NCBI RefSeq assembly: GCF_000143415.4
Contig: NW_003314291.1
Coordinates: forward strand, 821,702 to 885,701
Length of the DNA: 64,000 bases
DNA from: Selaginella moellendorffii
Taxonomy: Eukaryota; Plantae; Lycopodiophyta
Direction: 5' to 3'
Positions 1-64,000 of this stretch are shown piece after piece. Numbering within the stretch: position 1 is the first letter of the stretch; the number at the start of each line of letters is the position of its first letter. The translations under genes were made by a program, and so were the position numbers. Under the pieces are notes generated by a model. The model did not search any database, was not told the origin of the DNA, and saw only the letters and a program-made list of their open reading frames with translations.

Positions 1-1309
1 ATGCAAGCGCGAGTGGACGTCGATGCACACGAGAAACCTGTAGAGAAGTGAGCGTGATCGCGAGTGGGAGCGCGATGCGAGCGCGAGCGCGAGTACAAAG
101 CAAAATGCAAAACCTAACCTCACACGCGCGAAATGTCACAACGGTTGGTAATCCCGCCACGTCATCATTCCTCGGACTTGGGCGCCACCATTAATTTCTG
201 GATTGCCGCGCGCATGCAAGCACGCAAAATCCAAAAGAAATCCGCAACGTCATCATTCCTCGGACTGCATGCACGCGAAATCCAAAAGAAAGATCATGAT
301 TGGGATATCATTTAATACCCTCGCTATATTTATACCATGCATGATTGGATATTCCAAAGCATCTTGTATTTCCAAAAATGGCAGATGTTCAGCTAAATAA
401 AGAAATTCTATCTGTTTCTATTTTTCTCTCAAATCAATATTATAGCGTGTGGGCTCATGCAATTTTGAACCAAAGAAACCCAAAAAACGTTGGACCCAAA
501 ATATTTTGAAAAAACCCAAAAAACCCTAAACATTTTAAACCCAAAAATCCAGGCGTCCTGTGGCGTTATTCCTTGAATGGCGTGTGGGCGCATGCCATTT
601 TCAGGGCCAAATGCTGAATGGAGAAAAATTCCCTTTCAGTGCAAATGCTGCAAGAGGCAGATGCCGAGCACAAAGGACTGTAACTACCTCACATGACACA
701 GATAAACTTTTCTCTATTTGGCAAAGATAAACTTTATAGCGTGTGGGCTCATGCAATTTTGAACCCAAAAAATGCACCAAAAAATTCTCGGCGTCATCTG
801 GCGTTATCTCTTGAATGGCGTGGGGCCGCATGCCATTTTCAGGGGCACATAGGAGTATATTCCTAGGATATTCTGACACGCGCGAGATTTTTTTGAGTTT
901 TCTGGAGATCCAACCGTTAGATCGCAACTAAATTTTACAGAATGGTATACAATGTCTTTCTTGATGACCCTGCAAAGAAGCATCTCAATCGGACACCACA
1001 TGAGACCACACGAGCCTTACAATGTTTCAGGGGCATTTGCCATAGATCCGACCGTTATTTTGCTCCAAGATTTTACAGTTTGGTGTGCATTGACCTTTGC
1101 ATCGAAACTGCAAAGGGACATCACAATCAGATGCGGGATCACAAGAAACTAACTTCACTAACTCTGGTTTCACCAAGATCTACGTAAGGAGTTATGAAAT
1201 GAAAGGACCCTCTCTATTGAAATGTGTTTATGGTCCTAGGGGCATTGTGACATATCAAAGGATTTTGCATCAAGTTCTGTATTTGCATGTTTATCAAGCT
1301 ACTGAATTG

Positions 1310-1343
1310 CTAAACCCTAAACCCTAAACCCTAAACCCTAAAC
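1310..1343 (+). repeat. Interstitial plant telomeric repeat (CCCTAAA) x about 4.5
   Basis: ctaaaccctaaaccctaaaccctaaaccctaaac. Confidence 0.9.
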
Positions 1344-2611
1344 ATGTGGCAAATGCTGCGTGAAGAAAGATGCCCTTTCTGGGCAAATGCTGTAAGAGGC
1401 AGATGCCGAGCAGATGTATCTCAGGCTAGCGAAGGGGACGAACGAAAGCTAGCTATAAACATGACGGGATGCAAATAGATTACTAGGCTGGTCCTACGAA
1501 AATCAAAAACCATAATTGAAAACATTGAAAATGCAAAAAGAAAGGTTTATAATATTTTTGAATTTTAGGCAACCAAAGGAATGTAAGTAGGGCATGTGTT
1601 TGTAAGTTTAAAAATGCCTCAACCACTTAAATTCCCAAGTAAATAAAGCTGTTTCTATTTTTGGTACAGGTAAACTTTATAGCGTGTGGGCTCATGCAAT
1701 TTTGAACCCAAAAATGCACCAAAAAATGCTCGACTAGCATTATTCTTTGAATGGCGTGTGGCCTTATGTCGAGCATTATTCTTTGAATGGCGTGTGGCCT
1801 TATATTGCCATAAATGGACGTATACACACAGCGTAATTATTCCTTTACACGGCGAATAATCTTGGCGCGGATCGCTGACATGGCATGGCAAAGTTCGAAT
1901 CACTGACATGGCACAGCTGGATCGAGGCAAGGACATGATGTGACAAAGTTCAACCTCCGACAGCAAAGTCTAGAAGCTACTCAGTTTGAAATTTGTCAGA
2001 GGAATCATAAGATCTGGTTTGTCAGAGGATTTGATGTGACGTTCAAGCGTGTGTTATTTTTGAATTCTCGAACTCATTCCTAGGTCTATCATTTTTGTGC
2101 GCCGTGTTCTTGGTTCCGCTGAGCGCAGTGAGCGCTGCTTGTGTAAGCGGCGTTGTGGGCTGTGGTTTATGCGTCTACGAGCGGTTGCGGCATTGCGAGC
2201 GCCATTGCGAGCGGCAGTTTATGCGAGTGGCAGTTTGTGCGAGCGGCGCTACGAGCAGTTGCGGTGTTGCGAGCGGCGCTACGAGTAGTTGCCTTGCTGC
2301 AATTGTATATATTTTTGTATGGGTAACTAGCCACGCACACAAAAATATATACAGTTGCAGCAAGGCAAAAGGAATATGGCAACAGGCTAGCAGGGGCCAA
2401 AGATAGCGTGAGGCCTCATGCCATTAGTGGTACCACTAATGGCATGAGGGCTCATGCCAATTTTGTGAATGCGAAATTTCACGTGGGTGTCAATAGCATG
2501 TTTGAATAATGGCATGTGGCCTCATGCTATTGAGGTTGTTTGGTATGTTATGATTTAGGCCATTCTCCAATCATTTTTTGTATGGTCTTAACTTCTTTTC
2601 TGCACTTTCAG

Positions 2612-5600
2612 AATAGCCTTCAGGGTTGGGGAAAAGGTTTACATTTTGAATGGTGGGAAGAGAGTTGCAAAAGGGACCCTTGTGTCTATGGATCGGAACT
2701 TTGTTATACACTGTGAAAGGCTTGGGGAAGGCAATGCTGCTGTATCAGTAGAGACTGTCTTCGATGGGAATGTGGTCGCTATTGAACGAGGAGAGATGGT
2801 CGTCGGGGTAAATGTTGTTGTTGCCTTGAAAAATCTTCAGAAGAAAGCAGATGTTGGGGACAGCGCAAGTGCGACGCATGTTCCCTCCGTGGATCTTAAG
2901 AACCGTGCTACATGGATTCAGGCAAAAGTGTTTCTAAACAACCCCGAGGGGGAGGTGGTAGCTGAGGGCTTAGCCACAGTTGTCGATCCAAGAGATGCGG
3001 TTGCTAATCAAGAATTGGGCTGGGATGATATTGGAGTTGCGATTTTAGAGGTTGTTGACACAGAAGAAAACAGTCTGACTATTGGAAGCATTGTGCGGTG
3101 GAAATTGAGGCACTTAGTGTTTGAGAATGTGAAGGATTCACAATCAAACACCACTACAACTGATGACAGAACATCTCTTCATGGGAAAAGAAAGTACACC
3201 TTCCTAAAGCGCAGCCAAAGGGATCTGAGCAACGAACCGAAAAGGCAGAAAATGGCGATGGAGGTTCGAATGGTCTCGACAGTTGCTTGTTGCAAGAGGA
3301 GGTGCTGTCAACATGCTGATTGGGATGCTATTGAAGAGGAGAGAGCAAGATACAAGACATTGTCCTGGAAGGCAGCTCGCAATTTTGTGTATGAGGCATT
3401 ACGGTCATCTGTTGATGCTTCAGAACATCAGGTGGGGGGCATGGTCTTCCAGAGGGGTTTGGTCTGCATGAAGGCATGGAGAATCATTTATGGAGTCCCT
3501 CGAAGCACATTCTACAGAATCAAAACTGAGTTCGAGGAACAAAGGGTTCAACAGGCAGTCCATGGGAACGACGGTACGCACAAAACCAGGGGTCATGTTG
3601 TATATGGAGAGGCAATCTTCAAGAGGTTAGTCGAGACATGTAGCGAGCAGCAACCACATAAAACCCGACTCTTGGAAGATGGAACACGAGAAANNNNNNN
3701 NNNNNNNNNNNNNNNNNNNNNNNNNNNNNNNNNNNNNNNNNNNNNNNNNNNNNNNNNNNNNNNNNNNNNNNNNNNNNNNNNNNNNNNNNNNNNNNNNNNN
3801 NNNNNNNNNNNNNNNNNNNNNNNNNNNNNNNNNNNNNNNNNNNNNNNNNNNNNNNNNNNNNNNNNNNNNNNNNNNNNNNNNNNNNNNNNNNNNNNNNNNN
3901 NNNNNNNNNNNNNNNNNNNNNNNNNNNNNNNNNNNNNNNNNNNNNNNNNNNNNNNNNNNNNNNNNNNNNNNNNNNNNNNNNNNNNNNNNNNNNNNNNNNN
4001 NNNNNNNNNNNNNNNNNNNNNNNNNNNNNNNNNNNNNNNNNNNNNNNNNNNNNNNNNNNNNNNNNNNNNNNNNNNNNNNNNNNNNNNNNNNNNNNNNNNN
4101 NNNNNNNNNNNNNNNNNNNNNNNNNNNNNNNNNNNNNNNNNNNNNNNNNNNNNNNNNNNNNNNNNNNNNNNNNNNNNNNNNNNNNNNNNNNNNNNNNNNN
4201 NNNNNNNNNNNNNNNNNNNNNNNNNNNNNNNNNNNNNNNNNNNNNNNNNNNNNNNNNNNNNNNNNNNNNNNNNNNNNNNNNNNNNNNNNNNNNNNNNNCA
4301 AAAGAAAGAAAGACGGCATTGCAGCTAATGCATGCTGTTATATAAGCTTGTAACCACCCTTTTGGCATAATCGCTCATGGGCATGGTGCCCAAAACTATG
4401 GGAACTTCTTTGTACCTCTATGGGGTGGCGGGGGTGCAAACATGATGATTGCGTCCCTAGCAAAACACTTAAGGTCTCTGCAAAGTGCGCAGACTGAGCT
4501 GAACGGCCAACCCTTGCATAAGGCCCTTGTCGATCGAACCCCATACAGGGTTCAGCTGGAGGAGGAGCAAAGGCTTGCAGTATCGCGTGGGGCCCCATGC
4601 CATCCCAGTGAATATGTTGGCCGTCAGATTGTAGGGTTATCACGTGAGGCCTCATGCCATTCCGACGAGGCTGGTCGCCCGGTGAATGCACAGCCTCATC
4701 CAAACGAAGCAGAATCTCAAGGAAGTTCTTGCGGCCGATGTGGCCTTCCACCCCATCTTCTGCTCCAAACAGACAATGCTGGCAGTGAGAACAAAAACAT
4801 GTACGTCTTCGCGTACTTGGCGATGCTTGTTGCCAAAGGCATATTTGAAACGGTTACACTTGGCTTTCTCATGGTTGGGCACACTCATGAAGACGTCGAT
4901 GCCATGTTCAGTCACCTGGCAGAGTCCCTCCGGCGATCCAATGTCCTCACCCTCCCACAACTCTACGATGAATTCCAAAATTGCATCAAAGGCACTGTTG
5001 AAGCTGCACTTCTGACAGAGGTTCCAGACTTTAAGGGGTTTGTAAGAGGCTACATCAGGGATGGATCCGAAACGCTGATTGGCCACTCCAAGCCTCTTCA
5101 GTTTCATTTCAGCATGTGTGACGGTGCTCCAGTGATGAGGTACAAGATGAGAGAATGGGACACAGTGTGGCTGCCAGTGGACGGCATTGAACTCTTCAAG
5201 AGAGATCCCATAACTGGGGAACCTATGATTCCTCAAGGTTCCCCACGGCCGATGCACCCGGATGGACTCAAAGACCAGGAAAGTATAGTGGCCGGGATTA
5301 GACAGCATATTGCCTTCTGGAAGAGGGGGTTGGTGTTTGGTGGAGAATCCTATTTTTAGAGGTGCAAGCCTTTGCTCGAATACTGGGAGAAGATTATATC
5401 TGCTATCCAAAATGGGCCGGTTGTATATGAAGAATTGGAAGAGTCCTTTTGGCCAGAACCCAGAGCACCAGATAGTAGCGGAACAATGTCCTCTGGAAAT
5501 GCAGTGACAGATAACGATGTTGAGGATCACTATTGTGGGCCGAGGAACAAGAAGCCGGATTCAGCATTCAATCCAGTACAGGTCTGCAAAGGAATGGTCG

Positions 5601-5908
5601 TGCTTGTCAGACCCAGTAATAAAAAACAAATGATATGGGTGGGGCGCTGCATCACTGATGCAGAGGAGGACGCAGAAACTAACTCCTTCAATGTAACTGT
5701 GGAGTGGTTCAAGCCAAGTTCCGGATATACGAAGGATTGCCTAGAAAAGAGATGGGTGTTGAATCCAAGGGATCCCAGCATGAGCATATTGGTGGATAAT
5801 GTTGTGCATGGTTGGATGCGGAAGCAGAGTGCCACCATCACCTTGCCAGACCATGCAAGAGATGCAGCAAGAGCATTCATAACCCGGGTTCAAGGTGAGA
5901 TTCATTAA
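2612..5908 (+). mobile_element. Decayed DNA transposon transposase gene, Sola1-like / DUF7869-type DDD transposase
   Basis: ORF 4442-5359 contains LLLQTDNAGSENKN...FLMVGHTHEDVDAMFSHL, matching the Sola1/DUF7869 signature DN-x3-NKN...GHTH-x-D. It is preceded in frame by GIIAHGHG at 4364. The pre-gap ORF has CCKRRCCQH and an HTH-like segment (AWRIIYGVPRSTFYR). An in-frame TAG at 5357-5359 is followed by a same-frame continuation to 5908. An N-gap covers 3693-4298. Element termini were not identified. Confidence 0.75.
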
Positions 5909-7530
5909 TATTCCTTTACTAAGTTTCTAATGTATTTTATTTCAAGGTGAACAATCCGAATCTGAATCAGAGGAGGCGTGATGGCATGTGGCCTTACGCC
6001 ATTCCTAGGTGAGATGATACAAATCACAAGTATAAATTCTTAGTTGTTCTAGCAAATCTTACTTAAAGTTCAAGGTGAACAAGCCGAATATGATTCATCG
6101 GATTGTTATAACAAATTGCGAGGTGATGGCATGAGGCGATACGCCATTTGAGAGTGGTAGCCATTCCTANNNNNNNNNNNNNNNNNNNNNNNNNNNNNNN
6201 NNNNNNNNNNNNNNNNNNNNNNNNNNNNNNNNNNNNNNNNNNNNNNNNNNNNNNNNNNNNNNNNNNNNNNNNNNNNNNNNNNNNNNNNNNNNNNNNNNNN
6301 NNNNNNNNNNNNNNNNNNNNNNNNNNNNNNNNNNNNNNNNNNNNNNNNNNNNNNNNNNNNNNNNNNNNNNNNNNNNNNNNNNNNNNNNNNNNNNNNNNNN
6401 NNNNNNNNNNNNNNNNNNNNNNNNNNNNNNNNNNNNNNNNNNNNNNNNCCAATCACACGTGCATAAATCTAATAATATGGCGTGTGGCCCATATTAATGG
6501 CACATAAACCCATATTGTGGGCTTACGTGCTTTATGTACCATCATTCCCTTGCAACGTGTGTGTTGGTTTCCTTTTATAACACAACGAACTCCATATTTT
6601 AGGGTGAAGAGCGTTCTCATGGCAAGCACAAAATCTGTAAGTGAGGCAGAAAAGGAGACGGAGAAGGAGATAGGTGAAGATGTAGAATATATAAGTCTTC
6701 CAAACTCCCCGTACTATACTCCAGGTGATCATTTTTCTGAACAAACGGCAACATTAACAACTATCGAGAACGCCCCAGTAACGTCAGAGACAACAATCCA
6801 AAGCAAAACAACTGACCCGGAGAAGGATGATAGTACCGCTGAGAGTACCAAAAAGGAGGTGTCCACTAGCGCTTAGGCTTATAATGGCGTGTGCCCTCAT
6901 GCCATTTACTTGATCACCAAATACCTTTTTCCCTTTGCACTAGTATATCTTAATACCGGTCTGAGAAATAGAATGGCATGTGCCCTCAGGCCTTTTACTA
7001 AATCACCTTTGAAAGAAATGCAAGCCTCTATGTCGTAAAAAAAAGGTACTAGAGAAATTCCTTAATAATATGAATGTTATTTAGTTTCATGAAAATACAC
7101 TAAGGGTCAAATGAGTTAAATGACTTCTCCAGACTAGCAATGCCTCTTGCTACACCTTCACAATTAGATTCGTTAGAAAAAGATAACATTGAATAATATC
7201 TAAATGTTCTCACCATTAAGTTATATGTCTGGCTAATAGGAATGATGTTCATCTTGGAAAGCTCACCACACGCTCAATGAACAAACAAATAGTGTGTGCG
7301 CGCATGCCATCGCTCTTCTTTAGCTTCAGATTCGGCTTGTTCACCTTGACAATGAGATTTATTATACAACTAGATGGACTCAGTCTGGACATAAGGTCAC
7401 CGCGCTAGTCACCATGCCCCAGATATGTCTAGCCCCTGGACAAAAAACATATAATTTCACGTCATTTTCAAATACTTGAAAATTTGTACCTAGTCCCATT
7501 TTACTGAATAAATCCCACTTTAACGAAATA

Positions 7531-7998
7531 GAGCTTCTTTGGGTTTGAATAGTATTGGGTTGGGTGACTTCCCAAAAAGTCCAAATTCAAGAGTTTATAT
7601 TTGGTATCAGAGGCATCTTACATCTGACTTTATTGGTTAGCTAAGAGAATCACACCACATGTTGATTGACATCTGGTAAGTCCAATTTGCTCTAGCTAGG
7701 CTTGATCCGAAGGGTAGGGTGTCAAGAGAGTGGGGTTCTCGGGAGAGTTGTGACTCTTAGCTTCCATTCAAGAGGGCGTGAACTTGTAGGGAAGCGTAGT
7801 GAATTGTAAGCAACCAAAGAGAACAACTTGAGAAACGATCTATGGGGTTTAAATATAGAGGGAAAGGGCTCATGAACAAAAGTGCACCCTTTTTTCTAAT
7901 TGGTTAAAAGTCTTGGGATACTTGGGCTTAAGTCTCCTTGGGTTTAAATAGTATTAGGCTGAGTAACCTTTCGAGAAGTCTAAATTTAGGAGCTTACA
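7531..7998 (+). mobile_element. Degenerate Cassandra-like TRIM (non-autonomous LTR element with 5S rRNA-derived LTR core)
   Basis: The 3' LTR at 7805-7998 is bounded by TGTAAGC...GCTTACA. A truncated 5' LTR copy at about 7531-7599 is followed by the tRNA-iMet PBS TGGTATCAGAG (7602-7612). The internal region is about 200 bp and purine-rich just before the 3' LTR. Both LTR copies carry a 5S-like core (ttggg...tagtattaggctgagtaacct...gaagtc and tagtattgggttgggtgactt...aagtcc). Confidence 0.75.
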
Positions 7999-8300
7999 AA
8001 GGGTACATATCCAAGATCGTCACTTCATTTAATGGACGATAGTCAATGTAAAAACAAATACTCCTATCAAATTTCGTCATAAGATGAGGTTCACATGCCC
8101 AAGGACTCTATGACTTTCAAATAACACCCTTTTCCAACATCTCCTTAACATTTGCATATAAAATTTTGATTTCTTTGGGTGATGACGATAAATAGGAACT
8201 TTGATTGGACAAGCATCCCCGGTTGGAATCGAATAGTATGTGGCAATCTTGGCCCCAGATGATAGGTCAAATTCAAAGAGATCGGTATACTCTTTCATGA
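7999..8300 (-). mobile_element. Ty3/gypsy pol (reverse transcriptase N-terminal) relic
   Basis: The minus strand reads EYTDLF..IPTGDACPIKVPIYR, then VKEMLEKGVI*KS*SPWACEPHLMTKFDRSICFYIDYRPLNEVTILDMYP, a decayed version of the gypsy SPW...DGS.RFCIDYR.LN.VT..D.YPLP motif. Stops and a frameshift are present. Confidence 0.85.
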
Positions 8301-8612
8301 GCCAATCAACCGTTACAACACAAAGACTGTCAGAGGGATCGGAAAAGGGAAAAGTGGAACAAAATAGAAACGTAGGAAGAAGTAGTGGGGAGACAAAATT
8401 AATAGAAGCAGAGTGTAGTGCATGTGATCATGGGACGAGATTTGGATATATTATCACCGTGGATCCTTGGAACCTTGGGGGATAAATGGGGATAAAAATA
8501 GCCACTAAGGGCTCTCTCATCAAGCAATTGCCCCTTTTTCAGTTGGCTTAAGGGGAGAGAGATAGAGTGCACTATATGTGGTATCGGAGCAAATGGCACG
8601 GGTTCGATTCCC

Positions 8613-9170
8613 ATTAATTGGTGGCTTCTTAAAAATATAATATACCCTTGAGTAAGGTATATTCTTACCCCTAAATTTGAAATTGTATGTATTGAACATC
8701 CATGCATACATCTTTCCTCTTGTGTTGCGTACATCTTTCCTCTTGTGTGGAGCATCTACAGACAGTATCAAGGTCCCAATGTGTGGAGCATCTACGGACA
8801 GTATCAAGGTCCCAAGGTATCTACCATGGGACTGCAATATGGGATTAATGGCTTCTTAAAAATATAATATACCCTTGAGTAAGGTATATTCCTACCCCTA
8901 AATTTGAAATCGTACATATTGGACATCCATGCGTACGTCCTTCCTCTTCTGTGGAGCATCTACGGACAGTATCAAGGTCCCAAGGTATCTACCATGGGAC
9001 TGCAATATGGGATTAATGGCTTCTTAAAAATATAATATACCCTTGAGTAAGGTATATTCCTACCCCTAAATTTGAAATCGTACATATTGGACATCCATGC
9101 GTACGTCCTTCCTCTTCTGTGGAGCATCCACGAATGGTATCAAGGTCCCAAGGTATCTACCGTGGGACTG
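8613..9170 (+). repeat. Tandem array, about 168-bp unit x3 (first copy has internal duplications)
   Basis: tggcttcttaaaaatataatatacccttgagtaaggtatattc recurs at about 8622, 8849 and 9017. Confidence 0.9.
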
Positions 9171-9229
9171 TGGTACGGGTGGATGACTAATTGACTCACA
9201 TGGAATAGCTGATCTACACAATGGAAGGA

Positions 9230-9875
9230 TTGGTAGATTCAATATGGAAATGAAAGTACTAAATGAGGACATTCAGTAGGGGTTGTTAGTCAATAGTCAA
9301 TGAGTTCCCCTTGGCTCAGTATTGGTAGATTTAGTGTGGAAATGGAGGTACTAAATGAGGACATTCAGTAGGGGTTGTTAATCAATAGTCAATGAGTTCC
9401 CCTATAGGGGCAATAGCCAATGAGTTCCCCTTGGCTCAGTAAGAGTTGTTAGTCAATAGTCAATAAACTACAACCCAAACTTGAAATCACCCACATGCAC
9501 AACTAGGTCTGCCTCAATCCATAACAAAGATGAGGTCAAAATCTTGATTTGACACCACCTGCAATGACTACAACCCAAACTTGAAATCACCCACATCCAC
9601 AACTAGGTCTGCCTCATACCATGCATATGCCTGTGCATATGCATGTGTACGGCCGTTACCATAAAAAATAAAAACTTGCTCCACCGCATGACGCAAGTGT
9701 AGATGGCAACGTGTGGCAACAGATCAAGCAATAGAAGATAAATTGAAACCTATATTAACCAACGCGGAGAGAATAATAGAAAACCTCTTATTATAGAAAT
9801 AAGCAATAGAAGATAAATTGAAACCTATATCAACAAACACGGAGAGAATAATAAAAAACCTCTTATTATAGAAAC
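9230..9875 (+). repeat. Cluster of short tandem duplications (about 90-bp, 81-bp and 75-bp units)
   Basis: aaatgaggacattcagtaggggttgtta x2; actacaacccaaacttgaaatcacccacat x2; aagcaatagaagataaattgaaacctatat x2. Confidence 0.85.
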
Positions 9876-10629
9876 AAACTTGGAAAGTAAACATTGAATG
9901 AATTAGTGCCAAGTGAACCCTTTAATGATACTCCGAAAGAAAGATGGAATGCTTCAGAGTCAAAGGAGGAGATTGCTACTCTCCCATGAAGATGAATAAA
10001 AGAGAAAGAGCGAAAGAAGAGAAATGAAAAAAAAGTTAAAAGGAAAGGGAGATCTAGACAATGCACAAGCTAGATCTAAACCAAAATCATGAAAGAAAAG
10101 AACAAAAGAAAGGAAATGGAAAAAACTAAATTTAGACAATACAAAAGCTAGATCTAAACTAAAATCCTAAATCCAAGCACTCCTCAGGGACAATCAAAAG
10201 TGTCCTTCAACTACACCAATATGAATGCATCGAATATAGAAAGGAAATATAGAAAATGTGTATATTAATTAGCTCAAAAACCCTAATTTATATACAAGAG
10301 CGAATGGTCCAGATTGAAATTAATCTGACACCTACCAAAATCCCATATGCTAATATTAATATATGGCATTGTAACTATACATTTAGACCTCACAATCTAT
10401 ATTAAGTTTCTCTTGGTTTTATGAATACCACTGATAACATGAATATAGGAAGTAGACTCATTCTCAACTTTTTTTCCTTTTTAAATCCTCTCTTTTGTGT
10501 GATTGCTTTCTTTTTGCTCTTTAAATATGATCAAATAGATATGATATCTATCATATAGATACTATATTTTTATATCTATCATACCATAATTATATGATCA
10601 TATGAATAATAACAGCTAAAACCTTCATC

Positions 10630-11400
<771 letters not shown>

Positions 11401-13099
11401 CACTCCATTTTACAAACTATATAACAAAATTTTATAATTTTTATATATATTTCAATGAAAATTAATATCCATTATGTCAAATTTGAGAATAAGGGATCAC
11501 AATTAAATAATTTGCAATATTATTGCAACAAAAAAGATTGTTAATGTATTTAATCAATTTCTACTATAAAATGTTATTATCATCTACAATTGCATATAGT
11601 AAAAAAATTAATTGGATTAAAAATTAAAATTTAATAAAAATGTTAAGTTTTTAATTTTATTTTTATAATAATAGAGATTTATAGCGATATTATAAAGATT
11701 AAGCTTTTGTAATTATGGATAATATTAAAGTATAATTTTTCTTAAGAAATTAAATTATGTAGTTTTAATTATAAAATATATTTACACATTTATAAATAAT
11801 AATAAAGTTTTTGGTATATTTTCTATTGTTCCACTTAATTCCATGAATAAATTTTATAAAAATAATAAATAAAACATTTTATAACTCTGGGTAAAAATAA
11901 TTCTTTAACTAAAGCTTTTATTCAAATAATTAAATTTTAAAATATATACCTTGAGACTATAAATATTAGGTATAAGACACATCCTTGATACCAAAATTTG
12001 TTAGACACACCCTGGAATTATAGAACTATCTTGGAATATAATAAATCATATTTCCTTGAAGGGGTTTTTCATATAAAGTGGAAACAATATAAAAAACTTT
12101 TATATAAATTTTAAATATCAACTTTTATAAGTGATTTATGTAACAAAAATTACATTTTATTTAATTTTATAGAAAGACAAATTGTTGCCATCAGATTTTA
12201 AAGTCTTTAAAAATATTTTAAAATTACTTTTTATTATTTCTATTTGATTTTTAAAATAATACTAAAAATGAAAATATTTATTTTGATAATTATCTTACAA
12301 TTAACTTCTTCTTTTTTTTTGTATCCAGTTTCATGTTTTACAACATGGTTTGTTGTCATCATCATTAGTGTATTATTCAATCTTATAGATAGTTAAAAAT
12401 AAATAATATATGATTTAAATTTAATACTATCTTATATAGTGAGTTTGAGTTTTGTCATTGTTTAAAAAAATTGTAAATGTAAAGAAATTTTGTATAGAAT
12501 AATATTTAATGTATATGGAATAAAATTTAATAAAATATGTCAACAGTTTATATATATAGAGAGAGAGAGAGAAAGAGACACACACACACATAATCAAATT
12601 TAAACTCTTAATTTTCAAATTCCGGGATAAAGAAAGTCAAAATAATTCAGAAAAACAAATTTAACAAATTTATTAAACCGAGATTTTTTTTTCTTACATT
12701 AGTCAATAATATAAATATTTACTAGGTTTATATCAGTTAGTCATTTTTAGTTTTAAAAAATGTCAGTTACTAAATTAACATAGTTTGAGGATCGAAACAT
12801 TGTTTCCACGTCAAAAAGGAAAACCAAAAAATGAAACTTCAAAATCCACTAGCCAGGAGGCAAACATTGAAGCATTGAGAAATGATTAACACGCCACTTC
12901 AATCAGAAGCACACAAACAACCATGAAGGACGCATTGTAAGAGATAAATTAGTCCGTGCAGAGATAGCACACGCCATCACGGCATAGTTCGTAGATGTAT
13001 TGGCCGGCCTCCACCCCTCCCCAGGTAGATTTTTCCGCTCGCCCACAACCAGTAGATTTGCTATGTTTCCTTTAGGGTTTAGTGAACGATATCTTGCGG

Positions 13100-13935
13100 C
13101 CGAGGAGAACTGGGAGAAAGCTCTAGCTAGTTAATTGATCGAGAAGGCGAGAACATTGCCTACGAAGTGGTAGAGGTTTGTCTCAATATTAGTGGACTCT
13201 TACGCTCGCTTCTCAGCATTTTTCGAGACACTTCCATTGTTTCTCTTCTTTTGGGACTGATAGTTTTTGCAGGGTAATCCAGCACAGAATTGGCACCCGG
13301 CCAGATCGCAATCTTTCGGATGCTGTGGACGCCCGCCAGGTTTTTCTCTAAGCTTTAGAGTTCCTTTTCCGTTTTTGGTTCTAACAGATGTCTAGGAGAT
13401 CGATGTACGTAGAGGTGCTTCCTTCACTCGCTTTCAGACAAGGACCGCTTTGTTCTTCCATTTGACGAGCCATTCTTAGCTATGGCCCGTACCAGGTAAC
13501 GAGAGAAAAGAGAATCTCCATTAACATACTCAAGGCTTTGTCGTTGAAAGATACTGGCAAGTTCATCCTGAAGGTTTTTGGACCATAAACTGCGTGTACA
13601 GCTCGGAGAACGATGGAGCGTCCTTCAAATGGGCGTAAGTCGTAGCTTGCTTAGTTTCCACGTTTCGCAGGCGTGGCCATCTCTTCGACTATGTACCCGC
13701 CGTTGCCATATATGAAATGTGCGTGGAAGAGCCTCTTGCTACGGTTAAATTATCTTCCTTTCATCATTCGTACACGCTCGAAAGATTACCTTGGGTCTCA
13801 GGAGACAATGAAGGTGTGAATCTCTAAGCTGTTGGTTCGTGTTTATCAATCGGCAACCTTTGAACTTGCAGGCCGCGGAAGAGCTCTACCAACAAGGATT
13901 CATCCGCTATCCCCGGGCTCAGTCAGATTACTTTT
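13100..13935 (+). pseudogene. TOP3A: DNA topoisomerase III alpha relic (exons eroded, GT-AG introns retained)
   Basis: Ordered motifs lie in successive mini-exons: DREGENIAYEVVE (13137-13175), NLSDAVDARQ|EIDVRR, SYGPYQ, SFKWA|RGHLFDY and ETMK|AAEELYQQGFIRYPRAQSD (13872-13928, the catalytic-Tyr motif). Confidence 0.85.
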
Positions 13936-14149
13936 CGGAGAGCACTGCTCTTCGAGTGTGTGTTGCATAGGTTCCTAGTCACCTTGAGCTGATATCGACA
14001 AAGCTCACCCGCCTGTAGTTCTACAGAGGGATGCTTGCATTGCAAAGCTCCTTGAGAATTTTTAACTTGGAAAGTAAGTGTGCCATAAAGCTTTGCACAT
14101 GAACTACTCATGTTCTGTTTTATTGCAGCTTTGGAAAACTGAGATAGTA

Positions 14150-15781
14150 ATGGCTGCTTTACAAAATCCTCCAGAAACACTTTGGACCAGGAAAACATTT
14201 ACGAAGCAGGAACAACACCAGGACATAGCGGTGCTGATAAATGCCTTGAAGCAGTGCAGACGTTCAAAGGACCTGGAGAAGGGACGGAAAATTCATGCAG
14301 AAGCAATCGAAAGCGGCAGCATCTCGAACATTTACGTGTCAAACACTCTGATCGACTTCTATGCAAAGTGTGGGAGCATGAACGAAGCTCGCAGTGTGTT
14401 CGACAAGCTGCAAGCCCGCGAAGTGGTGTCCTGGAATACTCTAGTGATGGGCTACGTGCGAAACGGACAGAGTGACCTCGGCTTGGATTTATTTTCAGCC
14501 ATGCTGGCCGAGGGCTGTGCTCCAAACGGCAGAACTTTCGTTGCTGCGCTCAAGGCTTGTCTCGGTCTGGCTGAGAACGAAGACGGCAAGAAGATCGACG
14601 GCAAATGGATGAAGGCTAGATCTCTGGAGCAAGTAATGGCACTTCATGTCCTGGCTGTGAATTACGGGTGCGAGCTCGAACTTTTCGTGGCAAGCAGCCT
14701 GGTTGACGTTTATGCCAAGTGCGGGGCCTTGCGAGATGCTCAAAGAGTTTTCGACAGGATGAAGTTTCGTGGGGTAGTTTCATGGACTGCTTTGATGCTC
14801 GGGTACATTGAAAGCGGGAAATCCGAAGTTGCCATGAAGCTATTTCCTGGCTTGCTAGCACAGGGGTGTGGGACTGATGCTCGGGCTCTTGTTGCGGTGC
14901 TGAAAGCCTGCACCAATGTTGCTGCTCAAGAGGAAGGAACAAAAGCTGGCGATGGCAAGGTCGTGAAGTTGGTTCTTTTGGAAAGAGGCATGGCTATACA
15001 CAGAAAGGTTTTGAGGAGTGGCACCTTGGATATCTTCGTCCTCAACACGCTTGTGGACTTGTACGCTTCGTGTGGGAGCATGGTGGACGCTCAGAGAGTC
15101 TTCGATACAATGCCTCGACGTGATGCCGTGTCCTGGAACGTTTTGATGCTGGGCTACGTGCAAAACCAGGAGTTTGCTGCCGCTCTCAGCGTGTTCTCGC
15201 TCATGATGCAATCCCGGGACAGCACTCCAAACTACTTGACGTTTGTCGCTGGATTGAAGGCTTGTGGGAAGTTGATGGTTTCGGAGACTGGAAGACGAGT
15301 TCATGCGGAGCTTTGCAGGCGTGGCCTGGAGAACGATGCGGTTCTAGCAGCTTCACTGGTGGACTTTTATGGGAAGTCCGGAAGAATGGTGGATGCGGAG
15401 GTTGTGTTTGATGCTACCGTGAAAAGGGATGTTGTGACATGGACTGCTCTAGCAGTGGGCTACTGCCGGCAAGGAAACACCAAGCAAGTTCTTGAGATCT
15501 TCCACAGAATGCAAGAGAAAGGACTACAGCCTGACGGGATAATGTTTCTCTCCATCTTGACTGCGTGTAGTCACGCTGGTATGGTAAATGAGGCTAAGCT
15601 CCTTTTTGAAGTGATGCGGTCGAAGTATGGGGTCAGCCCGGACATTGAGCACTACCACTGTATGGCAGATCTATTGGGACGTGTAAGCCAAGTCGACGAA
15701 GCGGTGGATGTGGTAAAAACCATGCCCTTTAGAGCGAATGTTGTTACGTGGACCACGGTGCTGGGTGCTTGCCGGAAGTAA
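14150..15781 (+). CDS. PLS-class PPR protein, ending within the E domain
   Basis: P-L-S motifs (YAKCGS..EARSVFD, DVVSWN), then LTACSHAG...HYHCMADLLGR...WTTVLGACRK*. The ATG at 14150 follows a splice acceptor at 14128; the true N-terminus is uncertain. Confidence 0.9.
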   Translation: MAALQNPPETLWTRKTFTKQEQHQDIAVLINALKQCRRSKDLEKGRKIHAEAIESGSISNIYVSNTLIDFYAKCGSMNEARSVFDKLQAREVVSWNTLVMGYVRNGQSDLGLDLFSAMLAEGCAPNGRTFVAALKACLGLAENEDGKKIDGKWMKARSLEQVMALHVLAVNYGCELELFVASSLVDVYAKCGALRDAQRVFDRMKFRGVVSWTALMLGYIESGKSEVAMKLFPGLLAQGCGTDARALVAVLKACTNVAAQEEGTKAGDGKVVKLVLLERGMAIHRKVLRSGTLDIFVLNTLVDLYASCGSMVDAQRVFDTMPRRDAVSWNVLMLGYVQNQEFAAALSVFSLMMQSRDSTPNYLTFVAGLKACGKLMVSETGRRVHAELCRRGLENDAVLAASLVDFYGKSGRMVDAEVVFDATVKRDVVTWTALAVGYCRQGNTKQVLEIFHRMQEKGLQPDGIMFLSILTACSHAGMVNEAKLLFEVMRSKYGVSPDIEHYHCMADLLGRVSQVDEAVDVVKTMPFRANVVTWTTVLGACRK

Positions 15782-16039
15782 ATTTCACTTGCGTTATGTG
15801 ATTTTGACGTGGAGATTACCGTCATGCAGAGTTCTTTTTATCAGCAAAGGAAGGTATTCCTTCGGGTCTCCAAAGAGAAGCGAGGGACATACTTATCCAA
15901 TTATCTAAGTGAGCTACTCGTCAAGCCAAGGTCAAAAAGGTGCTAGAGAAACAATCAGGTTTCTGAAATGTGGAGAGGAGTGGTTTCAGCTATGAGCTTT
16001 TGAGTTTTCCGTGATTAACTGGAGCACTTTAGTCGTGCT

Positions 16040-16330
16040 AGCAGCAAACCCGCACAGGAGAAGCTGAAGGCCTTTAGAAGCATTTCCCATATGAAAACCT
16101 ATGGAAGTATGGGGAGTGTTTGACAAGGTAGAACACGATGTGATCTCATGAATAGAGTATGCTCAGAATACACAGCCTGGAGTTATTTGCAACAATGGCT
16201 TTCCAACAGCATTCAGCCAAAACTCGCTGAGCGTCCGCTGTTGAGAAGAGTATTTAGCTCTCCCTTGAGAAGCCTTCACAGGCCAAGCTTCTGTGAACTC
16301 CTGTTTCTCTGCTAGCCATGCACGGTCATA
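16040..16330. pseudogene. Scrambled PPR relic paralogous to the PPR gene at 36.8-39.7 kb
   Basis: Plus-strand pieces (aaacccgcacaggagaa; ggaagtatgg..gtgtttgacaag) are followed by a minus-strand piece encoding AWLAEKQEFTEA, compared with AWLAEKEEFTEA at about 38735. Confidence 0.7.
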
Positions 16331-17516
16331 GTGAGCAGATTTTAACAAGCCTTCCTCAGGTGTTGGTTTATTTATCAGCTGAATGTGACTTCAGTAGTCT
16401 AGCTTTTGAGTCTCCACCATCCCAAAGTTGAGAGGGGACCACAACCATTAGGAAACTTGCAAACAATCGAGTCATATGGACGTGACTGGTCAACTTCTAA
16501 CAGTTCTCGAGTTTTACAAATAAATTTATTTATTCAATTCTATCTAATAAACACTGCTTAGTGGCATATTACTAAGTTAAAATCATTTTAATTTTTAGGA
16601 ATATAATAAAATTATTATTATTAAAATGCATTTTTGTTTTATCAACAATTTTTTGATTTCCATATCAAATAATACTGCACAAAAAATTAGTTTAAATTAT
16701 AATATAAGAATATACAAGGGCACATTCACAAATACGTAAAATTGTAAGACTTTTGTTTAATAATATTAACTATAACTTTTTTGTCAAAATCAAATGTTTA
16801 TAATTATTCTTGGATCACAAAAACTGAGTCATATATTCATGTTAGCATAGCATTATTAATTTTAATTTAATTTATGTTTTAGATTCTTTATAATTAAAAG
16901 AAACAGTGGTAAAAAAGTAATTTAAGCTATATATACTAAATATCAAGATAGTGTAAAAAATTTAAGCCAACTAAGAAAATTTATAATTTATTTATTAAAT
17001 AGTTATTTTTAATTTGATTTATTTTTTGAAATTGTTTTGGCTAAAATTTTAGATGAGATGCATAAATGCATGTAAATAGTGATGAAATTTCAAGAATGTA
17101 GATTATTTTATTCCACATAATCAACAACCATCATATCAATCTTCTATAATTCTTTAAAATCAAATAGCATAAATTATTTGTTATATAAATTATGAATTAC
17201 AAAATAATAATAATTTTAAAAAATCAACAACAAAATGGGTATGAAAGGAGTATTTTGTACTTAATAATAATTTCTCCTTTTGTCCTCCTATTTTTAAATA
17301 TCTTTAAAAATTAAAAACTATTAAATATTAACTTCAGGAAATTAATCTCATTAATTGTCTAGGGTTTATAGGATTAGGGTTTGGATATTTTGTGTGAAGA
17401 GGGGGAAATGCGCGATCGATCGGAGCAGGGGCGAGGAGGGACTGGATGTTAGGCAGCAGGGCCGCCAGCAGGAAAATGCTTTGGTCCAGATTTGGGCCTG
17501 GATCGGGCTGAGCATT

Positions 17517-19300
17517 ATGATGTATAGCGCATGGATTGGGTTCCAGCGCGCGAGCAGATGCCCGGATCGGGAGATTACCATCGCCAATTCGATCCTAGCT
17601 GCGATCAATGCGCTGATAGCTATTGCGGCATTTTCACAGGCAGGGCAAAATTTTTCCTTCCGCAGTTTTCTCTCTTTAATCAAACAAAACTCTCGCAGCT
17701 TCTTCGATTGTACTTGTATACTCTGCCATTGCGGTGGACACGGCAAAAGGTATGCCTGTATTCTTCTCTCGATCACTGTTTTTCCCTTCCAGGTTTTTCA
17801 TTGTTTGATTGGCGTGGCGAGTCTTGGTACGCTTGTTAGCTAGTGTAAAATCCTTGCGTTACACAGGTTTTGGACAGGATATTGTCTATATTTCGTGCTA
17901 AACGTGATTGCACCCTGCCAAGGATGGTATTGCTGGAAGCATGCGTGTGGATTTATAGCCATGGGTACGTCTTTAATGTGTGTGCTTGGCTCGTTTTACT
18001 GACAACGAGTGTTTCTTTATTGATGCAGCTGTTCCTCAGATACTGTTTCTTGCTACCTTCTTGCTGTTGTTATCGTTCTGGTACGCTTCCTTTTGTCTAG
18101 TGTATCGAGAAACTTATCCTCTATCAGGGTGGATCTTTGTCATCAAGCCACAGATAAGGAAGAGGAGGAGGATGACGAGGAAGAAACTGATGGAGCTCAA
18201 GCACAGGCTACAGTCGGCAAGGATCCCAAAGTCCCAGTGCACACGGACAAGCATCGCCGCTGTTGTCATTGGTGGAGATCCAGAATTCATGGCCGTCAGA
18301 AGTTTGTGATAGCGGTGAGTTTCCAAGTTACTTGGGTATTTGGTACTAACTTGAATTATTTTTGAAGGTTGTGATGCTGATATTCATGATCACCTTAGTC
18401 TGTGCAATTCTGATATGGATCGGGATGGGGGACAACTTCATAGACTCTGGGACTGTTGCCGAGGTGACAAATAATTATTGGTCCATGCTGCGTTGACATG
18501 ATACTTGCTTGCAGATCTACTCGGATATGCTTGCCATTGTTATTTTTTTGTCCGGTGGGGGCCTGGCAGGATATGGTATGAGGGTTCCTTTCGGGAACCG
18601 TATGTTCTAATCAAGGCTTTTCCAGGACTTGCATTATATACAAGGATGAGCAGGCTGCGTGTTGGAAAGACATCAGCAGAGTTACAAAAGGTTTGAATCT
18701 TTTTCGTTTTCTGGAAATATGAGGGGAAACTCTCAAGTTTATTTGCTCTCAGGTAGCAGGGTTGGCAGTCGTATCGGTGCTGTGCTTCTCCATACGTGCT
18801 CTTTTCATTCTTTTGGGCGTAAGTCCTGATTCCACTTTGTGCGACATCAGCTATGGTGGGCCTATTTTGCAGGTGTTTAAAATTCGCAGCCGATACACGT
18901 CCGTAGTATTCTTTCTGTATTCATTCATAGGTATGGATGCATTTCAGAAGTAATCTTTGATGGTTTGCGGTTTGTTGTTTAGGTGAAGTGATACCTTGCG
19001 TGGTGGTGCTCTGGGTGATGAGGAATAATCCGTCACGACTGAGCAGTACGCAGAGTCGGCGGTCCGTGACCTCGGTTTCCGGCTATCAGCAAGCTTTAGC
19101 GCAAGAACAGGCACTTCTGCAGCAGTGGATAGTTCCGGATGATATGGAGTCGATCATTGTGGCGTCTAGCAGAAGCAGGAGGAGCAAGTCTGGAAGAGTA
19201 GCCGATTCTTCAGAGGTACGAATGTTGTGTTTTTGCTCTCTCATCCATCAAGCTCCACTTGCATTTTACTTTCCAGGGAAGCACAAGCAATTCTGGCTAA
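17517..19300 (+). CDS. THH1/TOM1/TOM3-domain (DUF1084) multi-pass membrane protein, multi-exon
   Basis: Spliced reading gives NSILAAINALIAIAAFSQ-LLR..RWTRQK-VFHCLIG..VPQILFLATFLLLLSFW-VDLCHQATDKEEEEDDEEE..GEVIPCVVVLWVMR. The stop is TAA at 19298-19300. Confidence 0.8.
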
Positions 19301-19982
19301 ATAAAAGCAGCGGTGTAAATACCGATTCTTTCATTTGTAATTCAGGAATTTGGCTCTGTGCCTCTGTTTTGTGGAGCTGCTGGTAACTCCTACATTCTTT
19401 TCTCCAGGACGCCTATCGCAAGCACGCAAAGTGCCATGTCTAAAAGAGATGCGAAAGCTTTCATTGAGAGGATCACCAGCGGAAAAAGTCAGTGTAAGTC
19501 AATAAAAAGTCAAGAAGTAAATGAAAGTCAATGGTATTGAAAGTTGTCTTGCTTCATTTAACTCATTCGCTGAGAGCCAAGAAGCACACTCACACAATGT
19601 AAGAGCGCTGAAAAGCTCCAGGCGGTGTCCGAAATGCCCCACCTGCAAAAGGAGACCGTGCACAATGGAGCTGGGACTCGGCCGAGATGGACGAGACGCT
19701 GGCAGTGTGCCACATCACGCGCCTCTCCGACGCCGAGAGGAGCGCGTGTGCTGGGACGCTGGGTTGGGATGGTGCGCGGGAGCAACTGGATTGCATGGTT
19801 GATTTTGCTCGCCAGCAGCTGCTCTCGACTGGATCAGCTGGAATTGTTAGCCTTGCGTCGCTTGACAAGACGAGGAGGTGAGTGAACACTTGGAGCGCAT
19901 ACTCCATAAACCAAGTTTTTCAACGATTGTTACACAAAGTTCTTCCACTTCTTAAGGTTGTATCCTTCGTTTTTGTTTCCCT

Positions 19983-20770
19983 TTGCTAGTGAGTTCTGAG
20001 TTGCCTGCACGCAACACCATCGCATGGATTATTGCAGAGATCTTGTTTCACAGAATGCTTACCTCCGACGTGGTTTCCACGACTGCTATGTTATCAGCAT
20101 ATGCCCAAAGCGGGCATATTCTTAAATCTAACAGATTGTTTGAGAGAATGCCCGAATGGAACTTGGTCTCCTGGAATGTGATGCTCGCTGCTCACACCCA
20201 AAGTTTCCATTCCTTGGAAGTGAAGAGTCTCTTCAAATCAATGCCAGTCATGGATTTGGTGTCATGGAATGAATGGAAGCTCTCTGGAAGAAGCAAGGCA
20301 AGTCTTCGAAGTCATGCCAGAAAGAAGTATAGTTTCCTGGAACACTCTTCTTTCCTCGTTCGCGCAGCACGGGCATTTAGAAGAGGCCAAGCAATTTTTC
20401 TCGGCAATGCCGGAGCACGACTTGAAGGCCTGGAACTCGATCCTCTCGGGCTCCGCGAACTTTGAGAACTTTCGCGAGATACTGCGCCTCTTTGGAGCAA
20501 TGCCTGCGAGAGATTTGATATCCTGGACTGTTCTCCTTCCAGAATGGTTTCGTCGATCGAGCCACCAAGATCCTGGAGCGGATGGAGCAGCGATGCCTGG
20601 AGCGTGATGCTCGCTGGCCTTGCTCACGGCAGCTACTTCCACCGAGCTATAGAGACGTTCCACTCGATCAAAACCACGTCTACACCTGACGAGACGTGCT
20701 TTGTGCTGGCCCTGCTAGCTTGCGGCCACGCCGGGAGAGTGCGCTGCTTCGTCTCGATGAGCTTGGATTT
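19983..20770 (+). pseudogene. Frameshifted PLS-PPR pseudogene
   Basis: S-type motifs (MPEWNLVSWNVML, MPERSIVSWNTLL) and LLACGHAG are split across three frames. Confidence 0.8.
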
Positions 20771-20911
20771 TAAAACGCGCCTGTGTTGTTTCCAAGATTT
20801 CTGTTGGAAGAAGTCCCGATGCATATGGGCTTTCAGTTCTGTCTATCCATTTTCTGGCTATCAGGAGAGATTTCCCGCCTGGCACTTAGGGTTTTTGGTC
20901 TGGAGAATCTC

Positions 20912-22787
20912 ATGGCGCTGGCGCTCGAAGAGCAAGATAGATCGATTGCTGGCGGAAATTTCATGGTGGAGGCTGCTCGATTCTGGCCGCGGTGCCATGG
21001 CGATGCTCGATGCCGGTGCTGCGATGACGAGGCTCGATTCCGGGATGTCTGGCCGTGCCGCGATGGTGAGGGTCGATTCCGGCCGCCGTGCGATGGCGAT
21101 GATCGCCCGTTCGATGGCGATGATCGCTGCTTCCAGCCGCCGTGCGATGGCAAGGCTCGATTCCGGGATGTCTGGCTGTGCCGCGATGGTGAGGGTCGAT
21201 TCCGGCCGCCGTGCGATGGCGATGATCGCTGCTTCCAGCCGCCGTTCGATGGCGATGATCGCTGCTTCGAGCTGCCGTGCGATGGCGATGCTCGATTCCG
21301 GGATGTCTGGCCGTGCCGCGATGGTGAGGGTCTATTCCGGCCGCCGTGCGATGGCGATGATCGCTGCTTCCAGCCGCCGTTCGATGGCGATGATCGCTGC
21401 TTTGAGCTGCCGTGCGATGGCGAGGCTCGATTCCGGGATGTCTGGCCGTGCCGCAATGGTGAGGGTCGATTTCGGCCGCCGTGCGATGGCGATGATCGCT
21501 GCTTCCAGCCACCGTGCGATGGCAAGGCTCGATTCCGGGATGTCTGGCTGTGCTGCGATGGTGAGGGTCGATTCCGGCCGCCGTGCAATGGCAATGATCG
21601 CTGCTTCCAGCTGCCGTGCGATCGCTGCTTCCGACCGTGCTGCAAGGTTTGGATGTTTGCTCCTGCCACAAACACCATCCAGGTGAGTACTGTTATTAGT
21701 TTTTTAATATAGTAATGCTTATGTGTGCTTTTCAATACTTTATAGGGCAACCAGGCAAAACATGATTCCACTCTACTAGAGATTGCTCCTGTTACAAAGG
21801 CCTTCCAGGTATTTTCTTTATTTTCGCAGATTTTTAATAGTAATGTTTAATCACATGTTTTATAACAGGTGGATCCTAAGCCAGGTGGATCCTAAGCCAG
21901 GACGTCTTTTTCCAGACAGGTTTATTTATATTACATTGTTGTTATTGATAGTATTGATTACTCTTTTTTTTTTCAGATCAAATTCTTTTAAAAGCAACAC
22001 AATTATTCTTGGATTTGTTTGGGATCACGGAAACTATGTAATATGTTCAGGTTAGTTTTAAATTATTAATGGAGTTATAGTTTTAACAATTTATGTTTTA
22101 GATTCCCGTCAAGTGATGGTGAATTCAAGATGTCAGGATAAAAATGCAATTAGGAAGAAGAAGGTGGTAAAATTGAGGATTGGTAAACAAGAGGAATATC
22201 ACGAATATCAAGATGGAGCAGAAAAATTAATTTAACCAAGGCAATCTCCATTTACTACTATTGGTTTCTCTGGTAAGACTTTTCTATTTTAAATGTTTGG
22301 TTTGTAAATTTTGTTTTTTTAGGTAATGGCTCTGGGATAGCTAAGGCTTTGGAAGAAATTAAAAAGATGAATGGAGATGCTGGTGATATCTCAAAAAGGT
22401 TATGTGCTTTACTCAACAAAGAATCATGGAAGATAGACATAATGGTAGTTGGTTATATTGGACGAGGTAATTTTAGTTTATTTGTTATTTAAATTCTAAT
22501 AATTTGACTTTTTTTCAGTGGCAAAGCTATTTCTCATTGTCGAGACAGAGCCAAAGAAATGGGTGGTAAAGGAAGTGAAGGAAGGGTGTATTGGCTCTGG
22601 AACTCCCTATGCTTTACCAGTTTTGAGGAGATCTCTTCACCGAGCCCGTGATATCAACGAGAAGACAGCTGCACAGATCGCTCTCAACGCTACTAGTGTT
22701 GCAATCGACAATGATCCTAACTGTGGCTATCCCATGAAGTGTATTGTTTTTGGGAAGATCGGGCACAACAGAGAGTATAAACAATGA
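20912..22787 (+). pseudogene. Cys-rich repeat peptide fused to a divergent proteasome-beta/Ntn-hydrolase-like domain; 7-exon model, probably disabled
   Basis: Exons 20912-21682, 21746-21808, 21885-21919, 21977-22050, 22102-22272, 22323-22466 and 22519-22787 have GT-AG introns and compatible phases. The domain reads TIILGFVWDHGNYVICSDSR...EKLI*...IGFSG...IMVVGY...CIGSGTPYALPVL...AAQIALNATSVAIDNDPNCG. There is an in-frame TAA at 22233-22235 and a 16-bp duplication at 21869-21900. Confidence 0.65.
20995..21640 (+). repeat. GC-rich higher-order tandem repeat; 30/33/39-nt subunits, all multiples of 3
   Basis: Subunits encode DGEGRFRPPC, DGDDRCFQPP(C/F) and DG(K/E/D)ARFRDVW(P/L)CR; the last occurs 5 times. 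Confidence 0.92.
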
Positions 22788-23230
22788 GAGTCTACAGTGG
22801 AGTACTTTGTACCAGTCTTCTGGTAAGTTTTTTTTTATACTTCATGATTCTTATTGGTTATTAATGTTACAGACTACAAACGTTACTGGAAATTGTAAAT
22901 TCACGAAGTGATTGTTCGCGCTGAGCATTGTCAGTGCATGATGGGATTGGGTTCAGGACGATTACTGCGCTGGGCAGTTGTGAAATTACATCTTAACCCT
23001 TTGAGAGGATGAAAAAGTGGGTGTATAGCGAAACTCAGCCATTTTACTAAAAACGACACTTGAATAACTTGCTTTTTCCTGGTTGGCCATGCGCTGTTCT
23101 CACTATATATTAGAGGCCATATTTAAAAAATATATGTCGCTAAAACAAAAAGTTTCAAATGTCCTAGATGTTGAACTTGGAGCATTAACACTTGGAGCAT
23201 TAACCTCATGCAAAGAATCAAACAGAAACT

Positions 23231-24147
23231 TCAGCACGCAGGAACCTTCTTTCCATCCTCAATGAAGTAAATAGCTGACTCAGGGATCTGTATAATCAAA
23301 TCGATTTAGCACATAGCATGAGAAAAACGTAGCTTACATTCTGCCATGTTTCTGTGATGAACTCTACGATATCTAGTAGAATGTCTCCTTGCACATCGAT
23401 TTGCTCTTTCTCGGTAGGACCCTAGTCATCCAGAGAAAAAGGAACTTATCTTCAAATTCAAGCAGGCCCGAGGGAATACAAACCTTCACGACCGAAGCAC
23501 CGCTTGCAAACTTCTTTCCAAGTTTCTTCGAAGCGTCAGCAAGCTTGACACCTACATTACAATGTCGAGAGATCAAAACAAAAGCAATAGAAGCTGCCTA
23601 CCAAACATGTCGAGGCCTTTGATCGTTGTCAAGCACTTTCTCTTGTTCCTGGTAACTCTCTCTACCAACACTTCAAGCTTTTCCTGCACACAACATCGTA
23701 AAGAACTTCCAAAATCACAAAAGTTCTCACCTTCTTTTTTATCTTTCCTCCTGGCAACCTCTTGATCTCCTCCTCTACACGTAGAACAGAAAAAAACGAG
23801 TTAAAAAAAAAAAAACACAGCTCTAGAGCAAGAGCATGGATTACCTTGCGTTTTAGAGCTATTCCCCACATCCGATACTGTCATTCCTCCCAGCTGCTGA
23901 GCAATCTTCTCTGTAAGGAAACAAAGAAACAGAGCAAAGATTTAAGCCTCTAGAAGAAAAAAAAAACGCTTTACGCTGCCTTTCACAAGCTCGGGGTACA
24001 AATCCGAGGCATTCTCCACAAGCCATGGCTTGCATTTCTCGAAATCCGGCCCAAACTCGCAGTACTCCGGTGGCAAGCTACACACTGCTGAAACAAAATC
24101 ACGAATCGCGCGAATCTACAAGAGAACATACCTCCGCAATACAGCAT
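23231..24147 (-). CDS. DENR: Translation machinery-associated protein 22 / density-regulated protein (SUI1 domain), multi-exon
   Basis: [31 protein letters not shown]...KRLPGGKIKKK...RNKRKCLTTIKGLDMFG-VKLADASKKLGKKFASGASVVK...EQIDVQGDI...IYFIEDGKKVPAC*. Confidence 0.9.
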
Positions 24148-24299
24148 TTTGATCTTCCACGCGAAGAACCCTAACAGCTTCCCTTTAACAGGCACCGCCC
24201 CGTTAGCGCAAATGCCGTCAACGTGTCGCCATCGCGGCCGTTGATTTAGGGTTGCCGGTTATAAAGTGAGAAGGGGGCAAAGAATGCTTGGGCTTGGCG

Positions 24300-25127
24300 A
24301 TGGCTATGGCGACGAAGATGACGCGCGCGTGGGTTTGGATCGCTGTCGCAGCGATGCTCCTTGCATGCCGTGTGGGTGAGGCGAGTCGATTTGGTAGGGA
24401 TAGGAGGATCGAATTTGGGGGCGGCAAGCCCGTGTCCTCGCTGGTGGGCGGCTGGAGCGCGATCGATCCCAAGGACCCCAATGTCGTCACGCTTGCGAAA
24501 TTTGCAGTCCACGAGCACAACAAGAAGCTGGTAAGCCATCAAATCCTTCTTCTTGGCGCTTGAGTTTGTTTTCTATGATTTCTTTGGTAGATCATAGAGT
24601 GATCTGTGATCTTCCTTTGGTTGCCTAGCTATACAAAATGTGGACTCCTATTTCCTTAGCTTCTTTGCGCTTTGAGTTTACTTTCTTCTTCTTCTTCCTT
24701 TGTTTCTTTGGTAGCTCATAAAGTAAAATTGTGATCTTCTCCTCCATTTCTTTGGTTGCCTAGCGACACAAAATGTGGACTCCTATAATTTCCTTGGCTT
24801 CTTTGCTTTGCTTTGCTTTGCTTTGCTTTGCTTCTCTCCTATAACTTAGCCATCGAAAATGGTGGACTTCCCTTAGTTTTCTTCCAGATTGGAAATGTGG
24901 AAGCTTATATAACTTGTGATTCTTCCTTCCAGAGTGGCCATGGGACGCTCTTGTACTCCAAACTGGTGGAAGCGAAGAGCCAAGTAGTGTCCGGAGTGAT
25001 GTATCTCCTCACGGTCGAGGCCACGGATAGCAAGAACAGTGTTTGCAGCTACGAGGCCAAAGTTTGGGTGAAAGAGTGGGAGAACTTCCGGAGATTGATG
25101 TCGTTTGATCCAGTGACTAAATCTTAG
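24300..25127 (+). CDS. Secreted phytocystatin (cysteine protease inhibitor), 2 exons (24300-24530, 24933-25127)
   Basis: Signal peptide, LVGGW, LAKFAVHEHN phytocystatin motif, QVVSG reactive loop and YEAKVWVKEW. Confidence 0.92.
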
Positions 25128-27479
25128 GCAGCAGTACCGGCGGCAAAGATGGAAAAAAATAACTCAAAAACAGGTTCTCCAGTTGTTCTAATCCAGAGAA
25201 TTGTTGCTCGGTGTTCCTTCGCGGCCATTTCACGGGCATTAAATAAAAACATTGGCAGTTTCCCGGGATAAGTATGAGTTGCCAATTTCAGCCGCAGTGG
25301 AACACATATCCACAACAAACCAAAAACTTTTACCCACGTAGCGAATAGTTTGATTCCTTGTTCATAGTGCTTGCCAACTTTCCCAATGTATATATATGCC
25401 AATGATTGTGTTGGAATCACAATCACCACCATGACACACTAGTGACTTACAAAGCACATTCTTGACATGACGAAGTCATGATTTATTTCGATAATTCAAT
25501 GTTCTAGCTTGTACATTCTAGGTATATTCACTATGATCTTTCAGCCTTGTTTAGATTTAATAAATACTAAACCATACGCATGAGAATAGTATTTGACCGA
25601 TTTTGTAAGGTCTCGTACTGTAATGCAGTGGCAAATGCTTGACAAAATTTCGTATGAAAAGTTTCTGGGCACGTAGCAGAATCTAGAGCTCACAGCGAAC
25701 CAAGCACACGTTTTATTGTAGCGTGAGCCAAAAGCATGGATAAATGTATGAACAACTTCGGTCCTTTGGTGAGTGGATTGTCAAATCGTCCCTGAAGTTT
25801 TGTCCGCTTTCCTTGGCCTTTGTAAAATAGTTCTCAAAACATGAAACAGCAGGAAAATAACTGATCAAATCATATAGATCTAAACAAGATATAGTCAAAG
25901 CGTCGCATTCGCAGGAATTCCGCAGAGCCCAGAGCCCAGAGCCAAAGTGCCACATAAACGCAGCGATCTTTCAGTCAGGATCTTGTGGCAGCGATCATAT
26001 GGACCAAAAGGCTGGAGTTGCAGAGAAGCTCTAATCAAAAGAACAGTAATTCAAAATCAGGCAAGCAGGAAAACAGGGAGAACTTAGCAGGGAGAACTTG
26101 GCAGGGCAGTGACCTTCAATCCGACACAGGGTCAAGTATCTTCGATAATTCTCTCTGAAATTATTGTTCCATGCTGTGCTGGTGTGTGTGCGTTCAAGAA
26201 CGAGAAAAAGGGGAAAGAAAAAGATTGGATACTTTATTTCTACAGAACAATGCTTTCACATTTAAAGAGCACACACCCCAATGCTCCAACGCTGATCTTA
26301 ATATTTTTCTTTCGACCACGTACTGCCAGCACGCTGGACCGGTGTTAATTTTTGTTATTTTTCAGCCAAGTTTACAATCAAACAAAGCAAATTCGTTAGC
26401 AAAAGTAGCTGGTTCATAAATCTCTTTCCTTGTCATAAATCTCGTGAAATGGCACACAAGAGACTTTCCAGTACGAAAGCGTACGAAAGCGAAGGGGTGG
26501 CGGCGGCGATGAATCCAGGGATAAGCTCCCAGCTTTATGTTTAGTTGTAGCATGTACTTGCCTTGGCCTTAAAACCAAGTCATGCTAAATTGGAACAAAC
26601 TCAGAGGCAATGGATTTGACCCACTTGATCAGGTTACAGAACGGTGTGTCACTCTTACGGAACTTTTTAACGGTGATTGTGTCGAAAGCTTTTGTTGAAT
26701 TCGAGCCTGTAACTTTGAAGATAATAATTCTGATATTAGTAATATAATACTGTACAAAACGCACAGGATGATTCAAGCATGTAGCAGATCTATCAACTTG
26801 CATTTGCATTGGACACAGGTCAGAGGGAAATGAATCTAAATGATAATTCATGTGCTAAAAATACAAAACAAGTAGCAAGAGTTTGTACAGTATGGGTCTC
26901 TTCTACTCCTCCTGTCCATCTTACTGAGGGAGTGACGCACCACATTTGTGCAACGTAAGAGTGTGCTGGATCAAATTTATTACCAGCCAGTTCTCCATGT
27001 TGAGTCTAGAGAGAAAAAATCCAAAAAAATAAAGCGCTCTAGAAACATCCAAACTGGAATCTCAGTTGGCAAGATCAAAACACTGAAACTTTTCCATTCG
27101 TTTAAAAGAGAGTTACCATTCTCAGAGCTTCTACTTTGTCTAGTATAAACTTTATTTCACAAGAGCTCTAGAACCAAAGAGGGGAAAACGAAAACAGGCC
27201 CACGACCCGAAAAATCCAAGCTGAGAGGTTGTAGTTTTGGAGAATGGAGACGACGGTCTTCGTCCCTGCATACTCTGGGCCTAGCACATGTATGAAGCTC
27301 GTAGGGCAAAGCATAGATTTGTGCCAGCAGCATCAGTCCAAGCATCCTTTCCAATTCAACATTCTTCTGCCAAGAACAAGAAGAAAATAAAAAAGAGAAA
27401 AGAAGCCAGCGAATTCCACCTATAGAGATCAGCAGGCTTTGGGACGATACTGCGTTTGCCTAGAGTGTAGCTTTGTCAC

Positions 27480-28472
27480 TCAAGATAGATTGAGCTCCTC
27501 AAAGTTCCACAGTCTAATCTCCTCGTCTACTTCCACTTCCACCACGCTCAATCCTCCTTCCCACATCGGCGGGGGAGCAACGAGCAAAGCCTGCGCCATA
27601 TGCGATAGCATGACGCTCGGCATCATAAACACGAGATCTTCGTCCACATAGTTGATCACGGTGGTAGCAGTAGACGCTGTAGAAGTGCTAGAGCCACTCG
27701 ACTCGAGCTGCAAAATCGATTTTTGTTGGCTCGTCGCCGGGGGTATCGATTCCACCGCTGATGGAGCGAGCACTCCCGCTGCTACTTTGGGCTCTTGGAA
27801 CTCTTGGAACTCTTCGTTCTTGGTGTGATCATCGACGAATGCAAACGCTGCAGCCACCGCGGCCTCTTGAATCGCCTTTGGAGACAAGGCCGAGGGGCGA
27901 GGGAGCGAGTCGGCCGACTCTGGAAAGTTGAGGAGCGCGGCGTCGCCCTTGAGGCTCAAGGCCGCCACGTCGTGAGCTCGGGCCGCCATCTCGGGTGTTG
28001 GAAACGATCCCAGCCATATCCGCGACTTTTTCTTGGGCTCGCGGATCTCCGACACCCATTTCCCCCAGCTCCTACGCCGGACCCCTCTGTACACCCGGTG
28101 GTGTGCTCCGGAGCTTCCAAAAGATGGTTTTTCCTTGGCTTCCTCCATAGGCTGAGCATGGCTTCCGGTCCTCGTCTTCGCTTTCTTCGTGGCCTCGCTC
28201 GCCAGCTCGCTCAAAAATCTCTTTTCGGGATGCTTGGACGAGAGGTTCGCCTCTGCAAGCACAGAAAAGATGTGAGATCAAATGGAAGAACTTTGTACCA
28301 TACCATTACCATTACTGCTCAAAGCGATGGCGGATTCCTTCTCGGTGTGATGGTGATGATTACATTGCAACCTTAGAATTCCTGGAGTGGAGCTCGAGGA
28401 CGAGAATCCGGAAGAGCAACAAGTATCCGGAGACTTCTTTTGTCGCCACCAATGTGACTTTGCTTCACCCAT
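27480..28472 (-). CDS. AP2/ERF transcription factor, DREB A-4 (TINY-like); N-terminal exon uncertain
   Basis: [66 protein letters not shown], with C-terminal [10 protein letters not shown] and LWNF. Confidence 0.88.
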
Positions 28473-29552
28473 TGGATCAAACCAACAACTTGGGCACCGC
28501 GGAGCAGCACTGCCTTTGCTCTGCTCGAATGCAATCTTTGGAAAGCTTCACTGCCGCTACAGCCCCTGCTACTACTGCTGCCCGAGCGCAATTCTCCCCT
28601 TTCAGGCATGGACGATTTCTCCTCGACAAGGAGGGAGCTTAAATGCTCTCAATTGCCACGGAGATGACCCGGAATGGCACACATCACCTCCAGAAAGGAA
28701 AGAAAAAAGAAAAAAAACACGAAAACAAAAAGCATCAGTAAATATAAAGAGGAAGGAACGAAAAGAAAAAACAATGAAAAGCATCCAAATCAATGTCAAG
28801 GTGGTCAGCCAAAACCGTATACTCCAGCGTACCTTATTTACATGCATTGAAGAGGTAGAAAGCCATGAACTGGGACGAGGAGAAGCTTCAAGCAAACTTT
28901 GCATGGCTGCAAGAAGCAACATGATAATTCCACAGAACTGGGACCCTTTTGCCAATATATACTCCCGTGCAAAATAACTGCCACTTTAAAAGGTAACGTT
29001 TTTAAAGTTCCCGGATCGAGAAAATACACGATTACCAAACTCGAAGATGGAAAGATTAGGAAATACCTTTGTTCCAGGCTCACAACAGAAAAGGTGTTTA
29101 CTTTAAGCCCCTACAGGAAAAACACGATTAATACCTTTGTTTCAGGCTCTGGCGATGAAAGCGCCTTGTTTGATTTTTTTTCTTCTTCCACGCAGATGTT
29201 TCTTCGCATGGGATTTCCAAATGTCCGACTTTAAACATGGCATCTTTGGACGTAGCATCTGTGAAAGAGAAGTGAGCGCTTACTCAACATCTCGTGAGCT
29301 GGATCCTCTAAAAAATTCCTGGGCGAGGAAGGGGGGCACAGGTGGAGAAAGAGAAAGAAAGCTCTAGCCTTTACGACGGCCTAGCCACAAGTTGTAGTGG
29401 CGAGAAGACCAACAACTTTTCGATACTCCCTCTCACTTTTCTATCAGATTTTATGTGATCAATATAGGCAAGCACACCGTAGCTTGCAGAACTTTTCGAG
29501 TGTCCCAGGGAGAAAAAGATTATTGTAATCGGTGAGTGACCAGCGATCGAGA

Positions 29553-30300
29553 TCATGAATCTCGCCATCGGTAACCACAATTGGGATTGCAACAGACAAA
29601 GAAAAGAGTCATCCCCTCCTCTCCTCTTGTGGTTGCCTAGCGGAAGAAAAAAATCAAGAAACCGCAAAAAAAAAAACCACGTAAACATTCCAAACTTTCA
29701 AGCCATGGATGAAAGCAAGCTAAGAGAAAAAAGAAAAAAAGAAAAAGAAAAAGGAGAGGCACAAACCTGAAAAAAGACGGCTTCTCCGTGCTTGCATCTG
29801 ACGCATCGAACAGATTTTGTACGCGGTAGCGTAGGATCCGACGCAACGTCCTGCAAGACTTGCGTACGCTCCCCAGCGCTGTGATGGACTTCGTTCCTGT
29901 ACACGCAGTTATTGTCCGCTACTTCCTGACCAGTAGCGGAAGTTTCACAATCACCAGGAAGAAGATCAAGGAGATCAGTGAAATGCGTGACTGGATCTCT
30001 AAAGAATCAAAGAGATCTTACTTGGTGGTCGCAGTTCCGACAGGCATACAGCAAGATCTTTTGATCCCGGTCCTCCTTGGGATACAGGATGTTGTTACTG
30101 CAAGAGGGGATCCAAAGCCTTTCAATGCCACGAGCAAAAACCACACTTTCAATGCGACGAGCATTCATTCGTTCGAGGAAATCAATGAATTTCCTGACAC
30201 CCAATGCGGAGTTACTCAAGATGCCGCCGAGCGCGAGCTCCAGCGACGCGAGACGAGCAAACCCAACTCACCATTCCCGGCAGAACTTCATGGTACTCAT
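29553..30300 (-). CDS. NRPB9: RNA polymerase II/IV/V subunit 9, 4 exons
   Basis: [35 protein letters not shown]-..[55 protein letters not shown]. Confidence 0.95.
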
Positions 30301-30389
30301 CCTTGCGGGAGTTTCCTTTTCCCCTTTGCACGTTAGGGCTGGGAAGTAACAGTGATAAACCCTAATTACGTGTGCATGAGGTTTTCTTT

Positions 30390-32190
30390 CTCTATCTCTG
30401 TTTCCAGCTTGATTTCGAATCTCTCCAGTCCAGGAGTTTCGACATCTCTACGTCAAAGGTGGGTCATTGATCAAGGCCAAAATCTTTTGCTCTCTCTCTC
30501 TCGCCTCTCCCTCCTCAAGACCCACGAGAGAGCTTGTTTCAAGAGACAATGAACGCAGTCAAGTGTACGAATGCCGCCACGCCCTCACAGCTGTTTTCTT
30601 TAGAAAAAAATTACACGAATCGGGACGTGAAATCACTACTTTGTTTTTTAGTATGATTTTTTGTAGAAGCTCACAAATCCCCAAACAAAGTAACTCAACC
30701 CTCGTCAGGCGAAAAAGTGCTGCTTTGTTTGGACCGTGCAGTTAAAAATCGCGACTTTAATGGAGACGCAGAGAACGCAATATGAATGGCAGGAAGACCA
30801 TCCTCGAATCTTCATACACGGCATTGCCACAGCAAAAAGAAAAGTAGATATTACCCTTGAATCACTTTCGGTCATCTTCCAGCAAAAGCAAGGAGTTTAA
30901 CACAGCGCTGTAGATTGCCAGACGTTCAAGCGCTTAGTATATAATTTGTCTTGTATCAATGGGTTCGGATATGGGTGATTTGTGTGGAACTCATGGTCAT
31001 TAGTATAATATAATATATCGATTTGATTAATGAACTCCTTTCTCCTCCTCTCTTAAAACCAGTCTTGCAAGTTTTTAAGAAAATTTCAGCTGAACTGAGG
31101 CGGTGGTGCTAGAAACATGGGGGCTGCTCTTATTGGGGATGATGCTTTGCTTTGCTCGCCGCTGAAGAAGTTCAAGAAATTCAAGCACATGAACAATGCC
31201 GAGCTTGACGTTCTTTCTTCCACGCACTGGACGGGGTCAGCATTTTGGAGGATTGGAGCCCGGTTCCTGGAGAATGATCGCGATGTTGCCAACTTGGGCA
31301 AACTTGGACTCGGAGCCTAGTGTTTCTTTTGAAGAGCTTGGATGAAAAACTTGCAGCACTTGGTCTTATAATATAAATCGCTCAAGAGCTACCTGATTTA
31401 CAATCTATAGTACGTGTGCATGACGAGGTTTTCTTTCATCATGAAACAAATTATAGCTGGAACTCTGAAGGAGGATTCTCTATCATCACAGAAAGCCTAG
31501 TTCCAGTCTACTTGTGACGTTTTGTTTCTATGTCCAGCCCAATTACAATGGGCTGTGTCTCCTCTTTCTTTCTCTTCCAGCTTGAATTCTAATCACTCTA
31601 GCCCAGAAGTCTTCATCGATCCTCCATCGCTACGTCAGAGGTGGGTCAAAAGCCAACATTGTTGTGATTGGATTAAAAGCCAATAACCTTTCGCTCTTGC
31701 TTGTCACTCTCTCCCTCCCTTGACAAGGACAAGCCTAAAATTTCATTAATGTAGTTTTTGAGTCCCACTAGCCAGCGATTCGCTGGCTGACTGGCAACTC
31801 GGTTGTTTCAAGAGACAAAGAACAAATTGACAACACTATCAAGTATATAATGTTGCCCACACTCTCACAGCTGTTTCCTTTAGAAAATCAGGCAAAAACT
31901 TCACGAATCACGACGATACTAATGACATCCACTACATTGTTTAGCATGATTTTTCTGTAGAAATCCCAAATCCCAAAACAAATGTTTGCTTGCGTCAGGG
32001 AGGATGGACTGACCCTCGTCAGGCCAAAAAGCGCTCCTTTGTTTGAACTGTGTCCATCCAATTAAAAACCCACGACTTTTATGGCGGAGAGATGCAATTT
32101 GCAATGGCAGGAAGACCATCCTGGAATCTTCATACACGGCATGCCATAGCACCAATAAGAACCTTAGATCAATTGGTTATCCTTGAATCT
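30390..32190 (+). repeat. Diverged non-coding direct duplication (about 30390-30870 vs about 31560-32190)
   Basis: Shared blocks occur in the same order: ttccagcttga, ctacgtca(a/g)aggtgggtca, ttgtttcaagagacaa, ctcacagctgttt, accctcgtcaggc, atggcaggaagaccatc, gaatcttcatacacggcat. Confidence 0.85.
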
Positions 32191-32894
32191 CTGCAAAATT
32201 TATAGTGTACTCCTCCACGATCATCTTGCTTTGTGTGGCGTTGCCATGTTTCCGGGTCAGCAACCAATCACGAAACTACGCCCCTCCAAACAACACAGAG
32301 CTCCACTCAAATCAAATCCTTGTAGTTAATGACCCCACAATGGCGTTGTTTCATAATCAACTCATTACTATACTGCCAACCATGAGTTCCACACAAATCA
32401 CCAGCTGTTAAAACCCCTTTGGTGATTCCTCTCGCCGTACACGGTAGGACCGGAGCGTTTTAGTGACGATCGATCCCGGGGAGACATGGGGCCGTACCTT
32501 GGCCCCCAGATCGCGAATTCTTTCCAGCCGCCAGCATCTTGCTGGGTTGTTAATACAGCTCGAGGCCAACTTGGCGTGCAGCAACACGCAGCCACACGAA
32601 ACATTGTAATGCGGGCAAATCGACCATAGGACCAAATGGTGACGCGATTAAAAAACTATATGACCTTGCAAAAAGGTGACATGGGGTCCCAGGAGTGATT
32701 TTCCTTCCAACTGTCAACAAGCCAGGAATTATCCACACTACGCTCTAGAGCGCGTGGAAGAGAACGCGTCGAGTCCACAAGTATATAAGCCCTTGCGGGA
32801 GGGATTTCGTGAGAGAGAGCGCTTTGACCTAAAAGTTCCTGGAAAGGGCGAAAGAAACCACTCCCGCCACATTTGGGGGACATTTTGGTGCCAC

Positions 32895-33968
32895 ATGGTG
32901 GCCGGGGATTTGTCCCCTGATTTAGGGCGCTCCAAATTTAGGGCTCCCACTAGCAGCGCTTCTTCCTCCTCGAGCGAGGCGGCGGGGGCGTCCATCGACG
33001 AGGGCTTCTCCGCGCCCGCCGCCACCGATGTGATCTCCTTTGATGAGTTTCTTCTCAGCGCGATTCGAGGCAAGCGCGAGCAGCAACCGCAGCAGCGGAG
33101 GAATCGGCGGCGGCACTCCACCGCGGCGGGGTCGCCGGGCAACAGCTCCGAGGAGAGCGACGATCGCGAGGGCGGCGATGGCGGCAGGAGCCGCCGGCGC
33201 CGCAAGAGCTCCGACGACGCTTCTCCCGGGGGCGGCGGTAGCAGCACGACCTCCCCCAGCGCCGCGCAGGTCTCGGGCGAGGAATCGCCGGGATTTCTAG
33301 CGCCCCAGCAGCAGCAGTCGGATCAGGAGACCCAGCACCCGCTCTATCGAGGGATCCGGCGGCGCAGCTGGGGCAAATGGGTCTCGGAGATCCGGGAGCC
33401 CAAGAAGAAGACGCGCATTTGGCTGGGATCCTTCCCCACGCCGGAGATGGCCGCTCGAGCTTACGACGTGGCCGCGATCAGCCTCAAAGGTCCCAAGGCC
33501 GTGCTCAATTTCCCCGAGTTCGCGTATTCGCTTCCACAGCCGGCTATGGTGTCGCCCAAGTCGATCCAGCAGGCCGCCGCTGCCGCCGCCCTGGCATTTA
33601 GCTCCTGTTCTCTGGGAACTTCCTCCTCGTCGAACACGAAAGCATCGTATCGGAGCTCCCTTGCATCGTCCACCTCGTCCCAGCAGTACCACTACTCGAA
33701 ATCGCCCGAGAATGTGGCAAAGCCCTGTTCTTCCTCCCAGGGAGGAGAGGATCGATCGCGATCAGGCGGCGATTTGGCACCGGCATTGCCTCCGATTAGT
33801 GAGGGCCAGGTGAATTACGTGGACGAGGATATGATCTTCAACATGCCGGATGTAGTCACGGATATGGCTCAAGCGATGCTTCTCGCGCCGCCGCGATTGA
33901 GCCAAGAACAGAGTGACGAGGAGGATGAATCGGGCGAGGAGGCATCGATTTGGAGCTATCGAGACTGA
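32895..33968 (+). CDS. AP2/ERF transcription factor, DREB A-4 (TINY-like), intronless
   Basis: [44 protein letters not shown], with [10 protein letters not shown] and IWSY at the end. TATATAA at about 32782. Confidence 0.92.
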
Positions 33969-34619
33969 TCCTCGACCACACTCGATCTCGTGGGAGGCAA
34001 TCGGTAGCCTTAGATCTTGCGCGAGCGATTGAAACGCTAGAGAGAAAATCTAGTGTAAAATATTTCTATTTGGGATGAACACGAAGAACAATTTAGCTAG
34101 ATACGCTCCTAATGCGTGCTTGTTATATCTTAAGCGGGCTAGATAATGCATGCTTGTTATATTTAAGTGTTTTTATTATATCTTAACCCGGCAGGACACA
34201 CACGTTTGCATTAGCGAGCCACTTATCCAAATACAAGGAAGCTTCATGGCGGGCAGGGTAATTTCCTGGAAGCTGCCTGGGAAGAATCACGTGTTTAAAG
34301 GCCAATGGAAGATTTATTTGTGTGTGTGTGGAGATACGGCTTAGCTGTGTCCAAGAAGCAAACAAACAAAGTCGCCGGGCAACTTGCTAAATTAGATGCC
34401 GCGAAGATTCGTTGCCTTTCCAATGGAATCTTTACAAAAACGCATGGAGGAAGAAGAAAGGAAGTTGTGTAGAAAAACTAAAGATTCGATTCTATGATCG
34501 TGGAAAGCTCTCATCCAGAAAGCCGTGATTGACCGCTTCAAAGATATGGCACTAAAAAGGCGGGAGTTTTCAAAGTAGGTTAGAAGTAAAAAAGAGTCAT
34601 TTGTTTGTTTGCCCTGGCT

Positions 34620-36045
<1,426 letters not shown>

Positions 36046-36803
36046 ATGGAATGTAAGTCTCTGAAGATTTCTAAATGCGTCTTTTCTTTCTAACCGTCGT
36101 ATCCACTCGCGGAATGAGAGTGTTCTTAGCACATACACGGTGTTAAGGATTGTACACGCTCCCGAAGTATAACGTTTAGCTCGCTACACAGGTTGCATCC
36201 CGTTCCACAGCGGGTGTTTACAAAGAGGATCTGCCAGGTGGTTGATAATGATCGGCATTCCTGACGAAAAAGTTTCTTTGACGGAAGAAACAGACGATTT
36301 TTGGACGATGAGGTACGTTTTCTTCTATGATCAAAGTTCTCGTTCACCTTAAAACACTTTCAGGGACGACCAAAATAAACGCCGGCGTTTAAATAAGCCT
36401 CAGCGGATGGTTTAGAAACTGAATAGCGCCGTTTCGATTCGAGCGCTTAGAAACAAGCCATGTTTGGATCTTTGGAGAGATCAGCTCTCTCGGAAGCTGG
36501 TTTTTGGATTTGTGGCGACTATGGGGCTTGGGTAAGTTCCACTTGCGTTTGTTGATTTCGAAGTTGAGATTTGCGTCTTGCAGTTGCAGATTTTTTTTGT
36601 CGGCGAACCAGTGCACGGGAGCAATTTTGGATGACCCATTATGTCCATTGACAAGTAAGGTACTCGTTCCTCGGACCGCCTTCTTGGGTGTCCAAAGAGA
36701 AACGAAGGACATGGAGATCTAATTATGTAAGTGAATTAGAATGTACCCTGGCTTGACGAGAGCTCCGTGTCTCGACAAGAATGTCCTGGAGAAACGAGCT
36801 GGA

Positions 36804-39697
36804 ATGATGAAATGTGGTGCGAGACCAGGAGCCCCGAGCAGCGTAAGAAGTAATTCTACTCTTTTCTCGGTTCTGACGTTTTGATGTTGCAGTGTTCAAC
36901 TTCTATTCAATGGAGCACTTCATCTAAATGCGTCGGCCGCGTCTGTGCTCACACTGCTACAGACTGCTCCAAACCCGCACAGGAGAAAAAAGACAAGGAT
37001 GTCTCGTCCCTACTATGTTCTTTAAAGGCGTCCAGAAGCATTGCCCAGGTTCGCAGAATTCATGCAAGTGCTGTAGAAACCGGAGTGTCCTCGAACGTTC
37101 GCATTGCAAGCAGCTTAATCAGGATGTATGCCAAGTGCGGCAGCATGTCGGAGGCCCGAGAAGTCTTTGACAGTATCCACCATCACGACGTGGTATGCTG
37201 GACCGCACTGATACTGGGATATGTGGAAAACGGACAGGGAGAAGTGGCCCTTGGCGTGTTACTACAGATGCATCGCTCAGGCTGCAGTCCAAATGCTCGA
37301 ACTTTCACAGCGGCGTTCAAGGCCTGCACAGTTCTAGCAGCAAAGGAACCGGGCATGCAAGTTGATGGAAAGATGCTGAAAGTGAAGGCTTTGGAAAAAG
37401 GCATGGCTATTCACTCCCAGGCTCAGGATTTCAGTAGTGGGGATGCTTTCATTGGAAGTACTCTGGTGGAGATGTACTCCAAGTGTAGGAGCATGGTGGA
37501 CGCTCACAGGGCCTTCGATGGGACACAGCATCGTGACGTAGTGCTCTGGACGGCATTGATGGTTGGCTACGTTGAGAACGAGCAGTATGCGACAGCGTTA
37601 GAACTACTTCAAGCCATGCAGTTCAACGGCTGTATGCCAAATTCTCGAAGTTATGTGGCTGCTCTCAAGGCGTGCTCGAGTCTTGCTGCTAGAGAAGAAA
37701 GCAGGGAGATAGATGGAGGTTTTGTGAAACTGGTGGCACTGGAGCAAGGCATGGCTTTGCATTGCCAGGCAGCTCAGAGTAACAAAAGCGGCAGTGGGGA
37801 TTTGTTTGTGGGTAATATCTTGATCGACATGTACTCAACCTGTGGAAGTATGGTGGATGCAAGAGCAGTGTTTGACAAGATGGAACGTCACGATGTGGTC
37901 TCGTGGACAGCTCTCTTGTCAGGGTATGCTCAAAATGGGGATGGTGACACAGCTCTTGAGTTATTCGCAGCGATGAAGTCTGAGCCTTGTCTCCCAGATG
38001 CTCGAACGTTTGTTGCTTTACTGAAGTCATGTGTTGCCCTTGCTGGTAGAGAAAAGCCAATGCCTGTCCATGGAAAGCTTGTGAAAGTTTGCTCACTTGA
38101 GAAAGGGATGGCCATCCACTGTGAAGCTTCAAGCAGCAACTGTAAGTTCGATGTTTTCTTGGAAAACACTCTGATTGATATGTACTCCAACTGTGGCAGT
38201 GTGATGGACTTCAAGCTCGTCTTTGATCAGATGCAACGCCGGGATGTTGTGTCATGGAATGCGTTGATGCTTGGGTATGTTGAGAATTCGGAGTGTAAGG
38301 CTGCCTTACAGATGTTTTCGTCAATGCAGGAGGAAGGCTACAAACCAAACAGTCGAACGTTTGTTGCTGCAGTGAAGGCTTGCATCGGTTTGGCATTGGC
38401 CGAAGATGACACGAAAGTGGACGGGAGCTTCATGAAAATAGGCGCCCTGGAGAAAGGTATGGCTATTCACTCTGAGAGCATGAATAGATTATGTGACTCG
38501 GATGTTTTTGTTTCCAGTAGTCTGATCGACATGTATGCAAAGTGCGGAAATATGATAGACGCCTCCAAGGTGTTTAACAAGATAGATCGACCAGGTGTGG
38601 TACCGTGGACGTCACTGATACTGGGATATGCGGAGAATGGGAAAGCCGAGCTTGCGCTGGAGCTTTTCGTAGCCATGCAAGCAGAAAAGTGCCAGCCAAA
38701 CTCTCAGACATTTGCTGTGGCTTTCAAGGCCTGTGCTTGGCTAGCAGAGAAAGAGGAGTTCACAGAAGCTGGCCAGGGGAAGCTTGTGAAGCTGGTTTCT
38801 CTTGAGAGAGCTTTCGCTCTTCATTCTCGAGCCCCGAGGATAGAGAACTCCGCAGACAGCAGCACGGTGGTCGTGGAGATGTATGCAAAGTGTGGCAGCA
38901 CAGTGGACGCTCGGCGAGTTTTGGACGAAATGGAGTGCTGGAATCCAGCGTCTTGGTCAGCTCTTCTTGTGGGACACACCAGAAATGGAGAACTTAATGA
39001 GGCGATGGAACTGCTGTCCACCATGCCTAAGTCGAGAGGAGGAGATCCACGAACTCTAGCAGCAGCACTCAAAGCTTGCAGTAGTGTTGGGGCCTGGCAA
39101 CTAGGACGAAAAGCTCATGCAGAGATTTGCCGCTGTGGACTGGAGAGCAACCAAGTCATAGCAACATGCCTGGTTGACTTCTATTGCAAAGTTGGAAGTG
39201 TGGTTTTGGCTCAACAGGTTTTCGACTCGATGTTGTCGAAAGATCTTGTGGCCTGGACAGCACTTGTAGCTGGATATGGTCGCCAAGGAGATGCTGCCTC
39301 CATGTTTGAAAGCTTTCATAGCATGCGAGATTTTGGCCTTTGTCCTGATAGTTTTACATTCCTCTCGATCATCAGTGCTTGCAGCCATGCAGGACTTGTG
39401 AAACAGGGAAAGGAGTGCTTGTATGCAATGAAGACGAAGTATGGGATTTGTCCTGGGCATGAGCACTACCATGGAGTGATTGATCTCTTGGGACGAATAA
39501 ACCATTTGGATGAGGCAATGATGGTGTTAGAATCTATGCCTCTAGAACCCAACTGTGTAAGTTGGACTACCATTTTGAACGCATGTAAGAAGTGGAAAAA
39601 TATCAAGGTTGGGAAGATTGCATACAATGCTTTGGTGAAGATTGATAAAAGGAACAAAGCTGCATATACACTTATGGCTAATTTATATGGAAATTAA
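36804..39697 (+). CDS. Long PLS-class PPR protein with E domain
   Basis: 938-aa ORF of P-L-S triplets ending SACSHAGLV...HYHGVIDLLGR...AYTLMANLYGN*. A short first exon 36804-36842 (phase 0, 50-nt intron) is probable. Confidence 0.92.
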
Positions 39698-40179
39698 CAT
39701 TTACATGTTTGGTGAAAGAACAAAAGTTAGCAGTTGTGACCAAGAAAGCACAAATGAAGCACTCCATTATAATGTGTGATGTTGTGACAAAATAAAAAAA
39801 CTCTTATTCAATACTTCAATATTGGTGATAATGTTTCTCATCCCACTACTAAACAGATTAAGTGGAATCCCATGCACTGCACATGAATTTCATCTTTACA
39901 TGGCATTGTAAGAGGAGAGTTCTAGAATATTTATCTCAAACAATATAAATTAATTGTGAGAAAAATGCCTTTATATCTTCTAGACTTCTGCAAAGTTTTG
40001 TATCCAAGGCCAATGCAAGACCCAGCAATTCCATTTCCTAGAATTGGACCTGAAGTGAAGCTCACTAGATTGGAGAAAAATGATCTTCGCTTCAAGTCCT
40101 TTGCTTTTCGAAAATAATAGAGCTCAACATCGCAAAAAAGATGGTGGGTTTGAAGGCTTTCGAGAAATACAAGAGTAGT

Positions 40180-40585
40180 CTAGACTCTGAATCCTCGGCT
40201 GTTACGTCGCCCGCGAGCCTTCTCAAACCTGCACCCTCCCGAGCGGCCTGGGATACGCACAGAAAGCAAGAAGAAAACTAAGAAACAGGGATTACTCTCT
40301 TGGGCCAGAAGCGCGAGCTCGTCAAAGGTGAGGCATTTTCTTCCGGTCCTCACGCGAGTACCATTGTCATCCGCGGGTCTGTCATCGTCGGCGATCGTTC
40401 CAACAAGGGCAGCGATCTTAAACTCCTGTTTCACCATATTTTCCATGTTGGCGAGGCGGGAGAGTGACATTGTGATTTTACTCATGAATTTGCTGCTGGT
40501 CCTTCTGACCAAGGAAAGTAAGAAAATGCGTGAGAAATCGGCAACCGCTATAGATCCAATGCCAAATCACACGCACTCACCTTGA
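40180..40585 (-). pseudogene. RPL18: 60S ribosomal protein eL18 relic
   Basis: LVRRTSSKF, MSLSRL, KIAALVGTIADDDR, CLTFDELAL and RFEKARGRRNSRGFRV*, with large internal deletions. Confidence 0.85.
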
Positions 40586-40843
40586 GGTAGGCTAGCGGAT
40601 CCAATTCCTGGCAAGCAAAATCTATCTAAAGGCCCATTGCCTTGACCTAGATAAAGGGTAGGACAATATTTTAATTTTTTTTAAAGTTAAACCTGTTTAG
40701 TTAGACAAATGAACTTGATATTTAATTAAATCAAAGGGAAGTGATGTGTCTTTTTCTACCAGAGTCGTAGGGTACACGATGTGCTAACCAAACTATACAT
40801 CACGCCTACATGGGACTGATGATGCCACTCCGTGACGCCCATA

Positions 40844-42900
40844 TTTTTTTGCTTTTTTTTTGGCTTTGTTGCTATCTGAGCTTGTGTTGCTACTTTCATG
40901 ATTGGGAAGCAGACACATTCAGCTGAATGCATTGACTATCAGTCTTGAATATTTGTCCTTTGGGCCATCAGTCGAGTCACTATTCTCCACTCAACTCCAC
41001 CCCCACTCCACTGATCCCAAACATTCCACCGGAGATAAAAACATTCCACTGGAGATAATCTCAAGAACTTTTGGCGTGATTTTCGATCCGCCAGAGACGA
41101 GTCCATCTCCTGCAAGTTGAAGGGTCAGGGGCCTTTTACTTTAGTCGAATTACTTTCGATTATTATTACAAGCTCTGCTCCAAGCAACATTCATTTCAAA
41201 TGCAACATGAGTGAAGGAAAAGGTGGCGGTCATCTCTTTCAAAAAGGTGGAGCACAAGCAGATGTTGATTGTTGGGAGCCCGAGAAACTGCGGAAGAAAG
41301 CATACAAAAAGAAAAGCAGGAGAACTCTTTGTCAACGATATTGGAATGCCATACGTGGTACACATTGTGGCCAGCCAGCGAAAGAGGGCAACGTACAAGA
41401 CGCTTTCGTGAGTCGCGAGGTTTTCTTCGCTGGGCATGCCACCGACCTTCGAGTCGAACGAGCTCACAAGATTATGTGTCGTAACTCAAAACTGCGGCTT
41501 TTCCGCTCTCATGTTACGCGTGGAGCAAAGGTTTCTCCATCGCAGCCTCCAAGATTCGATGGACCTTTGACAAAAGGACATGCCCAAGATTTGCGACTGC
41601 GAAGTCTGGGCAGCAGAATTGGCCAACTTCGACTCCAAACTCCCCATCTTTCCAAGGCTCCAAACCAGGAATGGACCGCTCAACATTGACGCATGCATGT
41701 GGTGTTTACGCCCAAGATGAGCTCTTCAGAATTGCTTGATTTCCTTCTGTTATCTTAAGTTTGTGTGATGGACTTTGTATCTAAGGTGGCAAAGAAAAAA
41801 CAAGACGAGCGGCTTCTGAAAGGGATGGATGCACGCCTATCGCATGCCTTTGACGTTTCAAACCAATCCGGTGCGCTGTGTGTAATGAAAGGTATTAAGC
41901 TGTTTGCTAGTGCTGTAGTGAACCCTGAAGCTTCGGAGCTGCTGGGAGTTGCGGGCCGAGTTGAAACAACGTCTGGATGCATCGATCGATGGATGGGTTG
42001 ATGTACCAAAGTGAAACATCTCCATCGCATCACGGCATATGTAGATCTCGATTTCGTCAAACTGGGGGGGTTTAGATGCCGTGCAATTTCACTTTTCCAC
42101 ACATTTTTTTGGTGTACTCCTTGAGAGACCATCTTCGTTTCCCCGACGCACTGCAGGCCGTGGTAGTTTGATTTGTTTGGTGGTGGCCGTAAAATATTTC
42201 TTTGAAGTCCAAAGTTTTTGCATCTGTCGACCCAGTCCTCTAGTTTCGATTCCGATCTGATAGACTCACACATATACGAATGTATAAACAGAATATGCAC
42301 TTATAATTTCCGGCACGGCTTTGACCACTCTAGACGGTAGCTTGTTCACGAATCCTGATCATTATCCAAATGCAACTTGGTAAAGCAAAGACTTCCTTTT
42401 CATTACATCACCATAACTTTCCGGCAGTTCTTATAATATGACAAGCTCGACGATGGTCTTTCTCGGTGGCACTGCTGTAGTGCAAATATGTTAAGAGAGC
42501 TTGGATAGGCTCTCCATCGTCGTCTGGAAATCACGTGGCAAGATTCTCATGCGTGCTCTGCTCTTGGAATTTCTGGGAGTGTCTTGTCCGACTGTCTCCT
42601 TCGCTGTGATCTTCTTTTCTCTTTTGGTTAAATTTTTTTTCCTTGGTGGTACACTTGAATCATTTGGAAACAACCAAAGGTACCGTATAAATATCGATTA
42701 GCCGAGAAACTATCAAACTTCAAATGTATAATTTGACTGGATTGCTGCTGCTGACACAACGAATGATCAACGCTGGAAAACCCATAACAAAATACTTAGT
42801 GAGAAGTTTTGATAAGTATTTAAGCTCAGGGAAGCTTCTCTTTCAGTTGCCGAAATTGTGGAGATTTTAAATCCAAGGCCGTTAGCTGTTCGAAAACCGA
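40844..42900 (-). mobile_element. Possible heavily decayed L1-type LINE 3' portion
   Basis: Intronless broken minus-strand frames include WRLRWRNL..KPQF, resembling the region before zf-RVT. A plus-strand T-tract at 40844-40861 could be a poly(A) tail. No RT core motif was recognised. Confidence 0.35.
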
Positions 42901-44540
42901 CACCATTGCGAGGCGGGCATTTTGCTAATTTTTAGCAAAAACCACACCGTGTTTCTGTCCCAACACGCTTGCTAAATTGCTATTATAATTCTCCCACTGA
43001 AAAAGCTGGCTAAGCCAAGAAGCCACAAGTTTGTTTGTCGGGAACAAGGATTTGGGAGCTTCAAACCCAGGAAAAACCACGTCAATTTCGTGGGAACCTT
43101 TCCCGGATTCCTTCTCCGAAAAGCCAAAAAAACGGCCCAGAGAGGAAAAAAAAGAAGAAAAAATCCTTGCACTTCCATCTTTGATCTCTAAGCAGCCGCC
43201 GCCAAGGATATCCCCTCCATGGATGGGGAATCTCAAGGCTTTTGTCGACGTGGGAAACGACGAGTGACAAAAGGTGGCGGTGAAAATGAAAATGCCACAC
43301 AGAAAAGTATAGAGACAAGAGAGGGTTCTTTCTCTCTCTCTCTCTTCTCCAGAAACGTTGTTTTATGAGCCATCAGAATTGTTGGTTGGCTGGCTGGCTG
43401 GATTGGATCGAAGCGAACCAACAAATTTTGGGGAAGAAGAGGGCGAGCAGCCATGAATAACTGTGAATTGATCGACCCCATGGATCGATCTGGAGAAAGA
43501 TTGATGGAGAAAGAGATTCAAGCTACATTCATGAATGTTTCTCATTCAGTGTAAGTACAAGCGTGGTTTTTGTCTGTTTTTCGCGTGGGCGTGTTTGTAT
43601 ATAGAACAAAGTAGAAGAATTGTTCATGGATGTCCTCTATTCAGCGGAGTATCCAGCACCACCACCGTATTGACTTTGAAGGCAAAATTATAATATACTA
43701 TTTGATCAAGAGACAAAGTTTAGAGGTAAGAACAGGAAAAAAAAAACGCAGGGGGCGCTTTTGTTCACATTTGATAAAAAGGTATAGTTTCCGCGGGTTG
43801 GAAGTATGCACGCAATTCCCTCAATACCAATGAAACCGACACCAAAAATAATTTAGAATTTCTACTTAAGAGAGAAAACATAAAAATAATAAATAATAAT
43901 AATAATAAATAAATCAGCGTGAATTATGCTCCAATCATATGGCTGCGGCGCAGTCAAGTTTACTCCAATCCAATGCGTCTCTCCAAGTTAGAACATTTCT
44001 AGCTAAGCATGCTTTAGTTAATATAATCTGTAGTTTAACCAGATAAAAATAATGAGAGGATAAGAGTAAAGAAAATATTCCATTGAATTAAAAATTCATC
44101 AAAGTCCGAGTCAAATAAATTGTTACTTGTGTAGGTTGAGAGCTCATTTCCAAGAAACACTGCTGAGTGAGAAGTGCTCCTACTTTGAGCAGCCATTCTT
44201 TCTCCTGTTTCCATATAGTCTTCTCTCACACACTCCATCATCACAGTGCGCACGAACACATCGAGAAAAGATAGAATTAGGATCAATCAATCAATCGCGG
44301 CGTCAATCATAGTTTGTCCACTGCAGGGCCAGGGCCGCGAGAAGAAAAAGAGAAGAACGAAAAGGGGGGCTGGGATTCGGGAAGAGCTCGAGCTTTGATT
44401 GAGTTGAATTCCATTGGCGGTGGTGTCGCTAGCAAAAGCTTCGATCAATCTCGAGGCTCACGTTCGGCTTTGGAGGGAAGAAGAGAAGGAGAAGAGGAAG
44501 TTTGTTTTGGGTCGTCATTCGAGAGGGATTTGTTCTGAGC

Positions 44541-46150
44541 ATGAGCGCCATGGTGGTGCAGCAGCAGCAGCAGCAGCAAGGAAGCAATCGGTCCAGGCCT
44601 CCTCCAAACATTTGGCTTCCACCGGGATTCCGGTTCCATCCTACCGACAACGAGCTCATCACCTTCTACCTCGTCAAGAAGGTCGTCAACACAAAATTCG
44701 CGGCGCACGCCATCGCCGAGGTCGATCTCAACAAGTTCGAGCCATGGGATCTACCCGGTAAGGAGGAACTCTCCCATCTTCTCTCGCATTCGTTTCTATG
44801 ATTTCCTCTCACTCTCTCGACGTTCTTGGGCTTGAATTTGCTGCATTGCATTCATGGCATTCCAAGGAACTTGGAATCGATCACTTGGGTCGAGTTGCCT
44901 GGACGAAATTCCTCTAAAAATCTCTCCTTTGTTCTTTTTTCTTTCCCGGCAGAGAAAGCAAACATGGGAGAGAAGGAATGGTACTTCTTTAGCTTGAGGG
45001 ACCGGAAGTACCCGACGGGGATGCGTACGAATCGGGCAACCGAGGCCGGCTACTGGAAAGCAACCGGCAAAGATCGAGATGTCCGAGGAGGAGGAGGATC
45101 CAACGTCAACAACAGCAACAGCAATGGACCCGGAACTTCTCTTGTGGGTATGAAGAAAACGCTGGTTTTCTACCGGGGCCGCGCTCCCCGGGGCGAGAAA
45201 ACCAATTGGGTCATGCACGAGTATCGATTGGAAGGCAAGACCGCCTACTTGTATGGATCCAGAGCCGCCAAGGTGAGTAATTTCTCGCGCCAATACCTAA
45301 TGCTCTGTTTTTTTTAAGTGTGTTCTTCGTGTTCTTCCTTCGTGTTCTTCGCTTGTTCTTCGTGCGTTCTCGTGTTCTTCCTTTCTTTGTTCTTTGTTCT
45401 TTCGTGTTCTTCCTTTGTTCTTCGTTTGTTCGATGAATCATGGGATTGACTTCTTCTCTTTTGTCTGAATCCCAGGAGGAATGGGTGGTGTGTCGGATCT
45501 TCCAAAAGAAGGCCTTGGCCGCCGCCAAGCTGAGGGCATTGTCCGAGGACAACGCCGCCATCACCACCGGCGCGGCACACGACTCGGACGATCACGAGGT
45601 TCCTTGCTCGCCCGGCGCCGCCACCGCCAAGCCCGAGCTGGACGATCACTTGTCTTGCATTTCCGGCGTCGACGATCAGCAGCAGCAGCACCAGTGCTCC
45701 AAGAACTTCCCCGGGCTCTACAGCACGGGAGACTTTGCCAAGCTCTTCGATCCCGAGTTCCTCCCGCCGCTACGATCATCCCAAGTGAGCCCCTACGCCA
45801 CCAACGCGAGCTCGTGCTATAGCAACAAGGGATCGTCCTTGACAAAGTCGTGCAAGAGCGAGCCTTACGCCGCCGCCATCCCGCCGCCTCTCGCCGACAT
45901 TAGCAGCCCCAGCGCCGCCGCCGCATACAACGCGTTTGCGGGCTTCGTGGGCGATCACACAGCTCTAAACTTCTCCTCCTCGTCCTTCGATTCATCACAC
46001 TCCACCTCCCAGCAGCAGCAGCCATTCTTCCAGCAGCATTCCGCCGCCACTGCCGATCAAGGCTTCATCAACGAGTTCCTCTTTAGCCGCTTCCTGGCCG
46101 ACCCATCGTCCTCGAGCTCCTCGGATTTGGACCAGCTCTACGCGTTCTAA
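44541..46150 (+). CDS. NAC transcription factor, NAM/CUC-like, 3 exons (44541-44757, 44953-45272, 45476-46150)
   Basis: [94 protein letters not shown]. Confidence 0.95.
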
Positions 46151-47092
46151 TCTGACAAGACGAACCAACAACAACATCGACAGATCTCCAGGTCGTCTTT
46201 CCTTCCATCAAAGGTTGGTGTACAGATTGTTTTCCCAGGTGATCTAGCAGCTCAAAAACTATCATACGTGAATTATATCAGATACATAGAAGACTGTACA
46301 TGACAAAGATCAGGGTATAGTGATCGTATTCATACGAGGTGGCTTTCAGATACAATCACAGACAATGATCTTAGAGACAGGAAACTATTCATGTTCTTTC
46401 AATTCAGCTTCCAGATAATGAACAAGCTTATCCATTTGACAAAGCTTGTAGATTATAAAACAATACTATCAAAGGCTGCGCAGCTATCAAGTCTTTGAGT
46501 CAGTAAGATACCATTCGAGACTGCTGCGCTTGTTTGTAGCTGGAAAATCTGGAGGAAGAACCAAAAAGAACTGAAGAGAAAAAACACGTTGCGATTCCGG
46601 GTTGGGTGGAGGGAAGCTACCTCATAACTGAGCAGTGTTGTGTTTGTGTCAAACTTCTCTCCTCCAGTGCTGGCGCTTTGCATTGGCGCCAAGGATTGAG
46701 GAGATGACGAGTTTGTCTTACGACAGCATCAGCTCGATACCCCGAGCTCATCTTCTAGACCTGAGATCATCCGCGAGAGTTAAAGTAAAAAACGTAACTT
46801 GCCAAATACCTTTGTTTTTAGCGAGCATTAGCCTCCAACGTGGGACCTGCCCGAGCAAGTCGGCTAGCTGTGCGTTTCCCAGAAAACCAAATCCTTTTTT
46901 GTTCTCCCACCTAGAAAACACAAATCCAGTCATTCACCACCACTTGATCGGATTTCAACAGTATCGAAGGAATCCAAATCAGCGCAATGCTGTAAAACAA
47001 CCGACTGCACAGGAGAGGCTCACAATCTATCGTCACTTCCATTTTAAAGTCAAAGATAAAATGTACCAAAACTTTTTACGTCGCCTCCTTGT

Positions 47093-48846
47093 CTAATGGA
47101 CAACTTGGCCTTGGAGAGCCACTGGTACACCGTTTGTAGCTCTTGCATTCTCCACACTTCTTGTCACATTCCAAATATTTTCCTAAAAAAAAGAAAAAAA
47201 CCTGTTAGAGGTCCCTGTACTGGATCTGAAAGAGGAATACCTTCCAAACCGCCAGCTTCGCCCGGAGCTCCTTCCATTGCGTGGGGCCGAACACCCTCTC
47301 CGTGCAGCGGCTGCATTCGAAAAATCTGTGTAGTCAGTCCGCTGTAGCAATCACTAAAAAAGTGACCTTATGACAACATGTTGATGCATTTGATCCATTT
47401 TTGCATCCAACATCTTCGTTGCTATTCCCTTGACGATCCAATATTCGACTTCATCATCTCCGACCTGGCGGGTTTCGTTTCGTACTGATTTCATTCGACA
47501 AGAAAAGGACAAAGGAAAAAAAATGCTTACCTTTAATGCATCCTTGATCGTTACATAAGGGATTTCCCGCGAGGCTTTGGAGGCAAGCCCGGCCAGTGAC
47601 ATAAGTCGCATCTTTGTGATGCACTCCTCATGCACCAATCCTGCGCATGCCGCCTAGTAAGAACAAATACGTGACCAAGGCTGAATCATACCGTAGTTTT
47701 TAAACAGATTTGGATTGGAGGCTTGAAACTCTAGATATGCATCCAGGCGAGAAGTCAAAAAGATCTCAAGAAGCCGATAAACTGGGGCATACTTGGAATC
47801 CTTTTCAAGCTGACAAACAGCTGCCATGTCTAGCAGGTCACACTGAAACACCAAAGTTTAGAGAAAGGAGATGAGACGGAGTAGTAAGAGAAAACCTGGA
47901 ACATGTCTGGTGCTTTCACAAACTCGATGATTGCTCTCACAGCTTCCTCCTTCGCTTCTCCAAGGGTCTGATTGTCCTCTCCAGAAAATGTAGCCAGGTA
48001 CTTCAGCAAGAAGCTGAAAGAGTCTTTTGCAGAGCTGCAAAACAGAAACGCGTTTGAGGAGAAAATGAGCTTAGAACGAAGTGCCAGTGTCATACCTTTT
48101 ACCGTCTTTCAAGATATTCGTGATGGCAAGAAACAGTTTTCTCTTCTCTGCCTTGGCGATGTTCCACTCTTTTAAGAACGCATCCATCCGCTTGAAAGAC
48201 GGGGTCACCATCTCTGTGACTTTTCCATTAACAGCAAAATCCACAGCTCTCTTGAATGTAAGGAAACGTCCATACGGATTGTCAAGAACGTTGTATAAGT
48301 TGAAAAGACTGTTCAAAGAAAAAAAAAACAAGAAAGAAGAAACCATTAGCACGAATGCTCTAATCGAACAGGAGCTTACATTCTCAAACGAAGTGCCGGC
48401 TTATCAGTTACATTCGGTGTAACTTTCGAAGCAATCTGATCAGCCATCGCGAGAGCCTCATCTGGACTCCTGGCCTTGGACACTAGATTCGTTATCACAG
48501 AGAACACAGCCTCGGAATCTAGACAGACAAAGGAAACTCCTTTTAACTCCAACAAAATACAAAGAAAGCTCAAACCTTTCTCGGGGGTGTTGCTCAAAAC
48601 CATCTCCGACGACGTCAAGAGCAGCGACACAAGCTCCGACCACCGATTCTCCACGGCCAGATTCTCAGCCTCCTCGCAAATGCGGGAGATCTCAGCCTCC
48701 GCGACCTAGAGAAGAAATTTCCTGAGCCAGGAAGACAAAGATCAGCCACTTACATCGGCGCCAGCTTTGGCCCACGCGACATCAGCTGTGAATCGCGCCA
48801 CGGCGAGCACCGGATCCTCCTCGCCAGTCTCCACGAGCGTCGTCAT
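47093..48846 (-). CDS. eIF3m: Eukaryotic translation initiation factor 3 subunit M (PCI domain), multi-exon
   Basis: MTTLVETGEEDPVLAVARFTADVAWA, LFNLYNVLDNPYGRF, FQCDLLDMAAVCQLEKD, KMRLMSLAGLAS, LDAKMDQMHQHVVI. Confidence 0.92.
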
Positions 48847-49002
48847 GCTGGGCGACTAGGGCTAAAGTGAATATTCCTTTCCCATAAACCCTAGTTTTAA
48901 ACCAGGGAATATGCCAAGGCAATGCGTCAGGGGTTCGATCCTCGTTATGAAACCCTAAAATGGGGCTAGAGTAGAAGCAGGGATTTGGGGAGGGAGGGAG
49001 CG
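48847..49002. promoter_or_regulatory. Compact bidirectional promoter (eIF3m/DCP1) with telo-boxes
   Basis: 156 bp between divergent ATGs; AAACCCTAG at about 48885 and AAACCCTAA at about 48951. Confidence 0.65.
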
Positions 49003-50537
49003 ATGGCGATGGGGCAGAGCGCCAAACCAATGCCGCAGCTTGATCAGCAGAGCACCAAGGAGCTCAATCTCACTGTGCTCCAGCGCATGGACAAGCACGT
49101 CGAGGACATTCTCACCACCGCGGGTCACGTTACCTTCTACGAGTTCAGCATGGACCTCAATCAGTGGGTAAGGGCCTGGGCTTGGAATTCTGGGCGAGGG
49201 GTTTGGATCCTTTGCTGGATTTCGAGGCGCTAATGCTCGATCCTATCGTTATTCGCAGAGTCGAAAGGATGTAGAGGGGTCATTGTTCGTTGTGAAAAGG
49301 CAAGGATGGATCTTGTGGTGTGGTTTGTTTTTATTCTGTGCTCTTGGTGATCTAGGCGGATGCAGCCCAGGTTCCAGTTCATTGTCATGAATCGCAGAAG
49401 CACAGGTAAGAGTGATTGCAACTCTCTCTCTCTCTTTGTTTTTCTTAGACGCTAAAAAACTCGTCCTTGCTGGATTTGTTTTGACGCGTTGGTGATTGTG
49501 CCTGTCAGAGAACTTGGTCGAGGATCTCCTCAGCAATTTCGAGTACGAGGTCCAGGTGCCTTACCTGCTCTACCGAAATGCAGCGCAGGAGGTTAACGGG
49601 ATCTGGTTCTACAATCCACGGGAGTGTGAAGAAGTTGCCAAGTTATTCTCGAGGTTTGTTATTTGCTCTTTTTTTTTTTTCTCTTGAAACGCTGAAAGTC
49701 TGATTTTGGTGAGATCTACAGGATACTCAACGCCTTCTCGAAAATTCCTCCAAAGCCAAAGCTGATCAGCCAGCCGAGGTTGTAGTAGATCTCTTCTCAT
49801 CTTCCTGACTGGATTTGACATGGTGTGCTTACTGAAGCGTGCAGTAATGAATTTCAAGAGCTAGAGGCAGTTCCGACAGCGGCCATTGTGGAGGGACCAC
49901 TGGAACCAGCAAGCGCCGTTCCAGAAGAACCACTGGAGCGGTTTTTTAACGTAAGCCCATCTTCCACTCTCACATCTAACAAACATTTCTGTCTCTTTTT
50001 TTTTTTGTTTTCTGCTTTACAGAATGCTTTACAGCTGAATGTGGATCCTCCACCACCATCTTCTCGGCCTCCAGTCGCGACAGTTCCCATTATCCGTTCG
50101 ACCGTGCCACCATCTTCCAATGTAGCACCCGTCGTTCCACCCCCGGTCGCGAGCGTCCCAGCCATTACGACTGTGACTCCAGAGCCAGCCGAAGGAACTC
50201 CCGTTTTGGTGAAGCCATCCTTCTTCATGACGCCTCCAGCGTCCACGGTTCTCGCTCCTCCTCCTCCTCCTGTTCTTCAACCATCGCATGGTGCGCCTTT
50301 TCTCCAACCATTTCCACCGCCAGCTCCACCTCCATCGCTTGCTCCAGTTTCCGCGACTTTGATCACGAGGGAGGGAGTTCGGGATGCGCTCTCGCGGCTC
50401 GTTCAGGTAGATTAAAGTTGTCTTTGTTTGTTGATGGTGTTCTTACTTTTTTGTTTTGGTTTTGGTCTTTGTTTGAGCAGACTGATCAGTTTATCGACCT
50501 GATATACCGTGAGATGCTCAATGCACACACCAAGTAG
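49003..50537 (+). CDS. DCP1: mRNA decapping activator DCP1, multi-exon
   Basis: LDQQSTKELNLTVLQRMD..ILTTAGHVTFYEF..SRKDVEGSLFVVKR..PRFQFIVMNRRS..PYLLYRNAAQEVNGIWFY, with C-terminal trimerisation helix ITREGVRDALSRLVQ-TDQFIDLIYREML. Confidence 0.95.
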
Positions 50538-51524
50538 TGTGCCGTATGGTTTGTGTTTATATATGTGTATTCTGCTTGTTCAATTTTCCCTGTTAAGATT
50601 ATCCTACCTGTTTCCTTTCTTCTTCTCGTTCTTTGTACAATGCACAATGTCTCGAGTGCCGTGTCCTCGTCCCTTGACAAAGCGGGAACAGGTACATTCT
50701 CAAAGTAAAGTAAACAGACTTTAGAAGTTGCTAACAAGCGTTTCTTCCTCGCAGTTTAGAGCTACAATGCGTGAAAGGAGAGCGAGGAGCCTAACGAAAG
50801 AAAGATCGCAAAGAGAAAAAGTCGCAAGGATTTCAGGTGAGCAAAGTAGCTCCTAGGGGAAGCATTTTCTCGCGGAGTTTTTTGACTGCTAATGGACAGG
50901 GAGAAAGCGCCGAGTGCAAGGATCTAGGCCGTTGCTTTGGTGGGGGTGGCTATGGAGGAGGAGGAGGAGAGCGCAATATTTAGCGAAGAAAAGGCAAGAG
51001 CACATGCCGTCTCTTTGTTTGTTGCTCCTGACACTGTACATTGATCTGTCCCCTTCAGATTCGAAAGCGGTGGTGGGATGGATCCAAATCCGCTCGCTCT
51101 TTGGCAGGGAAAACGCAAAAAAAAAACGACACTTTCCAGTCGAGCGACCCCGCAAAATCCACCAACGTCGTTCGTTGCGCTCCAGCCAGCCTCGGATCTA
51201 CCAAAGAATCAGCTACATGATCACGAGATGATCGAAGAGAGAAGATAACGATTCGAGCGCTGCGAATCTCTGATGGGGCCGGAAAATTGTCCTTTTTTCT
51301 CTCGCTCAATTATACTGCGCAATTCATGGCGCGTTTTGGACCAACTTTTATTCACATTGAAAGATTGCTCGCTGTCGCCATGATCACAGAAGCTCTCGCC
51401 ATGATCATAGAAACGGTAGCAAAGGAAACTAAAAGAGGCTCTATCGTTTTGAATTGTGGCTGCTAGAAGCTATAGAACACAGCCCCCGTGCCCGATCGAT
51501 CGCGATCCCGCTCGAACCAGCGGG

Positions 51525-52079
51525 TCACCAGAGCACCCAATTCAGAGCTGCAGCGACCCACAAGCCCAGAATCGCGAAACTCGCCAGGGAGCTCGCGGGA
51601 ATTGGCGGCGGCGTGGAGGAGGAGTAGCCATTCTGGACCTTGATGTAGGCGGTGATGGTGTCGCGGCTGCGCACGGGGATGAAGGGGATGCTCTGGACGG
51701 GAATGTAGTCGTGGTACTGGTAGCAGGAGGAGGTGGGCGCATCAAACACGACCGCGGAGCAGGAGCAATCGTTGGTGCACGAGTCGAGGCAGTCGGCGGG
51801 CGAGCAAACCGTTGGAGCCTTGGAGGTGATGTTGAAGTACGTGACATAGGCGATGTGGAGATACGTGAAGGCCTTGCCGGTGTCGAAGATGCACGAGTAA
51901 TTGTGATCCCATTTCCCCTCCAGCGACACCCCTGCTGCGGCTGGACTCGCGGATTTGCTGCTTGGTTCTTCCGGGAGGATCCTCGCCTGACTCAGAGCTC
52001 TTCCAGAGGCTTGGAGCGCCGAGAATTTCCAGAGGATGAGAAGGGAGAGGAAGAATTTCGATCTGGCGGTGGTGGTCAT
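51525..52079 (-). CDS. Secreted, probably GPI/TM-anchored stand-alone PAN/apple-domain protein
   Basis: N-terminal signal peptide, CLDSCTNDCSCSAVVF...C...AYIKVQ (S-domain RLK-type PAN pattern), Ser/Pro linker and hydrophobic C-terminus; intronless, 184 aa. Confidence 0.75.
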   Translation of the reverse strand: MTTTARSKFFLSLLILWKFSALQASGRALSQARILPEEPSSKSASPAAAGVSLEGKWDHNYSCIFDTGKAFTYLHIAYVTYFNITSKAPTVCSPADCLDSCTNDCSCSAVVFDAPTSSCYQYHDYIPVQSIPFIPVRSRDTITAYIKVQNGYSSSTPPPIPASSLASFAILGLWVAAALNWVLW

Positions 52080-53424
52080 GGATGGATCTTTGGTGTGATC
52101 TATCTACACTTGTCACTACTGCTTGGAGTGTTTCTATCTATCCGTGCGAGGAGAAGAGAAATTCTCACGCTATTCTTGCAATTGACGTCGCCATTCGAGG
52201 GAGGGAGAGCGAGAGAGGAGAAGGGGGCAGGAAAAATTCAAGCGATGGCAGAGGGGTGTAGGTAATGCCCGATTTGAGGAAACGATTAGAAAATAAATTT
52301 AATCAAGTGGAAAACGTACGTAGAAAATGGCCGTTGCTTTTTATGAATGGATGACGTGTACAAGGATGTACAACGTGGAGTCCATGTCACTGCACCTGTC
52401 ACCACGCGGAGATTTAGTCTGCATCTTCGCCAACTTTTCAATTTCAATTCTTTTCACCTTATCATGCCCATTAAAAAAGAAAAGCTTCTTCTTCTTTGTT
52501 GGCAGCATCCTGTTCTGTGCAAATCTGGAGAGCAAGCAAGTATTTCATGTTTACCTCCACAGTGCTCCATCCCTCTCCTACACAATAAACAGCAGAATTA
52601 ACCACCACTTAGAAACAATTGCAAAGATCATTACCAAGATATATAATTCATACCACCCAAAAAGTGCAAACAGTCTAACTTGCCCCTATTTGCCAATGTG
52701 CTTACAGAATATCTTGGCTTTCATAGTCAAGTTCTTTTAGAGTACGTAGAAGTAACTATATAGGGGAGGTTAGGCAAATCCAAGGCTACCCAACTCACTG
52801 GTCTAATCCATTTATGTTAAAAGCTTAGTAATCAATTTCTAGGTTGAGTCATGAATATAAAAATTTTGTGAGGTTTGAGAATCTTGTATCTGTATATATT
52901 TAATGGTGAAATGCAATTATGTGTTATCAAAGTGTGGCATGACACCTTAGCAATAGAGCACTTTAGTATCCAAAAGATATTAGAATTGGTTTAACAATAA
53001 TTTTGATAACCCCATATGCTCAAATATGTTGAAAACTTTGTTTATACCTATGATATATGTCAGGAAATTAAAATGTCGTGATATGCTTCAAACTAAAATG
53101 TTGTGACATGTTTTTTTTGTCTTGTCCAACCTTTTCCTTTTAATCTAAGGACTTAGATCTTTCACCTTCTTGAGGATTTAACATTGTTTTTATTGTGGTT
53201 ATTCTTGTTATGGCCAACTCATTTTTCAAAATCTTTCTGAGGATTTGATAAAGTTTTTTGTTGTGGTTGACTAGTCTAAAATGGCACATTTTCTTGCCAT
53301 GTCATAAAACAATTGATAGAGAACAACTAGTTTAACTTATTTATAAAAAGATCATAAGTACTACAAATCCAATACCAAAGGTAAGCAAAACTCTCTTCCT
53401 TGATCACTTGGAAAAGTGATTTTT

Positions 53425-53614
53425 GGATTTGCTTCACGATCAATGGCCACACTTCAATCTGGTGCTCATCATGAATATGGGTGGAATGGGCAACGTTGTG
53501 AGCAATCTCAATGGCTAGGCACTCTCCTTCCACATCACCACCACTGATGGCAAGATTCTCATTGCCTACAATGCTGTGTCTGGGAACTGGCAATGGAGAA
53601 CTTACACAGGCAAC
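53425..53614 (+). pseudogene. Alpha-expansin C-terminal relic
   Basis: ICFTINGH-/-FNLVLIMNMGGMGNV-/-NLNG*ALSFHITTTDGKILIAYNAVSGNWQWRTYTGN, with a frameshift, a stop and an internal deletion. Confidence 0.85.
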
Positions 53615-53619
53615 ATCGC

Positions 53620-54845
53620 CTCAATGCAATCCTGTCCCTTGCCAGCATCAAGTGGAAGATCACTAGCACTTTCTCAAGATGCCCAGCACGGGCAAATATG
53701 GCGAACAATGCGGTCTAGAAGACAAGATTGTGCTGAGGCATCAGGTCGAACAAAGAGTTGGACTCTCGTAGCTCTCCGTGATGCGTGCTCGCCGTCAAGA
53801 CTGCGTTCCAGGAGACCAGGTTGCGATCAGGCACGGCATAGAAGATCTCTTTGAAATTTACAAGATACCCCTTAGCGGCAAGTGCTGTAACCACTGTGTT
53901 CCACACGAAGAGATCGTGCTCCAGCACGCGATCAAAACAATTTTGTGCTTCGGAGAATTTCCCACATTGACAGTACGCAGCTAGCATTGCATTCCACGAA
54001 ACAATGTTCCTCTGCGGCATATCATTTTTGCTTCTGCTGTGGTTGGCATATGCTGCAAAGATGGCGGTCCACGACAACTGAGGAATCCAAGCGCTTGTTT
54101 GATTCCATGCCGCAGCGCGATCATGTCTCCTGGAATGCGGTGCTCGGGGCCTACGCCCATAATGGCCACTGGGACGAGGCCGTGGCGCGCTTCTCCGCCA
54201 TGCCCGCTCTGCGAGTACGGTCATCGCGGCATGATCCACCACGCGAGCGATGCTGAGCACCTATGCCCGTAACGGGAATCTTGATGAGGCTTGGCATATC
54301 TTTGACTGGATGCCGGAACGCGATGTTTTTTTCCTGAACTCAATCCTCTCAGCAAATGCCCAAATCGGGCATCTGGAACATACGAAGTTTCTGTTTGATA
54401 CAGAAATTTGTTTATTAAAGGCCAGATAAAGATCCGATTGCCTGGAACGCGATGATTTCGGCCTATGCGCATAAAGCGCGGTGGATCTGTATGGTGCGAT
54501 CAAGGTTGAAGAGGAGAGACCGGGCGATCGTTGCTTCACCTTGGTTCTTCTCGTGTGTGGACGCACTGGAACAGTTTGGGGTGGCTTCGTTGCTTCGCGG
54601 AGATGGTGGTCGATTATGGGATCGTTGCAAACAAGCTCCAGTACCGATGTATGATCGATCTCTTGAGCAGGGCCGGGCATCTGAGAGAGGCGGAGGAGCG
54701 TATCGCAAGCATGCCATTCGAGGCGGAGGTGATGGACTGGCGATGTTTGCTGGGTGCATCGACGAGCTACAGCAATTTGGAACATGGTGCTCACGCAGCT
54801 AAGGCTCTCTTGGGTGGCCAAAACGACCTCCTTGCGCGGTGAAAG
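53620..54845. pseudogene. Scrambled PLS-PPR relics in both orientations
   Basis: Minus strand: MPQRNIVSWNAMLAAY (about 53715-54070). Plus strand: MPQRDHVSWNAVLGAYAHNG and YRCMIDLLSRAGHL (about 54090-54840). Confidence 0.8.
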
Positions 54846-54914
54846 ATGGAGCGCCCAGGAAAAGTATGATCTTCTCGAAGAGTAGAAGGTTGGCTGAGAG
54901 TTTGCAATGAGGCG

Positions 54915-56459
54915 ATGGTTGCTCTAGCTCTAAGAACTGGATCGCCCTGCTGTTCCGGCCCCGACCTCGACGATTCGAGGGCGAGATATCGCTCCAACTT
55001 GCTGATTCACAGGTATGGGAAGCTTGGAAACCTGGAGCTTGCGCGCGAGGCTTTTGAGGCCATCAAGCATCCCAATGTTTTCTCGTGGAACCTTTTCATC
55101 GCGGCGTGTATTGACAATGGGAACTTGCGGGAAGCAAGAGAGGTGTTTGACAGGATGCCTGCGACGGACAAGGACATTGTGTCCTGGAACACAATGCTGC
55201 GTGGGCATTTCCAGCTCGGTAACCTTCGTGAAGCTATGGCGGTGTTTCAAAAGATGCCGGAGAGGGACGTCGTTTCGTGGACTACTGTTCTTGCTGCAAA
55301 TGCCCAAGAAGGGCATTTTGACGTTTCAATCGCCTTGTTTAATACGATGCCCGTACGTAGCGTGGTCAGCTGGAATACTCTTTTGCAAGCGTACACATTG
55401 TTCAAAAAGATGGAAGAGGCTCGCGATTTGTTTTTCTGCATGCCTTACCGAGATGTTTCAACGTGGAACACAATGATAGCTGGAAATGCCGTAGCGGGGC
55501 ATTGTGCTGAGGCTCAAACATGCTTTAAATCCATGCCAGAGATGGACGTGGTTTCTTTCACGGCAATGATGAAGGCCTTTGGCGAGGCTGGGGACTTGCA
55601 AGGAGCGCAAAAAGTATTTGATTCCTCTCCCGCAAAGAACATCGTGTGCTGGAGCGCCATGGTAACCGCGTATGCCCAGCGTGGGCATCTGGAAGATGCT
55701 AAGTGCCTGTTTGACAGGATGCCCGAATGGAACACGGTGGCCTGCTCGGCCTTGATCTCGGCCTACGGCCAACAGTTCCATCTCGAGGCAGCCACGCAGG
55801 TGTTCTTCGAATACATGGCTGAGTGGAGCACGGTTTCCTGCAATGCTCTCTTGACCGCTTACTCCAAAAGCCGCCACCTCGAGGCAGCCATAGCGATGTT
55901 CGACGCCATAGCCTACCGTAATGTGGGATCCTGGAACTCGCTGCTCGCAGCCTACGCCGATAACGGGAGTCTCGAGAACTCAGCGAAGGTATTTGCAATG
56001 ATCCCCGACCGCGATCCCGTGTCCTGGAGCTCCATGATCACAGCCTACGCTCGATCCGGGCGCTGCAACGAAGCCACCCAAACCACCCAGCTGATGCAGC
56101 TCCAAGGCTTGGCGCTGGACAGCATCGCATTCCTGGGCATCCTCAACGCTTGCAAGCAACGGGGGCTCTTGCGGGAGGCTTACTCGTACCTGGGGCTCAT
56201 GGTGGCGGAGCACGGCATGGAAGCGTCGGCGGAGCACTATGGAGCGGTCGTCGACGCCCTCGCCGGATCGGGGCTCTTGGGCTGCGCCGAGGAGCTCGCC
56301 GCCAGCCTGCCGCTGGGATTGGACGCCGCCGGGTGCGCGTCACTGCTGGGAGCTTGCCGGATCCACTGGGACGTGAGCCTTGGAAGGCGGGTTGCGCGAA
56401 GGATGAGCTCCAGCAGCCCCGCGCTCTACGTAACACTCTCCAATGCATATAGCAGCTGA
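54915..56459 (+). CDS. PLS-class (S-motif rich) PPR protein with degenerate E domain
   Basis: Tandem 31-aa motifs (MPERDVVSWTT etc.) and HYGAVVDALAGSG...LLGACRIH...YVTLSNAYS*. Confidence 0.9.
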   Translation: MVALALRTGSPCCSGPDLDDSRARYRSNLLIHRYGKLGNLELAREAFEAIKHPNVFSWNLFIAACIDNGNLREAREVFDRMPATDKDIVSWNTMLRGHFQLGNLREAMAVFQKMPERDVVSWTTVLAANAQEGHFDVSIALFNTMPVRSVVSWNTLLQAYTLFKKMEEARDLFFCMPYRDVSTWNTMIAGNAVAGHCAEAQTCFKSMPEMDVVSFTAMMKAFGEAGDLQGAQKVFDSSPAKNIVCWSAMVTAYAQRGHLEDAKCLFDRMPEWNTVACSALISAYGQQFHLEAATQVFFEYMAEWSTVSCNALLTAYSKSRHLEAAIAMFDAIAYRNVGSWNSLLAAYADNGSLENSAKVFAMIPDRDPVSWSSMITAYARSGRCNEATQTTQLMQLQGLALDSIAFLGILNACKQRGLLREAYSYLGLMVAEHGMEASAEHYGAVVDALAGSGLLGCAEELAASLPLGLDAAGCASLLGACRIHWDVSLGRRVARRMSSSSPALYVTLSNAYSS

Positions 56460-56783
56460 AAATCTCCGCTTGTCAAAAGGCTTGAGCGAGAGGGATTTCT
56501 GCTAGTGCTGGTGGTGATAGTGGTGGAGTGAGAGTGAGAGTTTTGCTTCTTCTTGAGCGCCTCCGCCGCCAAAAAAAAAAAAACAAAAAAAAAATGGTGG
56601 ATGTGTCCCAGAAATCTACGCGACCTTGCTTCATCAAGCAAATGCCCAAACACATCAAGGATTGACTTATTCCCTGAGGATGAGGAGCACCAACTGTTTA
56701 GCCGGCAATTCTTAGCTCGAGCATCTCTTCTCTATCGTTTTGCCCTATAAATTTCTATTCTCATAGTCGGCGGCGCGCCGACT

Positions 56784-58475
56784 ATGTGGTTTCACTCGCT
56801 ACTCTCCCTTTTGCTGCTAGTCCCACTGCGATCCATCCGCGCGCACCAAGAATGCCCCTCCTCCTCTGCTGGCGATGCCGCGATCGCAAACTCCACGCTC
56901 TCTAGCATCGGCGATGGCGAGGACATTCGAGAATGGCTGGTTGGAATCCGGCGGCGCATCCACCAGCGCCCAGAGCTGGGCTTCCAAGAGTTTGAGACGA
57001 GCGCGCTCATCCGGGCGGAGCTAGACGCGCTGGGCGTGCCGTACGAGTGGCCGGTGGCGGGCACGGGAGTGGTGGCCACCATCGGTACGGGTGGGCCGCC
57101 CATCGTGGCCCTGCGAGCCGACATGGACGCCCTCCCTCTCCAGGTAATAAAGCAAATCTTACTTCTCCCGACTTGGTAAAACTCACCGCGAAATTCTCTT
57201 TTTGCCAAGGAGCTGGGCAATTCCGAGTACAAGAGCCAGGTGGCCGGTAAAATGCACGCCTGTGGCCACGACGCACACGTGGCGATGCTGCTGGGTGCCG
57301 CGCGGCTCCTTTCCCGCCCCGCCGCGGTACCGCGCGGCACAGTCCGGCTGCTCTTCCAGCCCGCCGAGGAGGGCCTCTACGGCGCGCTGGCCATGGTGGA
57401 GGGTGGCGCGCTGGGTGACGCCCAGGCCATCTTTGGCATCCACGTCACCTCCGAGAGGCCGGTGGGTACCGCCAGCAGCCGCGCGGGACCCCTCCTCGCG
57501 GGCGCCGGGTTTCTCACCGCTACCATCACCGGACGTGGAGGCCACGCCGCCTTGCCGCACAAGACGATAGATCCCATTCTCGCAGCATCGATGGTGGTGG
57601 CTAGTCTCCAGCAGCTCGTCTCCCGCGAATCCAATCCTCTCGAGAGCGAGGTAAACTCTTCACATTTCAATGGTATGACTGTACCGCGCGGTACCGCACG
57701 CTGCACAGGTCGTGTCCGTGACGTCCATCCAGACCCCCGACTCTTTCAACGTCATTCCTTCCACGGTGACGCTCAAAGGGACTTTCCGGGGCTACAAGAA
57801 AGAAGGCCTCGAGCGACTGAAAACCAGAATCGAACAGGTTGGTTTCTCGTCCTAGCTTTGCTTGATCTTCCATCTAGATCTTCTCCGCAGCAGATCTTCT
57901 CGTCCCAAGTTTGCTTGATCTTCCATCTCGATTTGCTTGATCTTCCATCTAGATCTTCTCGTCCCAAGTTTGCTTGATCTTCCATCTCGATCTTCTCGGC
58001 CAACTTTGCTTGATCTTCCATCTGGTTCTTCTCGTCCCAACCTTGCTTGATCTTCCCGATCTTCTCAACTTTGCTTGATCTTCCATCGATCTTCTCGGCT
58101 TCGCAGGTGATCACCAGCCAAGCTTCCGTGCATCAGTGCTCGGCCAGCGTAGATATCAGTAACTTGCAACCCGCCACCTCCAACGATCCGGAGCTCTACC
58201 ACTTCTTCCAGGGAGTCGCGAAGGATCTCCTGGGAGAGGACAAAGTGACCGAGATGGAGCCTACCATGGGAGCCGAGGACTTTGCTTTCTACTCGGATCA
58301 CGTCCCAACCATGTTCTTCTTCCTGGGAAGTGGGAACGACGCCGAAGGATTCGACAACCGGCCACACTCCCCATACTTCGACTTGGACGAGGATGTTCTA
58401 CCGATTGGAGCGGCCATGCACGCGGCGCTCGCGACAAACTACATTGAAAAGACAGCCACAGTTAGTGACATCTAA
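56784..58475 (+). CDS. IAA-amino acid hydrolase ILR1-like (peptidase M20D), 4 exons (56784-57143, 57210-57650, 57709-57837, 58107-58475)
   Basis: [68 protein letters not shown]; N-terminal signal peptide. Confidence 0.95.
57855..58100 (+). repeat. Intronic minisatellite (tttgcttgatcttccatct(a/c)gatcttctc...) about 7 copies
   Basis: Repeated ttgcttgatcttcc core fills intron 3 of the ILR1-like gene. Confidence 0.85.
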
Positions 58476-58646
58476 GTTAAATTCAAGCGTCGAAACCTCA
58501 GCCTTGTATGGAAAAGAAAAACTATTCACAGAAACTTATATTCAAGTCAGTAACAACCCAAAATCTCCTCCAGCAACAAAGGAAGTTACCTCGAGCACCA
58601 AAGCAGTAGCATAGCTAGATAGATCTACACGAAGGAATCGATGCTT

Positions 58647-61600
58647 TTATAGGTAGACGTGCCGAACGTCACCCGCGCCAAATCCTACTCCGCAACCCGG
58701 GCATTTCCTATGCCTTATTTCCAGATTCCTCTGAATACACGGGTTGCAGAATAGATGGAGGCACTTCGTAATCGCCACCTGAAACACGGAAAAGAGGCCC
58801 CTGAGAAACACAAACAATCGATGAAGGTGAATGTACACGTACCTCTTTCTGTCGGTCGTGGCAAACGCTACACTTTAGTAGCGTCCTGTATTTGTTTACT
58901 TCTTCCTGCAGCTTCTCCACCAGTGCGTTCTCTTGAGCAGTGGTATGCTTGGTTTTCAGTACGGTCAGTTCATTCTCAAGTTGCTTCTTCTCAAACCTGC
59001 AGCAAGCGAATTCAATACAAAAGCCAGTAAATGTAGACAGCGTACCTTTCGTTCTCCAGTACTACCAGGACATCGTTCGTCTTTTCTCCACGTTCTCGGA
59101 GCTCTTTGTCAGAAACTTCCAAAGCGGATCTTAACGATTGGACCTCCCTCTCTGCCTCCGCCAATTTGCGCCGAGCGACCTCCACAGCTGAATTACTGTG
59201 CCGAGTCTCATCAGCTGCCTTGGTAAGCTGGTCCAGTTGTAGACGAACCTACACAAGAAATAGAATGTTAATGTAACGAAAATGACGATAACAATTGAGA
59301 AAAACCTGCTCTTCGAAACGAGCAGCCCTTTGCTTTTGCAAGTCGGCTGCAGACGTTGCAAGCTGCATCTTCCCAGATATCGACTGTTTCTCAGCAACAA
59401 GAGAGGTCTGCAACTGTTTTGCTTTCAAGCTTTCCGCCACAAGCTGTAAGCGGAAAATTAGTCTCATTTCTAGCTCACGTGAATCTAAGAAACCTTTGTA
59501 TTGTAATCATCCCTTTCGGATATCTGCTGCAAAAGCCTTTGGTTTTGAGTCTGCATGTCTTCATATGCTTGCCCGATAGTCTGTTTAAAAAGAAAATTAC
59601 AGACATAAATGAAAGAAAACTAAAAATCTTACCTCGATTTCAGATATGTAAGCATCTCCTTCTTCACTTTTTGCCTTAATAGTTTCTAGCAGCTCCATCT
59701 TATCTCTGAAAAACAGTGTAAGAATGTCTAAAAGTTAAAAGTGCCACAATGAACCTGTCAGAAACATCCAAGCGTTCGCGAAGTTCAGCAATTTCTGCTT
59801 CAGCTGCCGCAAGTCTTTGCTGGCAGGCGGCCTCCGCCTCATTCGCTGTCTTTACGCGAAGTTCAAGGCTGTGTTCATCCAAGGCCTCCTGTAAACGTTG
59901 TATTTGGGCTCGAGCTCTACATTCTGATTGCTGTATTTCTAGAATATCCCTGCAGAGAAAGCACAAGATTAACAAGCTTTTGAAGAAAGAGAGTTGAAGG
60001 GCAACAGCACACCTGCTTTCTATTGACTCCTTTTCATACATATCTAGTATAAGCTTCAACTCCTGCTCGCTTTCTTTGAGAACGCGAATCTGTAATCGAC
60101 CAATACCGTAAGAATCTGACGAAAGATAGCAGTACTGACCTCTTCTTTGAACACGTCTGCCTCAATAGCCTGATCTGCTAGCTTCTTCGAAAGATTTTTA
60201 AACTCGAATTTCTGTCAAAACGTTTATATATAAAGGATTCTTGTAATCATAGAGAATAGTACCTTTCTTTCAAGAACCGCTGCCATAGAATGGGAGTCTG
60301 CTCGAAGACTGCACACTTCATGGGCAGCATCTTTGTATTTGTTAAGCTGCAGTTGCATCATCCCCATCTCCTTGTGAAGTGTACTTATCATTAGCTTGAG
60401 CTCCGCAACAGTGTCCTTTCTTCCTGAGGTTATAAAAAAGAATAAGCAATCATAGAAAGGTCCCAAAACTCATACCAGAAAGCTGATTTAATTCTTCGAC
60501 TCTTAGCTGTAAATCATCTCTATCGGCCATACATTGTTGTAACTTCGCCTCCAAAGCTGTGATCCTCGATTCCGCAACAGCTACGTCCCTCCGGGCAGCT
60601 TCTCCAGCTTCAGCTTTCAGGCTCACTTCTTTCTCGTGTCGTAATGCACTATCACGCTCAGCCTACAGCAGAGTTCTGGCACTTCAACACACTGGAAAAT
60701 GGATGCCAGTCGGAATGACTTCTTATGTAGCTAGAAAAACGAGTTCTCACCTGAAACCGTTCCGCATTTGCTTGGCATCGGTCGAGTTCCGCCTTGAAGA
60801 ACTTCAACTGATCTTGGAGTAGGAGGTAGGGCCTCGACGATATAACCCGTTGCTCGTCAATATGAGAATCCTGTGGGTGTGAATTCAGTGCCACTGAATA
60901 TAGCATAGCAAAGTAATGCGAAAACCTGTAATCGGCGTAGTTGCTCTGCCAGGTTGAGATTCTTTTGATGTGCCTCTTGAAGATCAACGAGCCGGCACTC
61001 CGATAAAGCCTGAAATCAAAGCAGTAAGAAACTGAGAACCAACACGTTGTACATACCTTAGTTCTTTCTAAAAGCTCTTCAAGATCTCTAATATCTTTCG
61101 ACGTCTTATACACTCCACCCTTTTCCCCTGGTTCTTTTGTCACAGCACCAGGTGTTGGCGGCCCTGGTGGCAAATCTTTCTGATTCCTTAAAGCAGCAGC
61201 GAGCTTTCGCCTACTCGTGTCCAGTTCTGCTAGTGTATCTTCCAGCTCACCTGAAAGATGCCGACCCTCAGCGTAGCACTAAAACATATAAAAACTAGCT
61301 TACCAGTTAATCTTCCTATTTCAGCTCGATCCTTCAAGCGGGAATCCTCCATAGCCGTCATTGCAGAGCTAATTTCTTTATGCTTGAGATGGAGTGCTTC
61401 CATCGCTGTTCTCAAACTTTGAGTTTCAACCAGCAAATCATCATGAGCCTTTTGAAGGGCCTTTCCAGCAACTGAACAATGAAAGCATAAAAAACTGGAC
61501 AAACACCACTTGAGATACATACCATCAGAAGATAGTTGATTCTTTAACATGGAGGTGAGCTCGTCATGCTTAGCGCGTTGGGATTGAATAACCTGCACTA

Positions 61601-62295
61601 TGTAGCTCATCGTTTTCACAGTGGAGGCCCTTCTACTGTTTAAAGCCGCATCGAGGGTGTCACCTTCCGTAGATGCTGAGGAGCGAACTAAGCGCTGTAA
61701 AAAAGTTTCCTCCGGAATTACGGACGATGTATCCGGCTTATCTGCAACTGAACGGCATTTGTCAGCCTATCCATGTAAGTGGAATATTTCTTACCACTTG
61801 ACACTGGCGGCGCTACCTCCAGCACCGGTAGCTCGGTAGTACCATCAGGATGAGCATTTACGGCTAGTAGCTCCAAGTCATCCACTAGCTATAGAAAAGA
61901 ACGAGTCAGACATAGAAACCAAACAAACAACAATGAAAGATAAAAAGGACCGCTTACCTCCTTCCAGCACCTATTCACCGAAATAAGCGTCTCATCAAAA
62001 GAAGTTTGTTTTGATTTAAGCTGGTTGAACTTATCCTCCAGAGCGTGTATCTCACTTCTTTGAGCGTCAAGCTTCTGAGCGAGTTGCTGGTTTTGGTACT
62101 GAAGCATTCCCGGGTCCGCCTATACATGCACAAAGAAGCATTAGAAAAGTAGAAAGACCAACAATAAGAAGAAGACCAAACCTTTCTCTCCTCTAAAACT
62201 GGAGCCATGGGCTGCTGCTTCTTTGGCGGTGGCGAGAGAGACGTGTGATTGTTGGAATGCCTTCGCTTGCGCTCCGACTCCTCAGTGCTACCCAT
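58647..62295 (-). CDS. HUB1: E3 ubiquitin ligase BRE1-like (histone H2B monoubiquitination), multi-exon
   Basis: MGSTEESERKRRH, LQYQNQQLAQKLDAQ, long coiled coils (ELRVKTANEAEAACQQRLAAAEAEIAELR) and C-terminal RING LKCSVCHDRQKE-VAITKCLHLFCNPCIQRNLEIRHRKCPGCG. HUB1 versus HUB2 is from recalled N-terminal similarity. Confidence 0.88.
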
Positions 62296-63234
62296 TCGGC
62301 TCCCACTACCCCTACTGGTACCTGCGTTGCTCGGACTGGCGGCGCTACTCCTCCAAGCAGCCTCATCAATCGCCAGTGGCGACTTGGCCACCGACGACCG
62401 AAGCGCTTCCACAGACGGCTCCAGGGCGGCGAAAGCGAGACAAGATTTCGACAGTCTCCTCAAGCGCCATACCCTACCTCAAGCCCTAGCTATGGCGCCG
62501 CAGCGCCATGCCGCCGGCGACTACTCCGGGCAAAGCGCCATTCCCGTGCCGGAGCGCTGCCCTAGGGTCGGAATGGCTATGGCGCCGCCGCCGCCCAACC
62601 AGTACAGATGGAAAATGAATGAAGGAAAGAATTCCAATCCCCTCTAAGTCTCTGCTTGCATGAATTGCCCGCCCGTCATGCGCCGTTGATCTGCGGGCAT
62701 CCAACACTCACAAACGCGCCACGACAAATGTGAAGGACTTTGAAGGGCGTTACCGGCAATGCTTCTATTTCCATTCCAGAATGAACTATGCCCTCCATCG
62801 CCGGAGAGATTTTTCTGGCAGCCACGTGGCACAACCCTCGCGGTCCAAATTAGGTTACGCGTTTCCCAGATTGCAGCCGCTAGCTCCAACGGTCCCGATT
62901 CGCGGGAGCCATCGTTTATATAGACCATCGGGGATTAGGGTTCTTCGTGGTCTGTGATGATCTCTCTTGTGGCGAGTTGCGAGTAGAGACGATGCCTTGC
63001 TTCGCGCAAGGGAACCCATTCATCTCCTCGCATCTCTGTGAATCGCCCATCCTCTATTTCTGAGACCCTAAAATCTCCTTTGTGGAATTCGATTTTTTTT
63101 CTCACGGACAGATGATGAATCCATGTAAGGTCTCGTTCGTCTGAGTGAAAAGCTCTCGCGCTTTTCCTGACGACAACGATTTATATCACCACCCATAGAC
63201 TGATGTCCGCGTTTTTTCGATCTAGATTTCGCTC

Positions 63235-63827
63235 TCACACCTCGACATTCTCCTTGGCCGTTGTCTTCTTCACTGCTTCGGTTTCTTCCGAGGATCCGGG
63301 AACTTTTTCTTCTTCCTCGGCGGATTTCTTCGCTGTGAGCTCGGTCTGGAATTCGTCCGCTGCCTGCCCATGACAACAAAACCAAATGAGGCCGCGAGAT
63401 TCACGAAAAGATCTCTTTTTTACTTGTTGGAAGCTCTTGACAGTCTTGCCGAGGCTCTTCCCAATCTCTGGGAGCTTCTTGGGCCCAAAAACCAGCGCCG
63501 CCACTCCGGCGATCACGACGAGCTCGGGCACGCCAAGCCCAAACAGCGCCATCACTCTGGCAGTCCGTCTCGTTGCTAGCATCGAATTGCCGCTCCGCGC
63601 TCTCAGCCGCAGCACGCCATCGCCAAAAACCTCACGAGACGTCAACGAAGCTCCTGCGCCATGACAATCCAATTCGAATCCTTCGTTTCATCCAATCGTC
63701 TCGGATCGAATTTACCTGGAACAAATGCGCTCGCTGCCGCATTGCATCGCGCCGCTGACGGCAATGGCGTGCTCCTCGCGATCGCAGCGGCAGGCCGGGC
63801 TTGGATTGGCAACACCGCCATCGCCAT
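63235..63827 (-). CDS. THA4: Chloroplast Tat pathway subunit Tha4/TatA, 3 exons
   Basis: Transit peptide, then ALFGLGVPELVVIAGVAALVFGPKKLPEIGKSLGKTVKSFQQ-AADEFQTEL. Confidence 0.92.
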
Positions 63828-63905
63828 CGCTAAAACCCTAGAATATTATCCCCGCGCCATTAGACCGCCATGAGGAGGAGAGAAAACGCTACACATGGAA
63901 CACGA

Positions 63906-63988
63906 GCTAGCTTGCCCGAGAGGTCCAAGGGGGGTGACTTAAGATCACCTGCACGTAGTGCGCGTGGGTTCGAACCCCACAGCTAGCA
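63906..63988 (+). tRNA. tRNA-Leu (anticodon UAA)
   Basis: Acceptor stem GCTAGCT/AGCTAGC plus discriminator A, anticodon stem GGTGA/TCACC with loop CT-TAA-GA, long variable arm, T-loop GGTTCGAACC. Confidence 0.93.
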
Positions 63989-64000
63989 AGATTTTGGAAA

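What the first reader, a model, noticed from the sequence alone, without database searches (positions are those of the whole stretch)
20912..22787. Tandem Cys-rich peptide repeats spliced in frame to an orphan proteasome-beta/Ntn-hydrolase-like domain
Seen: a telo-box followed by ATG 20912 opens a 257-codon exon of DGxxR-initiated units (RFRDVW[P/L]C x5, DGEGRFRPPC, DGDDRCFQPPC). Two micro-exons join it, with matching splice phases, to four AT-rich exons that the ORF track shows only in pieces. The domain aligns by eye with the proteasome beta pattern: T1 (TIILGF), xDSR, a Lys in EKLI, GFSG, VVGY, GSG-x-YA and NDPNCG (cf. RDxxSG). The Gly before Thr1 is replaced by Asn and there is a basic insertion. 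It is far more divergent than the normally conserved beta1-7 subunits. Inference: this could be a stand-alone self-processing threonine protease whose very long propeptide is an array of near-identical cores, reminiscent of fused precursor-enzyme systems such as plant BURP-domain RiPP precursors. Alternatively it is a lineage-specific or horizontally acquired Ntn family. This copy looks disabled (TAA at 22233, 16-bp duplication at 21869), so intact paralogues would be the target.
Basis: partly seen in the sequence, partly recalled or inferred. Interest (0 to 1): 0.8.

Follow-up and report, generated by a model that had tools for sequence, protein, structure and literature searches.

The report
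Decayed spikemoss proteasome-like gene copy
This stretch of the spikemoss Selaginella moellendorffii is a broken, unselected copy of a plant-only gene whose last four exons encode a very distant relative of the proteasome's cutting subunit; its "peptide repeats" are a recent DNA-level repeat expansion, not a selected array of peptide precursors.

Summary
The window is Selaginella moellendorffii scaffold GL377595.1. It carries a 771-nt GC-rich first exon with Cys-rich repeats, two micro-exons and four AT-rich exons, and the splice phases fit.

The last four exons encode a very divergent proteasome-beta/HslV-like Ntn domain:
- Weak but concordant profile hits come from Pfam, NCBIfam and PHROGs.
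- The ESM Atlas model matches beta subunits at TM 0.81.
- The only relative among 1.84 billion representative proteins is this locus's own annotated model, EFJ22536.1.

The RiPP-like reading is not supported:
- The repeat is open in four of six frames, and the annotation reads it in another frame.
- Its variants are 2 synonymous to 15 non-synonymous.
- A paralogous locus on scaffold GL377644.1 has the segment unexpanded.

That locus holds two more copies of the domain exons. Against them, exons and introns are equally diverged (82%), and differences fall evenly over codon positions. They also show that the TAA at 22233 derives from CAA, and that the 16-bp duplication breaks a conserved exon phase.

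Verdict: a pseudogene copy of a lineage-specific chimeric gene.

The scan has flagged similar proteasome-like domains before, on other DNA of this genome, some reported as expressed. Whether this copy belongs to that family could not be tested here.

The parts
19983..20779 (+). Truncated, frameshifted PPR pseudogene directly upstream. This is context, not part of the gene.
   Evidence: Pfam PPR hits at E 3e-10 and 1.6e-14 fall on two different frames. The homologue at L084 19352-20680 is an intact 442-aa ORF. Synteny with L084 ends at 20779.
20886..20894 (-). Telo-box (AAACCCTAA), 18 nt upstream of ATG 20912.
   Evidence: There are 12 matches in the window against 0.54 expected. The paralog has a mutated version at the homologous place.
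20912..21682 (+). The GC-rich tandem array spans about 20981-21640.
   Evidence: The array is open in 4 of 6 frames. It is expanded relative to L084 3101-2837.
21746..21808 (+). Micro-exon 1 (63 nt, phase 0-0).
   Evidence: It has exon-like composition (48% GC, 22% T) between T-rich 60-63-nt introns. The annotated model skips it. The L084 copies carry 1-2-nt deletions here.
21869..21884 (+). Extra copy made by a 16-bp tandem duplication at the acceptor of micro-exon 2. It causes a frameshift if the outer acceptor is used.
   Evidence: TRF finds period 16, 2.2 copies, 100% identity. The paralogous exon is 68 nt, the same phase as the 35-nt form and not the 51-nt form.
21885..21919 (+). Micro-exon 2 (35 nt).
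21977..22050 (+). Domain exon 1, holding the candidate Thr1 (KSN|TIILGF).
   Evidence: It is 92-93% identical to the L084 copies, which keep N|TI[IV]LGF.
22102..22272 (+). Domain exon 2. It holds the Asp17-like SDSR, a basic stretch, two Lys33 candidates, and an in-frame TAA at 22233-22235.
   Evidence: Both L084 copies read CAA at the TAA position. The distal 90 nt is exon-like in composition. The annotated model removes it through the alternative donor 22182|GTAAAC.
22323..22466 (+). Domain exon 3 (helices H1-H2 region).
   Evidence: The secondary-structure order appears.
22519..22787 (+). Domain exon 4. It holds the GSGTPYA (Ser129) and NDPNCG (Asp166) motifs and the stop TGA at 22785.
   Evidence: Pfam PF00227 E 0.0022. 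TIGR03634 E 0.0018. PHROG 1040 E 0.0015. hhalign against HslV gives P 9.7e-5.
22823..22872 (+). 50-nt intron-like element in the 3' UTR (GTAAGT...CAG).
   Evidence: Read directly from the sequence. Its composition is intron-like.

Best explanation
This locus is a non-functional, neutrally evolving copy of a Selaginella-specific chimeric gene.

Its ancestral form had a promoter-proximal telo-box. It had a GC-rich, Cys-rich first exon, two small linker exons, and four AT-rich exons encoding a very divergent proteasome-beta/HslV-type Ntn-hydrolase domain.

In an intact version, everything upstream of the Thr in KSN|TIILGF would be a propeptide, removed when the domain cleaves itself to expose Thr1. 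That step is inferred from the family and is not shown here.

Three things have happened in this copy:
1. The first exon was inflated about threefold by minisatellite-type duplication of a 135-bp unit. This is what produces the near-identical 'peptide units'.
2. A 16-bp duplication at the acceptor of micro-exon 2 shifts the frame.
3. A CAA-to-TAA change stops the reading frame in the core of the domain.

The database protein EFJ22536.1 (434 aa) is an ab initio model that threads around both lesions. It reads the repeat in another frame, skips micro-exon 1, and uses an internal donor.
For: Identity of the locus: S. moellendorffii GL377595.1, model SELMODRAFT_416369.

Fold:
- The ESM Atlas's own model of residues 247-434 matches proteasome-beta clusters at TM 0.81 over 174 residues.
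- By language-model features, 21 of 30 nearest clusters carry PF00227, with a top score of 0.95. One search gave a similar picture for the last exon alone.

Profile hits all fall on the same region and are collinear:
- PF00227, E 0.0022.
- TIGR03634, E 0.0018, and TIGR03690, E 0.011.
- PHROG 1040 (HslV family), E 6e-4, aligning residues 260-431 to profile positions 18-165.
- hhalign against 13 HslV sequences, P 0.0022 over 118 columns.
- Archaeal beta chain 3h4p aligns GSG and the Asp166 motif.

Exon model: sharp exon/intron composition contrast and 50-76-nt introns.

Paralogues at L084 (GL377644.1):
- The codon at the window's TAA is CAA in both copies.
- Their micro-exon 2 is 68 nt, in phase with the 35-nt form.
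- Their repeat segment is about 265 nt, against 736 nt here.

No selection:
- Exons are 82.2% and 82.9% identical to the two paralogues, introns 82.3% and 82.6%.
- Differences by codon position are 22:16:17 and 16:8:12.

No other product: nothing like exon 4, the domain, or the repeat peptide exists in the 5.8-billion-cluster collection within the length ranges searched.
Against: - All seven donor/acceptor pairs are intact, and only one stop lies in about 212 AT-rich codons. This copy is much better preserved than its paralogues.
- The G-to-A bias suggests most divergence lies on the paralogues' branch. This copy may therefore have died recently, and selection on its own branch cannot be excluded.
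- An in-frame path avoiding both lesions exists (the annotated model), and the Atlas folds that product into the beta fold.
- All repeat sub-unit spacings are multiples of 3, and ATG 20912 is the first ATG after the telo-box. The Cys-rich frame may therefore have been truly coding.
- No RNA-seq was examined.
- My own AlphaFold2 run without an alignment failed, with pLDDT 35.
Confidence: 0.7

Rival explanations
1. The annotated model is right. The locus makes a 434-aa protein with an Ala/Met/Arg-rich repetitive N-terminus and a compact proteasome-like domain. The 90 nt holding the TAA, and micro-exon 1, are intronic.
For: - The path is open, and both alternative sites have GT/AG borders in matching phase.
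- hhalign aligns RKKK-VVKLRIG-NGSG to the HslV region around Lys33 with only a 3-residue gap.
- The Atlas model of this product has the beta fold.
Against: - It needs introns of 140 and 186 nt where all others are 50-76 nt.
- Those long introns would contain segments with exon-like composition.
- The skipped 90 nt is an open, conserved continuation of the exon in paralogue a, and mostly so in b, reading EKLVQPRQSPFTTIGF.
- The cluster holds only the original GenBank entry and no RefSeq accession.
- There is no exon-versus-intron conservation difference.
Confidence: 0.1
2. One reading: a fused precursor-enzyme system. Tandem Cys-rich cores are released or processed by the attached self-activating threonine protease, by analogy with BURP-domain RiPP precursors.
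For: - Repeat exon and domain exons are linked at two independent loci.
- Sub-unit lengths are multiples of 3.
Against: - The multi-copy array exists only in this broken copy. The paralogue has the single form, with a stop in that frame.
- Variants are mostly amino-acid-changing and include Cys-to-Phe in the supposed cores.
- No similar peptide repeat scored among proteins of 141-450 aa, the only length range this query reaches.
- There is no BURP or other peptide-modifying domain.
- The gene is disabled.
Confidence: 0.04
3. The unit of first exon plus domain exons is cargo of, or is moved by, a mobile element or recurrent segmental duplication. The copies are silenced repeats rather than decayed cellular genes.
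For: - There are at least three copies, two of them in tandem.
- They sit in different places and orientations relative to the same syntenic PPR/TOM1-3 block.
- Synteny breaks exactly at the unit's left edge, where a PPR gene is truncated.
- The strong G-to-A bias is typical of methylated repeats.
- Unchecked scan notes report this type of domain joined to scavenged pieces of many genes.
Against: - No terminal inverted or long direct repeats flank the unit.
- No transposase lies inside it.
- The right edge of the unit could not be defined, because the paralogous locus is cut off.
Confidence: 0.15

Closest known systems
20S proteasome beta subunits (Pfam PF00227, MEROPS family T1; archaeal beta TIGR03634)
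   Same: - Predicted alpha-beta-beta-alpha fold (TM 0.81 to beta-subunit clusters).
- Collinear motifs: an N-terminal Thr after a pro-region, Asp in SDSR, a Lys candidate, G-S-G (Ser129) and D-x-x-C-G (Asp166/Gly170).
- It would be made with a propeptide.
   Different: - Scores are below the curated thresholds: 18.1 against 22.4 bits, and 17.9 against 224 bits.
- Asn replaces Gly at position -1, and Cys replaces Ser169.
- There is an insertion of about 22-25 residues around Lys33.
- It is not one of beta1-7, it has no detectable orthologues outside this plant, and this copy is broken.
HslV (ClpQ) and phage HslV-like peptidases (PHROG 1040; the PPH and AAH groups of Fuchs et al. 2021, PMC8665760)
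   Same: - The best local sequence match is the GSG-x-PYA ... AR[DE]I-EK block (BLASTP E 0.009; hhalign P 9.7e-5).
- The PHROG 1040 alignment covers nearly the whole domain.
- The nearest Atlas clusters by features are viral proteasome-like proteins of the same size.
   Different: - HslV starts Met-Thr with no propeptide and works with HslU. Here there is no ATG before the Thr and there are spliceosomal introns.
- No close relative turned up in phage, viral or prokaryotic collections, so recent transfer has no support.
[quoted passage not shown]
Divergent proteasome-beta-like domains flagged elsewhere in this genome by this scan (stand-alone, or fused to fumarase, TOM2A, sirtuin or PPR pieces)
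   Same: - Same species, and the same kind of very divergent beta-like domain at the 3' end of a chimeric gene.
- A PPR fragment lies directly upstream here too.
   Different: - Membership was not tested, because their sequences could not be fetched.
- My searches with this copy found none of them. If related, they are below roughly 30-35% identity.
- This copy has four introns in the domain, whereas some of those are described as intronless.
BURP-domain fused RiPP precursors
   Same: Tandem short peptide units lie upstream of an enzyme-like domain in one reading frame.
   Different: - There is no BURP domain.
- The units are not conserved between paralogues.
- There is no selection signal.
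- The enzyme-like domain is a protease fold, not a cyclase.

Membership tests
Proteasome beta / PF00227 (Ntn hydrolase, MEROPS T1) | Match to the family profile at or above the curated threshold | tested here: not met
   - PF00227 scores 18.1 bits against a gathering score of 22.4, on the last exon only.
- There is no hit on the whole annotated protein.
- TIGR03634 scores 17.9 against a cut-off of 224.
Proteasome beta / PF00227 (Ntn hydrolase, MEROPS T1) | Four-layer alpha-beta-beta-alpha Ntn fold | tested here: met
   - The ESM Atlas model of residues 247-434 reaches TM 0.81 over 174 residues against two PF00227 clusters.
- Both sides are predicted models.
- My own AlphaFold2 run was uninformative, with pLDDT 35.
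Proteasome beta / PF00227 (Ntn hydrolase, MEROPS T1) | Nucleophile Thr1 exposed by autolysis after Gly-1 | tested here: inconclusive
   - A Thr sits at the expected place (KSN|TIILGF) and is kept in both paralogues.
- Position -1 is Asn.
- The profile alignments start after this residue, and exon 1 alone gives no significant match.
Proteasome beta / PF00227 (Ntn hydrolase, MEROPS T1) | Asp17 and Lys33 | tested here: inconclusive
   - hhalign pairs the Asp of SDSR with HslV Asp17.
- The stop codon lies two codons after the second candidate.
Proteasome beta / PF00227 (Ntn hydrolase, MEROPS T1) | Gly-Ser129-Gly, Asp166 and Ser169 | tested here: met
   - GSG aligns.
- D-N-D-P-N-C-G aligns to E-R-D-T-F-S-G of chain 3h4p.
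- Ser169 is Cys here.
Proteasome beta / PF00227 (Ntn hydrolase, MEROPS T1) | Intact reading frame | tested here: not met
   - There is a TAA at 22233, which is CAA in the paralogues.
- The 16-bp duplication shifts the frame.
HslV | Met-Thr start without a propeptide, with an HslU partner | tested here: not met
   - There is no in-frame ATG in the micro-exons or exon 1.
- The neighbouring genes are PPR, TOM1-3-like, DENR and cystatin.
Fused RiPP precursor (BURP type) | Conserved multi-core array plus a peptide-modifying domain | tested here: not met
   - The array is unexpanded in the paralogue.
- Variants are 2 synonymous to 15 non-synonymous.
- There is no BURP hit.
Selaginella-specific proteasome-like family noted by this scan | Detectable sequence similarity to its other members | not testable with these tools
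   - The notes give no sequences.

The most novel reading that the evidence does not exclude
Selaginella carries an undescribed, plant-only branch of the proteasome-beta/HslV superfamily. Its members are built as chimeras because the domain cuts itself free at Thr1, so any scavenged upstream exon is tolerated as a disposable propeptide. This locus would be a recently dead, intron-bearing copy that preserves the ancestral exon structure of that branch.
Probability: 0.2. Interest if true: 0.6.

Novelty: new variant of a known kind. Interest (0 to 1): 0.3.

Why it matters
The survey by Fuchs et al. [quoted passage not shown] A plant-specific, highly divergent beta-like domain recurring in chimeric genes would add a eukaryotic branch to that picture. 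It would also raise the question of what a free-standing threonine protease does in a plant.

This copy contributes little to function, because it is broken and unselected. It does give three things:
- the intron-exon structure of such a domain;
- a clean example of how an ab initio gene model can thread around lesions;
- a warning that an open Cys-rich tandem repeat can be a minisatellite artefact.

Better targets are the members that the scan notes report as expressed elsewhere in this genome.

Tried and rejected
- AlphaFold2 on the annotated protein without an alignment gave pLDDT 35. It was unusable for fold search, so no fold search was run.
- Exon-by-exon hhalign against an HslV alignment was significant only for exon 4. 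Exons 1-3 gave P 0.24-0.53, and the HslV set was too uniform, at 85-99% identity.
- Pfam on the whole annotated protein lost the Proteasome hit.
- PDB phmmer gave only E 0.43 to an archaeal beta chain and an unrelated hit for the whole protein.
- tblastn against phages, and pattern scans of viral contigs and of 185,579 prokaryotic genomes, found nothing. Recent horizontal acquisition is therefore unsupported.
- The word search has a blind spot for relatives of 155-238 aa, which no referenced query could cover.
- No paper mentions the locus tag or a Selaginella proteasome-like family.
- Pieces between the repeat and the domain in the paralogous locus look to me like the N-terminus of a retinoblastoma-related protein. 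That is from memory. Pfam gave no hit, so it stays unverified.
Per the operators' note, exons were searched by reference one at a time, and the only joined sequence used was the database protein P0001, which lacks 30 residues of exon 2.
- No contig looked human.

Full report
**What is there**

The window is Selaginella moellendorffii scaffold GL377595.1 (window coordinate + 821,701). The region carries the GenBank model EFJ22536.1, SELMODRAFT_416369, UniProt D8RZ26, 434 aa. Its neighbours are a PPR gene, a TOM1-3-like gene, DENR, a cystatin, an AP2 gene and RPB9.

- ATG 20912 opens 257 codons that end at a CAG|GTGAGT donor at 21682.
- The exon contains RFRDVW[P/L]C five times, along with the DGEGRFRPPC and DGDDRCFQPPC units.
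- Tandem Repeats Finder reports a 135-bp unit, 3.1 copies, 95% matches, with 33-bp sub-units.
- Downstream, exons at 21746-21808, 21885-21919, 21977-22050, 22102-22272, 22323-22466 and 22519-22787 have GT/AG borders and compatible phases.
- The composition contrast is sharp. Introns are 50-76 nt, 15-25% GC and 48-60% T. Exons are 30-51% GC and 22-36% T.
- The TAA at 22233 and the exact 16-bp duplication at 21869 are real.
- The telo-box at 20886-20894 is one of 12 in the window against 0.54 expected. Others sit near gene 5' ends, so a promoter here is plausible.

**Is the C-terminal part a proteasome-like domain?**

At the sequence level the evidence is weak but concordant. The last exon hits four independent profiles:
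- Pfam PF00227, E 0.0022, 18.1 bits. This is below the gathering score of 22.4.
- Archaeal beta TIGR03634, E 0.0018, and bacterial beta TIGR03690, E 0.011.
- PHROG 1040, "peptidase HslV family", E 0.0015.

With the annotated protein, PHROG 1040 aligns residues 260-431 to profile positions 18-165 at E 6e-4. hhalign against 13 HslV sequences aligns 118 collinear columns at P 0.0022. The best local block is GSG-x-PYA...AR[DE]I-EK. An archaeal beta chain, 3h4p, aligns the GSG and D-x-x-[SC]-G motifs.

The fold evidence is stronger. The ESM Atlas holds this protein. Its own model of residues 247-434 matches proteasome-beta clusters at TM 0.81 over 174 residues, and 21 of the 30 nearest clusters by features carry PF00227 (for the last exon alone).

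My AlphaFold2 run without an alignment failed, with pLDDT 35. Exons 1-3 alone give no significant match. The Thr1 and Lys33 assignments therefore rest on position and reading by eye.

There are two Lys33 candidates:
- RKKKVVKL fits HslV spacing.

**Is it an orphan?**

phmmer of the last exon against 1.84 billion representative proteins found only this locus's own model. Word searches with the domain (239-760 aa), with the last exon (48-154 aa) and with the repeat peptide (141-450 aa) found nothing else. Phage, viral-contig and prokaryotic-genome scans were empty. A blind spot remains at 155-238 aa.

The survey by Fuchs et al. [quoted passage not shown] No paper mentions this locus.

**Paralogues**

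I reached a second scaffold through the neighbouring single-exon PPR protein. Its 90% cluster holds XP_024516830, which is encoded on GL377644.1 (locus L084).

L084 is collinear with the window from 10394 to 20779 at about 92-93% identity. Synteny stops about 100 bp before the homology of the repeat gene begins. In L084 the PPR gene at that edge is an intact 442-aa ORF. In the window it is frameshifted and truncated at 20779.

The repeat-plus-domain unit lies elsewhere in L084, at 1-3101 on the other strand. It consists of:
- a first-exon homologue of about 265 nt;
- 1.1 kb of other exon-like pieces;
- a domain copy truncated after exon 3;
- a second tandem copy that runs off the locus.

No gene is called there.

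**What the paralogues show** (alignment A2)

1. Both L084 copies read CAA where the window has TAA. The 90 nt that the annotated model splices out reads on as EKLVQPRQSPFTTIGF in both copies. Paralogue a has no stop anywhere in exon 2, and paralogue b's two stops lie upstream of this stretch. So that segment is exon, and the TAA is a nonsense mutation.
2. Their micro-exon 2 is 68 nt. This is the same phase as the window's 35-nt form and not the 51-nt form, so the 16-bp duplication is a frameshift lesion.
3. Several window repeat blocks map onto one L084 interval. The array therefore expanded locally in this copy.
4. Exons are no better conserved than introns: 82.2% against 82.3% for one paralogue, and 82.9% against 82.6% for the other. 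Differences fall 22:16:17 and 16:8:12 over codon positions. There is no sign of purifying selection.
5. The L084 copies have their own stops, frameshifts, lost splice sites and a roughly 50-70-nt insertion. A strong G-to-A bias (62 against 18) suggests most decay is on their side. The window copy is the best preserved of the three.

**The repeat exon**

Among repeat copies, variable sites fall 8:5:4 over codon positions.

- All sub-unit spacings are multiples of 3.
- ATG 20912 is the first ATG after the telo-box.
- That frame fits the pre-duplication splice phase and runs on into the next exon-like piece in L084.

So the Cys-rich frame may have been the real pro-region. The multi-copy array, however, is a recent DNA-level expansion in a dead copy, not a selected set of cores.

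**Verdict**

This is a pseudogene copy of a lineage-specific chimeric gene with a very divergent proteasome-beta/HslV-like domain (confidence 0.7). The rivals are:
- the annotated protein is real (0.1);
- a mobile or segmentally duplicated repeat unit (0.15, not exclusive with the main reading);
- the RiPP-like precursor (0.04).

**Earlier notes of this scan**

Unchecked notes report a small Selaginella-only family of such domains. Some are stand-alone and reported as expressed. Others are fused to fumarase, TOM2A, sirtuin or PPR pieces. They shaped my reading that the upstream partner is incidental. I could not fetch their sequences, so membership of this copy in that family is untested.

The joined sequence was not built. 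The only joined sequence used was the database protein P0001.

Noticed in passing
window 19983-20779; L084 19352-20680: A PPR gene is an intact 442-aa ORF on scaffold GL377644.1. In the window it is frameshifted and cut off at 20779, exactly where synteny between the two scaffolds ends and about 100 bp before the repeat gene's homology begins.
   Followed up: partly
window 10394-20779 vs L084 7519-20286: The two scaffolds share a collinear block (PPR gene, TOM1-3-like gene, PPR gene) at only about 92-93% nucleotide identity. This looks more like a segmental duplication, or very diverged haplotypes, than ordinary alleles.
   Followed up: no
L084 2845-1795 (minus strand): Between the first-exon homologue and the domain copies lie exon-like pieces, one duplicated about 115 bp apart. 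By eye and from memory they resemble the N-terminus of a retinoblastoma-related protein (the AERIWMACMLYIVKKL piece). Pfam gave no hit.
   Followed up: partly
L084 about 1305-1235 and about 375-325 (minus strand): Both paralogous copies carry an AT-rich, partly palindromic insertion of about 50-70 nt at the exon 1 / intron junction that is absent from the window. It may be a small MITE-like element.
   Followed up: no
window 1312-1341 and 12 sites overall: AAACCCTAA occurs 12 times against 0.54 expected. This includes a short run of four overlapping telomere-type units at 1312-1341, and single telo-boxes near the 5' ends of the TOM1-3-like gene (17374) and the RPB9 gene (30357).
   Followed up: partly
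window 22823-22872: A well-formed 50-nt intron-like element (GTAAGT...CAG, T-rich) lies 36 nt downstream of the stop codon, in the presumed 3' UTR.
   Followed up: no
window 17235-19881: The upstream neighbour is a THH1/TOM1-3-domain gene (PF06454). Another scan note reports a TOM2A protein fused to a proteasome-like domain elsewhere in this genome. I examined no link between the two.
   Followed up: no
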